Source: Candidatus Woesearchaeota archaeon B3_Woes (GTDB taxonomy: Archaea; Nanobdellota; Nanobdellia; Woesearchaeales; B3-WOES). From it: DNA of 64,000 nucleotides. The translations under genes and the position numbers were made by a program. This document shows positions 1 to 64,000 of this stretch, one piece after another (position 1 is the first letter of the stretch; each line of letters opens with the position of its first letter). The stretch covers positions 613,533 to 677,532 of the forward strand of contig NJBG01000001.1 in the NCBI GenBank assembly GCA_005222965.1, written 5' to 3'. The notes under the pieces were generated by a model that searched no databases, was not told the DNA's origin, and saw nothing but the letters and a program-made list of their open reading frames with translations.

Positions 1-261
1 GGTAAAAAAGTAAAATTAACTAAATGCAGACTAAAAATAGAAATTGATGGAGATATGGAGATGGATTACACAGGAATGTTTGGAAAATCTAGATTTGGAA
101 AAATGCTGTATAATGTCTATTCTTTATTTATACTAAAAGAAGAAAGAGTAATGTCTGTGTGGTGGGACGAACTTTACTATAGAATCTACAAATTACAAAC
201 AATAGCAAAAGAATATCTTGATATGGAAGCAAAAGGCAATGCATATTATGATATGTATTAA
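1..261 (+). CDS. Hypothetical protein, 5'-truncated by the window edge; paralog of 275..820
   Basis: Frame 1 is open from base 1 (GKKVKLTKCRLKIEIDGDMEMDY...) and aligns by eye with KVKVKMNQGKADFIFDGYVETDY of the next ORF. Confidence 0.75.
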   Translation, partial: GKKVKLTKCRLKIEIDGDMEMDYTGMFGKSRFGKMLYNVYSLFILKEERVMSVWWDELYYRIYKLQTIAKEYLDMEAKGNAYYDMY

Positions 262-274
262 TATGGTGATTTAA

Positions 275-820
275 ATGGCTGAAAGAGAAGTTGTAATTGA
301 CAAGATGCGTTTAAGCTATGAAGGCTTATTCAAAGTTTCAGAATTATATAAATTAGTGGATGGTTGGCTAAGGGAAAAAGGATATGATAAAAGAGAGAGA
401 AGAATGATTGAAAACGTAACTAAAGACGGGAAATTTATTGAATGGGAAATGGAACCATGGAAAAAAATAACAGATTATGCTAATAATGTCATTAAATTAA
501 GGATTATTTTAACAGATATAAAAGAAGTTGATGTTGAAGTTGACAAAGTAAAAGTAAAAATGAATCAAGGAAAAGCTGATTTTATTTTTGATGGTTATGT
601 TGAAACAGACTATGAAAACAGATGGGATACAAAACCTTTATTTTATTTTTTAAGAACATTCTTTAATAAATATATATTCAAACCATATACAGAAGGATAT
701 GCAAGCAATGTAATAGGAGATGTAAACGATCTTCACAGCAGAATAAGATCATTCTTAAATCTGTATAGATATAGCGATGTTGCGTGGACTAAACCAGCAA
801 CAACATTTCCAACACATTAA
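275..820 (+). CDS. Hypothetical protein
   Basis: 181-aa ORF with GGTGA RBS upstream; no recognised motif. Confidence 0.8.
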   Translation: MAEREVVIDKMRLSYEGLFKVSELYKLVDGWLREKGYDKRERRMIENVTKDGKFIEWEMEPWKKITDYANNVIKLRIILTDIKEVDVEVDKVKVKMNQGKADFIFDGYVETDYENRWDTKPLFYFLRTFFNKYIFKPYTEGYASNVIGDVNDLHSRIRSFLNLYRYSDVAWTKPATTFPTH

Positions 821-865
821 GAATTTAGTAAGATTTTTAAATGATATATTAACTCAAATAGATAT

Positions 866-938
866 GCCTCCGTAGCATAGTAGCTATTGCGGCAGACTTG
901 TAATCTGCAGGTCGTGGGTGCAATTCCCATCGGAGGCT
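866..938 (+). tRNA. tRNA-Thr(UGU)
   Basis: Acceptor GCCTCCG/CGGAGGC, anticodon arm GCAGA-CT-TGT-AA-TCTGC, T arm GTGGG-TGCAATT-CCCAT; CCA not encoded. Confidence 0.95.
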
Positions 939-962
939 TTTTATCTTAAAGGAGGTTGTACA

Positions 963-1616
963 ATGAATATAGTTTTTTTAGGACCACCAAGTGTTGGAAA
1001 AGGAACATACACAAGCAGAATTAAAGAAAAATACAGAATCCTTCATATTTCTACAGGAGATATTTTTAGGGAAAATATAAAAAACAACACAAACTTAGGC
1101 CAAGAAGCTAAAAAATATATGGATCAGGGAAAATTAGTCCCTGATGAAGTCACAATAAATATGGTTAAAGATAGGTTATCTAAAGACGACGTTAAAAAAG
1201 GTTATATTCTCGATGGATTTCCAAGAACAACCCCTCAGGCAGAAGCATTAAGCGAATTCTCAAAAATAGATGTTGTAATTAATTTTACTGCAGATGAATC
1301 TGTAATAATACAAAGAGTAGGTGGAAGAATAATCTGCAAAAAATGTAGTGCTATCTTTAATATTAACAATATCCCACCAAAAGTAGAAAATGTTTGCGAC
1401 AAATGTGGTGGTGAATTATACCAAAGAGATGATGATAAACCAGAAGCAGTCAAAAAAAGATTAAAAATTTATGAAGAACAAACAGCACCTTTAATAAAAT
1501 ATTATAAAGAAAAAGGTTTGTTAAAAACAATTGATGCGAATACTGAAGATATAGATAGTATTGTACAAAAAGTAATTAAAATCTTAGATCCTATTCAGGA
1601 AAAATCTGCTTTATAG
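963..1616 (+). CDS. adk: Adenylate kinase with Zn-finger LID
   Basis: GPPSVGKGT P-loop, HISTGD, LDGFPRT, CxxC...CxxC lid; start moved to ATG 963 after GGAGG because the track start lies inside the tRNA. Confidence 0.95.
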   Translation: MNIVFLGPPSVGKGTYTSRIKEKYRILHISTGDIFRENIKNNTNLGQEAKKYMDQGKLVPDEVTINMVKDRLSKDDVKKGYILDGFPRTTPQAEALSEFSKIDVVINFTADESVIIQRVGGRIICKKCSAIFNINNIPPKVENVCDKCGGELYQRDDDKPEAVKKRLKIYEEQTAPLIKYYKEKGLLKTIDANTEDIDSIVQKVIKILDPIQEKSAL

Positions 1617-2478
1617 CTTCAGTAGCATAACTCCCTTTAGACAACATAAACTTTAGAATATATCCTTTTTCTATTTTTTCAATTTCTAAATTCTTAATAT
1701 CTACAAAAACATCTCTTTCATTACCCTCTGAACTTAATTCAGGTATCTGTTTTATAATAAAATCTCTAGTAGTAATTCCCTCCTTATTAAGAATTCCTTT
1801 AATGTTTTCTGTAACTTCAGTACCAAAACCAATTATAGGAAGAGTTTTAGTATTGCATTTTGTGACCATCTCATTCCATAAATAAGATTGATAAGAATGA
1901 ACATACAATTTTAATATTTTTAATGGAATTTTTCTTAAAGCACCAATATAATCAGTTGGTTTTTTTGATAAATATTCTTCAACTAATCTTTCATTATTTT
2001 TAATAATAAGATCTACAGCTTTTTTAAAATCCCTTTTTATAATTAATTTGCCAATCTCTTTATTGTTTTTAGAAAACCGCTGCTCTCCAAAATAATTAAT
2101 CATTTTAGCAATCTTTTTTGGTTTTCTATCTGTTATAACTTTAATAACAAATTCATTTCCTTCTAAATCACCCAAAAGAATTGGATTATCTAAATACCCT
2201 TTAAACTCCAAAAAAATATCCGTTAATTCCAATTCTTTTATTCTAGAATTTTTTATAGAAATATACTGAGTTGTTACAGCAATCTTATCCTTATTCCCAG
2301 CATAACTAATAAACTTTCTAGGTATTCCTAATTTATTAGCAATTGTCTGAACAGCTCTTTCAGTTGTATAATCCCTTTTCTTAAGCAAAAAAACAGAATA
2401 AACCCCTTTATCATTTAATCTAATATTTGTTATTTCATTTACTACAAAATCTTCTGGTTTCTTCTTTATTCTATACAT
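1591..2478 (-). CDS. truD: tRNA pseudouridine(13) synthase TruD
   Basis: PEDFVVNE, YAGNKDK, NYFGEQRF, AYQS-like SYQSYLWN and GSYAT motifs. Confidence 0.92.
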   Translation of the reverse strand: MYRIKKKPEDFVVNEITNIRLNDKGVYSVFLLKKRDYTTERAVQTIANKLGIPRKFISYAGNKDKIAVTTQYISIKNSRIKELELTDIFLEFKGYLDNPILLGDLEGNEFVIKVITDRKPKKIAKMINYFGEQRFSKNNKEIGKLIIKRDFKKAVDLIIKNNERLVEEYLSKKPTDYIGALRKIPLKILKLYVHSYQSYLWNEMVTKCNTKTLPIIGFGTEVTENIKGILNKEGITTRDFIIKQIPELSSEGNERDVFVDIKNLEIEKIEKGYILKFMLSKGSYATEAIKQIFPE

Positions 2479-2523
2479 AATAATGAAAAGCTTATTAAAA
2501 CAATATAAATTTATTCATTATAT

Positions 2524-2613
2524 GCGCCCGTAGCTCAGTCTGGATAGAGCGATTCCCTCCTAATATTATCAGAAGAGAGGAATAGGTCGGGGGTTCAAAT
2601 CCTCCTGGGCGCG
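2524..2613 (+). tRNA. tRNA-Arg(CCU) with a 15-nt intron at 37/38 (2563-2577)
   Basis: Acceptor GCGCCCG/TGGGCGC; ATTCC-CT-CCT-A[ATATTATCAGAAGAG]A-GGAAT; GGTTCAAATCC T arm; 75 nt after splicing. Confidence 0.92.
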
Positions 2614-2682
2614 TTTATCTTAATAAGTGAGCTTGACGAGTAAAGCTAGGAAACCCACAAAGTGTCAAGTGATTTTGCACTT

Positions 2683-2708
2683 GGTTTATATCCTCCTGGG
2701 TGCGTTTA
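2683..2708 (+). repeat. Degenerate direct repeat of the tRNA-Arg 3' end (att-like)
   Basis: GGTTTATATCCTCCTGGGTGCGTTTA versus GGTTCAAATCCTCCTGGGCGCGTTTA (2592-2617), 23/26 identical. Confidence 0.8.
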
Positions 2709-4103
2709 AACCAATTTCTTAAGAATATCCATAACTGTTTTGCCATCAACCTTTCCTTTGTATTTGCCCATAACAATTCCCATATAAGCTCCAATACTTA
2801 ACCCTGGCTTTCCTTCAACAATCTTTTTAATTTCTTTTTCTAAATCACCTTTTGAAGCTGATTTATACTTTTTAACATCAAACTTGCCTTTTGAATGATC
2901 AACTATAACTTCTGCAATCATATTTTTTGATATTTGACCTTTATCTACATATAACAACACTTCTAAAACCAGTTTATCAGTCAATTTATCAAAATCAACA
3001 TTATACTTTTTACTAATATCTTTAAGAGAAGTAAAAATTGACGCGATATAAGAAGGCTTTAAATTTTTAAATCTTTTTACAGCATCTTCAAACACATCTG
3101 CGTTGTTTTTTGCAAAATAATTAGCTAAATCTCTATTTAAACCTAATTTTTCAAACCTTTTTGCTTTTTCATGAATCAATTCAGGAGCATCTGCTATATC
3201 TTTTACAGAAACCTTTAACGGAATAACATCTGTTTCAGGATACATCCTCGCCCCACCAGGCATAGGCCTTAAATAATTTGTAGTTCCATCAGAATTAACC
3301 TTTCTAACTTCAGGAGAAGATTTACTAAGTTTAATTTGCCGATTAACCTCTTTCTCAATTATAATTAGTATTGATCTTAAATCCTGGAAACCTTTCATCT
3401 CAACTCTTGATTTGCCCTTAATAGAAACATTCACATCTTGTCGTATGGTTCCAATACCTCTCTTAACTTTTCCAGTACTCCTTAAAATCATGCCAATCTT
3501 CTCAGCAACCTCTTTTGCATGTTCATTATCTTTTATATCAGGATCAGTTGCTATCTCTATTAATGGTATCCCTAATCTGTCTAATCTATACTTTGTATAT
3601 TCTTTAGTTTCCTCTGCTTTTTGAGCAGCCTCTTCTTCCAAACAAATAGTTGGAATTCCAACATTGCCTTTTGAAGTTTCTACAACACCACCATAAGCAA
3701 CCAAAGCAGTTCTCTGAAAACCAGAAACATTACTCCCATCAATAACCGTCTTCCTCATAACTTGTATTTCATCAACAATTTTGGCTTTTAACATCAAAGC
3801 AACCTGTAGTACAACATCAACAGCTTCTTTATTTATTGAGTGTGGTGGCTCTTCATCCATCTCAACTAAACAACAATCTTTAGAATCAGCTTCATAAATG
3901 AATTTTTTAGATTTCTCCATCTCATATTTTGCAGTAATATCAATCTCTCCTGTTTCTCCAACAACAGCTCTTAATCTCCTTTCAAAATGAACATCAGGTT
4001 TTTCCTTAGAATTAATAGTATGACAATCACAAAACAATTTTTTACCTTCTAATTGTTGATGTATCTCTAATCCACATTTAAATCCTAATTTCTGATAATC
4101 CAT
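2706..4103 (-). CDS. gatE: Glu-tRNA(Gln) amidotransferase subunit GatE, short form
   Basis: GLEIHQQL, KLFC, DGSNVSGFQRT, LDRLGIPLIEI, RMYPETD; adjacent to gatD. Confidence 0.95.
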   Translation of the reverse strand: MDYQKLGFKCGLEIHQQLEGKKLFCDCHTINSKEKPDVHFERRLRAVVGETGEIDITAKYEMEKSKKFIYEADSKDCCLVEMDEEPPHSINKEAVDVVLQVALMLKAKIVDEIQVMRKTVIDGSNVSGFQRTALVAYGGVVETSKGNVGIPTICLEEEAAQKAEETKEYTKYRLDRLGIPLIEIATDPDIKDNEHAKEVAEKIGMILRSTGKVKRGIGTIRQDVNVSIKGKSRVEMKGFQDLRSILIIIEKEVNRQIKLSKSSPEVRKVNSDGTTNYLRPMPGGARMYPETDVIPLKVSVKDIADAPELIHEKAKRFEKLGLNRDLANYFAKNNADVFEDAVKRFKNLKPSYIASIFTSLKDISKKYNVDFDKLTDKLVLEVLLYVDKGQISKNMIAEVIVDHSKGKFDVKKYKSASKGDLEKEIKKIVEGKPGLSIGAYMGIVMGKYKGKVDGKTVMDILKKLV

Positions 4104-4106
4104 TTT

Positions 4107-5387
4107 TTAATATAAGAAGCTTTTTTCATCACTTCTTTCTGTAATCTCTCCAGAAACATTAGTCAACATTAATTCCTTTACCTTGTCTAAATCTTTTGTT
4201 TGTGATAGCACAAAACCCAACTTAACATAAGCTACTTCAGGCAACATATCCTCTACAAAAATACATTTTAATTTAATTGAGAGTATTCTTAAAGCAGAAT
4301 AAACTAATGGATGGACCCTTCCATATAAAGTTTGGGAAGCAATTACAATAGGAATTTTTGCTTTAATCGCTTTTTCTATGTTAGGATATAATTTTTGAGG
4401 TGCATGACCTAAAGCAGTTGCACTTAAAACAATTCCTTTAACACCTTTTTTTACATAAAAATCAACTATTTCTGGATCCATTCCAGGATAAACATTGATT
4501 AAAGCAACCTTTTCTTCAAACTTATCAATAGCTTTAACCTTAGATTTACCTCTTTTCATAAAATTCTGATTCACTACTTCTATTTTTCCATTTTCAAACA
4601 CTTTTGCTAATGGTAATTCATTCATAGGCCTAAAAGCATCTCTTTTTGAAGTATGCATTTTACGAACATTTGTACCTCTGATCAATAAACAATAATCATC
4701 ACTTGTTGTTCCATGCATACAAGTCATAACTTCAGCACCATCAAATTTAGCAGCAGCTGTCACAGCACAAATCAAATTCATAAAAGCATCAGAACTTCCT
4801 CTATCAATACTTCTCTGAGCAGCTGTTAATACAACTGGTTTAGATAAATCTTTTAATAAAAATGATAGCGCAGCTGATGTAAAATGCAATGTATCTGTTC
4901 CTTGTGTTACAACAACACCATCTGCACCAGAGTTAAGCTCTTTCTCAACCTCTTTTGCAATTAAGACCCAATCTTTTCCATTCATATCCTCAGACATCAC
5001 AGATAGTATTTTTTTAGCTTTTAAATTAGCAATCTCAACTAATTCAGGGCACATAGAAACAAAATCTTCTGCAGTATAATCAGCATAAACACCACCTGTT
5101 TTGTAATCAATTTTTGAGGAAATTGTACCTCCTGTTGACAATATAGTTACATTAGGCAAACCTTTTTTTGGTTTTAATTCTGATTTTGAAGCTTTCTTAG
5201 GAGAATATTTTTTTACTAACTCCACCTTTTTTATCTTCTTATTATTAATACCAATATTATATCCATTATCCAGTTTAATAACAGTAATGTCCTTCTCAAG
5301 AACATCTGGACGAGGCATTAAAATACCTTCAAACACACCATCTTTTGTTGTAATCTTTACTAAATCGCCTGCTTTTGTATCTGCCAT
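4107..5387 (-). CDS. gatD: Glu-tRNA(Gln) amidotransferase subunit GatD
   Basis: KLDNGYNIG N-domain, STGGTISS, GTDTL, QRSIDRGSSDA, RKMHTS asparaginase-like motifs. Confidence 0.95.
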   Translation of the reverse strand: MADTKAGDLVKITTKDGVFEGILMPRPDVLEKDITVIKLDNGYNIGINNKKIKKVELVKKYSPKKASKSELKPKKGLPNVTILSTGGTISSKIDYKTGGVYADYTAEDFVSMCPELVEIANLKAKKILSVMSEDMNGKDWVLIAKEVEKELNSGADGVVVTQGTDTLHFTSAALSFLLKDLSKPVVLTAAQRSIDRGSSDAFMNLICAVTAAAKFDGAEVMTCMHGTTSDDYCLLIRGTNVRKMHTSKRDAFRPMNELPLAKVFENGKIEVVNQNFMKRGKSKVKAIDKFEEKVALINVYPGMDPEIVDFYVKKGVKGIVLSATALGHAPQKLYPNIEKAIKAKIPIVIASQTLYGRVHPLVYSALRILSIKLKCIFVEDMLPEVAYVKLGFVLSQTKDLDKVKELMLTNVSGEITERSDEKSFLY

Positions 5388-5477
5388 ATAAACTAATTAG
5401 ATTGTTTAGTTATTTAAGTATTTTGGTTCTTTATTAATTCATAACGTTTTTATATTACTGATTTGAATATTGTTCTA

Positions 5478-5987
5478 ATGAATTTCATATCTAAATCAAA
5501 AACATTTGATTATAAAACCAAAAAAAGACTGGATTTCATCACAATTACTTCTAATATTGAAGATTTTATTAAAGAATCCAATATTGATTCTGGTTTTGTT
5601 GTTATTCAAACACACCACACAACATGCAGCGTGTGGGTTAATGAAAACGAAAAAAAACTAATAGGAGAAAAAGGAGACCTTCAAAAAATTTTAGACAATT
5701 TTGCAGATCCTAATGCCGAATATGGTCATAATGATATAAAAGATTCTAATAATCCAAATGGAAAACGCAATACACATTTATGCGAACCAGATTCTTGTGG
5801 AATCATTTCTGAATGTAAAAATGGCCATGCACACTCCCAAGGAATGATCTTACCTTGTTCAATAATATTAATCATAAAAGACGGCAAACTTGCTAAAGGA
5901 AGATGGCAGGAGATTATGTTAGTAGAACTAGATCATAATAGAGAAAGAAAAGTTACAGTTTTAGTCCAAGGATCAGAAAAATCATAA
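5478..5987 (+). CDS. YjbQ/UPF0047 family protein
   Basis: HTTCSVWVNENE, NGHAH, GRWQEIMLVELD motifs. Confidence 0.85.
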   Translation: MNFISKSKTFDYKTKKRLDFITITSNIEDFIKESNIDSGFVVIQTHHTTCSVWVNENEKKLIGEKGDLQKILDNFADPNAEYGHNDIKDSNNPNGKRNTHLCEPDSCGIISECKNGHAHSQGMILPCSIILIIKDGKLAKGRWQEIMLVELDHNRERKVTVLVQGSEKS

Positions 5988-6734
5988 ATCTGCTTTATTA
6001 TCTATAAATACAGTCTGTACATTAAATCTTTCTTTTATAAAGGGTATCAATAACTTCAAACCAACAGTTTCTGTTGCATAATGCCCTCCAACAATCATAC
6101 TTAATTTATAATCTCTAGCTCTATTATATTCACCTAAATTAATTTCTCCAACTAAAAAACAATCTAACTTTTCTTTTACATTATCTTCTATTGATGCTGC
6201 TCCTGCACCAGAAACAATACCAATTGATTTTATTTTTGTTTTTCCAAAAGAAAAAATTCTACACTTTGTTTTCAATTCTTTGTTTAATATATCTGAAATT
6301 TGATTAAGGGTTTTAGGTTTATCAAATATACCTTTATAACCTATCTTAAAACCATGATAAGAACCAAATCTTTTTATTTTACTTAACTCTAAAATTTTAG
6401 CTAATCCAATATTATGCCCATATTTATGATTTCTATCTAAAGGCAAATGTGCCCCATATAAAGAAATTTTATTTTTTTTAAGAAAATTTTCTCTATCTTT
6501 AGTCAATTTTATATATTTTTGAGGTTTCCACTTAATCCCATGATGAACAATCAATAAATCAACTTTAGCTTTTTTCGCTTTTTCAAAAGTAGACAAACAA
6601 CCATCAACTGCAAATCCAATTTTTTTAACTTCAGATTTACATTTAACCTGTAAACCATTCCTCGAACTATCTGATATTCTCTTAACTTCTAATTCTCTAT
6701 CAAGAAATCTCTTTATTTGAGTTAATTTTGCCAT
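5982..6734 (-). CDS. Nif3-like dinuclear metal protein
   Basis: NGLQV, LLIVHHG, HLPLD, GHYATE motifs; start taken at MAKLTQ. Confidence 0.92.
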   Translation of the reverse strand: MAKLTQIKRFLDRELEVKRISDSSRNGLQVKCKSEVKKIGFAVDGCLSTFEKAKKAKVDLLIVHHGIKWKPQKYIKLTKDRENFLKKNKISLYGAHLPLDRNHKYGHNIGLAKILELSKIKRFGSYHGFKIGYKGIFDKPKTLNQISDILNKELKTKCRIFSFGKTKIKSIGIVSGAGAASIEDNVKEKLDCFLVGEINLGEYNRARDYKLSMIVGGHYATETVGLKLLIPFIKERFNVQTVFIDNKADL

Positions 6735-6785
6735 AAATAAATGATAGAACAAAACTTTATAAACTTTAACATTTTCACCAGATTT

Positions 6786-7205
6786 ATGGAAAATAAAAAA
6801 CACATTGTTGCTATTAATGCTTTTATTAAAAGCAAATCAGGAGATAAATTCTTGATAGTTAAAAGGAATAAAGATGAGATTGCTTATCCAGGAAAATGGG
6901 TTTTTCCTGGTGGAAAATCTGAAAAAGGTGAAACAATTATGGATGTTCTTAAAAGAGAGGTACTAGAAGAAGTAGGTTTAGAAATAGAGGACAACAAAAG
7001 ATACATAAAAGATTTTACTTTTGTAAGACCCGATGGTCACAATGTTATTGGTTTTTGCTTTGAAATTAAATCTAAATCAGATGATGTTAAACTTTCAAAT
7101 GATTTTGAAGACTTCAAATGGATAACACCAGAAGAACTTTCTAATTTTGACCATATTAAAGGCATGGAAAAAGAAGTTGAAATTGTATTTAACCAAAATA
7201 ACTAG
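6786..7205 (+). CDS. NUDIX hydrolase
   Basis: Nudix box [24 protein letters not shown]. Confidence 0.9.
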
Positions 7206-10017
7206 GAGACTCTTCTTCCATCTGTTTAGCTGTTGAAGATTTCAAACTATCTTTAAGCTCTTCATACTTTTTTTCAATATTTTTTGTTACAGAAGGACCA
7301 ATTTCTTTTAAAGCATTCTCAAAATTTGCCATTGTAACTTCCTTTGAATTCATATCTTTTCTCAAAGCATTTATTGCTGCCTCTCTACATAAAGCTTCTA
7401 TATCAGAACCAGTATAACCCTCTGTTCTCTCAACTAACTTTTTAATATCAACACCTTCTAAAGGCATCCCTTTTGTATGAACCTTAAATATTTCTTCTCT
7501 TGTTTTTTTATCAGGTATTGGAATTAATATCAATCTATCAAATCTTCCTGGCCTTAACAAAGCAGAATCAATTATATCTGGCCGGTTTGTAGCAGCTAAA
7601 ACAACAACATCATTTAATGTTTCCAATCCATCTAACTCAGTTAAAATCTGATTTACAACAGATTCAATTACATGACTCCCTTGATTAACCCCCCTTCTTG
7701 GTGCTAATGCATCAATTTCATCAAAGAAAATAATTGTAGGGGCGGTTTGCCTGGCCTTTTTGAAAATCTCTCTAACAGCTTTTTCTGATTCACCAACCCA
7801 CTTTGACAATAATTCAGGACCCTTAACAAGTATAAAATTAGCTTTACTCTCTGTTGCAACAGCTTTAGCTAGTAAAGTTTTACCAGTTCCAGGAGCACCA
7901 TAAAGCAAAATACCTCTTGGAGGAGTTATTCCCATCTTTTTGAAATCTTTTGGATTTTTAAGAGGCCATTCAACAGCTTCTTCTAAACTCTCTTTTGCTT
8001 TATCCAATCCACCAATATCCTCCCATTTTACATTTGGTTTTTCTATTAATACCTCCCTCAATGCAGAAGGTCTAACCATCTTTAATGCTTCCCTAAACTC
8101 TTTTTGAGTTACTACTAATTTTTCCAAAACATCTTTCGAAAGCGATTGATTATCTTTTAATTTTAAATCAGGAAGAACCTTTCTTAAAACAACCATAGCA
8201 GATTCTTTTGCCAATGCTTCTAAATCAGCACCAACAAAACCATATGTTATATCAGCCATATTTTCTAAATCTCTTGGAATTCCATTCTGCCTTATAGATT
8301 GATAAAATTCTTTATTTACTACTTTCAATTCTATTAAATCAGTAATAATTAATTGTACTTCTTCTGATACTTTCCATTTCTTTAGTTCAATAAATATATT
8401 TCTTTCATCTTTTTCTTTTTCACTCCATATCTCTTTAATATGTTCGATAGATTTTATAGAATCAATACTATCATTAAGGAGACTTTTTTTCTTTTCTAAC
8501 AATTTCTTAGTTTCATCTATTTTCTTAATACTTCTTTCTAATTTAACCAACTCTTTCTCTAAGTCTTTTTGTTCATTATTCTTAGAATCAATTTTTTTAT
8601 TAACTTGACTTATCAAATTTAAAGTCTGTCCAACAAGAGATGCATCTCTCCCTTTCTTCATCTCCTCTAACTCTTTTAATTTAGTTTGAAGTTTTTTTAT
8701 ATCAGATTTAGTATCTAAAATTCTATTTTTATTCAACTCAACCTCTTTATTTAATCCATCAAATCTTTCATCTATCTTTTTAATCAATCCTTTTGCAGCA
8801 ATATCGCTGTAGAAAGATCCTTCCAAAGGCATGTTTCTTGTATGAATTTTTAATATATTCAAACGCCCTTTTTTATTAGGAACATTAATTGAAATTTCCC
8901 TATCAAACCTTCCAGGCCTTCTTAAAGCAGGATCTATTGAATTAGGAATATTTGTTGCAGCAATTACAACAACCTTGCCTCTTGATTTCAGACCATCCAT
9001 TAAAGCAAGCAACTGAGCAACAACCCTTCTCTCAACCTCTCCTTTGCTTTCCTCTCTTTTAGGAGCCAATGAATCAATCTCATCAATAAATATTATAGAA
9101 GGCGCATTCTTTTCAGCCTCTTCAAAGAATTTACGTAAATTCTGTTCAGATTCTCCATAAAACTTTGACATAATCTCGGGACCATTTATAACAGCAAAAT
9201 GAGTATCAGATTCGTTTGCAACAGCTTTAGCTAGCAAAGTCTTACCAGTCCCAGGAGGACCATGCAATAAAACCCCTTTTGGAGGTTCAATCCCCAATTT
9301 ATCAAATATCTCAGGATATTTTAATGGCAACTCTACCATCTCTCTTATTTTTTTAATCTCATTATTTAATCCACCAATATCTTCATAATTAACATCCGAA
9401 ACAATTTCTTCTTTGACTTCTACAGCTTCAGGATTAAGAACTATTTCAGTAGATTCAGTTATTATAACAGCATCTTTGGGATTAGTATCAACAACAACAA
9501 ATTTTAGGTCACCAAAACCAAAACCAACATTAAAGCTATCTTCAAGAAAGCCCTTAAACACATCATCAAAAAAAGGATTATCTGGATTATCAGCCATTGC
9601 AGTACGTCTCCTTTTTGTACCACCCATAGATATAATATCTCCTTTAATAACGGCTCTACCGAGTAATCCTTGTTTAAAAGAATTAGAAGATGCCTTTACA
9701 ATAACCCCTTTTCTAGACGGCGCTATTGTAATTTTCTTTGCTTCTTTTATTTCAGCCTTTTTTATCCCAACCAATTCACCAATACCTGTCTTGGCGTTTT
9801 TTCTTATAATTCCATCCATCCGTATTATATTAAGACCAATATCTCCTGGATAAGCTCTATCAGCAACAGCAACAGTCTTTCTATCACCATTTATTTCAAT
9901 AATATCACCTGGCTTTATTCCAGTCTCTTTCATAAAATTAGAATCAATTCTGACTATACCTTTCTCTACATCATCTGCTACAGCTTCTACAACTTTTAAT
10001 TTTATTTCTTTGCTCAT
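7189..10017 (-). CDS. cdc48: CDC48/VCP AAA+ ATPase with a long insertion after the D1 core
   Basis: N-domain plus two AAA modules ([35 protein letters not shown] twice). Confidence 0.95.
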
Positions 10018-10069
10018 AAAAGCCCCATCTATTAACCTAATAGAATAATATTAAATAAAACTTTCGTTT

Positions 10070-10474
10070 TTATTTTGTTGTCTTAACTTTAGGCATGTTC
10101 AGGGTTGGTGGTAATCCAACCTCTCTACCGACAATTAATGCTTCTACATTACATTTTGTAAGCAAACTGTTCATTACCTGAGACAAAACATCATCTGGAA
10201 GTTTCTTATCTTTTTTCCATTGATTAAGAATTTCTTCTAATTTCTTTTGTTGGTCAACAATTATTGTCTCTCCTTCAATCATTATAGATCCTATATTTGG
10301 ATTATAATCAGCATTAAATTTAAATTCAATTCTTACAGATTCCTGACCAGATAATTTAAAATCATGTTTTTTAACATCAGTCACAACGATATTGTTATTT
10401 ATATTAATCTTTCCACTTATTGCAGCTTTTCTTTCAGCATTTATTTTTGTAAAGTTTATTCCTAAAACAGGCAT
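10070..10474 (-). CDS. Hypothetical protein
   Basis: 134-aa ORF from ATG 10474 with GGTGA RBS; ends VGLPPTLNMPKV. Confidence 0.75.
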   Translation of the reverse strand: MPVLGINFTKINAERKAAISGKININNNIVVTDVKKHDFKLSGQESVRIEFKFNADYNPNIGSIMIEGETIIVDQQKKLEEILNQWKKDKKLPDDVLSQVMNSLLTKCNVEALIVGREVGLPPTLNMPKVKTTK

Positions 10475-10545
10475 TATTATCACCAAAATCAGAATTTCGT
10501 AGGGGTATTTAAAGTTTTTTATTATTCACTAGAATATCTTATATT

Positions 10546-11544
10546 CTATTTAACAATATTTATTGGTTTTTTACTAGAAAAAGATTTTATATTATCTATT
10601 GTTGTATCCAATATCCTCATTAAAGCCTCTCTGCTATTAAATGCATTATGTGGGGTAAACACAACATCCTCCATTCTAAATATCTTATGATTTCTTACAA
10701 TTGTTCTCCACTTATCGACATTCCCAGTCTCATGAAGCAATTGTTTTTCTTCTTTAATCAACTCTTCACCTTCAATAACATCTAAACCAGCGCCACCTAA
10801 TATTTTATTTTCTAAAGCAAATAATAAAGCATTTGTATCAATCAACCCCCCTCTGGATGTATTTATTAAAATAGCCCCTTTTTTCATCAACTTAATATTT
10901 TTTTTGTTTATCAAATGATGTGTATTTTTATTATATGGCACATGCAATGAAACAATATCAGATTTTTTCAACAATTCATTTAAACTAACATAATAAAAAC
11001 CAAGCTTCTTAGATAATTTTAAATCTTTATTCACATCATAAACCAGAACATTCATCTCAAAACCATTTGCAATCCTTATAACATGTATACCAATATGACC
11101 AGCACCAACAACCCCTATTGTTTTTCCTTTCAAATCAAAACCAGTCATACCTTCAATAGAAAAATCATCTTTCAATGTTCTAACATACAATTTATGTATG
11201 TACCTAGACAAAGCCAATATTAACCCAAAAGTATGCTCTGCTACAGTGTTTTCTCCATAAAATGGAACATTACATACTATTATCTTTCTTTTTTTACACT
11301 CTTTTACATCAACATGATCAAACCCAGTAGATCTTGTTGTAATTATCTTTAATTTAGGAAGTTTATTCAATATCTTTGAACCAATCTTAGAATAAATAAA
11401 AACAGAAATTGATTGACAATCTTCTATCTTGGATATATTTGAATTACCTAATGGTTCTTCAAAAAATTTTAAACTATGCTTACTTAATTTCCTCTTTAAA
11501 TACTTTTCTTCCCAGGGCTTTACCCCAAAAAACGCTATTTTCAT
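10546..11544 (-). CDS. D-2-hydroxyacid dehydrogenase (D-lactate dehydrogenase-like)
   Basis: RSTGFDH, VAEH, GVVGAGHIG, INTSRG, LDVIEGE, TPHNAF. Confidence 0.9.
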   Translation of the reverse strand: MKIAFFGVKPWEEKYLKRKLSKHSLKFFEEPLGNSNISKIEDCQSISVFIYSKIGSKILNKLPKLKIITTRSTGFDHVDVKECKKRKIIVCNVPFYGENTVAEHTFGLILALSRYIHKLYVRTLKDDFSIEGMTGFDLKGKTIGVVGAGHIGIHVIRIANGFEMNVLVYDVNKDLKLSKKLGFYYVSLNELLKKSDIVSLHVPYNKNTHHLINKKNIKLMKKGAILINTSRGGLIDTNALLFALENKILGGAGLDVIEGEELIKEEKQLLHETGNVDKWRTIVRNHKIFRMEDVVFTPHNAFNSREALMRILDTTIDNIKSFSSKKPINIVK

Positions 11545-11587
11545 AAATATAATCTATAATTTGAATTATATAAGTTTTATGTTTATT

Positions 11588-12724
11588 CTATAATAATAAA
11601 TTAAACAAATAACCCAAGATAAAAATTTGAGGTATAGTTATAACAGGTAACCATAAAGCAGTCTTTTTCCCAATATTACTCCAAATTAATCCAATCTCTG
11701 TATAATCTGTAGCAACACCAGCCATTAAGAATGTAAAGCTATTTCCAAAAGCACCAGTCTGATTAAATATCTCAAAAGCCAAGAAAGAGCTTCCTTCTGA
11801 ACAAACTTCAATAATAGTTGCAAAAATTAGAGTTATAGCTAATCCTATTAATGTTGGTCCCATAAACTTCATAAAGAATTCATGAGGAACATATGTTCTT
11901 ACAAAAGCAGCTAATATCATTCCAATAAGAATCCACCAAACAACCATTTTAGCCAAAGCCCATGAACCTTTTAATACTCCTGTGATATCTTTTGATGAAA
12001 ATTTATGATTTTCGAACCTTTTTTTCATATCCTTTTTTATTGAAAATTTTCCATCTGTTTTTACACTATTAGGATTTTTTTCTATCTTACCTTTTCTATC
12101 TAATAACTGATAAACAAATCCAGTTATTATACCAATAACTATTGCAGACACAACCAAATATAATGCCTTTAAACCAAAAAATCCAAAAAGCAAGACTGTT
12201 ATTGGCAGATTAGCCCATGGTGAAGCTAATAAAAAAGCAATTACAGAAGCAGTAGAAGCCCCTTTTTTATATAATTGAATAGCAATAGCAAGTATTCCAT
12301 GACTACACGCGCTCATTAAAAACCCAAAACCAACAGCATAAAAAATAGACCTTTTCTTATGAGTAGCCAAAAACTTTGATATATATTCTCTTGGAATTAA
12401 ATGATCAATTATTCCACCAACAAACAACCCAAGAAGGATTGCCCACCAAATCAATTTAAAATAATCTATAAATGAATCATATAATTTACTTAACGCAGGA
12501 ATTAAATAACTTATTAAAATCAAAGCAATTGTTATTAACCCAACAACATAAAGCCTTTCTTTATACCAGGGCTTATGCCCACCTTTAATATCACAACTCA
12601 AACAACGTTTTATCTTGTTTTGCTTTTCATACTTTTCAATACAGCGATGACTACAAAAATAATGGCCATGTGCTTTAATATGGCCTTTCATCCCACAAAT
12701 TGGATCTGTTTTATCTGGTTTCAT
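11588..12724 (-). CDS. ArsP/DUF318-type permease with N-terminal YHS/TRASH-like metal-binding domain
   Basis: DPICGM...YFCSHRC at the N-terminus; ACSHG, AFLLASP, VCSEG, FLMAG repeats; many TM helices. Confidence 0.85.
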   Translation of the reverse strand: MKPDKTDPICGMKGHIKAHGHYFCSHRCIEKYEKQNKIKRCLSCDIKGGHKPWYKERLYVVGLITIALILISYLIPALSKLYDSFIDYFKLIWWAILLGLFVGGIIDHLIPREYISKFLATHKKRSIFYAVGFGFLMSACSHGILAIAIQLYKKGASTASVIAFLLASPWANLPITVLLFGFFGLKALYLVVSAIVIGIITGFVYQLLDRKGKIEKNPNSVKTDGKFSIKKDMKKRFENHKFSSKDITGVLKGSWALAKMVVWWILIGMILAAFVRTYVPHEFFMKFMGPTLIGLAITLIFATIIEVCSEGSSFLAFEIFNQTGAFGNSFTFLMAGVATDYTEIGLIWSNIGKKTALWLPVITIPQIFILGYLFNLLL

Positions 12725-12731
12725 CTTATAT

Positions 12732-13016
12732 TTATTTGAAATGTTTAAAAGCATCCTTTAATATACACCAACAAAATTTATCTGATAAATGAAAATATTT
12801 TTCTCTCCCTTTTTTTTCATAAACGACAATTCCCAAAAGAGAAAGATGTTTTAATTGATGTGAAATAGCAGACAAAGTTAGTTTTTTATCCCCTACACTT
12901 TTATGAATCTCTCCTACTGTTTTATCTTTTTCCATCAAAATTCCTAATATCTTAAGTCTTGTCTCATCAGACAACGCTGAAAAAAAATCTACTACTTTTC
13001 TATTAATTTGTTGCAT
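12732..13016 (-). CDS. ArsR/SmtB family regulator
   Basis: FSALSDETRLKIL...SAISHQLKHL...GREKYF. Confidence 0.9.
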   Translation of the reverse strand: MQQINRKVVDFFSALSDETRLKILGILMEKDKTVGEIHKSVGDKKLTLSAISHQLKHLSLLGIVVYEKKGREKYFHLSDKFCWCILKDAFKHFK

Positions 13017-13020
13017 ATTA

Positions 13021-13042
13021 TAATTGAATACATGCTCAACTA
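13021..13042. promoter_or_regulatory. Putative ArsR/SmtB operator
   Basis: Imperfect palindrome TAATTGAATACATGCTCAACTA between the TTTAAA box (13043-13048) and the arsR start. Confidence 0.5.
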
Positions 13043-13101
13043 TTTAAATGTTCCTGTTTTATATAGAAAGGCTTATAAAATTCTAAAACATTAAAAATAA
13101 A

Positions 13102-13680
13102 ATGACTAAAAAATATATAATACCAATAGAGATATCAAGCAAACATATCCATCTTTCTCAAAAACATTTAAACAAACTATTTGGAAAAGGATACGAACTA
13201 ACAGAATTAAGATATCTTAGTCAGCCAGGAGAATTTGTTGCAAAAGAAACAGTAGAACTAATAAATGAGAAAAACAAAATAATCCTAAAAATTGTTGGTC
13301 CTGTGAGGAAAAAGACACAAGTTGAACTATCTTTTACAGATATGATCAAACTTGGATTAAGAGATTTACAACTAAGACACTCAGGAGATATTATAAAATC
13401 TCCAGAATTAAAAATTAAAGGACTAAAAGAAACAATTAAAATAAAAGAAGGAGTAATGATTGCAAGAAGACATTTGCATTGTACTCCAGAAGACGCAAAA
13501 GAATTAGGCATTAAAGATAAAGAAGAAGTTAGTATTTCTATAAAAGGAGAAAGACCAGCCATATTCAAAGATATAAGTGTAAGGGTTTCTCCTAAATATA
13601 AATTAGCAGTTCACCTAGATAGAGATGAAGGAAACGCGGTTTGGATAGATTCAGTAGGAGAAGGAAGATTAGTGAAATAA
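13102..13680 (+). CDS. pduL: Phosphate propanoyl/acetyl-transferase PduL
   Basis: SKHIHLS, LSQPGEF, GPVRKKTQVELS, ARRHLH, VHLDRDEGNA. Confidence 0.9.
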   Translation: MTKKYIIPIEISSKHIHLSQKHLNKLFGKGYELTELRYLSQPGEFVAKETVELINEKNKIILKIVGPVRKKTQVELSFTDMIKLGLRDLQLRHSGDIIKSPELKIKGLKETIKIKEGVMIARRHLHCTPEDAKELGIKDKEEVSISIKGERPAIFKDISVRVSPKYKLAVHLDRDEGNAVWIDSVGEGRLVK

Positions 13681-13740
13681 AACATACACTAATATGACTA
13701 CAGAATAGATATCTATGATGGGAGAAAAAGGGTCAGAGTA

Positions 13741-14004
13741 ATGCTTGATGCTAATGAGGATGGAATTCTAGGGCATCATAAAAACGATAGATATTTTGTC
13801 TATGTACCAGAAGGAAGAGGACTTAGAACATATGCTGAGGAGTTTGTGATTGATGAATATAGTAAGAAATTTGAAAAATCAGATAAAAAAAATCCTATTG
13901 CAACAAGAGCCATCGAAGCTGGAAAAAAACAATTAGCAGAAGGAACACAACTCTTTCAATCAGTAGTAGAAAAGCTGAGTGTGGATTTAGAAGGAAGATT
14001 ATAA
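13741..14004 (+). CDS. Short hypothetical protein, possibly a 5'-truncated remnant
   Basis: 87-aa ORF; the frame stays open upstream to a TAA at 13690 without an earlier start. Confidence 0.4.
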   Translation: MLDANEDGILGHHKNDRYFVYVPEGRGLRTYAEEFVIDEYSKKFEKSDKKNPIATRAIEAGKKQLAEGTQLFQSVVEKLSVDLEGRL

Positions 14005-14081
14005 TAATTTCTTTTTTTAATTATTTTTATATAAACTAAATTACAGAAAGGTTTAAAAAAAGCTTAGATTATTCTTTATGT

Positions 14082-15242
14082 ATGATTAAAAATAAATTTG
14101 ATAGTATTGTCATACATTATGATGAAATAGGATTAAAAGGAAAAAATAGAGGCCATTTTGAAAGACTTCTAATTAATAATATTAAGAAAAAAACAGGAAA
14201 ACTTGTAAAATCAATCAAAAGAGAAGTTGGACAAATCACTTTAACAATTGATGGGGAAAATTATTCAAAACTAAAAGATATTCTTTCAAAAATTCCAGGT
14301 ATTGCTTATTTTTCTTTTGCAAAAAAAGCAAGTTTAGATTTTAAAAAACTAAAAAAAGAAGTTATTGATTTCCTGAAAGAAACAACTTTCTCAACATTTA
14401 AGGTAGACACACACCGCCACGATAAACAATACAAACTAAACTCTATGAAAATAAACGAATTACTAGGAGAAGCAATAATAAATGCTTATAATAAAAAAGT
14501 AAAACTAACAAATCCAGATTTAATATTAAAAATAGAAATTTCACATAAAACAACATATATTTCTTATGAATCTATTGAAGGGGTTGGTGGACTTCCAACA
14601 AATCCAAATCAAAAAGTTGTTGCATTATTATCAGGAGGGTTTGATAGCCCAGTTGCATCATATCTTATGATGAAAAGGGGTTGCCAAGTAATCTTAGTTC
14701 ATTTTCAAAACAAAAACCAAGCAACTTCTGCAGTTGAAAATAAAATAATTGAATTATCCAAACAACTATCCAAATTTCAAACAAAAACACTACTTTACAT
14801 AATTCCTTTTGAAAAACTTCAAAAAGAAATTATTAAAAAAACAAAAGCAGAAACAAGAATGGTCATTTATAGAAGATTTATGTTAAGGATAGCATCTAAA
14901 ATAGCAGAAGCAAACAAAGCCAAATTTTTAGTTGTTGGAGATAGCTTATCACAAGTAGCTTCACAAACAATAGAAAACCTAAATGCAACATATCATGCAT
15001 CAAATAAAAACATATTTTCACCATTAATTGGACTGAATAAAAGGGAGATAATAGATATCGCCAAGAAAATTGAAACATATAATATCTCAGCACAACCCTA
15101 TCCAGATTGCTGCACTTATTTCCTACCAAAACACCCTATACTTAAATCAGATATAAACACTTTAAAAAAAATCGAATCCGGATTTGATATCAAAACATTA
15201 GTAGAGAATGCTATTAAGAATGAAGAAATAAAAAAATTCTGA
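14082..15242 (+). CDS. thiI: tRNA 4-thiouridine synthase ThiI (no rhodanese domain)
   Basis: EIGLKGKNR, THUMP domain, GVGGLP, LLSGGFDSPVA PP-loop, QVASQT, DCC. Confidence 0.93.
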   Translation: MIKNKFDSIVIHYDEIGLKGKNRGHFERLLINNIKKKTGKLVKSIKREVGQITLTIDGENYSKLKDILSKIPGIAYFSFAKKASLDFKKLKKEVIDFLKETTFSTFKVDTHRHDKQYKLNSMKINELLGEAIINAYNKKVKLTNPDLILKIEISHKTTYISYESIEGVGGLPTNPNQKVVALLSGGFDSPVASYLMMKRGCQVILVHFQNKNQATSAVENKIIELSKQLSKFQTKTLLYIIPFEKLQKEIIKKTKAETRMVIYRRFMLRIASKIAEANKAKFLVVGDSLSQVASQTIENLNATYHASNKNIFSPLIGLNKREIIDIAKKIETYNISAQPYPDCCTYFLPKHPILKSDINTLKKIESGFDIKTLVENAIKNEEIKKF

Positions 15243-15289
15243 ATTATTTCTTGGTTTTATGTTTAAATAAACCCCCCCCAATAATTATA

Positions 15290-15622
15290 TTATTTCTTTT
15301 TATGTTTGACTAACCAATTATGAGTCAACCAAAAAATTACTGAAAATATAAATACAGCCACTGCGAAATAAAATAATTTATAAAAACCCCAACTAAACAT
15401 TCCAGTACTTGCCATTCCACATACCATATTCCCTCCTCCTATTTTATTTTTAAATGAAGAATGGTCCATCATTCCACAACCATCTTTCATCATTTCTCCC
15501 ATATGCTGGTCATAAGAATTCCCAGTCTCTGTTGTTCCTTCAAACATCCCTTCTCCATGAGCTAAAACCAAACTTAAACTCAACAAAAGAAGAGCAACTA
15601 AACTAAATATTGTTTTTTTCAT
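15290..15622 (-). CDS. Small membrane protein with signal peptide and His/Met-rich segment
   Basis: GAGGTGG RBS; MKKTIFSLVALLLL signal peptide; HMGEMMKDGCGMMDH; C-terminal TM helix. Confidence 0.7.
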   Translation of the reverse strand: MKKTIFSLVALLLLSLSLVLAHGEGMFEGTTETGNSYDQHMGEMMKDGCGMMDHSSFKNKIGGGNMVCGMASTGMFSWGFYKLFYFAVAVFIFSVIFWLTHNWLVKHKKK

Positions 15623-15685
15623 ATTACCACCTCTTATTTTTCTTTGTTTAAATAACTTATAATTTCCTAAATGATACAACAAACA

Positions 15686-16888
15686 CTATAAATTTAATAT
15701 TTTTTTAACCTCATCTATGAATGTTCTAACTTCTTCTTCAGTATTGTATAAATATAAAGATGCTCTTACGCTCCCTTTCATATTATGTTTATTAAACCAA
15801 CTATGTACACAATGTGCTCCACTTCTTGTCATTATATTCTTTGATTTATCTAACATCCTTGAAATATGGTGCATATCCTTTCCTTTTATATTAAAAGAGA
15901 AGATTCCAGACCTTTTTTCAGCTTCTTTTGGTCCAATTAATTCTATCTTTTCATTATCTCCTAACTCTTCTGTAATCATTTTATTCAATTTTGTTTCATG
16001 CTCTGCTATTTTTTTTAATCCAATCTTTTTAAGATACCTACAAGCTTCTCCTAATCCAATTATTCCAGCATAATCCTGTAAACCTGCCTCAAATCTCATT
16101 GGGAGTTCTTCTTTTTTATAATCCTGATATGTTGAATCAGTTACTGTTTCCCCTCCAACAATAAACTGATCTAATTTTTCTAATAATTCTTTTTTCCCAT
16201 ACAAAACACCGGTTCCTGTAGGCCCAAGCATTTTGTGTCCTGAAAAAGCCATAAAATCAACATCGAGTTTTCTTACATCTAATTCTTTATGTGGCGCACT
16301 TTGTGCAGCATCCACTAACAATAAAGCATTATTCTGATGTGTTATTTGAGCAATCTCTTTTATAGGATTTTCAACACCATCTAAATTAGAAACATGAACA
16401 ACAGATACTAATTTAGTATTTGAAGTAAAACGATTTTTAAAGTTTTCAAGATTAAATGTATTATCTTCATTACTGTCTACTACTACAATTTTTATTCCCT
16501 TTTCCTGTAACTTTAACCAGGGAAGCAAATTTGAATTATGTTCTTTGTCACTAATAATTACTTCATCTCCTTGTTTTAATCCAAAAGAATTTGCTACTAA
16601 ATTCAACCCTTCTGTGGTGTTCCTTGTAAAAATTATTTCTGAATCATATTTAGCATTAATAAAATTCTTTACTTCATTCCGTGATTTAGCCACTTCTTCT
16701 TCAACTCTACTAGCCAGTTTATGAGAACTTCTTCCAGCACAACCAGGATATTCATTATAATACTCATTAATTTTAGATATCACTTGCTTTGGTTTTAGAG
16801 ACATACACGCACTATCAAAATAAATTATTGATTTAGACAAAACTGGAAAATCTTCTCTAATTTTTTCAACATCATATTTGAAAATCAT
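15686..16888 (-). CDS. Cysteine desulfurase, SufS/class II type
   Basis: IREDFPVL, YFDSA, EHNSN, FSGHKMLGPTG, RSGAHC. Confidence 0.92.
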   Translation of the reverse strand: MIFKYDVEKIREDFPVLSKSIIYFDSACMSLKPKQVISKINEYYNEYPGCAGRSSHKLASRVEEEVAKSRNEVKNFINAKYDSEIIFTRNTTEGLNLVANSFGLKQGDEVIISDKEHNSNLLPWLKLQEKGIKIVVVDSNEDNTFNLENFKNRFTSNTKLVSVVHVSNLDGVENPIKEIAQITHQNNALLLVDAAQSAPHKELDVRKLDVDFMAFSGHKMLGPTGTGVLYGKKELLEKLDQFIVGGETVTDSTYQDYKKEELPMRFEAGLQDYAGIIGLGEACRYLKKIGLKKIAEHETKLNKMITEELGDNEKIELIGPKEAEKRSGIFSFNIKGKDMHHISRMLDKSKNIMTRSGAHCVHSWFNKHNMKGSVRASLYLYNTEEEVRTFIDEVKKILNL

Positions 16889-17802
16889 TTTAACTCTTTA
16901 TTTATTATTTTTTTAAAGGTTTTAAATGGTTTTGGACCAACAATCTTTTGTTCATTTATGAAAAAAGTTGGAGTTCCAACCACACCAGCATGTAAACCCA
17001 TTAGAGAATCACTATCAATCTCTTGTTTATACCTATCATCATAAACACACTCTTTAAATTGTTCTACCTCTAATTTAAGATTCGTTGCAATTGAAAAAAA
17101 CGAATAATCATTTTTTATACTATCTTGTAAATCAAACAAAGCATTATGATATTCTACATATTTATCCTGTTCTTGAGCACAATTTACAGCCAAAGCAGCC
17201 CTATAACTTAAATTATGATGGGGTATGTAAAATGTTTTGAATTGAAAATTAACTCTACCCATATAATAATCAATAACTTCTTGAACTATTGGTTCTGCTT
17301 TTTTTGTATAAGGGCACATATAACATCCAAACTCTATTATAGTCAATTCTGCCATTTCTTCTCCTATTATAGGATCATCATCCTCAAGAGATGGATAAAC
17401 TATTTCTGATTGAATTGTTATATCACCTTCTGATATCTTGCTGTTTTCACCAGTAAGGTCAAATATACAAAAATCAGTTGATTCTGGCCCATTACAATTC
17501 CCATAATTTACGTAATTATACAACCCACTTATACTTACATAAAAACTCCATAAAAATATAATTAAAACAATCCAAGATAAAATTTTATAATGTTTATAGA
17601 CAAATTTTGCTGTTTTCGGAGAGTATCTAAGTACAGTTCCAGTAACATCAGATTTTATTTTATCATCTAGACCAGATCTACATTTTCTTAATGTTACAGT
17701 CCTAAACAAACAATCTAATGCATCTTTAGTTAATTTTCTATACTTAACACTAAATATACCAAGTACCGCAAAAATTGGTAATGCTACTAAACATAAAACC
17801 AT
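16885..17802 (-). CDS. Membrane-anchored DsbA/thioredoxin-fold protein
   Basis: DDDPIIG, EFGCYMCPYT, GVVGTPTFFIN; N-terminal TM region. Confidence 0.85.
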   Translation of the reverse strand: MVLCLVALPIFAVLGIFSVKYRKLTKDALDCLFRTVTLRKCRSGLDDKIKSDVTGTVLRYSPKTAKFVYKHYKILSWIVLIIFLWSFYVSISGLYNYVNYGNCNGPESTDFCIFDLTGENSKISEGDITIQSEIVYPSLEDDDPIIGEEMAELTIIEFGCYMCPYTKKAEPIVQEVIDYYMGRVNFQFKTFYIPHHNLSYRAALAVNCAQEQDKYVEYHNALFDLQDSIKNDYSFFSIATNLKLEVEQFKECVYDDRYKQEIDSDSLMGLHAGVVGTPTFFINEQKIVGPKPFKTFKKIINKELK

Positions 17803-17847
17803 TTTTATTCATATTAGGTAATATTGAAACCCTTTTTAAAGATAACT

Positions 17848-17863
17848 GTGAAACTAGTTTCAC
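17848..17863. promoter_or_regulatory. Perfect 16-bp palindrome upstream of the dsbA-like promoter
   Basis: GTGAAACTAGTTTCAC, next to a TATA-like element at 17833-17840 (- strand). Confidence 0.55.
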
Positions 17864-18345
17864 TTAAGAACTATAATATTAGTCATGCCTCTTCTCTTTC
17901 TTTCAAGAACTTTTTTGTTTTCCATCTTGTCAAGAAGCCTGGTTACATTTACTTTTGATAATCCTGTTTCTTTAATAATATCGCTTTGATACATTGAACC
18001 TTCTTTTCCTTTTATCATATTATATATATTCTTTTCTTCTTTATTCAATTTTGAAAGATTAACCTTTTTAAATTTAGAATCACTAGCTTCTGTTTTATTA
18101 AATACCAAATAAAATCCAACCACAAGAATAACAAAAGCTATACCAAACGCCCCAACAATCAACCACGAAGTATTGTTCTTATGCACAGGACATTCTTTCA
18201 TATCCATGTCAGGAGTTTCAGAAACCAATTCACAAAGAAGAACTCCTCTTCTATCTATATCTATTTTTACAAATATAAGTACAACCATAAGAATTATAGA
18301 AAAACCAACTAAAGACCATCCAATATTCTTTTGATTGAACTCCAT
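17860..18345 (-). CDS. Membrane-bound winged-HTH regulator (2 TM plus MarR-like HTH)
   Basis: Two TM helices with a C...CPVH loop; YQSDIIKETGLSKVNVTRLLDKME...RRGMTNII. Confidence 0.8.
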   Translation of the reverse strand: MEFNQKNIGWSLVGFSIILMVVLIFVKIDIDRRGVLLCELVSETPDMDMKECPVHKNNTSWLIVGAFGIAFVILVVGFYLVFNKTEASDSKFKKVNLSKLNKEEKNIYNMIKGKEGSMYQSDIIKETGLSKVNVTRLLDKMENKKVLERKRRGMTNIIVLK

Positions 18346-18399
18346 TTTCTTCAAAATATCATAATTTTTTTAATATTTAAATACTTCGTTTCTATATAT

Positions 18400-18717
18400 T
18401 TAATTCGTCAACAATAACAATATTGCTAAATCTTCTTCTGCTTTTAAGGAATGAGGAGCATCCTTTGGCATAAAGATAAATATGTTTGGCTTCATTTCTA
18501 TTTCTTTATCAAATAATTTAAATATACCTTTTCCCTTAATAACTTGTACAACCCCATTTTTTGTTGAAGTATGCTCATCTATATTAGTTCCTTTTGAAAG
18601 ACACATTAAAGTATAATTATAACTATCTGATTTAGCTAAAACTTTACTAAAAATTCCCTCTTTTGGAAACCCCATAACTTCATTTAAATTTTTAAAAAAC
18701 CCTTTATCTTCTTCCAT
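18400..18717 (-). CDS. Cupin domain protein
   Basis: EHTS...QVIKGKG...FMPKDAPHSL. Confidence 0.85.
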   Translation of the reverse strand: MEEDKGFFKNLNEVMGFPKEGIFSKVLAKSDSYNYTLMCLSKGTNIDEHTSTKNGVVQVIKGKGIFKLFDKEIEMKPNIFIFMPKDAPHSLKAEEDLAILLLLTN

Positions 18718-18840
18718 TTATACCTCTTCTATTTTTATTGCATCAACAGGACAGATTTCTTTAGCTTCCTTATTACATCCAAGTTCTTCAACTTCTTTTT
18801 TTAGAATATTATAAATCCTATCAATATCAACTTTTTTCAT
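18718..18840 (-). pseudogene. Truncated or chimeric ferredoxin remnant (40 aa)
   Basis: MKKVDIDRIYNILKKEVEELGCNKEAKEICPVDAIKIEEV; the C-terminus matches monocluster ferredoxin CPVxAI but CxxCxxC is absent. Confidence 0.65.
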
Positions 18841-18864
18841 CTTTAAATCTAGAATGCTTATTCT

Positions 18865-19251
18865 CTATTTACTTACCCATACTCCATGAAGATTACAAAA
18901 TATTCTTGCTTTTAATCCATCTGTTTCAACTATACAACAAAAATCTGCTTCAGGTTTATCACCGGGTTTAAGTCTTTTCCCTATAATCACTTCACCATAT
19001 TTAATTAATTGAACAAGGCCGATATAATGCCCATCTTCCATTGGATGAGGCACTGAACCAATCTTTACTTTTATGCCTTTATCTGTTTTTTCTATTACAG
19101 GAACATGTTTTTCCTGTCCTTCATCATTCGTTTTTTCTTCTAATAATATCATTTCCTGACCACAACACACAATAGCAGGATCTTTTGCTTCAATAACAGA
19201 AACAACATTTCCACACAACTCACATTTATAAATTCCATTTGCTTTTACCAT
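18865..19251 (-). CDS. dfx: Desulfoferrodoxin (2Fe superoxide reductase)
   Basis: YKCELCGN...CCG, EKHVP, HPM, CNLHGVW. Confidence 0.95.
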   Translation of the reverse strand: MVKANGIYKCELCGNVVSVIEAKDPAIVCCGQEMILLEEKTNDEGQEKHVPVIEKTDKGIKVKIGSVPHPMEDGHYIGLVQLIKYGEVIIGKRLKPGDKPEADFCCIVETDGLKARIFCNLHGVWVSK

Positions 19252-19263
19252 ATTTATCACCTT

Positions 19264-20169
19264 TTAATCTTTCTTTTTAGCCAAATATCTTGCAGCCTTA
19301 ATTAGTGCCATACATCCCTGACCAGCAGCAATTACATACTGGTATTCATGGCCAGATGCACAATCTCCTGCTGCAAATATTCCAGGAACATTAGTGTTTG
19401 TCTGACAATCTATAGATATATGATTGTGTTCATCTAATTTAATAACATCTTCAAAATTTTCAGTATTTGGTATCCTTCCAATTTCTATAATAACTCCTTG
19501 AACATCTATTGTTTTTTCTTCACCATCTTGCTCATACTTAACTCCTGAAACAAAATTGTCACCTAAAATCTCTTTTGTTTCAACATTGAACAAAATTTCA
19601 ACCTTAGAATTCTCTTTTACTCTTTCCTGAAGATATTCATGAGCTGTAAATTTATCTCCTCTAACTAAAAGATAAATTTTTGACACAATCTCTTTTAAAA
19701 AATCTACTGCTTCAAGCGCAGCATCCCCCCCGCCAATAATAACAACATCTTTTCCTGAAAACAAAGGACCATCACAAATAGAGCAATAAGTAACCCCTTT
19801 CTTAGCAAACTCTTCTTCTCCAGGAACACCAATTTTCCTAGGCCTAGCACCAGTTGCTATAATCACTGTTCTAGTTTCATACTCTTTTTTATCAGTTATA
19901 ACCTTGAAATTTGAACCTAATTTTTCTATTTTCTTTACCGACTCTTTTATAATATTAACATTATTAAATTTCATCTGTTCTTCCATTACAGAACTAAACC
20001 CTACACCAGTTGTTTTAACTATTCCAGGATAATTCAATATTTCTCCACTTACCATAAACTGACCGCCAATATCAGAAGAAATAATCTCAAACTTCATCCT
20101 TTTTCTTGAAGCATAAATTGCTGAACTTAATCCAGCAATCCCTGCTCCAATTATTATTGAGTCATACAT
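19264..20169 (-). CDS. trxB: Thioredoxin reductase
   Basis: IIGAGIAG, IATGA, YCSICDG, GGGDAA, FAAGD. Confidence 0.92.
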   Translation of the reverse strand: MYDSIIIGAGIAGLSSAIYASRKRMKFEIISSDIGGQFMVSGEILNYPGIVKTTGVGFSSVMEEQMKFNNVNIIKESVKKIEKLGSNFKVITDKKEYETRTVIIATGARPRKIGVPGEEEFAKKGVTYCSICDGPLFSGKDVVIIGGGDAALEAVDFLKEIVSKIYLLVRGDKFTAHEYLQERVKENSKVEILFNVETKEILGDNFVSGVKYEQDGEEKTIDVQGVIIEIGRIPNTENFEDVIKLDEHNHISIDCQTNTNVPGIFAAGDCASGHEYQYVIAAGQGCMALIKAARYLAKKKD

Positions 20170-20170
20170 A

Positions 20171-20410
20171 TTATTTTGCCAATTCTGCTTCTATTGCTTC
20201 TTTGTCAAAACCCACAATCACTTTTCCATTAATCTCTATTTGTGGAACACCCATCTGTCCGGATTTTTCCATCATCTCTTTTGCAGCTTCATGATCGACA
20301 GATACATCTATATCTTCATACTCAACTTTCTTCTCGTCTAAAAATTCTTTTATCTTCACGCACCATGGACATGTTGGTGTTGAATAAACTTTTATTTTTG
20401 TCATTTTCAT
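20171..20410 (-). CDS. Glutaredoxin/NrdH-like redoxin
   Basis: YSTPTCPWC, SGQMGVP, VGFD. Confidence 0.92.
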   Translation of the reverse strand: MKMTKIKVYSTPTCPWCVKIKEFLDEKKVEYEDIDVSVDHEAAKEMMEKSGQMGVPQIEINGKVIVGFDKEAIEAELAK

Positions 20411-20419
20411 TACCCCTAA

Positions 20420-20521
20420 TCAATCTTTGATTTCCATTTCACATTTGCATGAATCTTCATCACATTTGCATACATTGCATACTTTTTTACTACCAAAATC
20501 AAAACATTCTTCTTTTTTCAT
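20420..20521 (-). CDS. Cys-rich 33-aa peptide (metallothionein-like), absent from the ORF track
   Basis: MKKEECFDFGSKKVCNVCKCDEDSCKCEMEIKD; GAGGT RBS; fills the gap between rubrerythrin and glutaredoxin on the same strand. Confidence 0.7.
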   Translation of the reverse strand: MKKEECFDFGSKKVCNVCKCDEDSCKCEMEIKD

Positions 20522-20532
20522 TTTTAAACCTC

Positions 20533-21078
20533 TTAATTGCAGATTTCACATCCTTCTTTAAAACACATACACTCTGGTTCATAATATTCTCTAGGATGTT
20601 TGCATGCAGGACACTTTTCTGGCGGTTCTGTTCCTTCATGAATATAACCACACTTACTGCATTTCCATCTTATTGGTTTCTCTCTTTTAAACAAAGTTCC
20701 TTTCTCAACCATCTCTAATAATTTTTTATATCTCTCTTCATGCTCTTTTTCTACCTTTGCAATCTCTCCAAACAAATGCGCAGCTTCTTTATTCCCTTCT
20801 TCTTCAGCATCTTTCTTCATATTAGGATACATTTCAGTATTCTCATAATGTTCTCCTTCAATTGCTGCTTTAAGGTTTTCAGCAGTATCTCCAATACCTT
20901 TTAGAAGTTTAAACTCTTCTTTTGCGTGTTGTTTTTCATTATCTGCTGTCTCCTCAAATATCTTCGCAATATAATAATACCCTTGTTTCCTTGCAACCTT
21001 TGCAAAATATGTGTATTTGTTTCTTGCTTGACTCTCACCAGCAAAAGATGCTTTTAGATTTTCTTCTGTTTTAGACAT
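20533..21078 (-). CDS. rbr: Rubrerythrin
   Basis: FAGESQARNKY, EKQH, EKEHEERY diiron motifs; WKCSKCGY...CPAC rubredoxin domain. Confidence 0.95.
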   Translation of the reverse strand: MSKTEENLKASFAGESQARNKYTYFAKVARKQGYYYIAKIFEETADNEKQHAKEEFKLLKGIGDTAENLKAAIEGEHYENTEMYPNMKKDAEEEGNKEAAHLFGEIAKVEKEHEERYKKLLEMVEKGTLFKREKPIRWKCSKCGYIHEGTEPPEKCPACKHPREYYEPECMCFKEGCEICN

Positions 21079-21134
21079 ATATATTACCCCTCCTTAGTTT
21101 TTATTTATATAATTTAATTATATAAAAATTGTTG

Positions 21135-21281
21135 TTATCCTTTACAATAAACACAAGGATCACAACCAGCCCCACATCCTACAGTGCTTTTTGTTGAATA
21201 GGACACTTTATTTGATTTGTAATTAAGAGTACTGTACTCTCTGCTTCCTTCATAATGCTGATTTGAATAATAGATAGCCAT
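21135..21281 (-). CDS. 48-aa peptide with C-terminal CxxxCxxCxxC, absent from the ORF track
   Basis: MAIYYSNQHYEGSREYSTLNYKSNKVSYSTKSTVGCGAGCDPCVYCKG; starts 3 nt after the upstream stop codon. Confidence 0.65.
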   Translation of the reverse strand: MAIYYSNQHYEGSREYSTLNYKSNKVSYSTKSTVGCGAGCDPCVYCKG

Positions 21282-21284
21282 TTT

Positions 21285-21491
21285 CTAAAGTTTGTTTAAC
21301 TCTTTCAATAATTTTTCTGAATCTATTCCATAATTTTTACAAATATCTCCTATTTTCAAAAACCCCATCTCCATATGGACCATAGCACACCCCAAACAAG
21401 GAACATTATGTTTAGATAATACTTCATGAGAACCTTCTATCTTCATTACATCACCTAATAAACTATTCTTAGTTATTTTTGTTTTAGACAT
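21285..21491 (-). CDS. DUF1858-like small protein
   Basis: ITKNSLLGDV...PCLGC...YGIDSEKLLKELN. Confidence 0.8.
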   Translation of the reverse strand: MSKTKITKNSLLGDVMKIEGSHEVLSKHNVPCLGCAMVHMEMGFLKIGDICKNYGIDSEKLLKELNKL

Positions 21492-21856
21492 TTTTCCCTC
21501 TTCTTATAATTTTCAATTGCATTTTTCAAAGCTTTTGTCCCTAATATGGAGCAGTGAAATTTTATAGGAGGCACATCTCCTAATTTTTTAACAATATCTT
21601 CTGGTTTTATCTTTAAAGCATCTTCTACTTTCTTCCCTTTTGCAATCTCGCACATAGCATCTGAAGAAGCTATTGCAGCAACACAACCATAAGTCTGGAA
21701 TTTTATATCTTTTATGGTCCCTTTATCTATTTTGAGGAAGATCTTCATAATATCTCCGCATTTTACATTTCCTTCTTGTCCAACTGCATCAGGCTTTTTA
21801 ATCTCTCCTGAAAATTTTGGATTTCTAAATCTATCTAGTGTTTTTTTATCATACAT
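21473..21856 (-). CDS. iscU: Fe-S scaffold IscU/NifU
   Basis: FRNPK, GNVKCGD, FQTYGCVAAIAS, KFHCS. Confidence 0.93.
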   Translation of the reverse strand: MYDKKTLDRFRNPKFSGEIKKPDAVGQEGNVKCGDIMKIFLKIDKGTIKDIKFQTYGCVAAIASSDAMCEIAKGKKVEDALKIKPEDIVKKLGDVPPIKFHCSILGTKALKNAIENYKKREKCLKQK

Positions 21857-22494
21857 TATAATTCACCTTTCCACTCCTTTTTAAAATGCTTAATAAAATC
21901 TTTTAAATAATCTAATCTTTCTTTACCAAACTCTCTTGCTTTTTCAGTTTTAAAAAATGAAAGTTCCATCAAAGACAACGCATACAACCAATTCAAAACT
22001 GTTTTTGGCTCTTTACTTTTATCCCTAAATCTAAATTCTTTTGGCTCTTCCTCATTTTCATCATATAACCTTCTATTGTAAAGATGTGCTGTAGCTCTTA
22101 AAATACCAATTGCTCCAAGCAGGTCTAACAAATCAGCATCATGTAAAATTTCTGCTTCTCTTGTTTTTGGTTCTAGAAATTTACCCTTTCTATGAACCAT
22201 AACACAATGTATAACATCTTCTATTTTTTCTTCTGGAAATTTATGCTTCCTTAATATCTCAGGAGCCATTCTTGCTCCTTCCTCAGCATGGCACTCAACT
22301 TCATTTTTCCATTGCTTTAATCTTGCAACATCATGCAGTAATACTGCTGCTTTTAATATATCTAAATCAACTTTTTCATCTTTAGCTAATTCCATAGCTA
22401 AATTATAAACTCTTTCAATATGATCAAAACTGTGTCCTCCCCCACTATCAAAATATTTCTGAATATCTTTTATCAATTCCTTAAAATCAAACAT
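21856..22494 (-). CDS. HD-domain phosphohydrolase
   Basis: HSFDHIERV, LLHDV, HDADLLD. Confidence 0.9.
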   Translation of the reverse strand: MFDFKELIKDIQKYFDSGGGHSFDHIERVYNLAMELAKDEKVDLDILKAAVLLHDVARLKQWKNEVECHAEEGARMAPEILRKHKFPEEKIEDVIHCVMVHRKGKFLEPKTREAEILHDADLLDLLGAIGILRATAHLYNRRLYDENEEEPKEFRFRDKSKEPKTVLNWLYALSLMELSFFKTEKAREFGKERLDYLKDFIKHFKKEWKGEL

Positions 22495-22495
22495 A

Positions 22496-23662
22496 TTATC
22501 CTTCCTTCCTTATATTCCCTATTGGAGACATTTTTCTTAACTTTTCTATTATTCCTGGTAAAATCTCCAAAACATAATCTATCTCTTTTTCTGTAGTAAA
22601 CCTACTTAAGGTTAATCTTAATGAACCATTTGCTTCTTGGTGACTTAATCCAATTGATCTTAAAACATAACTTGGTTCTAAAGTGGCTTCTGAACAAGCA
22701 GAACCAGTTGAAGAACAAACACCCTCATCATCTAAATATCCTCCAATTGCCTCTCCTTCAACACCATCAAAAGATATATTTACATTATTACACAATCTTT
22801 TATCTCCTGTTGCTCCATTAAGTCTAGAATGTGATATTTTTAACATGCCTTTAATTAGTTTATCTCTTAGTTTAGTCATATAATCTACATGTTTTTTATT
22901 TAAACCAAGGTTTACAGCTTCTGCAAAACCAACAACACCAGGAATATCCTCAGTACCAGATCTCATATTAAATTCCTGGCCACCACCACCTTGCCAGGGC
23001 ATTATCTTGGTTCCTTTTCGAATATACAACACACCAACCCCTTTTGGTCCATGTATTTTATGAGCATTTAGTGTCATTAAATCAACAGGTTGTTTTTCCA
23101 TATCTAATTCTGTTTTTGTATAACTCTGACACGCATCTGTATGAAAATAAACATTATATCTCCTACAAACATCTCCTAACTTCTTTAAATCCTGAATAGT
23201 TCCAATCTCATTATTACCATGAATTATAGAAACTAAAATTGTTTTTTCTGTTATTGCTTTTTCCAATTCTTTTGGATATACAAAACCTTCTTTATCTACA
23301 CTCAAATAAGTAACTTCAAAACCCTGTTTTTCAAGCCATTTACAGCTGTTTATAACACATTTATGCTCTACTTTTGTTATAATTATATGATTTCCTTTAT
23401 CTTTATTAGCAAAAGAGATACCTTTCAAAGCAAAATTGTTAGATTCAGTCCCGCCAGATGTAAATATTATCTCTTCTGGCTTTGCATTTATTGATTTTGC
23501 AATTATTTTTCGTGATTCCTCTAGAGCGTTTTTTGATTCTCCACCCAATGAATGAGTAGACGAAGGATTTCCATACTTTTCATCAAAATAAGGCCGAATA
23601 GCTTCAATCACTTTAGAATCCATCATTGTTGTTGCGCCATTATCTAAGTATACTTTTTTCAT
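22496..23662 (-). CDS. iscS: Cysteine desulfurase IscS/NifS
   Basis: YLDNGATT, YGNPSS, FTSGGTESNN, AHKIHGPKG, SSTGSAC; ATGA overlap with arsR. Confidence 0.95.
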   Translation of the reverse strand: MKKVYLDNGATTMMDSKVIEAIRPYFDEKYGNPSSTHSLGGESKNALEESRKIIAKSINAKPEEIIFTSGGTESNNFALKGISFANKDKGNHIIITKVEHKCVINSCKWLEKQGFEVTYLSVDKEGFVYPKELEKAITEKTILVSIIHGNNEIGTIQDLKKLGDVCRRYNVYFHTDACQSYTKTELDMEKQPVDLMTLNAHKIHGPKGVGVLYIRKGTKIMPWQGGGGQEFNMRSGTEDIPGVVGFAEAVNLGLNKKHVDYMTKLRDKLIKGMLKISHSRLNGATGDKRLCNNVNISFDGVEGEAIGGYLDDEGVCSSTGSACSEATLEPSYVLRSIGLSHQEANGSLRLTLSRFTTEKEIDYVLEILPGIIEKLRKMSPIGNIRKEG

Positions 23663-23961
23663 TTTTCCATCCTGCATTCATCACAACAAAATTTTGTTAC
23701 GTGTTTTTCAACAAGTTTCATCAAAGGAACCATTGTGTCTTTGTTTAATGAATAAATCCTCTTTTTTCCTTGTTGTTCTACATCTAAAAAATGGCAATCT
23801 ATAAGGCATTTCAAATTATGACTTATTTTACTCTGCTCCTCTTTTAATGAATTACATATCTCTGTCACAGACATTGGTTTTTCTTGTAATACTTCAATAA
23901 TATTTAATCTTGTTTTAGATCCAATTGTCTCAAAGAATGTATCATATGAATGACATTTCAT
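23659..23961 (-). CDS. ArsR family regulator heading the isc/redox operon
   Basis: TRLNII...QSKISHNLKCL...GKKRIYSLN; Cys-rich tail FCCDEC. Confidence 0.88.
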   Translation of the reverse strand: MKCHSYDTFFETIGSKTRLNIIEVLQEKPMSVTEICNSLKEEQSKISHNLKCLIDCHFLDVEQQGKKRIYSLNKDTMVPLMKLVEKHVTKFCCDECRMEK

Positions 23962-23991
23962 ATGAACGATAATTCATATGTCATTTATAAA
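23943..23991 (-). promoter_or_regulatory. Leaderless promoter with tandem inverted-repeat operators
   Basis: CATATGAA-N6-TTCATATG at 23943-23964 and 23959-23980; TTTATAAA at 23984-23991, about 25 nt before the ATG. Confidence 0.65.
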
Positions 23992-24055
23992 TCTTTCGCT
24001 TTTTATATGCTATAACACCATAAACTTAATATATCAATCTTATTTTTATCAAATC

Positions 24056-25261
24056 ATGCAACCATATATTCAAAAATATTGTCCTGTAAAATGTTCTGAA
24101 ATAGTTGGCCAAGACAAAGTTGTAAAAGAGCTAATAAACTTCATTTCCAATTTTAAAAATCAAAAAAAGAAAGCAGCATTTATCTATGGTTCAAGCGGTG
24201 TTGGAAAAACCTGTTCTGTTTATTGCGTTGCTAATGAACTAGACTTAGAGGTTTTAGAAATTAATGCATCTGAATTTAGAAATAAAGACCAAGTACACTC
24301 TATAGTTGGGGGGGCTATTTCACAACAAAGCCTTTTTTCAAAAGGAAAAATAATTCTAGTAGATGAAGTAGATGGATTATCTGGAAGAAAAGACAGAGGA
24401 GGATTACAAGAATTAAAAAGATTAATCCAAAAAACATCTTATCCTATGGTTTTAACTGCTACAAACCCATGGGATAATAAATTTAGTTCTCTAAGAAGCA
24501 AAACACAATTAATAAAATTTGAAGAACTAACCCATGAAGATATATTCCCTGTTCTAAATAATATTTGTACTAAAGAAAAAATTAAAGCAGACAAAACCTC
24601 TTTGAAAAGCCTTGCAAGAATGACAGGAGGAGATCTAAGAGCAGCAATAAATGATTTACAACAACTAACATCTAATTCAAATAAACTAACAAAAGAAGAA
24701 TTAGAAACACTAAGCCAGAGAGAACATCAGGAAACAATAATTAATGCTCTAACCAGGATATTCAAAACAACAGACCCTAAAGTATCAATTAATGCTTTTG
24801 ATATGGTAAATGAAGACCTAGACCAAAGATTACTATGGCTTGATAAAAATCTACCAGAAGAATACACAAATCCTGAAGACCTAGCAAGAGCTTATGATAA
24901 ATTAAGCAAAGCAGACATCTTTAAAAGAAGAATAAGAAGATGGCAGCACTGGAGATTTCTAGTATATATCAATTCTCTAATAACAGCAGGTATTTCTGTT
25001 AGCAAAGATAAAAAATATGAGAATTATGTTGAATACAAGCAATCAGGAAGACTACTAAAAATATACTGGGCAAATATAAGAAACATGAAAAGAAAAGCAA
25101 TTGCATTAAAAATTGCAGAAAAAACCCACACCTCACAAAAACAAATCTTAAAAAATATGGATTATTATAAAATTATTTTTAAGAAAAACAAAGAAATGGC
25201 TTCACAAATTTCCAATGAGCTGGATCTAGATAAAGAAGAGATTATCTATCTTAAAAAGTGA
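24056..25261 (+). CDS. rfcL: Replication factor C large subunit
   Basis: GSSGVGKT, LEINASEFR, ILVDEVDG, GDLRAAINDLQ, LSKADIF...WRFL. Confidence 0.92.
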   Translation: MQPYIQKYCPVKCSEIVGQDKVVKELINFISNFKNQKKKAAFIYGSSGVGKTCSVYCVANELDLEVLEINASEFRNKDQVHSIVGGAISQQSLFSKGKIILVDEVDGLSGRKDRGGLQELKRLIQKTSYPMVLTATNPWDNKFSSLRSKTQLIKFEELTHEDIFPVLNNICTKEKIKADKTSLKSLARMTGGDLRAAINDLQQLTSNSNKLTKEELETLSQREHQETIINALTRIFKTTDPKVSINAFDMVNEDLDQRLLWLDKNLPEEYTNPEDLARAYDKLSKADIFKRRIRRWQHWRFLVYINSLITAGISVSKDKKYENYVEYKQSGRLLKIYWANIRNMKRKAIALKIAEKTHTSQKQILKNMDYYKIIFKKNKEMASQISNELDLDKEEIIYLKK

Positions 25262-25294
25262 AGTTTTAAATATAATAATCTTTACATATTTACT

Positions 25295-26725
25295 ATGCCA
25301 GCTAAAATAACAATAGAAGACATGACTGTATTTTGTAAGAAAAAAGGATTTGTTTATTCTAGTGCTGAAATTTATGGGGGATTGGCAGGATTCTGGGATT
25401 TTGGACCATTGGGCGTAGAGCTAAAAAATAATATTAAAGCAGAATGGTGGAAATTCTTTGTTCAAAATAGAGAAGATGTTGTTGGTGTTGATGGCAGTAT
25501 TATAACTAATCCTAAAGTTTGGGAAGCCTCCGGTCATGTAGACAGTTTTACAGATGTCTATGTTGTTTGTGAAAAGTGCAAAAAACCAAACAAAATTGAC
25601 AAAGCAGAATTCGGTAAAGTTAAATGCGATTGTGGAGGAAAATACACAAACCAAGGAGACTTTAATTTAATGTTCAAAACCCAGGTAGGGCCGGGAAAAG
25701 GAGTTACTTCATATTTAAGACCAGAAACAGCTCAACTAATATTTACTAATTTTAAACTAGTTGCTGAAAACGCAAGAATGAAACTTCCATTTGGTATTGC
25801 ACAAATTGGAAAAGCATTTAGAAATGAAATTTCTCCAAGAGAATTCTTATTCAGAAGCAGAGAATTCGAACAAATGGAACTGCAATACTTTATTGATCCT
25901 GATAAGGTTGATGATTGTCCATTCTATAACAAAATAAAAAATCAAAAAATAAATATTTTAACTTCCAAAGAAAAAGTAATGAGTATTGAAGAAATGCTCA
26001 AAAATAAGATATTCAAGAACAAATGGCATGCCTATTGGTTATCTAATTCATATCAGTGGTTCTTAAGTTTAGGTATTGACAAAAATAACTTAAGATTAAG
26101 AGAACACAGAAAAGATGAACTATCACATTATGCAAACGCAGCTGTTGATATTGAATATAAGTTTTCAACAGGATGGAAAGAAATATTTGGAAGCCACGAT
26201 AGAAGCCAATTTGATTTAACACAACACGAAAAAACCTCTAAAAAAGAATTAAAAACATATGATGAAACAACAAACAAAAAAATATTACCCTTGGTAATTG
26301 AATCATCTTTTGGTGTTGAAAGAGCAATGTTAGCATTCTTATTTGATGCTTATAATGATGATAAGAAAAGAGGAAATATTGTGTTAAACCTGCACAATAA
26401 ACTAGCTCCTGTTAAAATAGGTGTGTTTTCTTTAGTAAACAAACTAAACAAAGAAACAAAACAAGTTTATGATATCTTAAAAGAAAAAGCAGCATGTCAA
26501 TACGACACAGCTGGTTCAGTAGGAAGAAGATATGCAAGAGCAGACGAAATAGGAATTCCTTTCTGTATTACTTTTGATTTTGATAGCCTAAAAGACAAAT
26601 CAGTAACAATAAGAAACAGAAACGATACAAAACAAGTAAGAGTAAAGATAGCTGAACTTAAAGACACACTAAAATCTTTACTTGATTCTGAAATAAAATT
26701 CGAAAAAACAGGTAAGAAAATATAA
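25295..26725 (+). CDS. glyS: Glycyl-tRNA synthetase (alpha2 type)
   Basis: EIYGG, FNLMFKT, YLRPETAQ, GKAFRNEISP, REFEQMEL, GRRYARADEIG. Confidence 0.95.
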   Translation: MPAKITIEDMTVFCKKKGFVYSSAEIYGGLAGFWDFGPLGVELKNNIKAEWWKFFVQNREDVVGVDGSIITNPKVWEASGHVDSFTDVYVVCEKCKKPNKIDKAEFGKVKCDCGGKYTNQGDFNLMFKTQVGPGKGVTSYLRPETAQLIFTNFKLVAENARMKLPFGIAQIGKAFRNEISPREFLFRSREFEQMELQYFIDPDKVDDCPFYNKIKNQKINILTSKEKVMSIEEMLKNKIFKNKWHAYWLSNSYQWFLSLGIDKNNLRLREHRKDELSHYANAAVDIEYKFSTGWKEIFGSHDRSQFDLTQHEKTSKKELKTYDETTNKKILPLVIESSFGVERAMLAFLFDAYNDDKKRGNIVLNLHNKLAPVKIGVFSLVNKLNKETKQVYDILKEKAACQYDTAGSVGRRYARADEIGIPFCITFDFDSLKDKSVTIRNRNDTKQVRVKIAELKDTLKSLLDSEIKFEKTGKKI

Positions 26726-26769
26726 ACTTTTATAAATACTAATCTAATCTCAAAATAAAAGGTGGTTAT

Positions 26770-27153
26770 ATGGCAATAAAAGACTTAAAAATAAGAGAAG
26801 GAAACGTAGATTTAGTAGTAGAAGTTGTTGATAAAGGCGAAGTAAGGGAATTCCAAAAGTTTGGAAAACCCGGTCGTGTTTGTAATGCTAAAGTAAAGGA
26901 TGATTCTGGAGAAGTCACACTAACTTTATGGAATGATGAAATTGATAAAGTTAATGTTGGAGACAAACTACATATAAAAAATGGTTATGTGGGAGAATGG
27001 CAGGGAGAACCTCAACTAAGCGCAGGAAGGTTTGGTGAATTAGAAGTATTAGAAAGTAATGCTGCTGCACCAACAGAAAAACCTAAAGAAGAAAAACCAG
27101 AAGAACCAGCAGAAGAAGAGCCTTTAAACATTGAAGAAGAAAAAATAGAATAA
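26770..27153 (+). CDS. Single-OB-fold ssDNA-binding protein with acidic tail
   Basis: GRVCNAKVKDDSGEVTLTLWND, IKNGYV; Glu/Pro-rich C-terminus. Confidence 0.88.
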   Translation: MAIKDLKIREGNVDLVVEVVDKGEVREFQKFGKPGRVCNAKVKDDSGEVTLTLWNDEIDKVNVGDKLHIKNGYVGEWQGEPQLSAGRFGELEVLESNAAAPTEKPKEEKPEEPAEEEPLNIEEEKIE

Positions 27154-27209
27154 TTTTTTCTATAACGATAAATTTATAAATAATTCTAAGCTTTAGTCTA
27201 TACTATATC

Positions 27210-27283
27210 GGGAACGTAGCTCAGCCTGGGAGAGCACTACGCTGAAGACGTAGGTGTCGAGGATTCAAATTCCTCCGTTCCCA
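27210..27283 (+). tRNA. tRNA-Phe(GAA)
   Basis: GGGAACG/CGTTCCC acceptor; CTACG-CT-GAA-GA-CGTAG; GAGGA-TTCAAAT-TCCTC. Confidence 0.95.
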
Positions 27284-27286
27284 CTC

Positions 27287-29479
27287 TTAACCTATTGTTG
27301 TTAAAAGAACTCTTCCTGCAATTGTATTGAAAAGCAGGATTACAACTAAAGATATAATAATATAAAGAGTTACAGATTTTGTCAAATTTATACCCATTGT
27401 ATATCTCTCATTTAATTTATCAGAACCGTTTTCAATACCATTAATTACAATAGTCAAAATATAAACTACTTGAACAACATATATTCCTACAACAATCTGA
27501 AAATAATAAGCAGGAACACCATCTCCAAACATAGTAGCAACATTTGAAGCACCAGCTATAGCAGATTCTCCCCCTTCTCCTGTTGGAAACATACTACCTA
27601 ATTTACCAAGAATAGTTGTTATCATAGATGTAATTCCAATTACAATACCAGAAACAACCGGTGTCAACATTCTAATTTGTGACCTCATAGAACCAACAAT
27701 ATCAGCCATTAAATCCTTTAATCTTTCATCTACCCTATGGATCTCTTTAATATATCTGGCAACATTGATTAGCGCCTGAGCAGCTACTTTTGGACCTTTC
27801 TTAACACTAACTGTTAAAACTTTCATAGAACTTTCTATGATATTAGAAGGAAAACTCAAAATTGCCCCTGTTTTTTTATTAAATATAGCTTCATGAACAG
27901 ACATCCCCATCTTTTTTATATTAGCACTAACAAGCCCAAAAAAATTTCCTGAAGCAGTACCTTTCATTGTATCAGAAACCCTTTCAAAAGCCAATTCAGA
28001 TGGAATTCCATCCCCTAATCTATTCCCTAGTTGAAATAGAGCAGCAGCAAACTCTTTTTCAAGATTTTTTGCATTGTTTCTTATCTCCATAACATTTTTT
28101 GATCTTAATTTAAAATACAAACCCGCCCCTACTCCTAATCCTAATGGAATCATAAGACCAAGAATAGTGGCGCCAATACCATAAGGCCCAATAATCTTAC
28201 CATAATTCGGACCTTCAGTTGCTTTACTCATCTTATACTCTAATAAACAAAAAGTACTACCACAAACACTGGTTTCACTATCTTCACCAAAACCCATATC
28301 ATAATCAGGAGCTACCATATGAATCCAAATAGGAGAAAAACCAATAAAAAAGAAAATACATATAAAAACCAAACTAATAATCATAGGAGTAGATTTTAAT
28401 TTTAAGGGGCCAAGCTCCACAACACCACTCTTTTTTTTAAGTTCAGGATTATCTTCATCCGAACTAGAATCACCATAACCTGTTGGTCTTGTTGATAAAA
28501 TATTTTTAGCCATATAAAAAATACCTAAAGGCAATAAAACATTATACAAAACAGAAAGATGATACCACTTTACCCCTTCCATAAAACTAACAACCAAAGG
28601 CAAAATAACTAATCCTAAAATTGGCATAACTACACCGAGCATATGAAGGGTTGTTATAGGAGATTGTAAATCATGGGCAAAATGAAGCATCTTTTCATAA
28701 GTTTCCTCCAACATAACATCTAGTGATTTATCTAATAACTCAACACGTCTTTGTTCTGATGATTCATACAAAGAAGATTCAACAAGATGAAAAGCTTCAA
28801 TAAATTCCAGATTCCATTCTCTCCATGTTTCAAGATAACTATCCAATGCATCTTTTATAGAGCTATACTCTTTTGTTTCAATATCCCAAAGAACCTTTTT
28901 CATATCCAAACTTAAAGGTGGAGCTAAATGATCTGATGCAAAACCAATAGCATTCTCCAAATTAGAGGTGTGCCTCATATAAGTAACAATATAGAAAATA
29001 CATATAACCATTTGATTAGAAGATTTCATTCTCCAATTATTCGCAATTAGTTCAGGAAGCGAGGACAATATCTTAATCAAAACCAAACCAACAAACAATG
29101 CAACAGTTATAAAAAAAACACCGCTTCCTAACATCAAACTAAAAAGAATAGAAACAAAAATAAAAATAATAGGACCAATAACAGAAAACGTAACAGCACC
29201 AGTTGGAGTTATATCCAAATGGGATATATTAATTAATCTTTGCAGCTTTTCTGCCATCTCTGGCTTAGGTTTTATCTCAACCACACTTTCACTAAAATTA
29301 CATGCTTTTTCATAAAGAGTTACCTTTTTTGACATAAGCTCCTTTTTAAATTCCTGATACTCTCTTGACAAAATAGGTTTTTTGATTTTCTTAACAGGAC
29401 GATCAGTCAATTCTTTATTCAATTCACCTTTATATTTACTAAAAAGCCCTTTTAATACATCTTTTGATATGTCAGCCAT
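27287..29479 (-). CDS. Type IV pilus/T2SS membrane platform protein (TadC/ArlJ-like, two repeats)
   Basis: Multi-TM; LEKEFAAALFQLGNRLGDGIPSE-type cytoplasmic repeats; directly downstream of the secretion ATPase. Confidence 0.75.
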   Translation of the reverse strand: MADISKDVLKGLFSKYKGELNKELTDRPVKKIKKPILSREYQEFKKELMSKKVTLYEKACNFSESVVEIKPKPEMAEKLQRLINISHLDITPTGAVTFSVIGPIIFIFVSILFSLMLGSGVFFITVALFVGLVLIKILSSLPELIANNWRMKSSNQMVICIFYIVTYMRHTSNLENAIGFASDHLAPPLSLDMKKVLWDIETKEYSSIKDALDSYLETWREWNLEFIEAFHLVESSLYESSEQRRVELLDKSLDVMLEETYEKMLHFAHDLQSPITTLHMLGVVMPILGLVILPLVVSFMEGVKWYHLSVLYNVLLPLGIFYMAKNILSTRPTGYGDSSSDEDNPELKKKSGVVELGPLKLKSTPMIISLVFICIFFFIGFSPIWIHMVAPDYDMGFGEDSETSVCGSTFCLLEYKMSKATEGPNYGKIIGPYGIGATILGLMIPLGLGVGAGLYFKLRSKNVMEIRNNAKNLEKEFAAALFQLGNRLGDGIPSELAFERVSDTMKGTASGNFFGLVSANIKKMGMSVHEAIFNKKTGAILSFPSNIIESSMKVLTVSVKKGPKVAAQALINVARYIKEIHRVDERLKDLMADIVGSMRSQIRMLTPVVSGIVIGITSMITTILGKLGSMFPTGEGGESAIAGASNVATMFGDGVPAYYFQIVVGIYVVQVVYILTIVINGIENGSDKLNERYTMGINLTKSVTLYIIISLVVILLFNTIAGRVLLTTIG

Positions 29480-29501
29480 AATTAAAATTACCTCTAATGA
29501 T

Positions 29502-31793
29502 TTATTTTCCTTTTTTGATGTTCTGCTTTTTGATATTTCTTTTAAGCCATTCATTCCATTCAAAAAAGATTCTTTTACTGTCTAAAGAACCAACCTCATC
29601 TTTTACCCTGTTAGACACCTTATGAAATTCATCATTACATTGTATAACAAATTCTGCTTCTAGCAAATGAGGCATTTTGACTTTTTTAGCAGTCTTGACT
29701 AATGTTTCTTTTAGTTTTGTTCTTAATAATATATTATCCCAGACAACATCCCAATTACCAGCCCATTCTGGCACATTACCTGCTATTAATTTTATAACAT
29801 CAGAATCACCATTCAACAAATCAGATGACGGTTCTAATTCATCTGTTTGTGGATTATATTTCATTAAATCAACAAAACCCTTTTCTAATAATGGATCCGA
29901 TTCCCAATGTTTTCTTACCTCTGTAATTTGAGTTACTCTTCTAACTCTATGAAGGCCATCAGCAGATCTAATTGGGTTAGTGATTATAACCAAATCAGTT
30001 GCCTTAAAGCTCGTTTTAGGAACACCCAAATCATTTACAACCCTATCATAGACACCATAAGGAGAATCAGCATGAATTGTACCTGCTACAACATTTGCAG
30101 AAGCACCAACCCTCATAGCTTCATAAAGTGCTTTAGCTTCAGTGCTTCTAACCTCTCCTATAATCAAAGCAGAATCGCCCATTCTTAATGTTGTTCTTAT
30201 ACCCTCATCAGCAGGAACCTCTGTTGTTGACTTTGATAATGCTGCAGCAACTTTCAATTGTTGGATATTATAATCCATCTTTCTTAATGGACCGACAGGC
30301 AGCTCTAATGTATCTTCAATTGTTATAATTCTGTATTTTCTCATTATCTCTACCAATAAAGATCCAAGAAAAGATGATTTTCCAGCACTTCTTGTTCCTG
30401 CAACAAGCAAGGCCTTTGACCCATCTATTACAAAAGAAAGAAGACCTGCTGCCAAAGAATTAATCATTCTGTTTTCTATAAACAAAGGCAGCGTCCAAGG
30501 TTTGTCCCTGTGCCTTCTAAAAGCATAAGCCAACCCAGAGGGATTTAAAGGGGGCGAAATAACCGCAATTCTAGCTCTCGCCCCAGGGATTGATAATTCT
30601 GTATCAAGTATTGGATTAGCCTCATCTAAAGGCCGGCCAGATATCATTCTTAACTTAGATGCCCAAGACTCTGCTTCTGCAACAGTAGGAATTATATTTG
30701 TTTTACAATCTCCAAATTCACCATGAATAAGAAACATCGGTGTTCTGCCCATAGGAGAATTAATAGTAATATCCTGAACCTGCTCATCATTCAACAACAA
30801 TTCAATAAGACCAAAACCAACAGTATACCTAACCAATATATTTGTTAATTCATCAACTTCTTTTGACCTTAATCTTATCCCCTTATGTTCAACCAACTCT
30901 TCTATCAAATCATGACCAACCTTATAAAAAACATCCCTCATTCTTTCAGGATCAACAAATTCTGATTTTTTAGGCTTATGCTCAGCCATGACCTTTCTTG
31001 CAGTATCCAATATGCCATATTTCTCTTCTGTTAACTTAAACTCAGGAGGGATTATATGATATAAATTCTGAACAGAATTTGGTAGTGAAAAAATTGTTAC
31101 TTCTGTATTTCCAACAGAATAAGCTCCTATCTCTTCTCCCCCTTCTGGATAAGAAGACATAAGTTTTGTAAACATAAAATCTGGCTTTACAGTCGATAAG
31201 ATTATCTTCCCATATAATGATCTGTCTCCAACCCTATAACCAATCAAATCCTCTTTTGTCATTGAGATAATCTTTGTTTTTTCCAGTAAACCAAGAACAT
31301 AGTTTAATATGGAAATATATTTTTCAGTTGCAAGAAGGTCTTTTTTATTAGTTCGTTTTTGTGCTTTTATTTTTTCATGCCTTAAAAGCCTCTTTGTTTC
31401 AACATATGCCCCTAACGGATCAGATTTAAGCACCCTAAACAAAACATTTTGCAGATCTGAATATCTTTTTGCAGAATCTGTGCCCCCCATACTAGTTACT
31501 TCATAATAGGATAATATCTTTTGTTTTATAAACTGATTATAGAGTTTAGCTATTTCCAGCAGCATTTTTGCTGTTGAATAATCATATTCATACTCTCTTG
31601 TCTGTACAAAAACAATCTTTGTTACTGTTCCGGTTGCAGCCAAGATATCTATTGCTTTTGCCATTAAAACAGGGTCATCCTCTAAAGAAGGAGTTCTGGT
31701 ATAAGTTTCACAATTAATCTTTAAAGTTATATCTTCCCCTTCTCTTATAACATCATAAGCAAATAGTTCTTTTTCTTTATCAAATAAGACCAT
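29502..31793 (-). CDS. Type II/IV secretion ATPase (TadA/VirB11/ArlI family) with long N-terminal extension
   Basis: Walker A AGTRSAGKS, IITIEDTLEL Asp box, LIIGEVR Walker B, TIHA His box. Confidence 0.92.
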   Translation of the reverse strand: MVLFDKEKELFAYDVIREGEDITLKINCETYTRTPSLEDDPVLMAKAIDILAATGTVTKIVFVQTREYEYDYSTAKMLLEIAKLYNQFIKQKILSYYEVTSMGGTDSAKRYSDLQNVLFRVLKSDPLGAYVETKRLLRHEKIKAQKRTNKKDLLATEKYISILNYVLGLLEKTKIISMTKEDLIGYRVGDRSLYGKIILSTVKPDFMFTKLMSSYPEGGEEIGAYSVGNTEVTIFSLPNSVQNLYHIIPPEFKLTEEKYGILDTARKVMAEHKPKKSEFVDPERMRDVFYKVGHDLIEELVEHKGIRLRSKEVDELTNILVRYTVGFGLIELLLNDEQVQDITINSPMGRTPMFLIHGEFGDCKTNIIPTVAEAESWASKLRMISGRPLDEANPILDTELSIPGARARIAVISPPLNPSGLAYAFRRHRDKPWTLPLFIENRMINSLAAGLLSFVIDGSKALLVAGTRSAGKSSFLGSLLVEIMRKYRIITIEDTLELPVGPLRKMDYNIQQLKVAAALSKSTTEVPADEGIRTTLRMGDSALIIGEVRSTEAKALYEAMRVGASANVVAGTIHADSPYGVYDRVVNDLGVPKTSFKATDLVIITNPIRSADGLHRVRRVTQITEVRKHWESDPLLEKGFVDLMKYNPQTDELEPSSDLLNGDSDVIKLIAGNVPEWAGNWDVVWDNILLRTKLKETLVKTAKKVKMPHLLEAEFVIQCNDEFHKVSNRVKDEVGSLDSKRIFFEWNEWLKRNIKKQNIKKGK

Positions 31794-31794
31794 A

Positions 31795-31947
31795 CTAACC
31801 TCTTTTTTTGTTCTCTTGTTTTAATTTATTCAAAGCTATTTCAATTAAATGCGATTTATTTCTATATTTATTAGAATCTTTTAGCTCTTCATCAATCCAC
31901 TTAGTCAATTTTTCATCAATTGTTGCAGATATTGCTTTTTTCCCCAT
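31795..31947 (-). CDS. Ribbon-helix-helix (CopG-like) regulator, 50 aa, absent from the ORF track
   Basis: MGKKAISATIDEKLTKWIDEELKDSNKYRNKSHLIEIALNKLKQENKKRG; first gene of the ATPase operon. Confidence 0.8.
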   Translation of the reverse strand: MGKKAISATIDEKLTKWIDEELKDSNKYRNKSHLIEIALNKLKQENKKRG

Positions 31948-32223
31948 TTTAAAATTTATTTTTTATCAAATTCATGGAAATCATATAGATTTCCTGACGC
32001 AAAAAATCTTTGATTTTTTAGCGTTTTCATAAAAATTTGGCACGATACAGGTTTTCCCATTTAATTTATATTATAATATATATTTTATAATATCATATAT
32101 TTATAATACTATTTTATATATTTTATAATATAATTAATATATAAATCTTCTGTTTTTTATCAGTTTACCACTTTTGTATGCTAACATAAGTTTATTATAA
32201 CCTCTTCTTTATTACCCATTATT

Positions 32224-32664
32224 ATGACGAATGAAGCAGGATTCAATCTATTTTCACAGCAAAAAAAAGAAAAAGACCCAAAAGGAGCACAAGAAACTCC
32301 GCAACAAGATTATTCTCAGGATTTTATCCAGATTAGCAGAAGGCTCCAGGTAATGGAAGAAGGATTATCCAATCTAAGAAAAAAAATATTAGTTAACGAA
32401 CAAAACGATTTAAGCAGACATAAAAAAATATTATTAGAAGAAAAAACAACATTAGAAGAAATAAAAGATGTAAAAAAAGAAATTGACGCTATAAAAATAA
32501 CAATCAAAGAAGTTATTAGTGAACTAAAAAACAGCGCTAGAAAATCAGATGTTGACGTTTTCAAAAGATATATTGATATGTGGAATCCTGTTAATTTTGT
32601 AACAGAAAACACAGTCGAAAAAATGATTGATGAAAAACTAGGAAAGACTAATGAAGTAGAATAA
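32224..32664 (+). CDS. Hypothetical coiled-coil protein
   Basis: Heptad-rich; ends KRYIDMWNPVNFVT. Confidence 0.8.
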   Translation: MTNEAGFNLFSQQKKEKDPKGAQETPQQDYSQDFIQISRRLQVMEEGLSNLRKKILVNEQNDLSRHKKILLEEKTTLEEIKDVKKEIDAIKITIKEVISELKNSARKSDVDVFKRYIDMWNPVNFVTENTVEKMIDEKLGKTNEVE

Positions 32665-32719
32665 AAAAGAAACCTTTTTATATGCAAAATAACAAGTAAT
32701 ACTCAAAAGAGGTGTATCA

Positions 32720-33433
32720 ATGCCATTATTTAAGAAGAAAGAGGAAAAGGTCCCTCCACAACCAGGACAACCCGGAAACATACAACCACCAGGAGAACTC
32801 GCTCCACCAGAAGGGATGCCTAGTAACACACCAACAGACGCTGTTCTGAATCTACGTCAACAAGGTCTGACAAATAATCAAATTATACAAGAGCTACAAA
32901 GGCAAGGCTATAATTCGCAACAAATATTTGACGCATTAAATATAAATGAACCAACCAATGCACCTGCTGGACCTATTCCAGGCCAACCAGAACAAGCAGG
33001 ACCTCCACAAGGAATGCCTCCACCAGTGCAAGCCCCAGAAGGCATGGCTCCAGAGGGAATGCCTGCTGAAGAACCTTCTATGGATTTTGATGTCAATAAA
33101 GAAAAAATAGAAGAGATGGCCGAAGCCATTATTGACGAAAAGTGGGAAGAGCTTGTAAAAAGCATAAATAAGATTATAGAATGGAAGGAAAAGATGGAAG
33201 CAACCATCCACAAAATTGAACAGGAAATAAAAGATATAAAAGACAACTTTAATCAGATTCACGATTCTCTAATTGGTAAAATACACGAATACGATAAAAA
33301 CATACTAAACGTAGGTACTGAAATAAAAGCAATGGAAAAGGTTTTTGAAAAAGTATTGCCATCCTTCACAGAAAATGTTAGTGAATTAAACAGGATGGTA
33401 AAAGGCAAAAGAAGCACTGTTCCTAAAAAATAA
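32720..33433 (+). CDS. Hypothetical protein: Pro-rich linkers, small helical domain, C-terminal coiled coil
   Basis: GAGGTG RBS; LRQQGLTNNQIIQELQRQGY; EKIEEMAEAIIDEKWEEL. Confidence 0.8.
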   Translation: MPLFKKKEEKVPPQPGQPGNIQPPGELAPPEGMPSNTPTDAVLNLRQQGLTNNQIIQELQRQGYNSQQIFDALNINEPTNAPAGPIPGQPEQAGPPQGMPPPVQAPEGMAPEGMPAEEPSMDFDVNKEKIEEMAEAIIDEKWEELVKSINKIIEWKEKMEATIHKIEQEIKDIKDNFNQIHDSLIGKIHEYDKNILNVGTEIKAMEKVFEKVLPSFTENVSELNRMVKGKRSTVPKK

Positions 33434-33442
33434 GAAGAATTC

Positions 33443-33991
33443 TTAACGCTGTACACTAAGTTTCTGAATAGTAAATGTTGCTATAAATAATATTAATAAC
33501 ATTCCCAAAACACTAGGGTGCCTTAATGTAGCAAAAAAACCACCCAACCCCCCTTTTCCAGCATCCCCTTCTTTAATCATTGATGCTGAATCTTCTGTAT
33601 CTTCATCCCACACTCTTACATTTATAATCGAAAGTATAAATATAAGCAAAAAAATACTTCCTAAGGTCCAGGCTATCCAGTTATATTTACCAGCCATTGC
33701 TTCGGCTATTTCACTATCAGTCGCTCCAAACATTTTTACAGATATCAAAATAAACACCACAAAAATAAAAATTATTACAAACCAAGGAGCAAACAAATTA
33801 ATAATCTCTCTTGATGCATCTGAGAACAGAACAACTAAAGCCAATAACAAAGCAACAAGACTATGTACAAACTTATTATCACCTAGAAATTTTGAATAAC
33901 TCAAAATACCCCAAACAATAACAAGAATAAATAAAAAAGGGAAAATAAGTTCAAATTTATTCAATAAACCCATATCTAAAAAAGTTGCCAT
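33443..33991 (-). CDS. Membrane protein, paralog 3 of a tandem triplet
   Basis: IFPFLFILVIVWGIL; about 5 TM helices. Confidence 0.8.
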   Translation of the reverse strand: MATFLDMGLLNKFELIFPFLFILVIVWGILSYSKFLGDNKFVHSLVALLLALVVLFSDASREIINLFAPWFVIIFIFVVFILISVKMFGATDSEIAEAMAGKYNWIAWTLGSIFLLIFILSIINVRVWDEDTEDSASMIKEGDAGKGGLGGFFATLRHPSVLGMLLILFIATFTIQKLSVQR

Positions 33992-33994
33992 GTT

Positions 33995-34573
33995 CTAATG
34001 TTTTTTGAACATATCTCCAAATTTTTGTACAATATTCTCTCCCTCAGATGGTTTGTCGGATTTAGTTATAAACCATATTATAATTCCAAATACTAATATT
34101 ATAATTATTAGCGACACTGTATCTGATCCAAAAAAGTTATTAAACCAGCCCCATCCATCCCACCATCTTGCTGCTGCACCAAAAATCCATACAACTGCTA
34201 CTACTGCTAGTATTGCAATCATTGCTGATGGTGAACCACCAACCCATTTTGCTTCTCCCCCCCATAACCCTATTAAAATAAACAGCATAACTACTGCAAC
34301 AATAAGAAGGGATATTCCAGGAAGGAAAGCGTTTACTATATTTATAGGATCATAATTCATAGGATAGCTTCCTGTTGAATGTGGAATAACAACAGTTAAT
34401 GACATAACCAATGCTATCACAACATTAAAATTTCTTTTGTCCTCTCCTAAAATTTTTGTTTTTTGCAGAATAGCAAAAATTAAAGTAAAGAATAACAGAA
34501 ATGGTAGTAAAACATCTGTTAATCCCCACGATTCTAATGCTTGTAAAAAATTCTCAAGTCCATAATATGCCAT
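33995..34573 (-). CDS. Membrane protein, paralog 2 of a tandem triplet
   Basis: DVLLPFLLFFTLIFAILQKTKILG; GGAGG RBS. Confidence 0.82.
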   Translation of the reverse strand: MAYYGLENFLQALESWGLTDVLLPFLLFFTLIFAILQKTKILGEDKRNFNVVIALVMSLTVVIPHSTGSYPMNYDPINIVNAFLPGISLLIVAVVMLFILIGLWGGEAKWVGGSPSAMIAILAVVAVVWIFGAAARWWDGWGWFNNFFGSDTVSLIIIILVFGIIIWFITKSDKPSEGENIVQKFGDMFKKH

Positions 34574-34588
34574 TTTAAATCCTCCTTT

Positions 34589-35182
34589 TTATTCTTTTTT
34601 AACTTCAGATATTATTTCTTTTTTAACTGTTTTTGGAGGTTTCCCCCCCTCTACTATATAAAACATAAATGCAATAATAACAATAATCAATACAACAGAA
34701 GAAACGCCGGTTGAAGACCAATTGTTTGTTAACTGTTCCCATCCCCATTCTAACCAAGGTGTTCCATCTTCTCTTTCAATTGCATGTAAAAATATTCCTA
34801 GAATGCCTATAAACATTATCCCCATAAAAAGATATTTCCAACCGCCTTCTAAAAAAGCAGGATCCCCTTCTTTGAAAAAAGATCCAACCAATAATAAAAA
34901 GAAGATTGATAATAGTAATAAAACAACAACTTGTGATGAAACCTTTGTTACAATCTCAACTAATTGGGATGAAGCAACAACCAAAAAAGCAATAGTAAAA
35001 GCAGCCATTGAATTAAGATTCTTTTTAGTTATGGTTTGGCCTTCTACTTCTTCCGTACCAAAAACTTTTGTTTTTTCTAGAATTGCAAAAACAATTGTAA
35101 AAACGAGCAAGAAAGGTAGTATAACATCATAAACACCCAATTTATCTAAAAATTCAATTACATTACCGAATGCAGTCGCCAT
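34589..35182 (-). CDS. Membrane protein, paralog 1 of a tandem triplet
   Basis: DVILPFLLVFTIVFAILEKTKVFG; GAGGT RBS. Confidence 0.82.
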   Translation of the reverse strand: MATAFGNVIEFLDKLGVYDVILPFLLVFTIVFAILEKTKVFGTEEVEGQTITKKNLNSMAAFTIAFLVVASSQLVEIVTKVSSQVVVLLLLSIFFLLLVGSFFKEGDPAFLEGGWKYLFMGIMFIGILGIFLHAIEREDGTPWLEWGWEQLTNNWSSTGVSSVVLIIVIIAFMFYIVEGGKPPKTVKKEIISEVKKE

Positions 35183-35291
35183 TTATAGCTACCTCTTTTT
35201 AATACTACTTTATTATGGAGAATTGTATATAAATCTTTCGTTTTTCTTTTATTAACACCACCCTCTAGAAAATAAAAACTATTTAAATATA

Positions 35292-35945
35292 TTATTTTGC
35301 ATTTTCCATCATATAAACAAAATAATTATATCCATCATATTCTTGATGGGATAAAATCTTAATTTGAGAGAAATGTTTATCCATTAGTTCATGAAAATAA
35401 CCTATATTCCCAATATCTGAAAAGATAATTATTATTTTACCATTATCTTTCAAAAATTGGGGAACATCTCTGAAAAATCTTTTCAAAACACTATTATTAT
35501 AGCTTGTAACTGTTTTTTCAAGAAGATCTTTTGGCTTTATTGAAAAGAAAGGGGGATTAAACACAATAAGGTCATATTTATTAGTTATATTAGAAAATAA
35601 ATCACTCTTAACTATCTCTATTTTATCATGTAAATTATAAAGCTCAAAATTTAATTTCGCATTTTCTAAAGCAAACGAATTAATGTCAGTAGTTGTAATT
35701 CTCTCAGCTTTTTTAGCAATAAAAAAAGATTGAATTCCACAACCAGTTCCCAATTCTAAAGCATCTTTAACATTCAAATTTATTTTATTAATGGTCTTTG
35801 CCAATAATTGAGAATCAAAATAATCTGGATCAAACACTTTTGGAAAAATTATGATTTTTTTACCTAAAACCTTATGAACTTTTAATTTTCTTATAAACTT
35901 TAATTTTCTTATCACGTTAGAAAATCTAATTTTCTCAGAATTCAT
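35292..35945 (-). CDS. Class I SAM methyltransferase (HemK/PrmC-like)
   Basis: LELGTGCG motif I, DLIVFNPPF motif IV. Confidence 0.85.
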   Translation of the reverse strand: MNSEKIRFSNVIRKLKFIRKLKVHKVLGKKIIIFPKVFDPDYFDSQLLAKTINKINLNVKDALELGTGCGIQSFFIAKKAERITTTDINSFALENAKLNFELYNLHDKIEIVKSDLFSNITNKYDLIVFNPPFFSIKPKDLLEKTVTSYNNSVLKRFFRDVPQFLKDNGKIIIIFSDIGNIGYFHELMDKHFSQIKILSHQEYDGYNYFVYMMENAK

Positions 35946-35946
35946 T

Positions 35947-36288
35947 TTACCTCTCAACTACAGAATAATGAAAATTCTTACTTGCAAATTTTTGTTTTAA
36001 GAAATCTAAAACTATTTCATGATCAAAACCCTTACAAGAATATATATCCAAAGCTACAAATTTCTTCTTGGTAAAACTATGAATAGAAATATGAGAAGTA
36101 TCTATAATTATAAATCCTGTAAGACCGGGGTTATTTTCAACACCTTTTATTACATAAGGAGAAGTTAATCTAATTAATGATAATTTATCTGCTAAACTTT
36201 CTAGAAGTTCGTATACAGATGAAATAGAATTAAACATAAGGTTATTGTTACAATCTGCATTTACTATCAAATGTTTTCCATTTTCCAT
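35947..36288 (-). CDS. Pyruvoyl-dependent AdoMetDC (SpeD)-family decarboxylase proenzyme
   Basis: GKHLIV, GLTGFIIIDTSHISIHSF, LDIYSCK. Confidence 0.85.
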   Translation of the reverse strand: MENGKHLIVNADCNNNLMFNSISSVYELLESLADKLSLIRLTSPYVIKGVENNPGLTGFIIIDTSHISIHSFTKKKFVALDIYSCKGFDHEIVLDFLKQKFASKNFHYSVVER

Positions 36289-36289
36289 T

Positions 36290-37426
36290 TTAAACAAGTG
36301 TATTTTCGACAATCCCTTTTACATAATTATAGAAAGGGACAAAAAGAGTATGTGTTTTTGCTGATCCACAATCCTGTAAACCATTAGGATAGATGTCTTT
36401 GGTTCTTTCATAATCTTCCAATTTTCGATCTAATATTCCATTATGAAATACTGCTTGTCTAAATCCCCATACTCTCTGCAAAATGTTTCCTAAAGAATCT
36501 CTTTTTACATTCCCAATTATAATTATCTTTTCAGGAAAACTTTCTCCATCAGGTTCAGTAAAATCACAACTCCCACCATATTGAGTCATCCAAACATTTC
36601 CATTATCTGCAATTTGCAAACCACAAACACCAATACAATATGGCGTTGGTTGGGCATTCCAAAAATCAATTCCTGTTTGTTCAGAACACCAATCAACAAA
36701 TCCAATGATTTTTTCTTTATCTGGAATCCTCAATGCATCCCACACCTTTCCTGTAGCTCTTCCACCTTGTTCTAATCTTGCTATTCCAAAAAAGATGTTG
36801 TTATCCCAAGCATATTCCGCCACATTTTTTATCTCTCCAATATTCTGTGTGTTTATAGAAGTCAATGTAGTAACTAAACTCAGTCTAGTGTATAATCTAC
36901 CATCAATTTCTGTTGGTTGATTATAACCAACTCTTAAAAGATTGTCCAAACCTTGGAATATTTCTTCTGAAGCATGTTTTCTTCCGAGCATTTTATCAAA
37001 AATTTCATTATTAAGAGAATCAAAATGTATTCCAAGACAAACTCCATTATCATACAATCTCTGTGCAATTTCTGGAGTAATCAAAGAAGCGTTTGAATAC
37101 ATAAACGTTTTAAGACCAGATTTAGAAGCTTTTTCAATTAATTGTAATGTTGCAGGATCTAGAAGGGGTTCTCCTTCATGACAAATTTGAAGAGATTTTG
37201 CTCCTAAATCTACAGCTTCTTCTAATAAAGAAATTTTTTCTTCAGGAGTTAGTTTTTCTTCATTTTCTTCTCCTGCATCATAAATGCAATGGGGACAAGC
37301 CATATTACAATCTGGAGATGAAGCTATGGAAACTGCTGGAAGTAAATTTCTACTCCCTTCTTCAGATTGCAAGTATTCCAAAACTCCCCTATCATTAAAC
37401 CATACAAATTCTTTATTTTTCCCCAT
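36290..37426 (-). CDS. Radical SAM protein with SPASM/twitch-like C-terminus
   Basis: CNMACPHC, EGEPLL, SNASLIT; C-terminal CIGVC...GNVW...C...IGNV. Confidence 0.88.
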   Translation of the reverse strand: MGKNKEFVWFNDRGVLEYLQSEEGSRNLLPAVSIASSPDCNMACPHCIYDAGEENEEKLTPEEKISLLEEAVDLGAKSLQICHEGEPLLDPATLQLIEKASKSGLKTFMYSNASLITPEIAQRLYDNGVCLGIHFDSLNNEIFDKMLGRKHASEEIFQGLDNLLRVGYNQPTEIDGRLYTRLSLVTTLTSINTQNIGEIKNVAEYAWDNNIFFGIARLEQGGRATGKVWDALRIPDKEKIIGFVDWCSEQTGIDFWNAQPTPYCIGVCGLQIADNGNVWMTQYGGSCDFTEPDGESFPEKIIIIGNVKRDSLGNILQRVWGFRQAVFHNGILDRKLEDYERTKDIYPNGLQDCGSAKTHTLFVPFYNYVKGIVENTLV

Positions 37427-37467
37427 CTTATAATAAAGAAACAATGAAAACTTTAAATAATTTTGTC

Positions 37468-37481
37468 GTAGTTAAAACTAC
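37468..37481. promoter_or_regulatory. Inverted repeat between divergent TATA boxes; putative TrmB operator
   Basis: GTAGTT-AA-AACTAC flanked by TTTAAA (37452) and TTTATAAA (37488). Confidence 0.6.
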
Positions 37482-37517
37482 AAAAAATTTATAAACAACA
37501 AAACAATTCTTTTATAT

Positions 37518-38246
37518 ATGTATGACGAACTAAAAGAAATAGGATTAACAGACAATGAAGTAAAAATTTATATAGCTTTATTAGAGCTGGATACATCAAC
37601 ACCTGCGCAGATATCAAAGAAAATAGGTTTTTCACGTTCTTATGTTTATGACGCTCTTGAAAGACTTCAAGAAAAAGAAATCGCAAACACTATTTTTATC
37701 AAAAATAAAAAACACTACCAACCATTAAACCCCAAACTTTTAATTGAACAAACTAAATCCAAATTAGAAAGAATAGAAAAAATAGTTCCAACCTTAATTA
37801 ATCTAACTAAAAAAAGAAAAGGAAACCTTCATGTTGAATTACATAAAGGGAAATATGTTTATAAAACTCTCTTAAAAGATATTGTAACAAACCTAAAACA
37901 AAACCAAGAGGTTCTTATTTTCGGCATAGATGATGGGGTTTTATCTAACCTCGATTCCCACTATCTAACGTATTTAAATATTTATTTTAATAAATTAGAA
38001 AAAAAGAAAATTAAAGAAAAGATTATTATAAAAAAAGGATCAAAAAAAATAAAAGAAGCTAAAACAACAGAATATAGAATTTTACCAAAAAAATCAATAG
38101 GTAATGTAGCCTATGAAGTTTATGGAGACAAAGTCGCTATTTTTTTATGGGGAAGCCCAAACCACCTCATCTTGATAGAAAATAAAGAAGTAGCTGAGTC
38201 TTATAGGAAACAATTTAATATACTATGGAATCATGCTAAAAAATGA
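37518..38246 (+). CDS. TrmB family transcriptional regulator
   Basis: LKEIGLTDNEVKIYIALL...SRSYVYDALERL; C-terminal VYGDKVAI...FNILW. Confidence 0.88.
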   Translation: MYDELKEIGLTDNEVKIYIALLELDTSTPAQISKKIGFSRSYVYDALERLQEKEIANTIFIKNKKHYQPLNPKLLIEQTKSKLERIEKIVPTLINLTKKRKGNLHVELHKGKYVYKTLLKDIVTNLKQNQEVLIFGIDDGVLSNLDSHYLTYLNIYFNKLEKKKIKEKIIIKKGSKKIKEAKTTEYRILPKKSIGNVAYEVYGDKVAIFLWGSPNHLILIENKEVAESYRKQFNILWNHAKK

Positions 38247-38295
38247 TTATTTCCAAAAAAGTTTATAAATACATTACACAACTTCAAAATATAAA

Positions 38296-41200
38296 ATGAC
38301 TAGAATCAATAAAATGGTGATGCATGGCTTCAAAAGCTTTGCAAATAGAACAGAATTGTTGTTTGGAGGAGATTTTAACTGTGTTCTTGGCCCAAACGGC
38401 TCAGGTAAATCAAATGTTCTTGATTCATTATGCTTTGTATTAGGAAAGTCAGGGGCAAAAGGCCTAAGAGCAGAAAAATCAGCTAATTTAATTTACAATG
38501 GAGGCAAATTAAAAAATCCAGCAAAACAAGGAGAAGTCTCTATCTACTTTGATAATAAAGACAAGACATTTCCTACAGATGATTCTGAAATCAAAATAAC
38601 AAGAATAATTACTAAATCTGGCCAAAGCAAATACAAAATAAACAATAAGACAAGAACAAGACAGCAAATTCTTGATCTGTTAGCTATAGCAAAAATAAAT
38701 CCAGACGCTTATAATATTATTTTACAAGGAGATATTGCTCATTTTACACAAATGCCTTCTACTGAAAGAAGAAAATTAATAGAAGATATCTCTGGCATAA
38801 GTATATATGAAGAAAAAAAGCATAAAGCATTATTAGAATTAGAAAAAGTTGAAACAAAACTTCAGAATGCCGGCATAATCCTAAAAGAACGTGGAAGCTA
38901 TCTAAAAGAATTAAGAAAAGATAGAGATGAAGCTTTAAAGTATAAAGATATGAATGATAAGATTAAACAAAACAAAGCTTCTTATTTGAACATACAAATC
39001 AATAAAGCAGAAACAAACAAATCTTCTCTGCAAAAAAGCATAGATTCTCAAAAAGAAAAAACAGACAATGTAGATTCTATCATTGGGAAATTACAAAAAA
39101 ACAATCTAGAAAAAAGAGAAGAATTAGAAAAGTTAAATAAAACAATTGAAGAGGGAAGCGAAACAGGCCAGGTTGAATTAACAAGAGAGATAGAAGATAT
39201 AAAAATAATCCTTGCAAAGAACCATACTCAAATAGAGCACCATAAAGATGAAATAAACAGAATAAAAAAACAAAGACAAGATTTAGGAAACGAACTTAAA
39301 CAAGCAGATGAAAAAGTATCTGATTTAGAAAAAAAGAAAGAAGAACTGCTTACTGAAAAAACAAAAAATCTTAATGAAAGAGAAGAACTTGTCAATAAGA
39401 TAAAAAAATTCAAAAACGATAATAACCCGGATGCTGCTGGTGATATTGAACAGGAAATTGTTTCCATAGATGATAATCTTGAAGAGCTGCAAAAAAAGAT
39501 ACATGAATTAAGAGAAAAACAGCAGAATATTATAAGAAAAAAAGACAATGTTGATTACCAAATCAATACATTTAATGAAAGAATAAAAAAAGTACTTCAA
39601 ATAGAAAAAGACAACAAAGACCAGGTTAATCAGCTAAAAAAACAAAGAGAAGAATTTATCAAAACAACAGCAGATCTAAACGATTTATTAAATAATGATT
39701 CTGAAATCTCTAAAAGATTAGCAGACTACAAACAATCTTTGTTTAATAACGAACAGGAATTATCAAAACTAACAGCCAAAAATATAGCCATACAAGAAAG
39801 CATTTACGGAGATATTGCAATAAAAAAGATTCTGGCTCTTAAAAATCCTAAAGTTTATGGAGTTATAGCTGACCTTGGTGATGTTGATTCTAAATATTCT
39901 TTGGCATTAGAAACAGCAGCAGGTTTAAGAATCAAAAGTATTGTTGTTGAAGATGACACAACAGCAGCAGAATGCATAAACTATCTCAAAAAAAATAGAT
40001 TTGGAATTGCTAATTTTCTTCCTTTGAATAAATTAAACATACATAAAAGAGATTTGAAATTTTCTAAAGGGGAAGGATGTCACGGCTTAGCTATTGATTT
40101 AGTCAGTTTTGATAACAAATTCAAAAAAGCATTTGAATATGTTTTTTCTGATGTTTTGGTTGTTGACGATATAGAAACTGCTCGTAAAATTGGAATTGGC
40201 AGTGCTAAAATGGTCACACTAGATGGCGATTTAACAGATATAAAAGGAGGTATGAAAGGGGGCTATAGAGATAAGAAAAAAGGCCTAGGCTTTAAAGCAG
40301 CAGACGTTACAAACCAAATCAAGAAGTTTGAATTAGAAATTTCTGAAATTCAAAATAAAATTTCTAATTCTGAAAAGAAAAGGTCCTCTAATGAAGGAAA
40401 GATTGAGGAATTAAGAAAAACCAAAGCAAATCTTGAAGGAGAGATAATTGTAAAAGAAAAAAGCCTGCATTTAGAAGATAGTGATGTTGATATTAACAAA
40501 AATCAGATTAATGAACTAAAAAACGAATTAGAAAAACAAGACAAAGAACTTGATGAAGTTATTAATAAAATAAGCTCTGTTAACAAAGAAATTGCTCAGG
40601 AAAAAATAAAAAAATCAGATCTTCGTGGAAAAATAAAACAATTGAAAAATCCACTTTTATTAGCCGAGTTAAACACCTTTGAAGATATGAAAACAACGCT
40701 TAATGAAGAAATCATAAGACTTGATACAGAGATAAAAAATATTGATGAACAAAGATCTGAAATGCACGATCCTGAGAAGCAAAAAACACACAATGTTTTG
40801 AATCAAATTGAAAAAGAATCAACTGAATTTTCTAACAAAATAAAAACACTTGAAGAACAAAATTCTGAAAAAGAAATTGTTCTAAAAGAAAAAGAATCTA
40901 AAGCCAATGAATTCTATTCTAAGTTTAAGACAATGTTTGACAAGAAAAAAAGAATAGATGAAGAGGTTAGTGGAAACGAAAAGGTCATTGATTCTAAAAA
41001 AGATGAAAAAAGAGATGTTGAAATAAAACTTAATGGTTTAAGCATTAAGATTGCTGAAATAAACGCAAAATTAGCAGAATTAAATCAGGAATTTGAAGAA
41101 TATCATGGTGTTGATATCTTAACTAATGTATCTGAAGAAGATCTTAAAAAAGAGATTTCTAAATTTGAAAAAATGAGAGAGAACATAGGAAGCGTCAATA

Positions 41201-41775
41201 TGAGATCTTTAGATATTTATGAAGATGTTGAAAAAGAGTATAATATTTTATTAGAGAAAAAGAAAAAACTATCCGAAGAAAACGAAGACGTTGTAAATAT
41301 GATGAATGAAATTGAAAGCAATAAAAAAGAGATGTTTATGAAAACATATGATGCTATAAGAGAAAAATTCAAGAAGAATTTTGCTACTTTAACTAAAAAA
41401 GGAGATGCTGATCTAGAATTAGAAGATGAAGAAACAGTATTTGAAGGGGGTGTAAATATTCGTGTAAAATTAACTGGCACCAAATTTTTAGATATCAGAA
41501 GTTTAAGCGGAGGTGAAAAAACCTTAACAGCTTTGGCTTTTATCTTTGCAATACAAGAACATGATCCTGCATCCTTTTATATTTTAGATGAGGTTGATGC
41601 TGCATTAGATAAACACAATTCTGAAAGATTAGCTGAATTGATTGAACAATACTCAAAAAAAGCACAGTATATATTAATAAGCCATAATGATTCAATTATT
41701 TCTAAAGCTTCTAAATTATATGGCGTGAGTATGACTGAAAATAATGTAAGTAAAATTATTAGCTTAGAAATCTAA
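38296..41775 (+). CDS. smc: Chromosome segregation protein SMC
   Basis: GFKSF, GPNGSGKSN, hinge GVIADL...VTLDGD, LSGGEK, ILDEVDAALD, long coiled coils. Confidence 0.96.
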   Translation: MTRINKMVMHGFKSFANRTELLFGGDFNCVLGPNGSGKSNVLDSLCFVLGKSGAKGLRAEKSANLIYNGGKLKNPAKQGEVSIYFDNKDKTFPTDDSEIKITRIITKSGQSKYKINNKTRTRQQILDLLAIAKINPDAYNIILQGDIAHFTQMPSTERRKLIEDISGISIYEEKKHKALLELEKVETKLQNAGIILKERGSYLKELRKDRDEALKYKDMNDKIKQNKASYLNIQINKAETNKSSLQKSIDSQKEKTDNVDSIIGKLQKNNLEKREELEKLNKTIEEGSETGQVELTREIEDIKIILAKNHTQIEHHKDEINRIKKQRQDLGNELKQADEKVSDLEKKKEELLTEKTKNLNEREELVNKIKKFKNDNNPDAAGDIEQEIVSIDDNLEELQKKIHELREKQQNIIRKKDNVDYQINTFNERIKKVLQIEKDNKDQVNQLKKQREEFIKTTADLNDLLNNDSEISKRLADYKQSLFNNEQELSKLTAKNIAIQESIYGDIAIKKILALKNPKVYGVIADLGDVDSKYSLALETAAGLRIKSIVVEDDTTAAECINYLKKNRFGIANFLPLNKLNIHKRDLKFSKGEGCHGLAIDLVSFDNKFKKAFEYVFSDVLVVDDIETARKIGIGSAKMVTLDGDLTDIKGGMKGGYRDKKKGLGFKAADVTNQIKKFELEISEIQNKISNSEKKRSSNEGKIEELRKTKANLEGEIIVKEKSLHLEDSDVDINKNQINELKNELEKQDKELDEVINKISSVNKEIAQEKIKKSDLRGKIKQLKNPLLLAELNTFEDMKTTLNEEIIRLDTEIKNIDEQRSEMHDPEKQKTHNVLNQIEKESTEFSNKIKTLEEQNSEKEIVLKEKESKANEFYSKFKTMFDKKKRIDEEVSGNEKVIDSKKDEKRDVEIKLNGLSIKIAEINAKLAELNQEFEEYHGVDILTNVSEEDLKKEISKFEKMRENIGSVNMRSLDIYEDVEKEYNILLEKKKKLSEENEDVVNMMNEIESNKKEMFMKTYDAIREKFKKNFATLTKKGDADLELEDEETVFEGGVNIRVKLTGTKFLDIRSLSGGEKTLTALAFIFAIQEHDPASFYILDEVDAALDKHNSERLAELIEQYSKKAQYILISHNDSIISKASKLYGVSMTENNVSKIISLEI

Positions 41776-41945
41776 ACACCTAACCAGCTGTTTCCCCAAG
41801 CATGAAGCATAAGCAACACTATAATTACTAAGATGCACATAATTATTATATGGCCTGGTTTAAACTCTATCTTTGACCTGTAATCATCAAAATATCTTAC
41901 TAATCCCCCCATTCCTGAGGGCATGCTGATTTTATTGTCTACCAT
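41772..41945 (-). CDS. secG: Preprotein translocase subunit Sec61beta, absent from the ORF track
   Basis: MVDNKISMPSGMGGLVRYFDDYRSKIEFKPGHIIIMCILVIIVLLMLH... Confidence 0.9.
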   Translation of the reverse strand: MVDNKISMPSGMGGLVRYFDDYRSKIEFKPGHIIIMCILVIIVLLMLHAWGNSWLGV

Positions 41946-41957
41946 TTTAAATTAAAA

Positions 41958-42304
41958 TAGGGTAAGAGTAAGCCACCTTCTGTAGGAACCTTTGTGTTGT
42001 AATATTACAACGATGCTCCTTCTTAGCATTTAACTAAGCGTTTAAAACTTGCACCGACCAGGTCTCATCGTTTCATCCTTTCGTTTAAAGACGTCAACAG
42101 GTTAACTCGCCCCTGTTACCAGGAGTTTCACCGCATCATCCCATTTTAAACGTGGTTTCGTTTCTGTATGGTTGCCATCCATTACTGAATGAGGTCTTTC
42201 ACCACTGGCCATATTACTTAATTATATTAAGTAATGGTGGGCGGACTTTCCTCAGCAAATCAATACAGAAGCATCAATTCACCGTCAGCTAAGTTCTTAC
42301 CCTA
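41958..42304 (-). ncRNA. rnpB: RNase P RNA
   Basis: Terminal helix TAGGGTAAGA/TCTTACCCTA; GAGGAAAGTCC (CR-I); ACAGAAAC; TGAAAC; GGTGCAAG; ACAGAAGGTGGCTTA (CR-V). Confidence 0.92.
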
Positions 42305-42702
42305 TGTTATAAAAGAACTATTGGCCTTTTAAAAAGGTTATGGTTTTAACAAAAAATATAAACCATCCTATTTTATTAAATAAATTTTTAAAAGATTATT
42401 TTAATTAAAACATTTTTCTATTTCATAACCTGTTTATGATTCAAATTTATTTAAAAAGTTATCGTTTGTGTTTTAGAAAACAACGATCAAAAAGTACATT
42501 TAATAGTATTAGTTGCAATATTACTCATGACACATCTAATTTAAAGAAAAAATAGCGAAAAATCCAATATTTATGCATATTCTTAAAGACTTACTTTTAA
42601 GGTGAAAATCTATTAGACGATAAAAGTTGAATTTTCACAAAAATCTTAAAGAATCGTAAGATTTATATATAAGATAAACACCCCTAATACAAGGGATTAA
42701 AT

Positions 42703-42975
42703 ATGCAAGAAAAACTCTTAAAACAGATGATTGAAAGAATGGATATTTTAATCAACTTAGGCATTCCACCTTTTAGCCCTGAAAAATATCCTGTTTCAGG
42801 ACTTTCCTGCGATATTTTAAAATTGTGTAATGCAGAGAATACTGTGGAAGATATAATCAAAAAAACAGGAAAAAATAGGAACCAGGTTGATGTAAATCTA
42901 AGCAAACTAAGAAGATTAGGGCTTATAAAGTCAATCACCAAAGACGGCAAAATATATTATTTAAGAATAAAGTGA
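42703..42975 (+). CDS. Small N-helix plus winged-HTH protein (type A)
   Basis: TVEDIIKKTGKNRNQVDVNLSKLRRLGLI...YYLR; paralog of 44420..44692. Confidence 0.8.
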   Translation: MQEKLLKQMIERMDILINLGIPPFSPEKYPVSGLSCDILKLCNAENTVEDIIKKTGKNRNQVDVNLSKLRRLGLIKSITKDGKIYYLRIK

Positions 42976-42983
42976 GGTACAAA

Positions 42984-43202
42984 ATGGAATCAAATGATAT
43001 AAAAGCACTCACCAAAAGAATGGATGTAATCATAAACTTAATGATGAGAGATATAAAATTTAATGGAAATAACATAACGGACGCTGAAAAAATCAAATTG
43101 CTCAATGATATGGGTCTTAAATATACAGAAATCGCTGATATTATGGGAAAAACCCCTACTAATGTAAGTGTTGTGCTTGCAAAATTGAAGAGAAAAAAAT
43201 GA
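42984..43202 (+). CDS. Small N-helix plus HTH protein (type B)
   Basis: GAGGT RBS; GLKYTEIADIMGKTPTNVSVVL. Confidence 0.8.
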   Translation: MESNDIKALTKRMDVIINLMMRDIKFNGNNITDAEKIKLLNDMGLKYTEIADIMGKTPTNVSVVLAKLKRKK

Positions 43203-43417
43203 CTGAAGCAATACTACATGAAATTAGTAAAAAATTGGACAAATTGATAGCTATAAGTGCAATTCAAGGAAAAGATGAAGATAGGCAGATAAAAATCCTA
43301 AAATCTCTTAAGTTTACATATAAAGATATTAGTAATCTAATAGGGATACCAGAAGGAACACTAAAAATAAGAGACCATAGAGAGAGGAAAAATTTAAATG
43401 CAAAATCTAAATCCTAA
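43199..43417 (+). CDS. Small N-helix plus HTH protein (type B paralog)
   Basis: ATGA coupling; FTYKDISNLIGIPEGTLK. Confidence 0.8.
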   Translation: MTEAILHEISKKLDKLIAISAIQGKDEDRQIKILKSLKFTYKDISNLIGIPEGTLKIRDHRERKNLNAKSKS

Positions 43418-44123
43418 AATTATCAAATATTTGGAGAAAAAAACAGGTCAAAAAGAAGCAACGATTAGAACTAACATATCATTGCTTAAAAGAACATTCT
43501 CAGGTTCTACATCCAACGCAGTTGCCCATATTTATGCTCAAAAACACGGATATTCTGTTATGAGGATGATGGATCAAGAAGACAAAACGTCCTTACCTAA
43601 CATCGAAGTCAATAAACCAATAAAAATTAGTCAAAAAAAACCAATAAAAAAAGAAAAAATCGTAAAATTCATTAATTACAATTCCTCTGATTATTTTATA
43701 AAATCACATATTTTAGAAGTTAACAGGGCCTATACAAAAGGTTGTTTAACCTCAGTCAATATATTAATAAGAAAAATCATAGAAAATCTAATAATTGACG
43801 TATTAAGAAAAAAATTTCCACCAAATGGAACTAATATTGAACTATATTATGATACAAATCGAAAGAGATACAAAGATTTTAGTGTTGTTCTTGATAGTTT
43901 ATATCAAAAAAGGACGGAGTTTGATGGCACCGATGTGGGAAAAATTATTGAAAGACTAGTGCCTCTAGCAAAAAAAATTAAAGATGACGCTAATGATAAA
44001 ACCCACTCTTGGTTTTATATAGTAAATTCAAAGAAAGAGTTAGATGATTTGTGCATTAATGATATCATAGAATTGATAAAGAAATTAGAAATGTCAGTAG
44101 GAATTCGAAAAGAAGGTGAATAA
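43398..44123 (+). CDS. Two-domain protein: N-terminal helical domain plus HEPN/DUF4145-like C-terminal domain
   Basis: EVNRAY...LIRKIIENLI and KDDANDKTH resemble the HEPN Rx4-6H signature in degenerate form; Lys/Pro linker. Confidence 0.6.
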   Translation: MQNLNPKIIKYLEKKTGQKEATIRTNISLLKRTFSGSTSNAVAHIYAQKHGYSVMRMMDQEDKTSLPNIEVNKPIKISQKKPIKKEKIVKFINYNSSDYFIKSHILEVNRAYTKGCLTSVNILIRKIIENLIIDVLRKKFPPNGTNIELYYDTNRKRYKDFSVVLDSLYQKRTEFDGTDVGKIIERLVPLAKKIKDDANDKTHSWFYIVNSKKELDDLCINDIIELIKKLEMSVGIRKEGE

Positions 44124-44409
44124 AACGAACGAAAAAGAATTACTCTCGGAAATTTTAAAATGGGAAAGACTAAAAGGAATTCAAACTTTAAGGCAGATTA
44201 TACCTGAATTGATAGATACAGAAGAAAAAAGAAAGCTTTATGAAATGACTGATGGAAAAAACGGAATAAAAGAAATTCAATCAAAGGTGACGATCTCCTC
44301 TGGAAAAATCTCTTTATTGTGGAATTTTTGGTATTATAATGGTCTTTTAGAAAAAGAAGGGCAAAAATTTAAGAAGATAATCTCATTAAAGGAGTTAGGA
44401 CTAAGTTGA
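44116..44409 (+). CDS. Small N-helix plus winged-HTH protein (type C)
   Basis: KRKLYEMTDGKN...W..W...GLL...FKKIISL; paralog of 44701..45015. Confidence 0.8.
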   Translation: MNKTNEKELLSEILKWERLKGIQTLRQIIPELIDTEEKRKLYEMTDGKNGIKEIQSKVTISSGKISLLWNFWYYNGLLEKEGQKFKKIISLKELGLS

Positions 44410-44419
44410 GGTGATTTAA

Positions 44420-44692
44420 ATAGATAAGAAACTTGAAGACATCAAAAAACAACTAGATATTATCATTTCATTAATGATCCCTCCTTTCTCCAAGGATAAA
44501 TATAATCTTAAAGAAGGTACTCAAATGGATGTGTTAGAGTTATGTGATTTAAGTTGTACTCAACAAGATATGGCCTCCGAATTAAAAAAGACAAAAAAGG
44601 CAATAAGTAGGGCAATAGAAGAACTTAAATCAAAAAATTTGATTAGAGTTGTAAAAAGGAAAGATAGAAATATCTATTTGAGACTGAAGTAG
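44420..44692 (+). CDS. Type A paralog; probable start is ATA at 44420
   Basis: GAGGTGA RBS 5 nt before an in-frame ATA; the extension DKKLEDIKKQLDIIISLMIPPFS aligns with the N-terminus of 42703..42975. Confidence 0.75.
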   Translation: MDKKLEDIKKQLDIIISLMIPPFSKDKYNLKEGTQMDVLELCDLSCTQQDMASELKKTKKAISRAIEELKSKNLIRVVKRKDRNIYLRLK

Positions 44693-44700
44693 GTGTAATT

Positions 44701-45015
44701 ATGAATAATGATATAATAAAAGAATTAAAGAAGCAGAATAAATGGTTAAGGTTCTTGGCTTTTAACTCTTTGAGAGGCATATTAAGATCTTCTTTAGAAA
44801 ATAATGAACAAAAGCGAATCTATCAATTATCTGATGGCAAAAATAGTACTAATGAGATTTCTAAGAAACTACAAGAAGAAGGTATTAAAATAAGTCATAT
44901 GACTGTATATAATTATTGGAAAAGGTGGAATGCCCTAGGAATTGTTGAACCTTCAGAAAAGTATTCAGGAAGATTCAAAAAAATAGTAAATCTTGATAAT
45001 TTTAATTTAAATTGA
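44701..45015 (+). CDS. Type C paralog, winged HTH
   Basis: AGGTG RBS; KRIYQLSDGKNS...YWKRWNALGIV...FKKIVNL. Confidence 0.8.
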   Translation: MNNDIIKELKKQNKWLRFLAFNSLRGILRSSLENNEQKRIYQLSDGKNSTNEISKKLQEEGIKISHMTVYNYWKRWNALGIVEPSEKYSGRFKKIVNLDNFNLN

Positions 45016-45069
45016 TTTATTGATAGAGATATTGATAAGAATTTTTATATTAAAAGAATATATTTAAAA

Positions 45070-45115
45070 CACCACCGCCCGGATTCGAACCAGGATATCC
45101 TTGCGGAAACCAGCT
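45070..45115 (-). repeat. Intron-less copy of the tRNA-Ser 3' half (positions 38-73), att-like
   Basis: AGCTGGTTTCCGCAAGGATATCCTGGTTCGAATCCGGGCGGTGGTG, 44/46 identical to the spliced 3' half of the gene at 48370-48543. Confidence 0.9.
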
Positions 45116-45158
45116 TACATGCAAATGTTTAAGACTTTACTTATTTTAAAATTAGAAT

Positions 45159-46655
45159 TCACAGTTTTCTTACAATACCTTTATCAGCATCAACTTCAAC
45201 ATAATCTCCGTCTTTGAAAACTTTTGTTCCAACCTGGGTTAAAATAAGACAAGGAATCTTGAATTCTCTGGCCACAATAGAAGTATGTGAAAGTAAAGAT
45301 CCTTGGTCAGCAACAATAGCAGCCGATTTTTTAATTACTGAAGTCAATTCAGTTGTTGTATCTCTAGTAACCATAATGTTTCCTTGTTCAATTTTCTTAG
45401 CTTCATTAACTGAAGTAATAACTTTAACAATGCCCTTAACTTTTCCAGGGTAAGCAACAACTCCCTTAACTTCTTGATAATTATCAACAGATTCTTTCCA
45501 CATTAACTTATTACCCATCTCTACAGCTTTATCTCCCTGATAAATAGTTATCTCCATGTTCTCTAAAAGGATAGTTCTATGTGCTTTTCTCTCAGCAATG
45601 TCCTGCTGATTAGCTTTTGTCCCATCTCGCAGCATCTTTCTGATTTCGTCAGGAGTATTGTAACGTACATCAATCCAGTCTCCAGAATCTGTACGCTTAC
45701 CAATCTCACTCAGCAATGGTCTGGAAACATAAATCCCTTCAACTAAATCAGCCTTGGTGTAATCTAGAATAATCAAAAATTCCTGCATTGCAAAAACAAG
45801 ATTTTTAAAGAAATCTGAACAAGTGTGTGTTGCAAAGAATTCAGCCTGAAACTTTTTGGTTAGCTCAAGTCTTTCATTAGGAGACTTTAAATCCTTCCAA
45901 TCAACATTCCCTGCTTTAAATTCCTCAATTCTCTTCCAGAGATGTTTTTTATAATCTTCTATCTCCCAGGCAGTTCTAATATATTCCTGATGAAATGATC
46001 CATAAAGTTTTACTAATTGATTTAATTTTTCCTTAATCTCTTCTTTTTCACAAAATTCATTAAAAACCTCCAATTTCTTCTCACTAACAATATTCTCAAA
46101 CTCGTTTTGGATTTCAAAAAGTAACTGTTCTTCCTTCTGAACAGTTGTTAGTCTTGTTGGAGTTAACAGAAGTGCAGTAAATTCAATGATTTTACCTTGA
46201 GTCTTTTCACCGTCATTAAGAATTTTTAATAACTCTTTCTCAAATAAATCCTGCAAGTCAGAAACATAAATCGCCCACACCATTGGATGAATTGTAGCAA
46301 GGTAAAGATAATAGTATTTATTAAAGAACCCTATAAGTTCCTCATTTGTTGATTTTGAAAAGTCGATTCCTCCAAACTCTTTAATCTCCTCCAGAGCATC
46401 TTTATAGAATTTATCTAAGTTAGCAAAAAAGTCTGCAGTATATTTCCCTTCCAGCAACTCTTTTTCAGTCAAATTTCTAACTTCTTTTCTGTCATCAATA
46501 TGATAGCAAGTTCTTGCTGGAGGACCATCTGCAACCAATAATGCTTTTTTGATCATAACATCTGTCCTAGGAATTTTAGTTCTGTATGAATCTACTATTC
46601 CATAACCTTCTAAAAAAGTCTGGTTTCTGATACCCACAGTTACATATTTTTTCAT
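45159..46655 (-). CDS. PEP-utilizing enzyme swivel (phospho-His) domain protein, without an ATP-grasp domain
   Basis: KGVVAYPGKVKG...AAIVADQGSLLSHTSIVAREFKIPC...DGDYVEVDADKG. Confidence 0.85.
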   Translation of the reverse strand: MKKYVTVGIRNQTFLEGYGIVDSYRTKIPRTDVMIKKALLVADGPPARTCYHIDDRKEVRNLTEKELLEGKYTADFFANLDKFYKDALEEIKEFGGIDFSKSTNEELIGFFNKYYYLYLATIHPMVWAIYVSDLQDLFEKELLKILNDGEKTQGKIIEFTALLLTPTRLTTVQKEEQLLFEIQNEFENIVSEKKLEVFNEFCEKEEIKEKLNQLVKLYGSFHQEYIRTAWEIEDYKKHLWKRIEEFKAGNVDWKDLKSPNERLELTKKFQAEFFATHTCSDFFKNLVFAMQEFLIILDYTKADLVEGIYVSRPLLSEIGKRTDSGDWIDVRYNTPDEIRKMLRDGTKANQQDIAERKAHRTILLENMEITIYQGDKAVEMGNKLMWKESVDNYQEVKGVVAYPGKVKGIVKVITSVNEAKKIEQGNIMVTRDTTTELTSVIKKSAAIVADQGSLLSHTSIVAREFKIPCLILTQVGTKVFKDGDYVEVDADKGIVRKL

Positions 46656-46656
46656 C

Positions 46657-47499
46657 CTATTTTTTCAGATAATTTTTGATCTTAACATTCCCTTCAATTG
46701 GACGTAAACTTTCTCTGCCATCACGCAGATCTTCCTTAGTATAACCTAAAACCATAACTTCATCATGGTCTTGTGGGAATATATGTCTTTGTTCACTCCC
46801 AAAATTTTTAGACATATTGCAACCAATTGTTCCAAAAGCCGAATATTCCAAATTGAATCCACTTGATGAACATGAAGAAACAACTACAATATTTAAAGGT
46901 TTAGAAGCCTTGTCTGCTTTTTCAATAACACTCCCTTGAAAATTACATACTTGCCTTTCTATTTCATCAAAAGAAGCAAGTGTTTGATCTCCAGGAAACA
47001 CTGCTTGTCGTAAATCCCTGTCAGAATAAGCTCCACTATATAAAGGGTCAAAAGGATAAATTCCCATTTTCACAGGATCAAAACTAATTTCTCTTCCATC
47101 TGGCAATTCCACATAATAAAGACCATCCCATCTTGGTTGAAATCTACTTAATTGGTATGTCTGTTCAGTTTCTATAGGTGGTTGTTCAGACATCTGTCCA
47201 GATAAGACAGCATTAAGGCTATCATCTGGAATAATAATTCCATTATATCCAACTTCTTCCTTAATTCTTTCTAAAGTCTGATTATGTCTTTTTAACGTAC
47301 CAGTTAAAATACAATTAAGATTTTCAATACTCTTTACTAATTGAGAAAGATCACTAACAGCTACTCTACCTTCTTTAGTCAATCCAGTATCTCTTTCACC
47401 AAAGCCCTGTCTATTTTGAACAGACTCTTGATGTCTTATAAAATACAAAGTTAACAATAAATTATTCTCATCCATTTTAACAATTAAGTGCTTTTTCAA
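46657..47499 (-). CDS. Histidine phosphatase superfamily protein
   Basis: LYFIRHQES...GLTKEG...LKRHNQT (RHG-like motif); the start could be the internal ATG. Confidence 0.7.
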   Translation of the reverse strand: MKKHLIVKMDENNLLLTLYFIRHQESVQNRQGFGERDTGLTKEGRVAVSDLSQLVKSIENLNCILTGTLKRHNQTLERIKEEVGYNGIIIPDDSLNAVLSGQMSEQPPIETEQTYQLSRFQPRWDGLYYVELPDGREISFDPVKMGIYPFDPLYSGAYSDRDLRQAVFPGDQTLASFDEIERQVCNFQGSVIEKADKASKPLNIVVVSSCSSSGFNLEYSAFGTIGCNMSKNFGSEQRHIFPQDHDEVMVLGYTKEDLRDGRESLRPIEGNVKIKNYLKK

Positions 47500-48265
47500 T
47501 ATGACTATATATTTCCTGTAAAAACCCTATATCCTGTGGAGTTAATTTATCTTCTCTTTTAGTTTCTAGATGTGTTCTCCAATTTGGAGCAGAGACTTCT
47601 CTTTCATCTAACACAGATTTAACAAAAGGAACATGATAATCTCCAACACACACAACAATTTTTCCATCATGTTTGTTTCTAAAATGTCTTATGTCAGGAC
47701 CCCACAATTCAAACTCTCTTACATCTCCTAAAAATTTTTCAAAATCATAACTAAAGTGATCTAAGTCTCTTTGGTCTAATTCATTTTCTTCCCAATATTG
47801 AAGTAATCTCATATAATTTTTCAAGGTTCTCTCGACATCTAAAAAACTAAATCTTCCTCTATAAACCCCAGCAAAAGCAAGAGTAGATTCAAAAGATATA
47901 TCTATTCCTTCTTGATAGCAATTTCTAACATGGACACAAGGAACAAATAGTTCAGCAATATGCTCAGGAACATACTTTAAAACAATCTCCCCAATATCTT
48001 CATCTACTCTATTCCCTGACAAATATTCAATCAGTACTTGCCCAACAGAAGCTTTAACTAATAATTCGGTTGACATAGGATGAAATTGTGCTTGAAATTC
48101 TTCTGGAGTTTCCATCATCAAAGCAGATGTATTTTCTAAAGAGGTAATTAATTCAAGCACAGAATCTTGCGGGATTTGAAATCCATGATCAATAGATCCC
48201 ACTAAGACGTATCGTCCTTTTGGATCTTTTACAATATTAGGTTTATTAGTGGTTCTTTCTATCAT
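47477..48265 (-). CDS. Hypothetical protein, TraB/GumN/EreA-like metallohydrolase fold suspected
   Basis: VLVGSIDH, LMME, IVVCVGDYHV pattern. Confidence 0.5.
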   Translation of the reverse strand: MIERTTNKPNIVKDPKGRYVLVGSIDHGFQIPQDSVLELITSLENTSALMMETPEEFQAQFHPMSTELLVKASVGQVLIEYLSGNRVDEDIGEIVLKYVPEHIAELFVPCVHVRNCYQEGIDISFESTLAFAGVYRGRFSFLDVERTLKNYMRLLQYWEENELDQRDLDHFSYDFEKFLGDVREFELWGPDIRHFRNKHDGKIVVCVGDYHVPFVKSVLDEREVSAPNWRTHLETKREDKLTPQDIGFLQEIYSHIEKALNC

Positions 48266-48369
48266 TTTAATAATTAAGCGATTTTAATGTCACTTTATAG
48301 TGGTTATTTATTTATAAAACCTTCTATTTTATGTAATATAACTGTATATTAAACTATTATAGAATAATA

Positions 48370-48543
48370 CGCCACCGCCCGGACTTTCGATGCAAAGCAT
48401 TGAAATTTTCTTCGCTTATTCGAACCAGGATATCCTTGCGGAAACCGGCTAACCTGATATCCTATGTGGATTAACACTCAAGGCTTACGCTTCTAACCCA
48501 TACGAGCTAGAATCGGCGCAGTACCAGATTGTGCCACGGTGGC
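48370..48543 (-). tRNA. tRNA-Ser(UGA) with three BHB introns (29/30: 48485-48513; 37/38: 48451-48476; 59/60: 48384-48418)
   Basis: Removing the three introns gives an 84-nt cloverleaf with CCGGC-CT-TGA-GA-GCCGG, a long variable arm and G73; each intron forms a bulge-helix-bulge. Confidence 0.9.
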
Positions 48544-48594
48544 ATAAAGAACCTTTATTAATATTTATTTATAAATCTATTGTTATGATTTTTC

Positions 48595-48690
48595 TAAATA
48601 CAAACCTTTATATCAACCTTAATACAAAGTATAATACCAACATTAATACAAAGAGTAATACAAACCTAAATACCAACCATTATACTATTA
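48595..48690. repeat. Tandem 12-bp imperfect repeat array (7-8 units, consensus WWAATACMAACC)
   Basis: taaatacaaacc tttatatcaacc ttaatacaaagt ataataccaaca ttaatacaaaga gtaatacaaacc taaataccaacc attatactatta. Confidence 0.8.
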
Positions 48691-48743
48691 GACGGTAGTT
48701 ATAAACTTTTATATACAACAAAAAAAGGAACTAGTATAGTTAT

Positions 48744-48956
48744 ATGGTTACCAGAAAACAGAAACTAGGTAAATCAATAGATCAGGATATTCTTAACGCT
48801 CTAAACTCCTCAAAAAACCCAATCTCAACAAGGAATTTATCAATTAAAATAAACAGAGCATGGTATTCTGTCCAAACACACTGTTTAAAATTACAATTAG
48901 AGAATAAAATCAACGGATTCAAAGTAACTAATATTAATGTATGGCAATCAAAATGA
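48744..48956 (+). CDS. Small winged-HTH protein
   Basis: DILNAL...PISTRNLSIKINRAWYSVQTHCLKL...INVW. Confidence 0.75.
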   Translation: MVTRKQKLGKSIDQDILNALNSSKNPISTRNLSIKINRAWYSVQTHCLKLQLENKINGFKVTNINVWQSK

Positions 48957-50905
48957 AAAAAGCTCAAATAACACCATTTATCATAATAGGAGCATTAATC
49001 CTATTATCATCTTCTCTATTCATATACTATAGAAATTTCATAGTAGTAGAGCCGGAAATCCTTCCAGAAGATGTTGTACCAATAAAAACCTACATTGAAG
49101 CCTGTCTAAAAGACACAGGAAAAGAAGCAGCAATAAAAGCAGGAATGCAGGGAGGATACATAACTCTACCAAACCAAGTAACTCTAAACAGAGCATATGT
49201 AGAACTAACACCAGGGAGCTTCATCAAAATACCCTATTGGTCCTACAATGGAATAAGCTTTATTCCTTCTATCGATGTAATGCAAAACCAACTTTCAGAT
49301 TATATTAAAGACAATATAAAAAAATGCGTAAACCTAGAAGTCTTTGAAAGAGATTACAATTTAGAAGAAGAAGATGAAATTGAAGTTGAAACAATAATAG
49401 CAGAAAAGAATCTAGACATAAAGATGGTCTACAATATAATTGTAAAAAATAAAGCAACAGACGAACAAACAAGAATTTCACAATTCCACACAATAGTTAA
49501 TGTAAGACTCAAAAAAACATACGAATTAGCAAAGCAAATACTGGAAGCTGAGAACTCTCAGACATATTTTGAAGACATGACAATTGATTGGATTGCTATG
49601 AACAAAGATATTCCACTAAACGGCTTGGAATTCACATGCAAAGCCAATAAATGGAGAGTAAGGGATGTAAGAAATGAATTACAGGATATGATATATTATA
49701 ATGTACCTAAGGTAAGAATAAGAAATACAGATTATACAGGATTCTTAGAAGATGAAGAAGTCTATGAAAATTTACAAAAATACACAATGGAAGACATCTA
49801 TCAAGGAGGAAGACCAAGACAAAAAGCACCAGAAGATGCTTATGATTATTCACACTACTTACTTGATGTAAGAACAAGACCAACAGATCTAAGAGCAGGA
49901 TTCTTATACAGTCCAACTTGGGGAATGGACATGACAGTCAGACCAAGCGAAGGAGGCATTATGAGGTCAACAAAACAAAGCGCATCTGAACAATTTTTAA
50001 GTTTCTTATGCATAAACACACACCATTTTACATACGATGTAACATATCCAATTGAAGTTATGGTAAGAGATGATAAATCATTCAATAACCAAGGTTATGT
50101 CTTTAGATTCGCTTTCCCTGTTATGATAAATCATAATGAGCCAGACAAAGCAGGCTTCATAAATCCATTATATGTTATGGCAGGAGGAGACTTTATTGGA
50201 GAGTGTGAAGACCTAACAGGACCAACTTATGATATTAGAGCATTAGGATTAGATGAGTATGGGATAAGTAATATGGAATTAAAAGATGTCAACATAAGCT
50301 ACAACTGCTTTAGATTTACATGCAATCTTGGAACAACAAAAGCAGACCAAGGAGCATATAGACTAAGAACACAACTACCAAGCTCTTGTGCAAATGGTTT
50401 TATTAAAGCAGAAAAACCAGGTTACTTAGAAGATCAACAACAAGTTTTAGATTCTACAGATATTGATGTAGATCTAAGAAAACTAAAAACATTCAGATTT
50501 GAAGTTGTAAAAAACGATTATAATTATGGAAACATAGGAGATGATGAAATAATAGAAAAACCATACTCAACAATCATTGAACTTCAAAGTTATGATGATC
50601 CAGACCTAGTTTTCTACAGAAAATATCCACTAGAAAACAACCCATCAACAATAGATCTAATAGAGCAAAACAGCAAATACAAAGTAGACATAATGCTGTT
50701 TGATGAAGAAGATAGAATATTTATTGGTGGATATAAAGGAAACTGGAGTCTAGATTATAGAGACATAGCAGATAACAAAAGAATTGTTTTCCATGTCATA
50801 AACTACTTACCTAAGCCGCTAAACAAAGAACAAGAATCAGAAATGATAAAGTTTTTAGAAGAAGATAACACATATAAACAAACACTAAAACCAGAACTAG
50901 AATGA
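48953..50905 (+). CDS. Large surface protein with class III (type IV prepilin-like) signal peptide
   Basis: MKKAQITPFIIIGALILL; YIEACL; Cys-paired extracellular domain. Confidence 0.8.
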   Translation: MKKAQITPFIIIGALILLSSSLFIYYRNFIVVEPEILPEDVVPIKTYIEACLKDTGKEAAIKAGMQGGYITLPNQVTLNRAYVELTPGSFIKIPYWSYNGISFIPSIDVMQNQLSDYIKDNIKKCVNLEVFERDYNLEEEDEIEVETIIAEKNLDIKMVYNIIVKNKATDEQTRISQFHTIVNVRLKKTYELAKQILEAENSQTYFEDMTIDWIAMNKDIPLNGLEFTCKANKWRVRDVRNELQDMIYYNVPKVRIRNTDYTGFLEDEEVYENLQKYTMEDIYQGGRPRQKAPEDAYDYSHYLLDVRTRPTDLRAGFLYSPTWGMDMTVRPSEGGIMRSTKQSASEQFLSFLCINTHHFTYDVTYPIEVMVRDDKSFNNQGYVFRFAFPVMINHNEPDKAGFINPLYVMAGGDFIGECEDLTGPTYDIRALGLDEYGISNMELKDVNISYNCFRFTCNLGTTKADQGAYRLRTQLPSSCANGFIKAEKPGYLEDQQQVLDSTDIDVDLRKLKTFRFEVVKNDYNYGNIGDDEIIEKPYSTIIELQSYDDPDLVFYRKYPLENNPSTIDLIEQNSKYKVDIMLFDEEDRIFIGGYKGNWSLDYRDIADNKRIVFHVINYLPKPLNKEQESEMIKFLEEDNTYKQTLKPELE

Positions 50906-53900
50906 AAAAAGAGGTATCACAACTAGCAGCATTGTTTTGTATAGAACTAATACTGTTCTTGCCATTTTATGTTGCAGATGTTTACGCAGATAAACCAGTC
51001 TTAAGCAATATCCAAGCCTCAACAACACACAATTCATTAAATGTAACATGGCAGACAGATGTTCTTTCTAACTCAATAGTTGATTATGGAAGAGACAGCT
51101 ATATTGAATTAACAAAACAAAGCCAACAGACAACAACAAACCATTCAATAATAATATCTCCTTTACGAACAAATCAAGATTATTATTATAGAATTGAATC
51201 CTGTACAGGAGATGGTTGTGACGCTTCTACAGTCACTAAAATCAAAACACAACCAGCACCAGCACCAGAAAAAATACAAGATATAACAAGCAAAGATATA
51301 ACACCAAGAAGCATAGAAATAACATGGCAGCAATCACTATCTCCATATTTCCAAAGCTACTTGATATATAGAAATGGAGAATTTGTAACAAATATATCAT
51401 CTAAAACACAAGTAACATATTTAGATACAGGATTAGATGGTTCAACAAGATATATGTATGAAGTTAGTGCTATAAATAAAGATTTTGTTGAAGGAGAATT
51501 ATCAGATAAATTATACGGAACAACACTAACTCCAGACACAACACCGCCCACAATACAAAACGTATCAATATCCTCAATTTCACTAGATTCAGTCACAATA
51601 GAATTTATAACAAATGAAGATGCAAACTCAACAATAGTTTATGGAATTGCAAGCTTTGATCAAATAAAATCATCCCAAGATCACACTCAAACACATTCAG
51701 TAACACTAACTAACCTGCAAAACGACACAACATACCAATACAAAATAATTGCATGTGATTTAGATGGAAACTGTGCTGAAAAATCAGATAATGATGCTTT
51801 TACCCCAACTGAAATTATAGAATTAAACATAGAATTAAATGTTCCTACTATATCTAACAAAGCAGTCATTCCTGTTTCTGGAACAGTAACACCTCATACA
51901 AAAGTAAGATTCTTTGCAAATAACATCTACAAAGGTTTAATAGGAATGGTAAGAAACCAGGATGGCGAAATTCAGTTTGATGTACCTGGTTTTTCATCTG
52001 GAAACAATACATTAAAAGTTATTATTGAAGATTCTATTGGCAATACAAAAGAACAAACATACAATATATATGTAGACCTAGCACCACCTATATTAGATAT
52101 ACCAGATCTACCAATTCAAACATCAAACCCAACTCTAATCATAGAAGGCTCTTCAAGCGAATTAGTCGATATTGATATCTACATCTCATTATCACAAGCA
52201 AAAGACACAACACCTCCTGGAAAAATATCAAACCTCCATGTTGACGAAGCAAAAGAAAACAGCATTTTACTAGCATGGACAGATGTAGAAGATGAAGACT
52301 TTAATGAATATATTATCTACAGAGATGATATACCAATCGGAACAACAGTCACATCCCCTTATCTGGATGATTACTTGGTTAGTTCTGGTAAAACATATTC
52401 ATATTCAATTGTTGCTGTTGATACAAGCTGTAATATTGGACAAAAAGTATACATAAACCAAAAAACAATAGAAGGTGGTCTTGTATACGATGAAGATGTT
52501 GAACCAGAAAACATAGAATGTATGACAGGAGAGCAATCACCAGCATACTCTCTTCAGCAACAATATCCTGGTTTTAGAGAAGAAATAACATTAAGGCAGG
52601 GTATAAATGAAATAGTTATTGAAGCAATCGATAGAGCAGGAAATTCTATTCAAAAGATTCATAGAATCTACCACGATTCAGAACCACCTGAAATTCTTGA
52701 TACAAATATTGACAGCATAACTCCAAGTTATGTAAGAGATATTACAATAACAGGAACAGTAAGTGAAGAAACATATGTCTGTATTTATGTTAATAGCGAA
52801 ATTGATGTTAAAACATATAGGGAAGAAGAGGTAGATGAAAGTGCTGAGGATATTTTTGGAGAATCTAAATACTGTGCAAGCACAGAAAATGGAACTTTTT
52901 CTATCGATATAGAATTAAGAAGAGATCCTGATTATGCTTATGACATAGAATCTCCAACATATCAGACACGATCAATGCTGATAAGAACAGGCACAGCATG
53001 GAGAAACAACATAAAGATAGTTGCAACAGATAAAGTTGGATTAAGAAATGATCCAGGACAAGGAGATGAAATATTATACTCTTTATGCGGTGGTGGAGGA
53101 GATTGGGGAATAATTGTAGATGATGTCATGCCAGCTGAAATAACACCAAGACATCTTTTAGAAGGAATGGCTCAAATAAGCTTTAGTGTTGACTTGATAT
53201 GGAGAGGTTCAGGACCAAAACCAGCAATAGCAGATATTGACATAAGAGAAGGATATCCTATGGATATGAGTGCAGATCTTGAAAAAACATTTGACGACTG
53301 GGTTTCGCAGATATATGATGATGCATGGTCTGATGAATTTGATAAAGGATATGTTTTAATTGATCTTAAAGCACAAGACCCAGATCCTAGCGATGAAATG
53401 ACAACATATGAAAAAGAGAAAAATTTATCTCAGCATAATCAAGGACAATGCTTCAATGTTCCTTTTACTGATACAAGTTACTTAGAAAAAGCAGGTTGTG
53501 TAAGAATCCCTCTGACTTTTATGATAGATTATGAACAAAAAAGAAAAGTAAGAATTAGAGATGAATTTAGAGAAAGACAAGAAACACACACACAAAAAGA
53601 ATGTATGGATGTAGAAGTCTTAATACAGCCAAGAATTCCTCCTGATATGATTCCAAATGCTTTTTTAGAAAGTTCAGTTGATTTCCTTAATGCAACAATC
53701 GAAGGTATTGATGCTGTTTTAGGTCCAGTTGAAACAGCACTTAAACTAACCACTTTAGGTTGTTTTGGTATGTGGGCAGGGTTCTATGTTAAAAAGGCCT
53801 CAGAAGGATTTGCTTGTTTAGGAGATGTTAATGTTAAAGACTGTCAATGTACTATTAAAGAAGGTGGATTAACTTGCACTGATGATGTAGATAAAGGAGG

Positions 53901-56676
53901 AGAAGGAAAATGTAATACATGTTTAACTTCAAAAATAAGTACTAAAACATTTGAACAATATATGCACTGGACATGTGATAGAGTATTATGCCCAGCAGTT
54001 CCAAGCTATGAAACTTATATAAAACAAAATAAGGATAATCCTAACTCAAATTGCGAAGGTGTTCCACAAGCAGATTATAAAAAGGATCTACCTGGAGAAG
54101 ATAAAAGATGTAAAAACGCACCAAAAGGGTTAGTTGGTAAAGATGGAAAACCAATTCAATCAGACTCATTATGTTGTGACAATGAATATATGCAGGAATG
54201 GGATGCTGGTGCTATAATGATGAATGAATTAAAAGAATCTGAAAGACTTGTAAATTCAACAAAAGACACATCATTCAGTGAAGCATGGAGGGGTATATCT
54301 GATTTTAAACTTTGCAAACCAGGCGAAAACGAACAAAGACAGATAAATTTTGGTAATGATGGATGGTATATCCTTGAACCCAATCCAAAATACGATTCTA
54401 AGAAAGATGTAGATCAACAAACAGACTTTAAAACACTTGTTTGGGAAGGAATACCTAAACAGGAACGTAGAGTCTCTTTGACAGATAGTCGTGTTTTAAG
54501 TGATAACCTATCTTTAACTAAAGGAATAAGTTTAACTGATGTTCAAAACACAAATAGCATCATAAGGTTTGAAAGATGTAATAAATATAATGTTGATGAA
54601 AGTTATAAATACAAACAAGCTTATTGGCCATCTTTTGAAACAGAAGTTTCATTAGAATCATTAACATCTTTCGTACCTGTCCAAACATTAGAAGGGTTTG
54701 AAAAAGAAAATTTACCACAAAACTATAAAATAAGTGGAACTTCAAAAACTATTACAAGTAATGGTGAAGAAATAAAAGTTCAAAAAATTCAAGATTCAAG
54801 TGGACAAAAGCATTGGTACAAAGAAGATACTTTTAATTATATTGAACCATCAACAATAAAAGAAGAAGATAGGATTCCTATTAAAACACCAAGAACATCT
54901 ACTAAGTCTAAAAAGATTTTCGTACCAGAACAAATAGTTAGAGAAGCTTGCTCAGGATTTTCAGATGAATATATAATTAATCCACCAGATAGTATTTTCA
55001 GAAGTGTACAAAGTGTATGCTTATCTGGAACATATTCTTATCTAAAGATGTACAAGAAAATACTCGGATTAATAAACAATTGTTTCCAGACAATACTAAT
55101 TACAGGAGATGGTTCTAGTGGGGTCTGTCAAGCCACACTAAGTTATTATGTTTGCGACTTTGTCTATGGTTTATTTTCATGCTTTAAAGGATACTCTGGA
55201 TTTGGAACAGAGAGAGGAAGCGGCAACCTAGGATTCTTCAAAGGCATTGTAGGAAGTGGTGCAGAAGTTCAACAAACCATCCAAAACCGTTATGGAGATA
55301 CTAATCTGTTTAATGTTATGTTTGTTGACAAAAAAATCCTACATTCAGCATGTATGGGTTTCTTTGGAGCAGACACAGACATTGACATTATGTCAATGGC
55401 AGAACAGGCAATTGAAATGCCTGTCAAAAGCACAGTAGCGCTTATGCCAGCTAACAGAAGATTTGTTGGTTACAACCCAATAGATGGCATCACAAATCAT
55501 GTCTATCATCTCGGATTAATGATAGTTTCAGGATCAGATGATATGAGATATGAAGTTGATTTAGTATGCTCAACAGACAACTCATGTGACTCAAGATATT
55601 TTGAAAATGGAAGATGTGATTGTGCATATAGTGGTGAAGAAATCACAAAAGATGTTACAAACGCTTTCGGCGGAAACGGAAGACTAGATCAATCAGAAAT
55701 CCTTAATGAAGAAGCATATGTTTCAGTAAGTTATGATATGTATGATTCAAAAGTAAGGTATGACAAAGCAAGAGTTACATACGATTATTTAAATAATAAA
55801 GGACAAATTCAACAAGAAACAGTCGAAAGAGAATTAAGCCAGATTGGTGGAGAACCATTTGCACACTGTTCATTCGATATCCTAACTGGAACATACAGAT
55901 GTAGTGTATTTGAAGAACCAACAACAGCCTGTATTAAAGATAGTCCGGACTTAAAGGTAAATAGTAGAATAATTAAAGAAGGAGAAGAACTACAGTATGA
56001 TGCAGATAAAGAACTTAAGTTTTCATTTGAAGCAAAGAAAGAAAGCAAATCAGGAAGAGAAGATTCAAGAAACTTCTTTGCAGTCTTAGAAATAAAAGAT
56101 GGAGATAATGTCATATTTACTGCTGAACAAATAATTGATGATACAACATCAAAAACCTACACTTTTAGACAAATTGAAATAAAAGATAGTTGGTTTAGTG
56201 GAGAAAGTTCTTATAATTGTTTTATCGAGCCTAAAGACGTCCAAAGTATTGGCATTGATGTATTAGATTGTGATACTGATGGGAGAATATCATGTAGAGA
56301 GGATAATGGACAATATATATTTACAATTGAAGAAGGAACTTATGAAGGTTCTTTTGCTCAAAGCAACCCACCCGTATCATATGATTGTATATTTAGTCAA
56401 GAAGGCAAACAAAATTGTGAAAGTTTTTATCTTGAGGTTAAAAATTTAGCTAACATCAAGTGTAATAATCCTATCCATGTTGATAGAAGAATTTCAACAA
56501 GCACTACATCAACAGCAACATTAAAAGAACTATATTATACTTTAACAATCTACAGACCTCAAACAGAAAACGAAAGAGCAAAATCAAAAACAGTTGCTAA
56601 ATGTGATGGTGTAAAACAAATAGAAGAAGGCAGCTTTAAAATCAATAACACAAAAATAGGAGCACAAGACGAATAA
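50902..56676 (+). CDS. Giant secreted protein (1924 aa): fibronectin-III/Ig-like repeats then a Cys-rich region
   Basis: Signal peptide; VTWQTD, YLIYRNG, YLDTGL...YMYEVSA, DTTPP linkers; many Cys in the C-terminal half. Confidence 0.85.
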   Translation: MKKEVSQLAALFCIELILFLPFYVADVYADKPVLSNIQASTTHNSLNVTWQTDVLSNSIVDYGRDSYIELTKQSQQTTTNHSIIISPLRTNQDYYYRIESCTGDGCDASTVTKIKTQPAPAPEKIQDITSKDITPRSIEITWQQSLSPYFQSYLIYRNGEFVTNISSKTQVTYLDTGLDGSTRYMYEVSAINKDFVEGELSDKLYGTTLTPDTTPPTIQNVSISSISLDSVTIEFITNEDANSTIVYGIASFDQIKSSQDHTQTHSVTLTNLQNDTTYQYKIIACDLDGNCAEKSDNDAFTPTEIIELNIELNVPTISNKAVIPVSGTVTPHTKVRFFANNIYKGLIGMVRNQDGEIQFDVPGFSSGNNTLKVIIEDSIGNTKEQTYNIYVDLAPPILDIPDLPIQTSNPTLIIEGSSSELVDIDIYISLSQAKDTTPPGKISNLHVDEAKENSILLAWTDVEDEDFNEYIIYRDDIPIGTTVTSPYLDDYLVSSGKTYSYSIVAVDTSCNIGQKVYINQKTIEGGLVYDEDVEPENIECMTGEQSPAYSLQQQYPGFREEITLRQGINEIVIEAIDRAGNSIQKIHRIYHDSEPPEILDTNIDSITPSYVRDITITGTVSEETYVCIYVNSEIDVKTYREEEVDESAEDIFGESKYCASTENGTFSIDIELRRDPDYAYDIESPTYQTRSMLIRTGTAWRNNIKIVATDKVGLRNDPGQGDEILYSLCGGGGDWGIIVDDVMPAEITPRHLLEGMAQISFSVDLIWRGSGPKPAIADIDIREGYPMDMSADLEKTFDDWVSQIYDDAWSDEFDKGYVLIDLKAQDPDPSDEMTTYEKEKNLSQHNQGQCFNVPFTDTSYLEKAGCVRIPLTFMIDYEQKRKVRIRDEFRERQETHTQKECMDVEVLIQPRIPPDMIPNAFLESSVDFLNATIEGIDAVLGPVETALKLTTLGCFGMWAGFYVKKASEGFACLGDVNVKDCQCTIKEGGLTCTDDVDKGGEGKCNTCLTSKISTKTFEQYMHWTCDRVLCPAVPSYETYIKQNKDNPNSNCEGVPQADYKKDLPGEDKRCKNAPKGLVGKDGKPIQSDSLCCDNEYMQEWDAGAIMMNELKESERLVNSTKDTSFSEAWRGISDFKLCKPGENEQRQINFGNDGWYILEPNPKYDSKKDVDQQTDFKTLVWEGIPKQERRVSLTDSRVLSDNLSLTKGISLTDVQNTNSIIRFERCNKYNVDESYKYKQAYWPSFETEVSLESLTSFVPVQTLEGFEKENLPQNYKISGTSKTITSNGEEIKVQKIQDSSGQKHWYKEDTFNYIEPSTIKEEDRIPIKTPRTSTKSKKIFVPEQIVREACSGFSDEYIINPPDSIFRSVQSVCLSGTYSYLKMYKKILGLINNCFQTILITGDGSSGVCQATLSYYVCDFVYGLFSCFKGYSGFGTERGSGNLGFFKGIVGSGAEVQQTIQNRYGDTNLFNVMFVDKKILHSACMGFFGADTDIDIMSMAEQAIEMPVKSTVALMPANRRFVGYNPIDGITNHVYHLGLMIVSGSDDMRYEVDLVCSTDNSCDSRYFENGRCDCAYSGEEITKDVTNAFGGNGRLDQSEILNEEAYVSVSYDMYDSKVRYDKARVTYDYLNNKGQIQQETVERELSQIGGEPFAHCSFDILTGTYRCSVFEEPTTACIKDSPDLKVNSRIIKEGEELQYDADKELKFSFEAKKESKSGREDSRNFFAVLEIKDGDNVIFTAEQIIDDTTSKTYTFRQIEIKDSWFSGESSYNCFIEPKDVQSIGIDVLDCDTDGRISCREDNGQYIFTIEEGTYEGSFAQSNPPVSYDCIFSQEGKQNCESFYLEVKNLANIKCNNPIHVDRRISTSTTSTATLKELYYTLTIYRPQTENERAKSKTVAKCDGVKQIEEGSFKINNTKIGAQDE

Positions 56677-56815
56677 AACATAGTTAAGAAGAATGATATT
56701 ATGGGTTAAACAAGAAATTTCATTCCCTCCAAAAATGATTGTAAGAGGAAATTATATATTCTTTGCTTTTGGTAATGATGGGATGAAACAATTGTAAATT
56801 GGCTATCTTAAAAAA

Positions 56816-57610
56816 ATGAACCAAACAAAACTCCAAACAAACAACCTAAAACAATCATTTGAACTACTTACAAAATCTCCTTTTTACTTGGCCATTCCAA
56901 TCCTACTAGATTTAATATTCTTATTTTTAGTAGGATTTATTGGAAGCATCTTCACGACAAAAGCAATTCCATACCTGCAAAACCTTGCAACAATCCAATC
57001 AACACCAGCAGCAGATACTTCTGCTATGATTGCACAACAAACTCAACTAGCATCAGCTCTAACTCATATAGTCTTAATTTTACTGCAGATCGTTTTAGTT
57101 GTTTTTATCCTATGGACAATCTTCCAGGGAATAAATTGGTTTTTGGCAACTAAATGTGTTAAAAAGAAAGTAAACATAAAAAAATATTCTCTAAATTTCC
57201 TAACACTAAATATAATATGGATAATATTAATAGCTATTCTTGCAAAATTCTTTTTTGAAATAACTCTAAAAAACCTATTAACATCAACTCCAATTGTTAG
57301 TCAATCTTTAGTAAACGCAATTGGAATTATAATATCAATAATCCTATTGTATTTCTTATTCATAGGCTACTCAATCTCCTATAAATACAAATTAAAGGAG
57401 TTCCTAAAAAATATATTCAAAATAGGGATTAAAGATTTCAAAATAATAATAGCGTATTTAATAATAGTTGTCTCATTTTGGATAGCTAAGTTTATAGTTC
57501 AGTTATTCTCACTAAGTTTTGCATCAACAATAATAGCAGGAATAATCATTCTAATGCCTTTGATAACTTTTTATAGAATATATCTTATAAAAACAATAGA
57601 AAAAAATTAA
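56816..57610 (+). CDS. Multi-pass membrane protein
   Basis: About 6 hydrophobic helices. Confidence 0.75.
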   Translation: MNQTKLQTNNLKQSFELLTKSPFYLAIPILLDLIFLFLVGFIGSIFTTKAIPYLQNLATIQSTPAADTSAMIAQQTQLASALTHIVLILLQIVLVVFILWTIFQGINWFLATKCVKKKVNIKKYSLNFLTLNIIWIILIAILAKFFFEITLKNLLTSTPIVSQSLVNAIGIIISIILLYFLFIGYSISYKYKLKEFLKNIFKIGIKDFKIIIAYLIIVVSFWIAKFIVQLFSLSFASTIIAGIIILMPLITFYRIYLIKTIEKN

Positions 57611-58275
57611 TCAGCTTTCTTATACTTCTTCTTTGCTTCTTTTTTCTTCAAATGTACTGGTTCAGGTAATCCTTGTGCTTGGTAAAAATTCTTTATGCTT
57701 TTATGTGTTAATGCATCTCCTCCTGATTTATAAGCACCATGTAAATATAATATATCTTCTACTCTCATCTTACTAGCATCAACAATATCTTCAATATCCA
57801 TATGCTTAACAAAATCTGCAGCATCTTCATCTTTTAAATGTGCTCCTGCTGATGTATTAAGCTGTTTTGCAACCTCTTTTACCAATTCATCTCTCATACC
57901 CTCGTGACTCTTAACTGTATAATTCTTACCATATGTTTGTAAATTTTTTTCAAGTTGTGTTTTAGTAACACCAGAATAAGCCTTTAATAATTGATCAACT
58001 TGCATTCTATCTTCAGGATTAATATTCATACCAAAATATTCATTAGCTCTCTGGATATAATGACCAACCATCTGATCAACAAACTTCTTTTGTATATCAC
58101 CTTTTTCTAAACGATCATAATGTACAATCCCTTTTTCATCTCTTAATACAGCATCTGCAGCAATAGTATAAGCCTCAGTATGAGATAAGGTAGTTGTATC
58201 AAGAATTTCTTTTGCTTTTTTCTTTAAAGCTTCATACTTTTTAACAGATTTAGGAGTATTATCATCTTTAGGCAT
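57607..58275 (-). CDS. Hypothetical protein, paralog of 58341..58949
   Basis: AADAVLRDEKGIVHYDRLE...DQLLKAYSG. Confidence 0.78.
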   Translation of the reverse strand: MPKDDNTPKSVKKYEALKKKAKEILDTTTLSHTEAYTIAADAVLRDEKGIVHYDRLEKGDIQKKFVDQMVGHYIQRANEYFGMNINPEDRMQVDQLLKAYSGVTKTQLEKNLQTYGKNYTVKSHEGMRDELVKEVAKQLNTSAGAHLKDEDAADFVKHMDIEDIVDASKMRVEDILYLHGAYKSGGDALTHKSIKNFYQAQGLPEPVHLKKKEAKKKYKKAD

Positions 58276-58340
58276 TTATATCACTTACAAGAGGAAAAAC
58301 TACTATTCAATATAAATGTTTTGTTTTTAAAAAAGAAAAT

Positions 58341-58949
58341 TTACTTAGCTAATTTAGCATAAGGTTGATTTTCAACGAATTGAGGAGTTACTACTCCTTT
58401 ATCTCCTAAATATTCCTCTAATAATTTAGACATATCTAAAACATTTGTTAGCATGTTCACATCAATAAGTTCAATAGCAGGAAGATTTACTGGATCTTCT
58501 TTTAAATAATTCACAATATTCTGTCCATCATATTCAGTTAAACCATTCATTATTGCACTATTCATTAAACTTTGTTTAATAGGTTTAAATTGCTCATCAA
58601 CTACCTTTTCAAAAATTTTTAATTCCAAATCGCTTCCTGTCTGCTTCACAAAATTATAGAAACTTGCTGCATCAAATCCACAATACATTTTCCAAAGTTG
58701 ATCCTGTTTTATCACATCAGTTGTTGTAGCACCATAATCTCTATTGATTGCAGTATTTATCGATTTACCAAAAGCATCTTCAAAAGCATCTCTATTAACC
58801 TCTTCTTCTAATATAGAATAATCAACAGAACCATCTGTCCCTCTAATTGAATTTGCAGCAGCAATAAAAGCTTCTCTTACAGCTAACTCTTGCGTATCTA
58901 CCTTTATTTTTGCACTTTCCCTTAATTCTAAATATTCTTCAACTGGCAT
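58341..58949 (-). CDS. Hypothetical protein, paralog of 57607..58275
   Basis: AANSIRGTDGSVDYSILE...DQLWKMYCG. Confidence 0.78.
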   Translation of the reverse strand: MPVEEYLELRESAKIKVDTQELAVREAFIAAANSIRGTDGSVDYSILEEEVNRDAFEDAFGKSINTAINRDYGATTTDVIKQDQLWKMYCGFDAASFYNFVKQTGSDLELKIFEKVVDEQFKPIKQSLMNSAIMNGLTEYDGQNIVNYLKEDPVNLPAIELIDVNMLTNVLDMSKLLEEYLGDKGVVTPQFVENQPYAKLAK

Positions 58950-59083
58950 AATATTACCTACTATAAACTATGTTACTATTATATAGTAATAAATAATATA
59001 TAAACCTTTCGGTTTCTAAGAATATACCCAAATAACCTCTTGAAACGATAGCTTTTTAAATACCCCAAATTTCCACTCATATC

Positions 59084-59341
59084 ATGAAAGGAACAATTGT
59101 TAATTTCAGACTAAGCAGACATGTACAAAAAAACAATCACATGATTATTAATGTAGAAGGCGTTTCTTCAAGAGAAAAAGCAGAGCCTTTAGTTGGAAAA
59201 GAAGTCATATGGAAAAGTCCTGCTGACAAGGAAATCAAAGGAAAAGTAGCAAGCCCCCACGGCAACAAAGGAAATATCAGAGTAATATTTGAAAGAGGAA
59301 TGCCAGGACAAAGCCTAGCTACTAAAGTAGAAATAAAGTAG
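59084..59341 (+). CDS. rpl35ae: 50S ribosomal protein L35Ae
   Basis: KGTIVNFR, LVGKEVIWKSP, GKVASPHGNKG, FERGMPGQ. Confidence 0.93.
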   Translation: MKGTIVNFRLSRHVQKNNHMIINVEGVSSREKAEPLVGKEVIWKSPADKEIKGKVASPHGNKGNIRVIFERGMPGQSLATKVEIK

Positions 59342-59345
59342 AATT

Positions 59346-59606
59346 CTATTTATTTAGTTTACGAATAGCTATCTGAACACTTCTTTTAGCCTTGTACAAG
59401 TTTCCTCTGACATTTCTAACGCCTTCTTGTTTACTAACTTCTCTAGCTTTTTCACCTAAATTACTTAAGTGATTGGAAATCACACCCAAATTAGCAGAAA
59501 GATTTTTAGTTAAAGGACCACCTTTAGAAACAACACTTTTTTTAATAGGTTGCTGAGGAGCTAATTCTTTTTTCTTTCTCCGAAATAACCATCCAAAAAT
59601 TCCCAT
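59346..59606 (-). CDS. Small basic hypothetical protein
   Basis: MGIFGWLFRRKKKE amphipathic N-terminus; coupled to the upstream 49-aa ORF. Confidence 0.65.
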   Translation of the reverse strand: MGIFGWLFRRKKKELAPQQPIKKSVVSKGGPLTKNLSANLGVISNHLSNLGEKAREVSKQEGVRNVRGNLYKAKRSVQIAIRKLNK

Positions 59607-59607
59607 T

Positions 59608-59757
59608 TTAACAAACCGGAATCTTAAAAGGTATAATGCCTTTTGTTCCTAAATACACTAAAACCAATGCAATTATAATACCCAATACAAACCCTATAAA
59701 GAAAAACTTAAGTTCAATAAAACCTAGTTGTGCTCTTTTATTTTTAAAAAGTTTCAT
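59608..59757 (-). CDS. 49-aa membrane peptide with class III signal peptide-like start, absent from the ORF track
   Basis: AGGTGA RBS; MKLFKNKRAQLGFIELKFFFIGFVLGIIIALVLVYLGTKGIIPFKIPVC. Confidence 0.75.
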   Translation of the reverse strand: MKLFKNKRAQLGFIELKFFFIGFVLGIIIALVLVYLGTKGIIPFKIPVC

Positions 59758-59903
59758 TAGTATCACCTGTTTTTTTTATTAATACTTAAATTAACTCTTT
59801 TCTATATAAATATTTCGGAAATTTGTTTTCACTTCACCATAATAGAAATATTTATATAATAAACATAATATTATTAAAGATAATTGAACATAAGGTGCTT
59901 TAG

Positions 59904-61016
59904 ATGAAAAAAAAGGGACTATTCATTGTAATTCTTTGCTTATTATCTTTATTCTCTATCACTGCTTGTGATCCAAATGAATCATTAGGTCAAGATGGAG
60001 ATCTTTTTTTAACCATAAAAAATAGTGATTTAATTCAAGGTTTATTTGGGGCAAGCGATGGAACTACAAGTTTAGCCGATGACATTATAATGATGAGATT
60101 GCTATTTGCAATATTAATATTTGCAGCACTATATGGCGCTTCTCAACTTCCTCCTATTGGAAACATGGCAAAAAATCCAAGAATAGTTATTTCTATTGTC
60201 ATATCAATAATATCTGTTATTGCAATACCAGGGGACTTACTTAAAATAGCAGCTCAAACTTATGGGGGATTTATCTTATTTGTATTATTGGCAGTTCCTA
60301 TTGGTTTTGGAGCATATTTAATATTAGGAGTATTTACACAACCAACAAAAGCCCATTTTGGAATTAGATTTTTTATCTCTATGCTTTTATGGGGTTTAGT
60401 ATACAAAATTTCTGATGGAGCAATAATATCCGGTGGAGCTGAAGGTGTTTGGGGTGTTATTGGTTCTATAGCATCCTTTGCTACATGGATTTTTGCTATT
60501 ATGACATTTTACTTTTTTATCCGTATGTTTTCTGCTGGATCTGCAGTAGAAGGAAAAACATCAGAATTACCAGAAGGCACTAAAGAAACCGGAAGAAAAG
60601 TCGCATCATGGTGGAGAAGAAGGGGGGGTCCAGAATTTAATCAAATAACAGGACTAATTGGCAATCTACACAAAGCAGTTTCTACAAAAAACAAAGGAGC
60701 ACTAGCAACAGCAGTTAAAAAAATCAAAACAATAGAAACAAGAACAAAAAACCTCGAAACCTGGAGTTATAGTAAAGTAAAAGGTCTTGATTCTTCTATA
60801 AGAGACGATGCACTTACTAAAATCCAAGAAGCAACAGCAGCCCACAGGGATATAGCTGAAAAATTAAGAGGTATTAAAGCCAAAATTCCTTCTGAGGAAA
60901 AGACAGAAATTACAGATGATGTTTGGGATGAAATAGACAAAGCTGTAAAAGATATAGACGATAAATCAAAAGTTGCAAGAGCTAAAGAACTAGAATTTTT
61001 AGACCAACTAAAATAA
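59904..61016 (+). CDS. Membrane protein with lipobox-like signal, about 5 TM and a C-terminal helical domain
   Basis: FSITAC; LLFAILIFAALYG...PRIVISIVISII. Confidence 0.75.
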   Translation: MKKKGLFIVILCLLSLFSITACDPNESLGQDGDLFLTIKNSDLIQGLFGASDGTTSLADDIIMMRLLFAILIFAALYGASQLPPIGNMAKNPRIVISIVISIISVIAIPGDLLKIAAQTYGGFILFVLLAVPIGFGAYLILGVFTQPTKAHFGIRFFISMLLWGLVYKISDGAIISGGAEGVWGVIGSIASFATWIFAIMTFYFFIRMFSAGSAVEGKTSELPEGTKETGRKVASWWRRRGGPEFNQITGLIGNLHKAVSTKNKGALATAVKKIKTIETRTKNLETWSYSKVKGLDSSIRDDALTKIQEATAAHRDIAEKLRGIKAKIPSEEKTEITDDVWDEIDKAVKDIDDKSKVARAKELEFLDQLK

Positions 61017-61030
61017 TTCTTTTTTTCTTT

Positions 61031-62251
61031 TTACTCATATCTTAAAGCATCTACAGGTTTTAGTTTCGAAGCCTGTATAGATGGAATTAAACCAGAGCCT
61101 GCTCCAACTAAAAATGCAAATAACAAACAGCCAATAATAAGCCACAAAGGAAAAGCCGGTCTTAACATTGAAAGACCATATGAAGCTGCTATAAACCCAC
61201 CACCTTTAGCAATCAAATAACCAAGGAAAACACCAACAATACCACCAATTAATCCAAGCAAGCCGGATTCTATCACAAATATTAATAATATAAATCTATT
61301 ACGAGCACCAATTGATTTCATAACACCTATTTCCTGCGTTCTTTCTAAAATTGAAGCATACATTGTATTTGCTATATTAACAGCAGCAACAACTACAGAT
61401 ATTAAAGCAATTAAAACCAAAACACCATTTAGTATACCAATTATATTTGTGAATATTTCCATCATATCTTCAAACGTCTGTACAGTAAAATCTTCTTCCC
61501 CTTCCTTTTGACCACGGTGTTTTCTGAACTTTTCCTTTACTATTTCAGCTACGTAAGAAGGATTTTGATCAGGAGAGACCCTTATGTAAACATACTCATA
61601 ATCCTCTATCTCAAATATTTCTGTAAACCCTTCTTGTGAAATATAGAACTGAGCATCATCTGTCGGGCTTCCTATTTCCTCGTAAAATCCAACAACCTCA
61701 ACTTTAACATCATTTATTTCAACCTTATCTCCTACAGAAATAGGTTTCTTAAACATCTTGTTCGGAACACTATTGCTATAACCTGCAGTAGCTTTTAAGA
61801 CATCCCCTTTTTTTAGAATTCTGCCCTCTGTAATTTCTATTCCTCCAAACATTTCTTCTACTAATTTTTTTTCGCTGCTTTCAGTAGATAAACCAATAAC
61901 AAAAGGATATTTTTCTTTGAAATCTTTGAATTTTATTTTGCCTGAAGTAATCAACATTCCGGTTATTTCATCAACACCTTTTATTTTTCTAAGAAAATCA
62001 ATATCATCTTCTGTAAATAAGATGTTGCTTGTTCCAGGGGCATTAGTAATGCCTCCGCCAGGCATTAAAAATATTTTATCTGTCCCCATCTCCTCCCCAA
62101 ATTGATTCATATAACTATTAATTCCCTGGCCAAAACTAATCAAAGCAAAGATTGCTGTAATACCAATTAGAATAGATAAAATTGTAAGAAAACTTCTAAG
62201 TTTTCTATGCCATAAGTTTGATATTGAATATTTTAAAATGTCTTCTATCAT
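61031..62251 (-). CDS. ABC transporter permease (MacB/FtsX family)
   Basis: RKLRSFLTILSILIG, ERTQEIGVMKSIGA, ASKLKPVDALRYE. Confidence 0.92.
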   Translation of the reverse strand: MIEDILKYSISNLWHRKLRSFLTILSILIGITAIFALISFGQGINSYMNQFGEEMGTDKIFLMPGGGITNAPGTSNILFTEDDIDFLRKIKGVDEITGMLITSGKIKFKDFKEKYPFVIGLSTESSEKKLVEEMFGGIEITEGRILKKGDVLKATAGYSNSVPNKMFKKPISVGDKVEINDVKVEVVGFYEEIGSPTDDAQFYISQEGFTEIFEIEDYEYVYIRVSPDQNPSYVAEIVKEKFRKHRGQKEGEEDFTVQTFEDMMEIFTNIIGILNGVLVLIALISVVVAAVNIANTMYASILERTQEIGVMKSIGARNRFILLIFVIESGLLGLIGGIVGVFLGYLIAKGGGFIAASYGLSMLRPAFPLWLIIGCLLFAFLVGAGSGLIPSIQASKLKPVDALRYE

Positions 62252-63471
62252 TTTATATGTCTCAAAGCATCTACTGGATTTAATTTTGAAGCTTGGATAG
62301 CTGGAAGTGTTCCAAAAAATGAACCAAGTATAAACGAAAATAAGATAGATCCTATAATAAGTTCAGGAGTGATGTGCGCAGATATAAGGCCGGATCCTAA
62401 AAATAATTTACCTACAAACACAAGACCAGTTGCTAATAAAAAACCCAATACAGCGCCAATTACCCCCCCAACTGACCCTAAAAAACCAGATTCAATAAAA
62501 AACAACAAAAATACACTTGAATTTCTTGCACCAATTGACTTCATTATGCCTATTTCTTTGGTTCTTTCAACAACAGATGTGTACATAGTGTTCATTATTC
62601 CAATACCCCCTACCAACAGAGAGATGCCGGCAATAATATAGATGAATATCTGTATTCCAAGCAATACATTATTCACATTTTCCAGTACAGAGGCAGGACT
62701 TTCAACAGAAAAATCTTCTTCACCCTCTTTTACATCTCTTATTTTTCTTAATTTTTTTTCAATATCATTTTGTATTTTTGTAACATCAGCACCCTCATCA
62801 AACCTCACCGCCATTATATCATAATCATCCCCTTCTCTATCAACTAATTCCCTGAGATCATCTTCATTTACAAAAACAGCACCATCCAGCTGAATATTTC
62901 CTTTTTTTTCTAAAATTCCAATTACTTTAAATTCTATATCCAGCAATTCAACTTTTGATCCAGGTAATATTGGTTTTTCAAATCCATTATCTTCTTCCAT
63001 AAAATTTGCCCCTAAAAAAACAACACCCTTGTCACCATCTTTTAGGAGCCTTCCTTTTTGAGCTTCCATATTCATTAGATGTTCCATTACTTTTCTTTCT
63101 TCTCCATCAGGCATGCTTGCAGCAAACCCAAAACCAACCATATTATTGAAAACCAATTTTCCTGATTCAATAATCCTTCCAGCAGCACCTTCTACTCCTT
63201 GTACGCCTTTTATTGCATTTAATTCCTTATCTGTTAATGGATCTACAACTCCTGTCCCAGGTGGGCCAAAACCTCCTGAAGCAGTTACACTTAAGAGATC
63301 TGTTCCTAAAAACCCAAATTGAGAATTTATTGCGTGTCTTAATCCCTCCCCTAATCCAATCAAAGATACTAATGAAGCTATTCCTATGAATATTCCGATC
63401 ATAGTCAACCATGATCTCAGCTTTCTTTTTTTTAAATTATTAATAGAAAAAATAAAAAAATCTTTTATCAT
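62248..63471 (-). CDS. ABC transporter permease (MacB/FtsX family)
   Basis: RKLRSWLTMIGIFIG, GGIGIMNTM, ERTKEIG, ASKLNPVDALR. Confidence 0.92.
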   Translation of the reverse strand: MIKDFFIFSINNLKKRKLRSWLTMIGIFIGIASLVSLIGLGEGLRHAINSQFGFLGTDLLSVTASGGFGPPGTGVVDPLTDKELNAIKGVQGVEGAAGRIIESGKLVFNNMVGFGFAASMPDGEERKVMEHLMNMEAQKGRLLKDGDKGVVFLGANFMEEDNGFEKPILPGSKVELLDIEFKVIGILEKKGNIQLDGAVFVNEDDLRELVDREGDDYDIMAVRFDEGADVTKIQNDIEKKLRKIRDVKEGEEDFSVESPASVLENVNNVLLGIQIFIYIIAGISLLVGGIGIMNTMYTSVVERTKEIGIMKSIGARNSSVFLLFFIESGFLGSVGGVIGAVLGFLLATGLVFVGKLFLGSGLISAHITPELIIGSILFSFILGSFFGTLPAIQASKLNPVDALRHIK

Positions 63472-64000
63472 CGTTTAAGTTTTTCCTTGACTATTTCTTT
63501 AATTCTAGAAACAATCTTTGGATCTTTTTTGCCTTTCTTCTTCCTTCTATAATACCAAACTCCCCCAGCAATCAATAAGAAGAGTATGAATTTACCAAAA
63601 AAACCATTACTCTCTTTTAAACCATATTTCTTAGCTTCTGAAGAAGAGTATAGTTTCATATTAAGGATTACATCTTTCTTAAAGACCTTATTATTAGCAT
63701 CCCTGTAATCTAATCTTAGAGGAAGTTGAACCATTCTATCTCTTGTTCTTTTTACATAAAGGTTAAAATCTACACTTTCATAGTCGTCAGAATCAATATT
63801 CCCTACATATACAGCAGCTGGCGAAATAATATCATATTTTTCACTCTGCATCAACTCCACATACAAAAACTTAATATCAGACGAACCCTTATTTGTAAAT
63901 TTTAAAGATACAACACCAACTTCACCTGCTGAAACTATCTCAGAACTATCTATTGATGTAACCAAATCTGGCCGTTCTCCTATAATAAGGCTTGTATAAT
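63468..64000 (-). CDS. COG1361-like S-layer domain protein, 5' part outside the window
   Basis: VYVGNIDSDDYES, LDYRDANN, C-terminal TM anchor followed by RRKKK; typical neighbour of archaeal MacB-type permeases. Confidence 0.75.
   Translation of the reverse strand, partial: YTSLIIGERPDLVTSIDSSEIVSAGEVGVVSLKFTNKGSSDIKFLYVELMQSEKYDIISPAAVYVGNIDSDDYESVDFNLYVKRTRDRMVQLPLRLDYRDANNKVFKKDVILNMKLYSSSEAKKYGLKESNGFFGKFILFLLIAGGVWYYRRKKKGKKDPKIVSRIKEIVKEKLKR

Follow-up and report, generated by a model that had tools for sequence, protein, structure and literature searches.

The tRNA-Ser(UGA) gene and its introns

Within the window, by which we mean the whole stretch of 64,000 nucleotides that was analysed, the only UGA isoacceptor of tRNA-Ser found in the genome was located on the minus strand at 48370..48543. 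It was delimited by manual comparison with Ser(GGA) and Ser(CGA) of the same genome and comprised 174 nt, of which 84 nt were left once three introns had been removed. The unspliced gene was missed by ARAGORN (both by default and with introns allowed) and by Rfam; the sequence spliced in silico was recognised by ARAGORN as tRNA-Ser(tga). Ser-type D-arms were confined, genome-wide, to the three known Ser genes.

The introns were placed by comparison with Ser(GGA), Ser(CGA) and the corresponding gene of a related genome, G017. The intron at 29/30 (29 nt, 48485..48513, minus strand) has its boundaries forced by the CCGGC/GCCGG anticodon stem. Drawn by hand, it shows a 4-bp helix GCGC/GCGT with the bulges CG|A and AA|G; it forms a hairpin in the computed fold, the helix is supported by ViennaRNA, and in G017 a counterpart lies at the identical place with identical ends. 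The canonical intron at 37/38 (26 nt, 48451..48476, minus strand) could be drawn by hand with the helix CUUG/CAGG and the bulges AG|U and UU|A, and is found at the same place in G017 as well. The T-loop intron at 59/60 (35 nt, 48384..48418, minus strand) forms a canonical hBHBh' motif, in which TTCGA pairs with TCGAA beside the T-stem, as supported by the ViennaRNA fold, and a 4-bp central helix is flanked by the bulges AA|U and AG|U (by hand). All three hand-drawn structures thus have a pair of 3-nt bulges with a 4-bp helix between them, and all three insertions are predicted bulge-helix-bulge (BHB) introns. The first-pass annotation had described the 35-nt BHB intron at 59/60, which is present, but had overlooked the other two. 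In this genome's allele the anticodon loop is touched by the 29/30 and 37/38 introns and left untouched by the one at 59/60, which bears on the first-pass conjecture that the intron would block reuse of the att site.

One gene for the splicing endonuclease EndA was found (195-aa ORF, PF01974, E 1.3e-28, C1:502.6 kb). EndA and disrupted tRNAs of DPANN archaea are treated in PMC5829648. The introns outside the anticodon loop, the BHB motifs, the single EndA and the many tRNAs missed by standard finders resemble the non-canonical BHB systems described in the excerpts of PMC4090602 and PMC5829648 used here.

An intron-less copy of the 3' part of the gene

At 45070..45115 on the minus strand lies a 46-nt copy of tRNA positions 38-73 (A38-G73), which resembles the attR scar of an integration event. 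It is identical to the gene at 44 of 46 positions, the differences being C41T and C72T, and TTCGAATCCGGG runs uninterrupted in it where the gene carries the 35-nt intron. The proximal arm of the repeat is therefore divided into positions 38-59 (48419..48450) and 60-73 (48370..48383), both on the minus strand. A repeat search returned the same two blocks, one of 39 nt (45083-45121 versus 48418-48456, 92%) and one of 19 nt (45065-45083 versus 48365-48383, 89%). Their start-to-start spacings, 3335 and 3300, differ by exactly 35 nt, which is the length of the 59/60 intron. The absence of the T-loop intron from the copy, as it had been annotated, was thereby confirmed.

When the copy was searched against the 1.02-Mb genome with blastn-short, the only other matches were of 29 nt and 12 nt (100%), both to the gene, and beyond the gene nothing longer than 17 nt was matched; hence no other isoacceptor, the alternative source named by the first-pass annotation, fits the copy better. 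No third copy of the repeat was found between 36 and 56 kb of the window when as many as 3 mismatches per 16-mer were allowed. No CCA tail or poly-A was present at the end of the copy, and a tRNA-Ala placed on it by ARAGORN at low threshold was rejected as spurious. The edge of the similarity on the 5' side is not sharp, as 4 of the 6 nt beyond position 38 match the end of the second intron. Next to the copy, a 24-nt arm, ATAAGTAAAGTCTTAAACATTTGC (45121..45144, minus strand), is conserved at 23 of 24 positions in an alignment with the related metagenomic locus L041 (SDBV01048494.1), despite the different cargo there. The nucleotides between arm and copy (45116..45120, minus strand) form, together with positions 38-43, an 11-nt patch that differs at 6 of 11 positions from the L041 copy and has conserved flanks on both sides.

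The same layout was found in an independent contig (X2 record 14) and in L041, so that a misassembly, raised earlier as a possible source of the arrangement, is not supported.

Genes between the gene and the copy

The islet between the working gene and the distal copy is about 3.3 kb long and contains three genes in tRNA sense. ORF1 (45159..46655, minus strand, 498 aa), the stop codon of which is only 43 nt from the copy, has a C-terminal PEP-utilising (phosphohistidine swivel) domain (Pfam PF00391, E 3.6e-19, also NCBIfam). ORF2 (46657..47475, minus strand, 272 aa from ATG) belongs to the histidine phosphatase superfamily (Pfam PF00300, E 1.4e-9). ORF3 (47477..48265, minus strand, 262 aa) fell into no curated family, and a match to TraB/PrgY/GumN-like proteins is a lead only. 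It is held by a 790-nt stretch (47473..48262) that is absent from relatives and has 15 nt common to both borders; contigs from two studies (X1, X2 and X3) join 47472 directly to 48263.

In the related genome G043 the homologue of ORF1 has upstream of it a gene 51% identical to ORF2, and the ORF2-ORF1 pair occurs both there and in G027, away from any detected tRNA. This recurrence fits mobile cargo. Among public genome contigs no relatives of ORF1 were found. No recombinase was detected in ORF1-ORF3 with Pfam, NCBIfam, PHROGs or PADLOC, no integrase was found in the islet or in the window from 29.5 to 64 kb, and a reverse transcriptase was likewise not detected near the locus. Across the genome PF00589 (tyrosine recombinases) matched at just two places, C1:103 kb and C1:856 kb. 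With regard to a defence or phage role of the islet, PADLOC gave no match and PHROGs gave only weak matches to kinases and proteins of unknown function.

Alleles and cargo in related genomes

Comparison of the tRNA-Ser(UGA) gene among relatives, the check proposed in the first-pass annotation, revealed an allelic series with no intron in L039 (SDBT01036749.1, a second related metagenomic locus), the 59/60 intron alone in L041, and three introns in this genome. The upstream flank of L041 is 88.3% identical to the one of this genome, and its 59/60 intron is identical at 35 of 35 positions. The gene is followed in L041 by a different cargo (a SAM methyltransferase), the 24-nt arm and an intron-less copy. 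This copy comprises positions 32-73, starting at C32, and includes the anticodon loop. The start of the similarity at position 38, to which the first-pass annotation had attached significance as the canonical splice junction, is accordingly incidental, an artefact of comparing the copy with a gene that has an intron at 37/38.

The flank of L039 is 97.1% identical to that of L041 and its gene is fully intron-less, so both kinds of allele, with and without the 59/60 intron, exist in nature. No repeat was found within 2 kb downstream of the L039 gene, and these 2 kb match the distal flank of neither this genome nor L041; there is therefore no proof that L039 represents an empty site. Intron and insertion co-occurred in three of three informative loci (both in this genome and in L041, neither detected in L039).

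In the X2 and X3 contigs ORF1 and ORF2 adjoin the gene and the stretch with the 59/60 intron is present. X2 record 14 spans 48263-48444 with one gap, and the intron lies inside that span. The 29/30 and 37/38 introns are absent from X2, X3, L041 and L039. Islet content varies by strain, with the methyltransferase in L041 and ORF3 missing from X1-X3; the description of the copy as att-like stands, and it brackets a variable islet. In the relatives' contigs the islet is 95.6% identical (84 differences in 1914), versus 87.7% for the upstream flank (78 in 634). The sequencing runs covered the stretch only in small shares (0.08-0.16), and among them no RNA run contained it; uncovered parts of 44300-45000 and 47473-48140 were taken into account only where contigs bridge them. 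A joint of 45144 to 48369 in a single contig of X1 would, if real, represent a cargo-less site, but with 27 nt on its short side it is too weak for use. Another joint, 45109 to 48517, was rejected because its placement within the repeat is ambiguous. When the window from 36 to 58 kb was compared by tblastx with 18 tRNA-Ser loci and with 20 kb of G017, one TrmB-like gene was the only shared neighbour, these relatives being too distant. No free element or attP site was matched in viral contigs.

Other tRNA end copies and the age of the 59/60 intron class

A 13-mer search over 34 tRNA genes of this genome detected end copies in the sensible orientation at five of them; the 6 matches compare with approx. 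0.4 expected, and the wrong orientation gave none. A blastn-short search had found no orphan tRNA ends and was evidently too blunt. Copies of 13-14 nt starting at about position 60 lie behind tRNA-Arg(CCU) (window 2690-2703), tRNA-Gln and, twice, tRNA-Ser(GGA). The latter is followed by an array of two cassettes, each of which ends with a conserved 43-nt trailer and a 13-nt tRNA-end copy. Similar end copies, starting at or a few nt from position 60, were found in G009 and G026.

At least four other tRNAs of the genome contain introns at 59/60 that end in ..GAAAG|T; as the pattern search gave a great deal of noise, the count is limited to tRNA-like rows selected by eye. Among 40 relatives searched, six (G001, G003, G010, G017, G028 and G040) had a 59/60 intron in tRNA-Ser genes, and in G001, from the same family, it interrupts the Ser(UGA) gene. 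Introns at 59/60 thus form an old class, and the idea of a newborn intron is not supported. The locus had been called a snapshot of intron gain, a reading that is supported only in part: the gene is indeed polymorphic for the intron, as the intron-less L039 allele demonstrates, but the intron belongs to this old class. Precise loss of the intron by slippage was also considered and rejected, as its TCGAA end repeats would leave TTCGAAAGTCC and not TTCGAATCC.

Origin of the arrangement

The explanation that we favour, while holding it at somewhat less than an even chance, is an att-type scar of a Campbell-type insertion that joined an intron-bearing and an intron-less allele, with the intron-bearing part most likely supplied by the incoming DNA. 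A circular DNA with a tRNA-Ser-like block would have inserted, by a Campbell-type event, into the 3' portion of the sole tRNA-Ser(UGA) gene, leaving a functional gene at one end, a displaced and decaying 3' part at the other, and the cargo islet in between. The two partners would have differed by the 59/60 BHB intron. The crossover most likely took place close to the repeat's left end, in the region of the anticodon loop; it would have passed the intron-bearing 3' part of the incoming DNA to the working gene and left the native intron-less 3' part as the scar. As the islet has no integrase of its own, we infer that a recombinase acted in trans. The 790-nt insertion with ORF3 would be later than the islet.

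In tRNA-targeting integrases the block of identity usually extends from the crossover site to the 3' end of the gene, and it is on this rule that the crossover is placed to the left of the intron. As in an att duplication, a direct repeat of part of the tRNA brackets the insert and an intact gene stands at one end; no integrase is encoded in the insert. One detail, the 11-nt patch at positions 33-43, is not explained by a single ancestral insertion, since the copy is closer there to its own genome's allele than to the L041 copy.

A live, though less likely, alternative is that the 59/60 intron was present in the native gene from the start and that the crossover fell 3' of it, in the 14-nt stretch 60-73, in which case positions 32/38-59 of the copy would be the element's own intron-less arm. 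The short end copies from about position 60 behind tRNA-Arg(CCU), tRNA-Gln and tRNA-Ser(GGA), and those in G009 and G026, point to this course: with a core of only 13-14 nt in the genome's other scars, a recombinase active in this genome may cross 3' of the intron and leave a native intron in place. That the intron could be native, which counts against the explanation we favour, is further suggested by its presence in the Ser(UGA) gene of G001 and in G017, G028, G003 and G010. Moreover, the first L039 nucleotides past the gene resemble the element side of L041 and not the far flank, so that L039 may be an occupied site that was given an intron-less half. However, an element crossing at 60-73 has no need of positions 32-59. 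The stem strand of the copy also tracks the host allele (GCTGG versus GCCGG here, GCCTA in both copy and gene of L041), and the element's arm would have to co-vary with its host. In addition, the intron is identical at 35 of 35 positions between this genome and L041 while the flanks are 88% identical, for which the chance would be 0.883^35, approx. 0.013, if the intron were neutral.

The intron might also have arrived after an insertion between two intron-less partners, through gene conversion or homologous recombination involving a tRNA-Ser allele that carries the intron and was taken up from a relative, a course which we regard as improbable. Segment replacement does occur at this gene, as positions 27-43 have been swapped whole between relatives with flanks approx. 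88% identical: they read CCG[i]GC..[i]AGCCGG here, as in the distant G017, and TGGGCCTTGAGAGCCTA in X2, X3, L041 and L039. The identical intron in two lineages with different cargo would agree with such a late transfer. Nevertheless it requires an extra event, both occupied lineages bear the intron, and the sole intron-less gene seen, in L039, lacks a detected repeat. Derivation of the copy from spliced RNA, as the first-pass annotation had suggested, or function as the 3' half of a Nanoarchaeum-type split tRNA, joined in trans to a separate 5' half, is very improbable. The copy is intron-less and in this genome appears to start at 38, a point of both splitting and splicing, yet among 17 [AG]CCACCG sites inspected tRNA-like sequence follows only at the gene itself, and no detached 5' half was found that combines a matching acceptor strand with a complementary trailer. 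The restriction of Ser-type D-arms to the three known genes, the distance of only 43 nt between the copy and the ORF1 stop codon and the lack of a reverse transcriptase nearby likewise speak against it. In L041 the copy begins at C32 and abuts the conserved 24-nt arm, and the intron-less DNA allele of L039 makes an RNA origin unneeded.

Comparison with known systems

An insertion that joins partners with and without a tRNA intron has a precedent in the tRNA-Thr(GGU) gene of Caldiarchaeum subterraneum, for which a model of an intron-bearing attP and an intron-less attB was presented (Sugahara et al. 2012, PMC3293823). In the sections of that paper drawn on here, as at our locus, the working gene has an extra non-canonical intron, an intron-less fragment lies a few kb off as a direct repeat with inserted DNA between, and intron number varies among close relatives. 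Features of that model are seen here too: the reconstituted gene has an intron, the displaced fragment has none, and the population includes an intron-less allele. The earlier suggestion that the integrating element gave the gene its intron-bearing 3' half is viable and agrees with the model in the part of PMC3293823 considered. The same sections describe for Caldiarchaeum a 5' fragment, an intron at 24/25 and a 1.8-kb insert encoding a recombinase, in contrast to the 3' fragment, the 59/60 intron and the absence of an islet recombinase here. Also unlike Caldiarchaeum, cargo varies by strain here, a third allele has two further introns, and the host is an archaeon with a small genome (1.02 Mb) and not an Aigarchaeon.

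The reconstituted tRNA gene with a direct repeat of approx. 44 bp of the 3' part at the far border is shared with integration of the SSV1 and pNOB8 types as outlined in PMC3293823. Unlike the pNOB8 type in that outline there is no intact integrase beside the tRNA, and unlike the SSV type no integrase halves overlap the repeats. ORF3 occupies the position of the pNOB8 integrase yet shows no recombinase signal, and the islet is merely 3.3 kb. A free-standing 3' half from about position 38 recalls the split tRNA genes of Nanoarchaeum equitans; in contrast to these, no partner 5' half, complementary leader or promoter space was found, and the full gene is present.

A protective role of introns against integration into tRNA genes has been proposed (Randau and Soll 2008, cited in the portion of PMC4090602 used here). 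The gene at this occupied site does bear an intron; the one at 59/60 did not prevent the insertion and does not keep the tRNA gene insertion-free. The presumed crossover region is interrupted here only by the 29/30 and 37/38 introns.

It is still debated how archaeal tRNA genes come to have introns at places other than the anticodon loop, and the tRNA-Thr locus of Caldiarchaeum was the direct population-level case that we found. The present locus adds a second natural series, in which one gene has 0, 1 or 3 introns among relatives with flanks 88-97% identical; it belongs to another archaeal lineage and concerns the T-loop, and the displaced intron-less half is preserved beside the working gene. 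Recombination at this spot would thus appear to swap tRNA introns in and out, and the locus makes the carriage of tRNA introns by mobile DNA testable through a single attP junction.

A wider reading, speculative and on balance doubtful, is that tRNA-Ser genes of this archaeal order serve as docking sites for cassettes, in which cargo without an integrase, flanked by short conserved arms and a block of tRNA 3' sequence, is exchanged among lineages. Such modules might ferry 59/60 introns among genomes. The class itself may descend from their scars, given that the end copies behind four tRNA genes of this genome and in G009 and G026 start at or near position 60, close to the bond that the intron interrupts, and in this genome the later introns at 29/30 and 37/38 would then have split the crossover site in the anticodon loop and locked the islet in place.

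The tRNA-Ser(UGA) gene and its direct repeat

The genome of B3_Woes (G000), of which the window covers C1:613533-677532, comprises 1.02 Mb in four contigs and encodes one tRNA splicing endonuclease gene; the G+C content of the window is 30.8%. The small size of the genome and its disrupted tRNAs would fit an archaeon of the DPANN type. The tRNA-Ser(UGA) gene occupies 174 nt on the minus strand (48370-48543). By-eye alignment with the Ser(GGA) and Ser(CGA) genes of the same genome and with the gene of a relative, G017, placed three introns in it, at 29/30 (48485-48513, minus strand, 29 nt), at 37/38 (48451-48476, minus strand, 26 nt) and at 59/60 (48384-48418, minus strand, 35 nt). All three could be drawn as bulge-helix-bulge motifs, in which the central helix has 4 bp and each 3-nt bulge would be cut behind its second nucleotide, and are predicted to be spliced out; for the 59/60 and 29/30 introns ViennaRNA folded the helices unaided. 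The unspliced gene was missed by both ARAGORN and Rfam, and when the three introns were removed in silico ARAGORN reported a tRNA-Ser(tga). Just upstream of the gene lie five overlapping 29-nt repeats of AATAC-containing units (48597-48685, plus strand; spacings 24, 12, 12 and 12 nt).

A distal copy at 45070-45115 corresponds to A38-G73 in tRNA numbering. It is identical to the gene at 44 of 46 positions (the changes are C41T and C72T) and its T-loop is unbroken. The repeat search paired 45083-45121 with 48418-48456 (39 nt, 92%) and 45065-45083 with 48365-48383 (19 nt, 89%), at spacings of 3335 and 3300 nt, and the difference is the 35 nt of the intron. The tRNA repeat lacking the 59/60 intron, as reported in the first-pass annotation, was thereby confirmed. 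The weight given there to a start at position 38, the canonical splice junction, was lost: in a metagenomic relative, L041, the copy includes the anticodon loop, and similarity between our copy and gene must break at 38 because a 37/38 intron interrupts the working gene. Four of the six nucleotides preceding position 38 in the copy match the end of that second intron. Beyond the tRNA-Ser(UGA) gene no match to the copy longer than 17 nt was found in the whole genome, so an origin from the CGA or GGA isoacceptor was rejected. No third copy was found in the 36-56 kb stretch of the window.

ORFs between the repeats

Three ORFs, all in the tRNA sense, lie between the repeats. ORF1 (45159-46655) carries a C-terminal PEP-utilising swivel domain, ORF2 (46657-47475) encodes a histidine phosphatase, and ORF3 (47477-48265) belongs to no curated family; a TraB/PrgY/GumN-like match to ORF3 in the ESM Atlas (scores near 0.9, TM 0.43) is a lead only. 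ORF2 and ORF3 have the same 15 nt ahead of their start codons. Neither the islet between the repeats nor 29 ORFs of window 29.5-64 kb yielded an integrase, and the only matches of PF00589 in the whole genome lie at C1:103 kb and C1:856 kb.

The ORF1 family has about 15 paralogues in G000, mostly at C1:866-897 kb, where about 13 proteins of roughly 500 aa with the PEP-utilising domain cluster, and many of the order's genomes encode several members of this family. At E <= 1e-5 ORF1 matched 182 of 201 genomes of the order (four of them flagged unpublished), many through the swivel domain alone. Its best full-length relatives were found in G043 (37%) and G027 (36%), in both of which an ORF2 homologue (51% and 39%, respectively) lies directly upstream, the same arrangement as in the islet. 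ARAGORN and a T-arm regex, scans which intron-bearing tRNAs escape, detected no tRNA within about 7 kb of these two pairs.

The flank beyond the distal copy (42703-45015, plus strand) contains a run of small ORFs that match HTH families weakly (ArsR, Xre-like, Crp-like). This side may also be strain-specific, as 44300-45000 has little cover in a relative's contigs. An archaeal RNase P RNA (RF00373, 125 bits, E 1.9e-36) lies at 41958-42304 (minus strand), between an SMC gene and the run of small HTH ORFs.

Occurrence of 59/60 introns

Of 40 relatives searched, 6 had tRNA-Ser genes with an intron at 59/60, usually ending GAAAG|T. In G001, a member of the same family, it is the only intron of the Ser(UGA) gene, and G017 has all three introns in the same places, with acceptor and anticodon stems as in ours. 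The intron of G028 measures 35 nt and is accompanied by the same TTCGAAT loop as ours; in G040 it is the Ser(GCU) gene that carries one, and G003 and G010 each have a tRNA-Ser with it. The Ser(UGA) genes of G009 and G022 are intron-less. By-eye picks from a noisy regex scan gave at least four other G000 tRNA genes with such introns, of 23-36 nt and ending AAG|T, at C1 ~37.9 kb (plus), ~82.8 kb (minus), ~212.8 kb (minus) and ~213.2 kb (plus); these four were missed or scored low by standard finders. The last, with the anticodon loop TTGCTA, may be the missing Ser(GCU). Because the intron class recurs in the relatives' Ser genes and in other tRNAs of G000, the 59/60 intron is not newly born, and the proposal that the locus had caught it at the moment of gain was not supported.

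Alleles in close relatives

Scanned as an exact pattern, the T-arm plus acceptor without the intron gave zero matches in viral contigs, one in genome contigs (an unrelated Ser(CGA) gene) and five metagenomic loci, two of which, L037 and L038, are one and the same unrelated Ser(CGA) locus. Over 350 nt, the upstream flank of L041 shares 88.3% identity with ours. The L041 gene contains the 59/60 intron alone, identical to ours at 35 of 35 positions, and is followed by a 249-aa SAM methyltransferase in the tRNA sense, a 24-nt arm matching our 45121-45144 at 23 of 24 positions, and an intron-less copy of C32-G73. The flank of L039 is 97.1% identical to L041 and 88.6% to ours, and its gene is without any intron; its 2 kb downstream matched neither our far flank nor that of L041. 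L040 stops within the variable arm; downstream, its flank agrees with ours for 13 nt.

Logan contigs from four runs of two studies were aligned to the region. One contig of run X2 (record 14, 4205 nt) passes from ORF1 to ORF2, skips 47473-48262 with ORF3 (15 nt are common to both borders) and then covers 48263-48444, the stretch with the 59/60 intron, with one gap. In place of 48445-48516 it has 17 letters that encode an anticodon arm without introns; the stem of this arm differs from ours and is the one seen in L041 and L039. The contig extends into the upstream flank; its identity to ours is 95.6% in the islet versus 87.7% in that flank. Runs X1 and X3 have the same joint, and against contigs of these three runs, from two studies, the ORF3 stretch is an indel of 790 nt. 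From these comparisons we concluded that relatives have the tRNA-Ser(UGA) gene in versions with 0, 1 and 3 introns; the repeats enclose different cargo. An assembly artefact was rejected, since L041 and the X2 contig have the layout as well.

Origin of the 59/60 intron

A single crossover between a circular DNA bearing a tRNA-like block and the chromosomal gene would give exactly this layout; 3' of the crossover the working gene would then be incoming DNA and the distal copy native DNA. The anticodon loop is the usual crossover place of integrases with blocks of this kind. We favour, tentatively and at somewhat less than an even chance, a crossover left of position 59, by which the incoming DNA would have brought the intron to an intron-less native gene, because the repeat block begins in the anticodon loop, the allele-specific stem strand of the copy agrees with the host allele in both genomes, and the intron is identical across lineages whose flanks diverge by 12%. 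Sugahara et al. proposed the same model of intron delivery for a Caldiarchaeum tRNA gene, a precedent described in PMC3293823. The earlier suggestion of an incoming intron-bearing half is viable and tentatively favoured. A crossover within 60-73, with the intron native, is rather unlikely but deserves consideration: end copies of 13-14 nt start at or within a few nucleotides of position 60 behind tRNA-Arg(CCU), tRNA-Gln and, twice, tRNA-Ser(GGA), and G001 of the same family has the intron.

That the intron was gained later through gene conversion appears improbable, even though positions 27-43 are replaced as a whole segment between relatives and such conversion therefore occurs at this gene. 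Between the 24-nt arm and position 44 our copy and that of L041 differ at 6 of 11 nucleotides, compared with 2 in the surrounding 54; conversion from the genome's own intron-bearing gene would take three changes instead of six and may account for this patch. It is very doubtful that the copy is a retro-copy or half of a split tRNA. An intron-less DNA allele exists, which makes the spliced-RNA intermediate once proposed needless, and no partner 5' half was found, the 17 heptamer sites inspected being tRNA-like only at the gene itself.

Next to the Caldiarchaeum case, the locus would be a second natural example of a process already known but little documented, and both the lineage and the position are new. 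The interpretation in the first-pass annotation was borne out only in part. A narrow literature search found no account of the locus or of an islet-delivered 59/60 intron. The idea of Randau and Soll that introns shield tRNA genes from integration is cited in PMC4090602, and PMC5829648 reports that tRNA disruption is increased in those DPANN lineages that have inserts in EndA, and also remarks that tRNA sets are incomplete.

Partial tRNA copies elsewhere

In a 13-mer test, 5 of 34 tRNA genes had copies of an end lying in the sensible orientation, with the 3' end copied downstream or the 5' end copied upstream; there were 6 matches against about 0.4 expected and zero in the wrong orientation. 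The tRNA-Arg(CCU) gene (window 2523-2614, plus strand) contains a 15-nt intron. At 77 nt past the gene, its positions 60-73 plus TTTA are repeated (18 nt, one mismatch; 2690-2707, plus strand), a small att-like scar beginning at position 60. A 13-nt copy of its own 3' end, with one mismatch, lies 75 nt downstream of tRNA-Gln (C1:193076-193148, minus strand), and another tRNA (C1:197811-197904, plus strand) has a 13-nt copy of its own 5' end 75 nt upstream, also with one mismatch. Behind tRNA-Ser(GGA) (locus L045, C1:979171-983147, minus strand) two cassettes of 2.5 kb and 1.4 kb were found with all ORFs in the tRNA sense, the first with three ORFs including dehydroquinate-synthase-like and HATPase-domain (HATPase_c) genes, the second with a Na+/H+ exchanger gene. 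Both close with a 43-nt conserved trailer and a 13-nt copy of the tRNA 3' end, and the initial 40 nt after the tRNA recur after the first 13-nt copy.

Partial or nested tRNA-Ser copies also occur in G009, G026 and G003; in this group tRNA-Ser genes are recombination hot spots. The G003 locus (L003, contig C55) has two 5' parts of tRNA-Ser(UGA), both truncated after the variable arm, then a single complete gene with an intron, and a detached T-arm/acceptor piece that fits the second of these 5' parts. At the G009 locus (L008, contig C40) the intron-less gene is preceded by a middle fragment that has a 37/38 intron; 12 nt downstream of the gene lies a 14-nt piece of another allele, covering positions 60-73. 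On the 6.3-kb contig C3 of G000, four tRNA genes without introns (Lys, Glu, Val, Thr; C3:5815-6162) stand close together, unlike in the remaining genome; this contig may be foreign to the bin.
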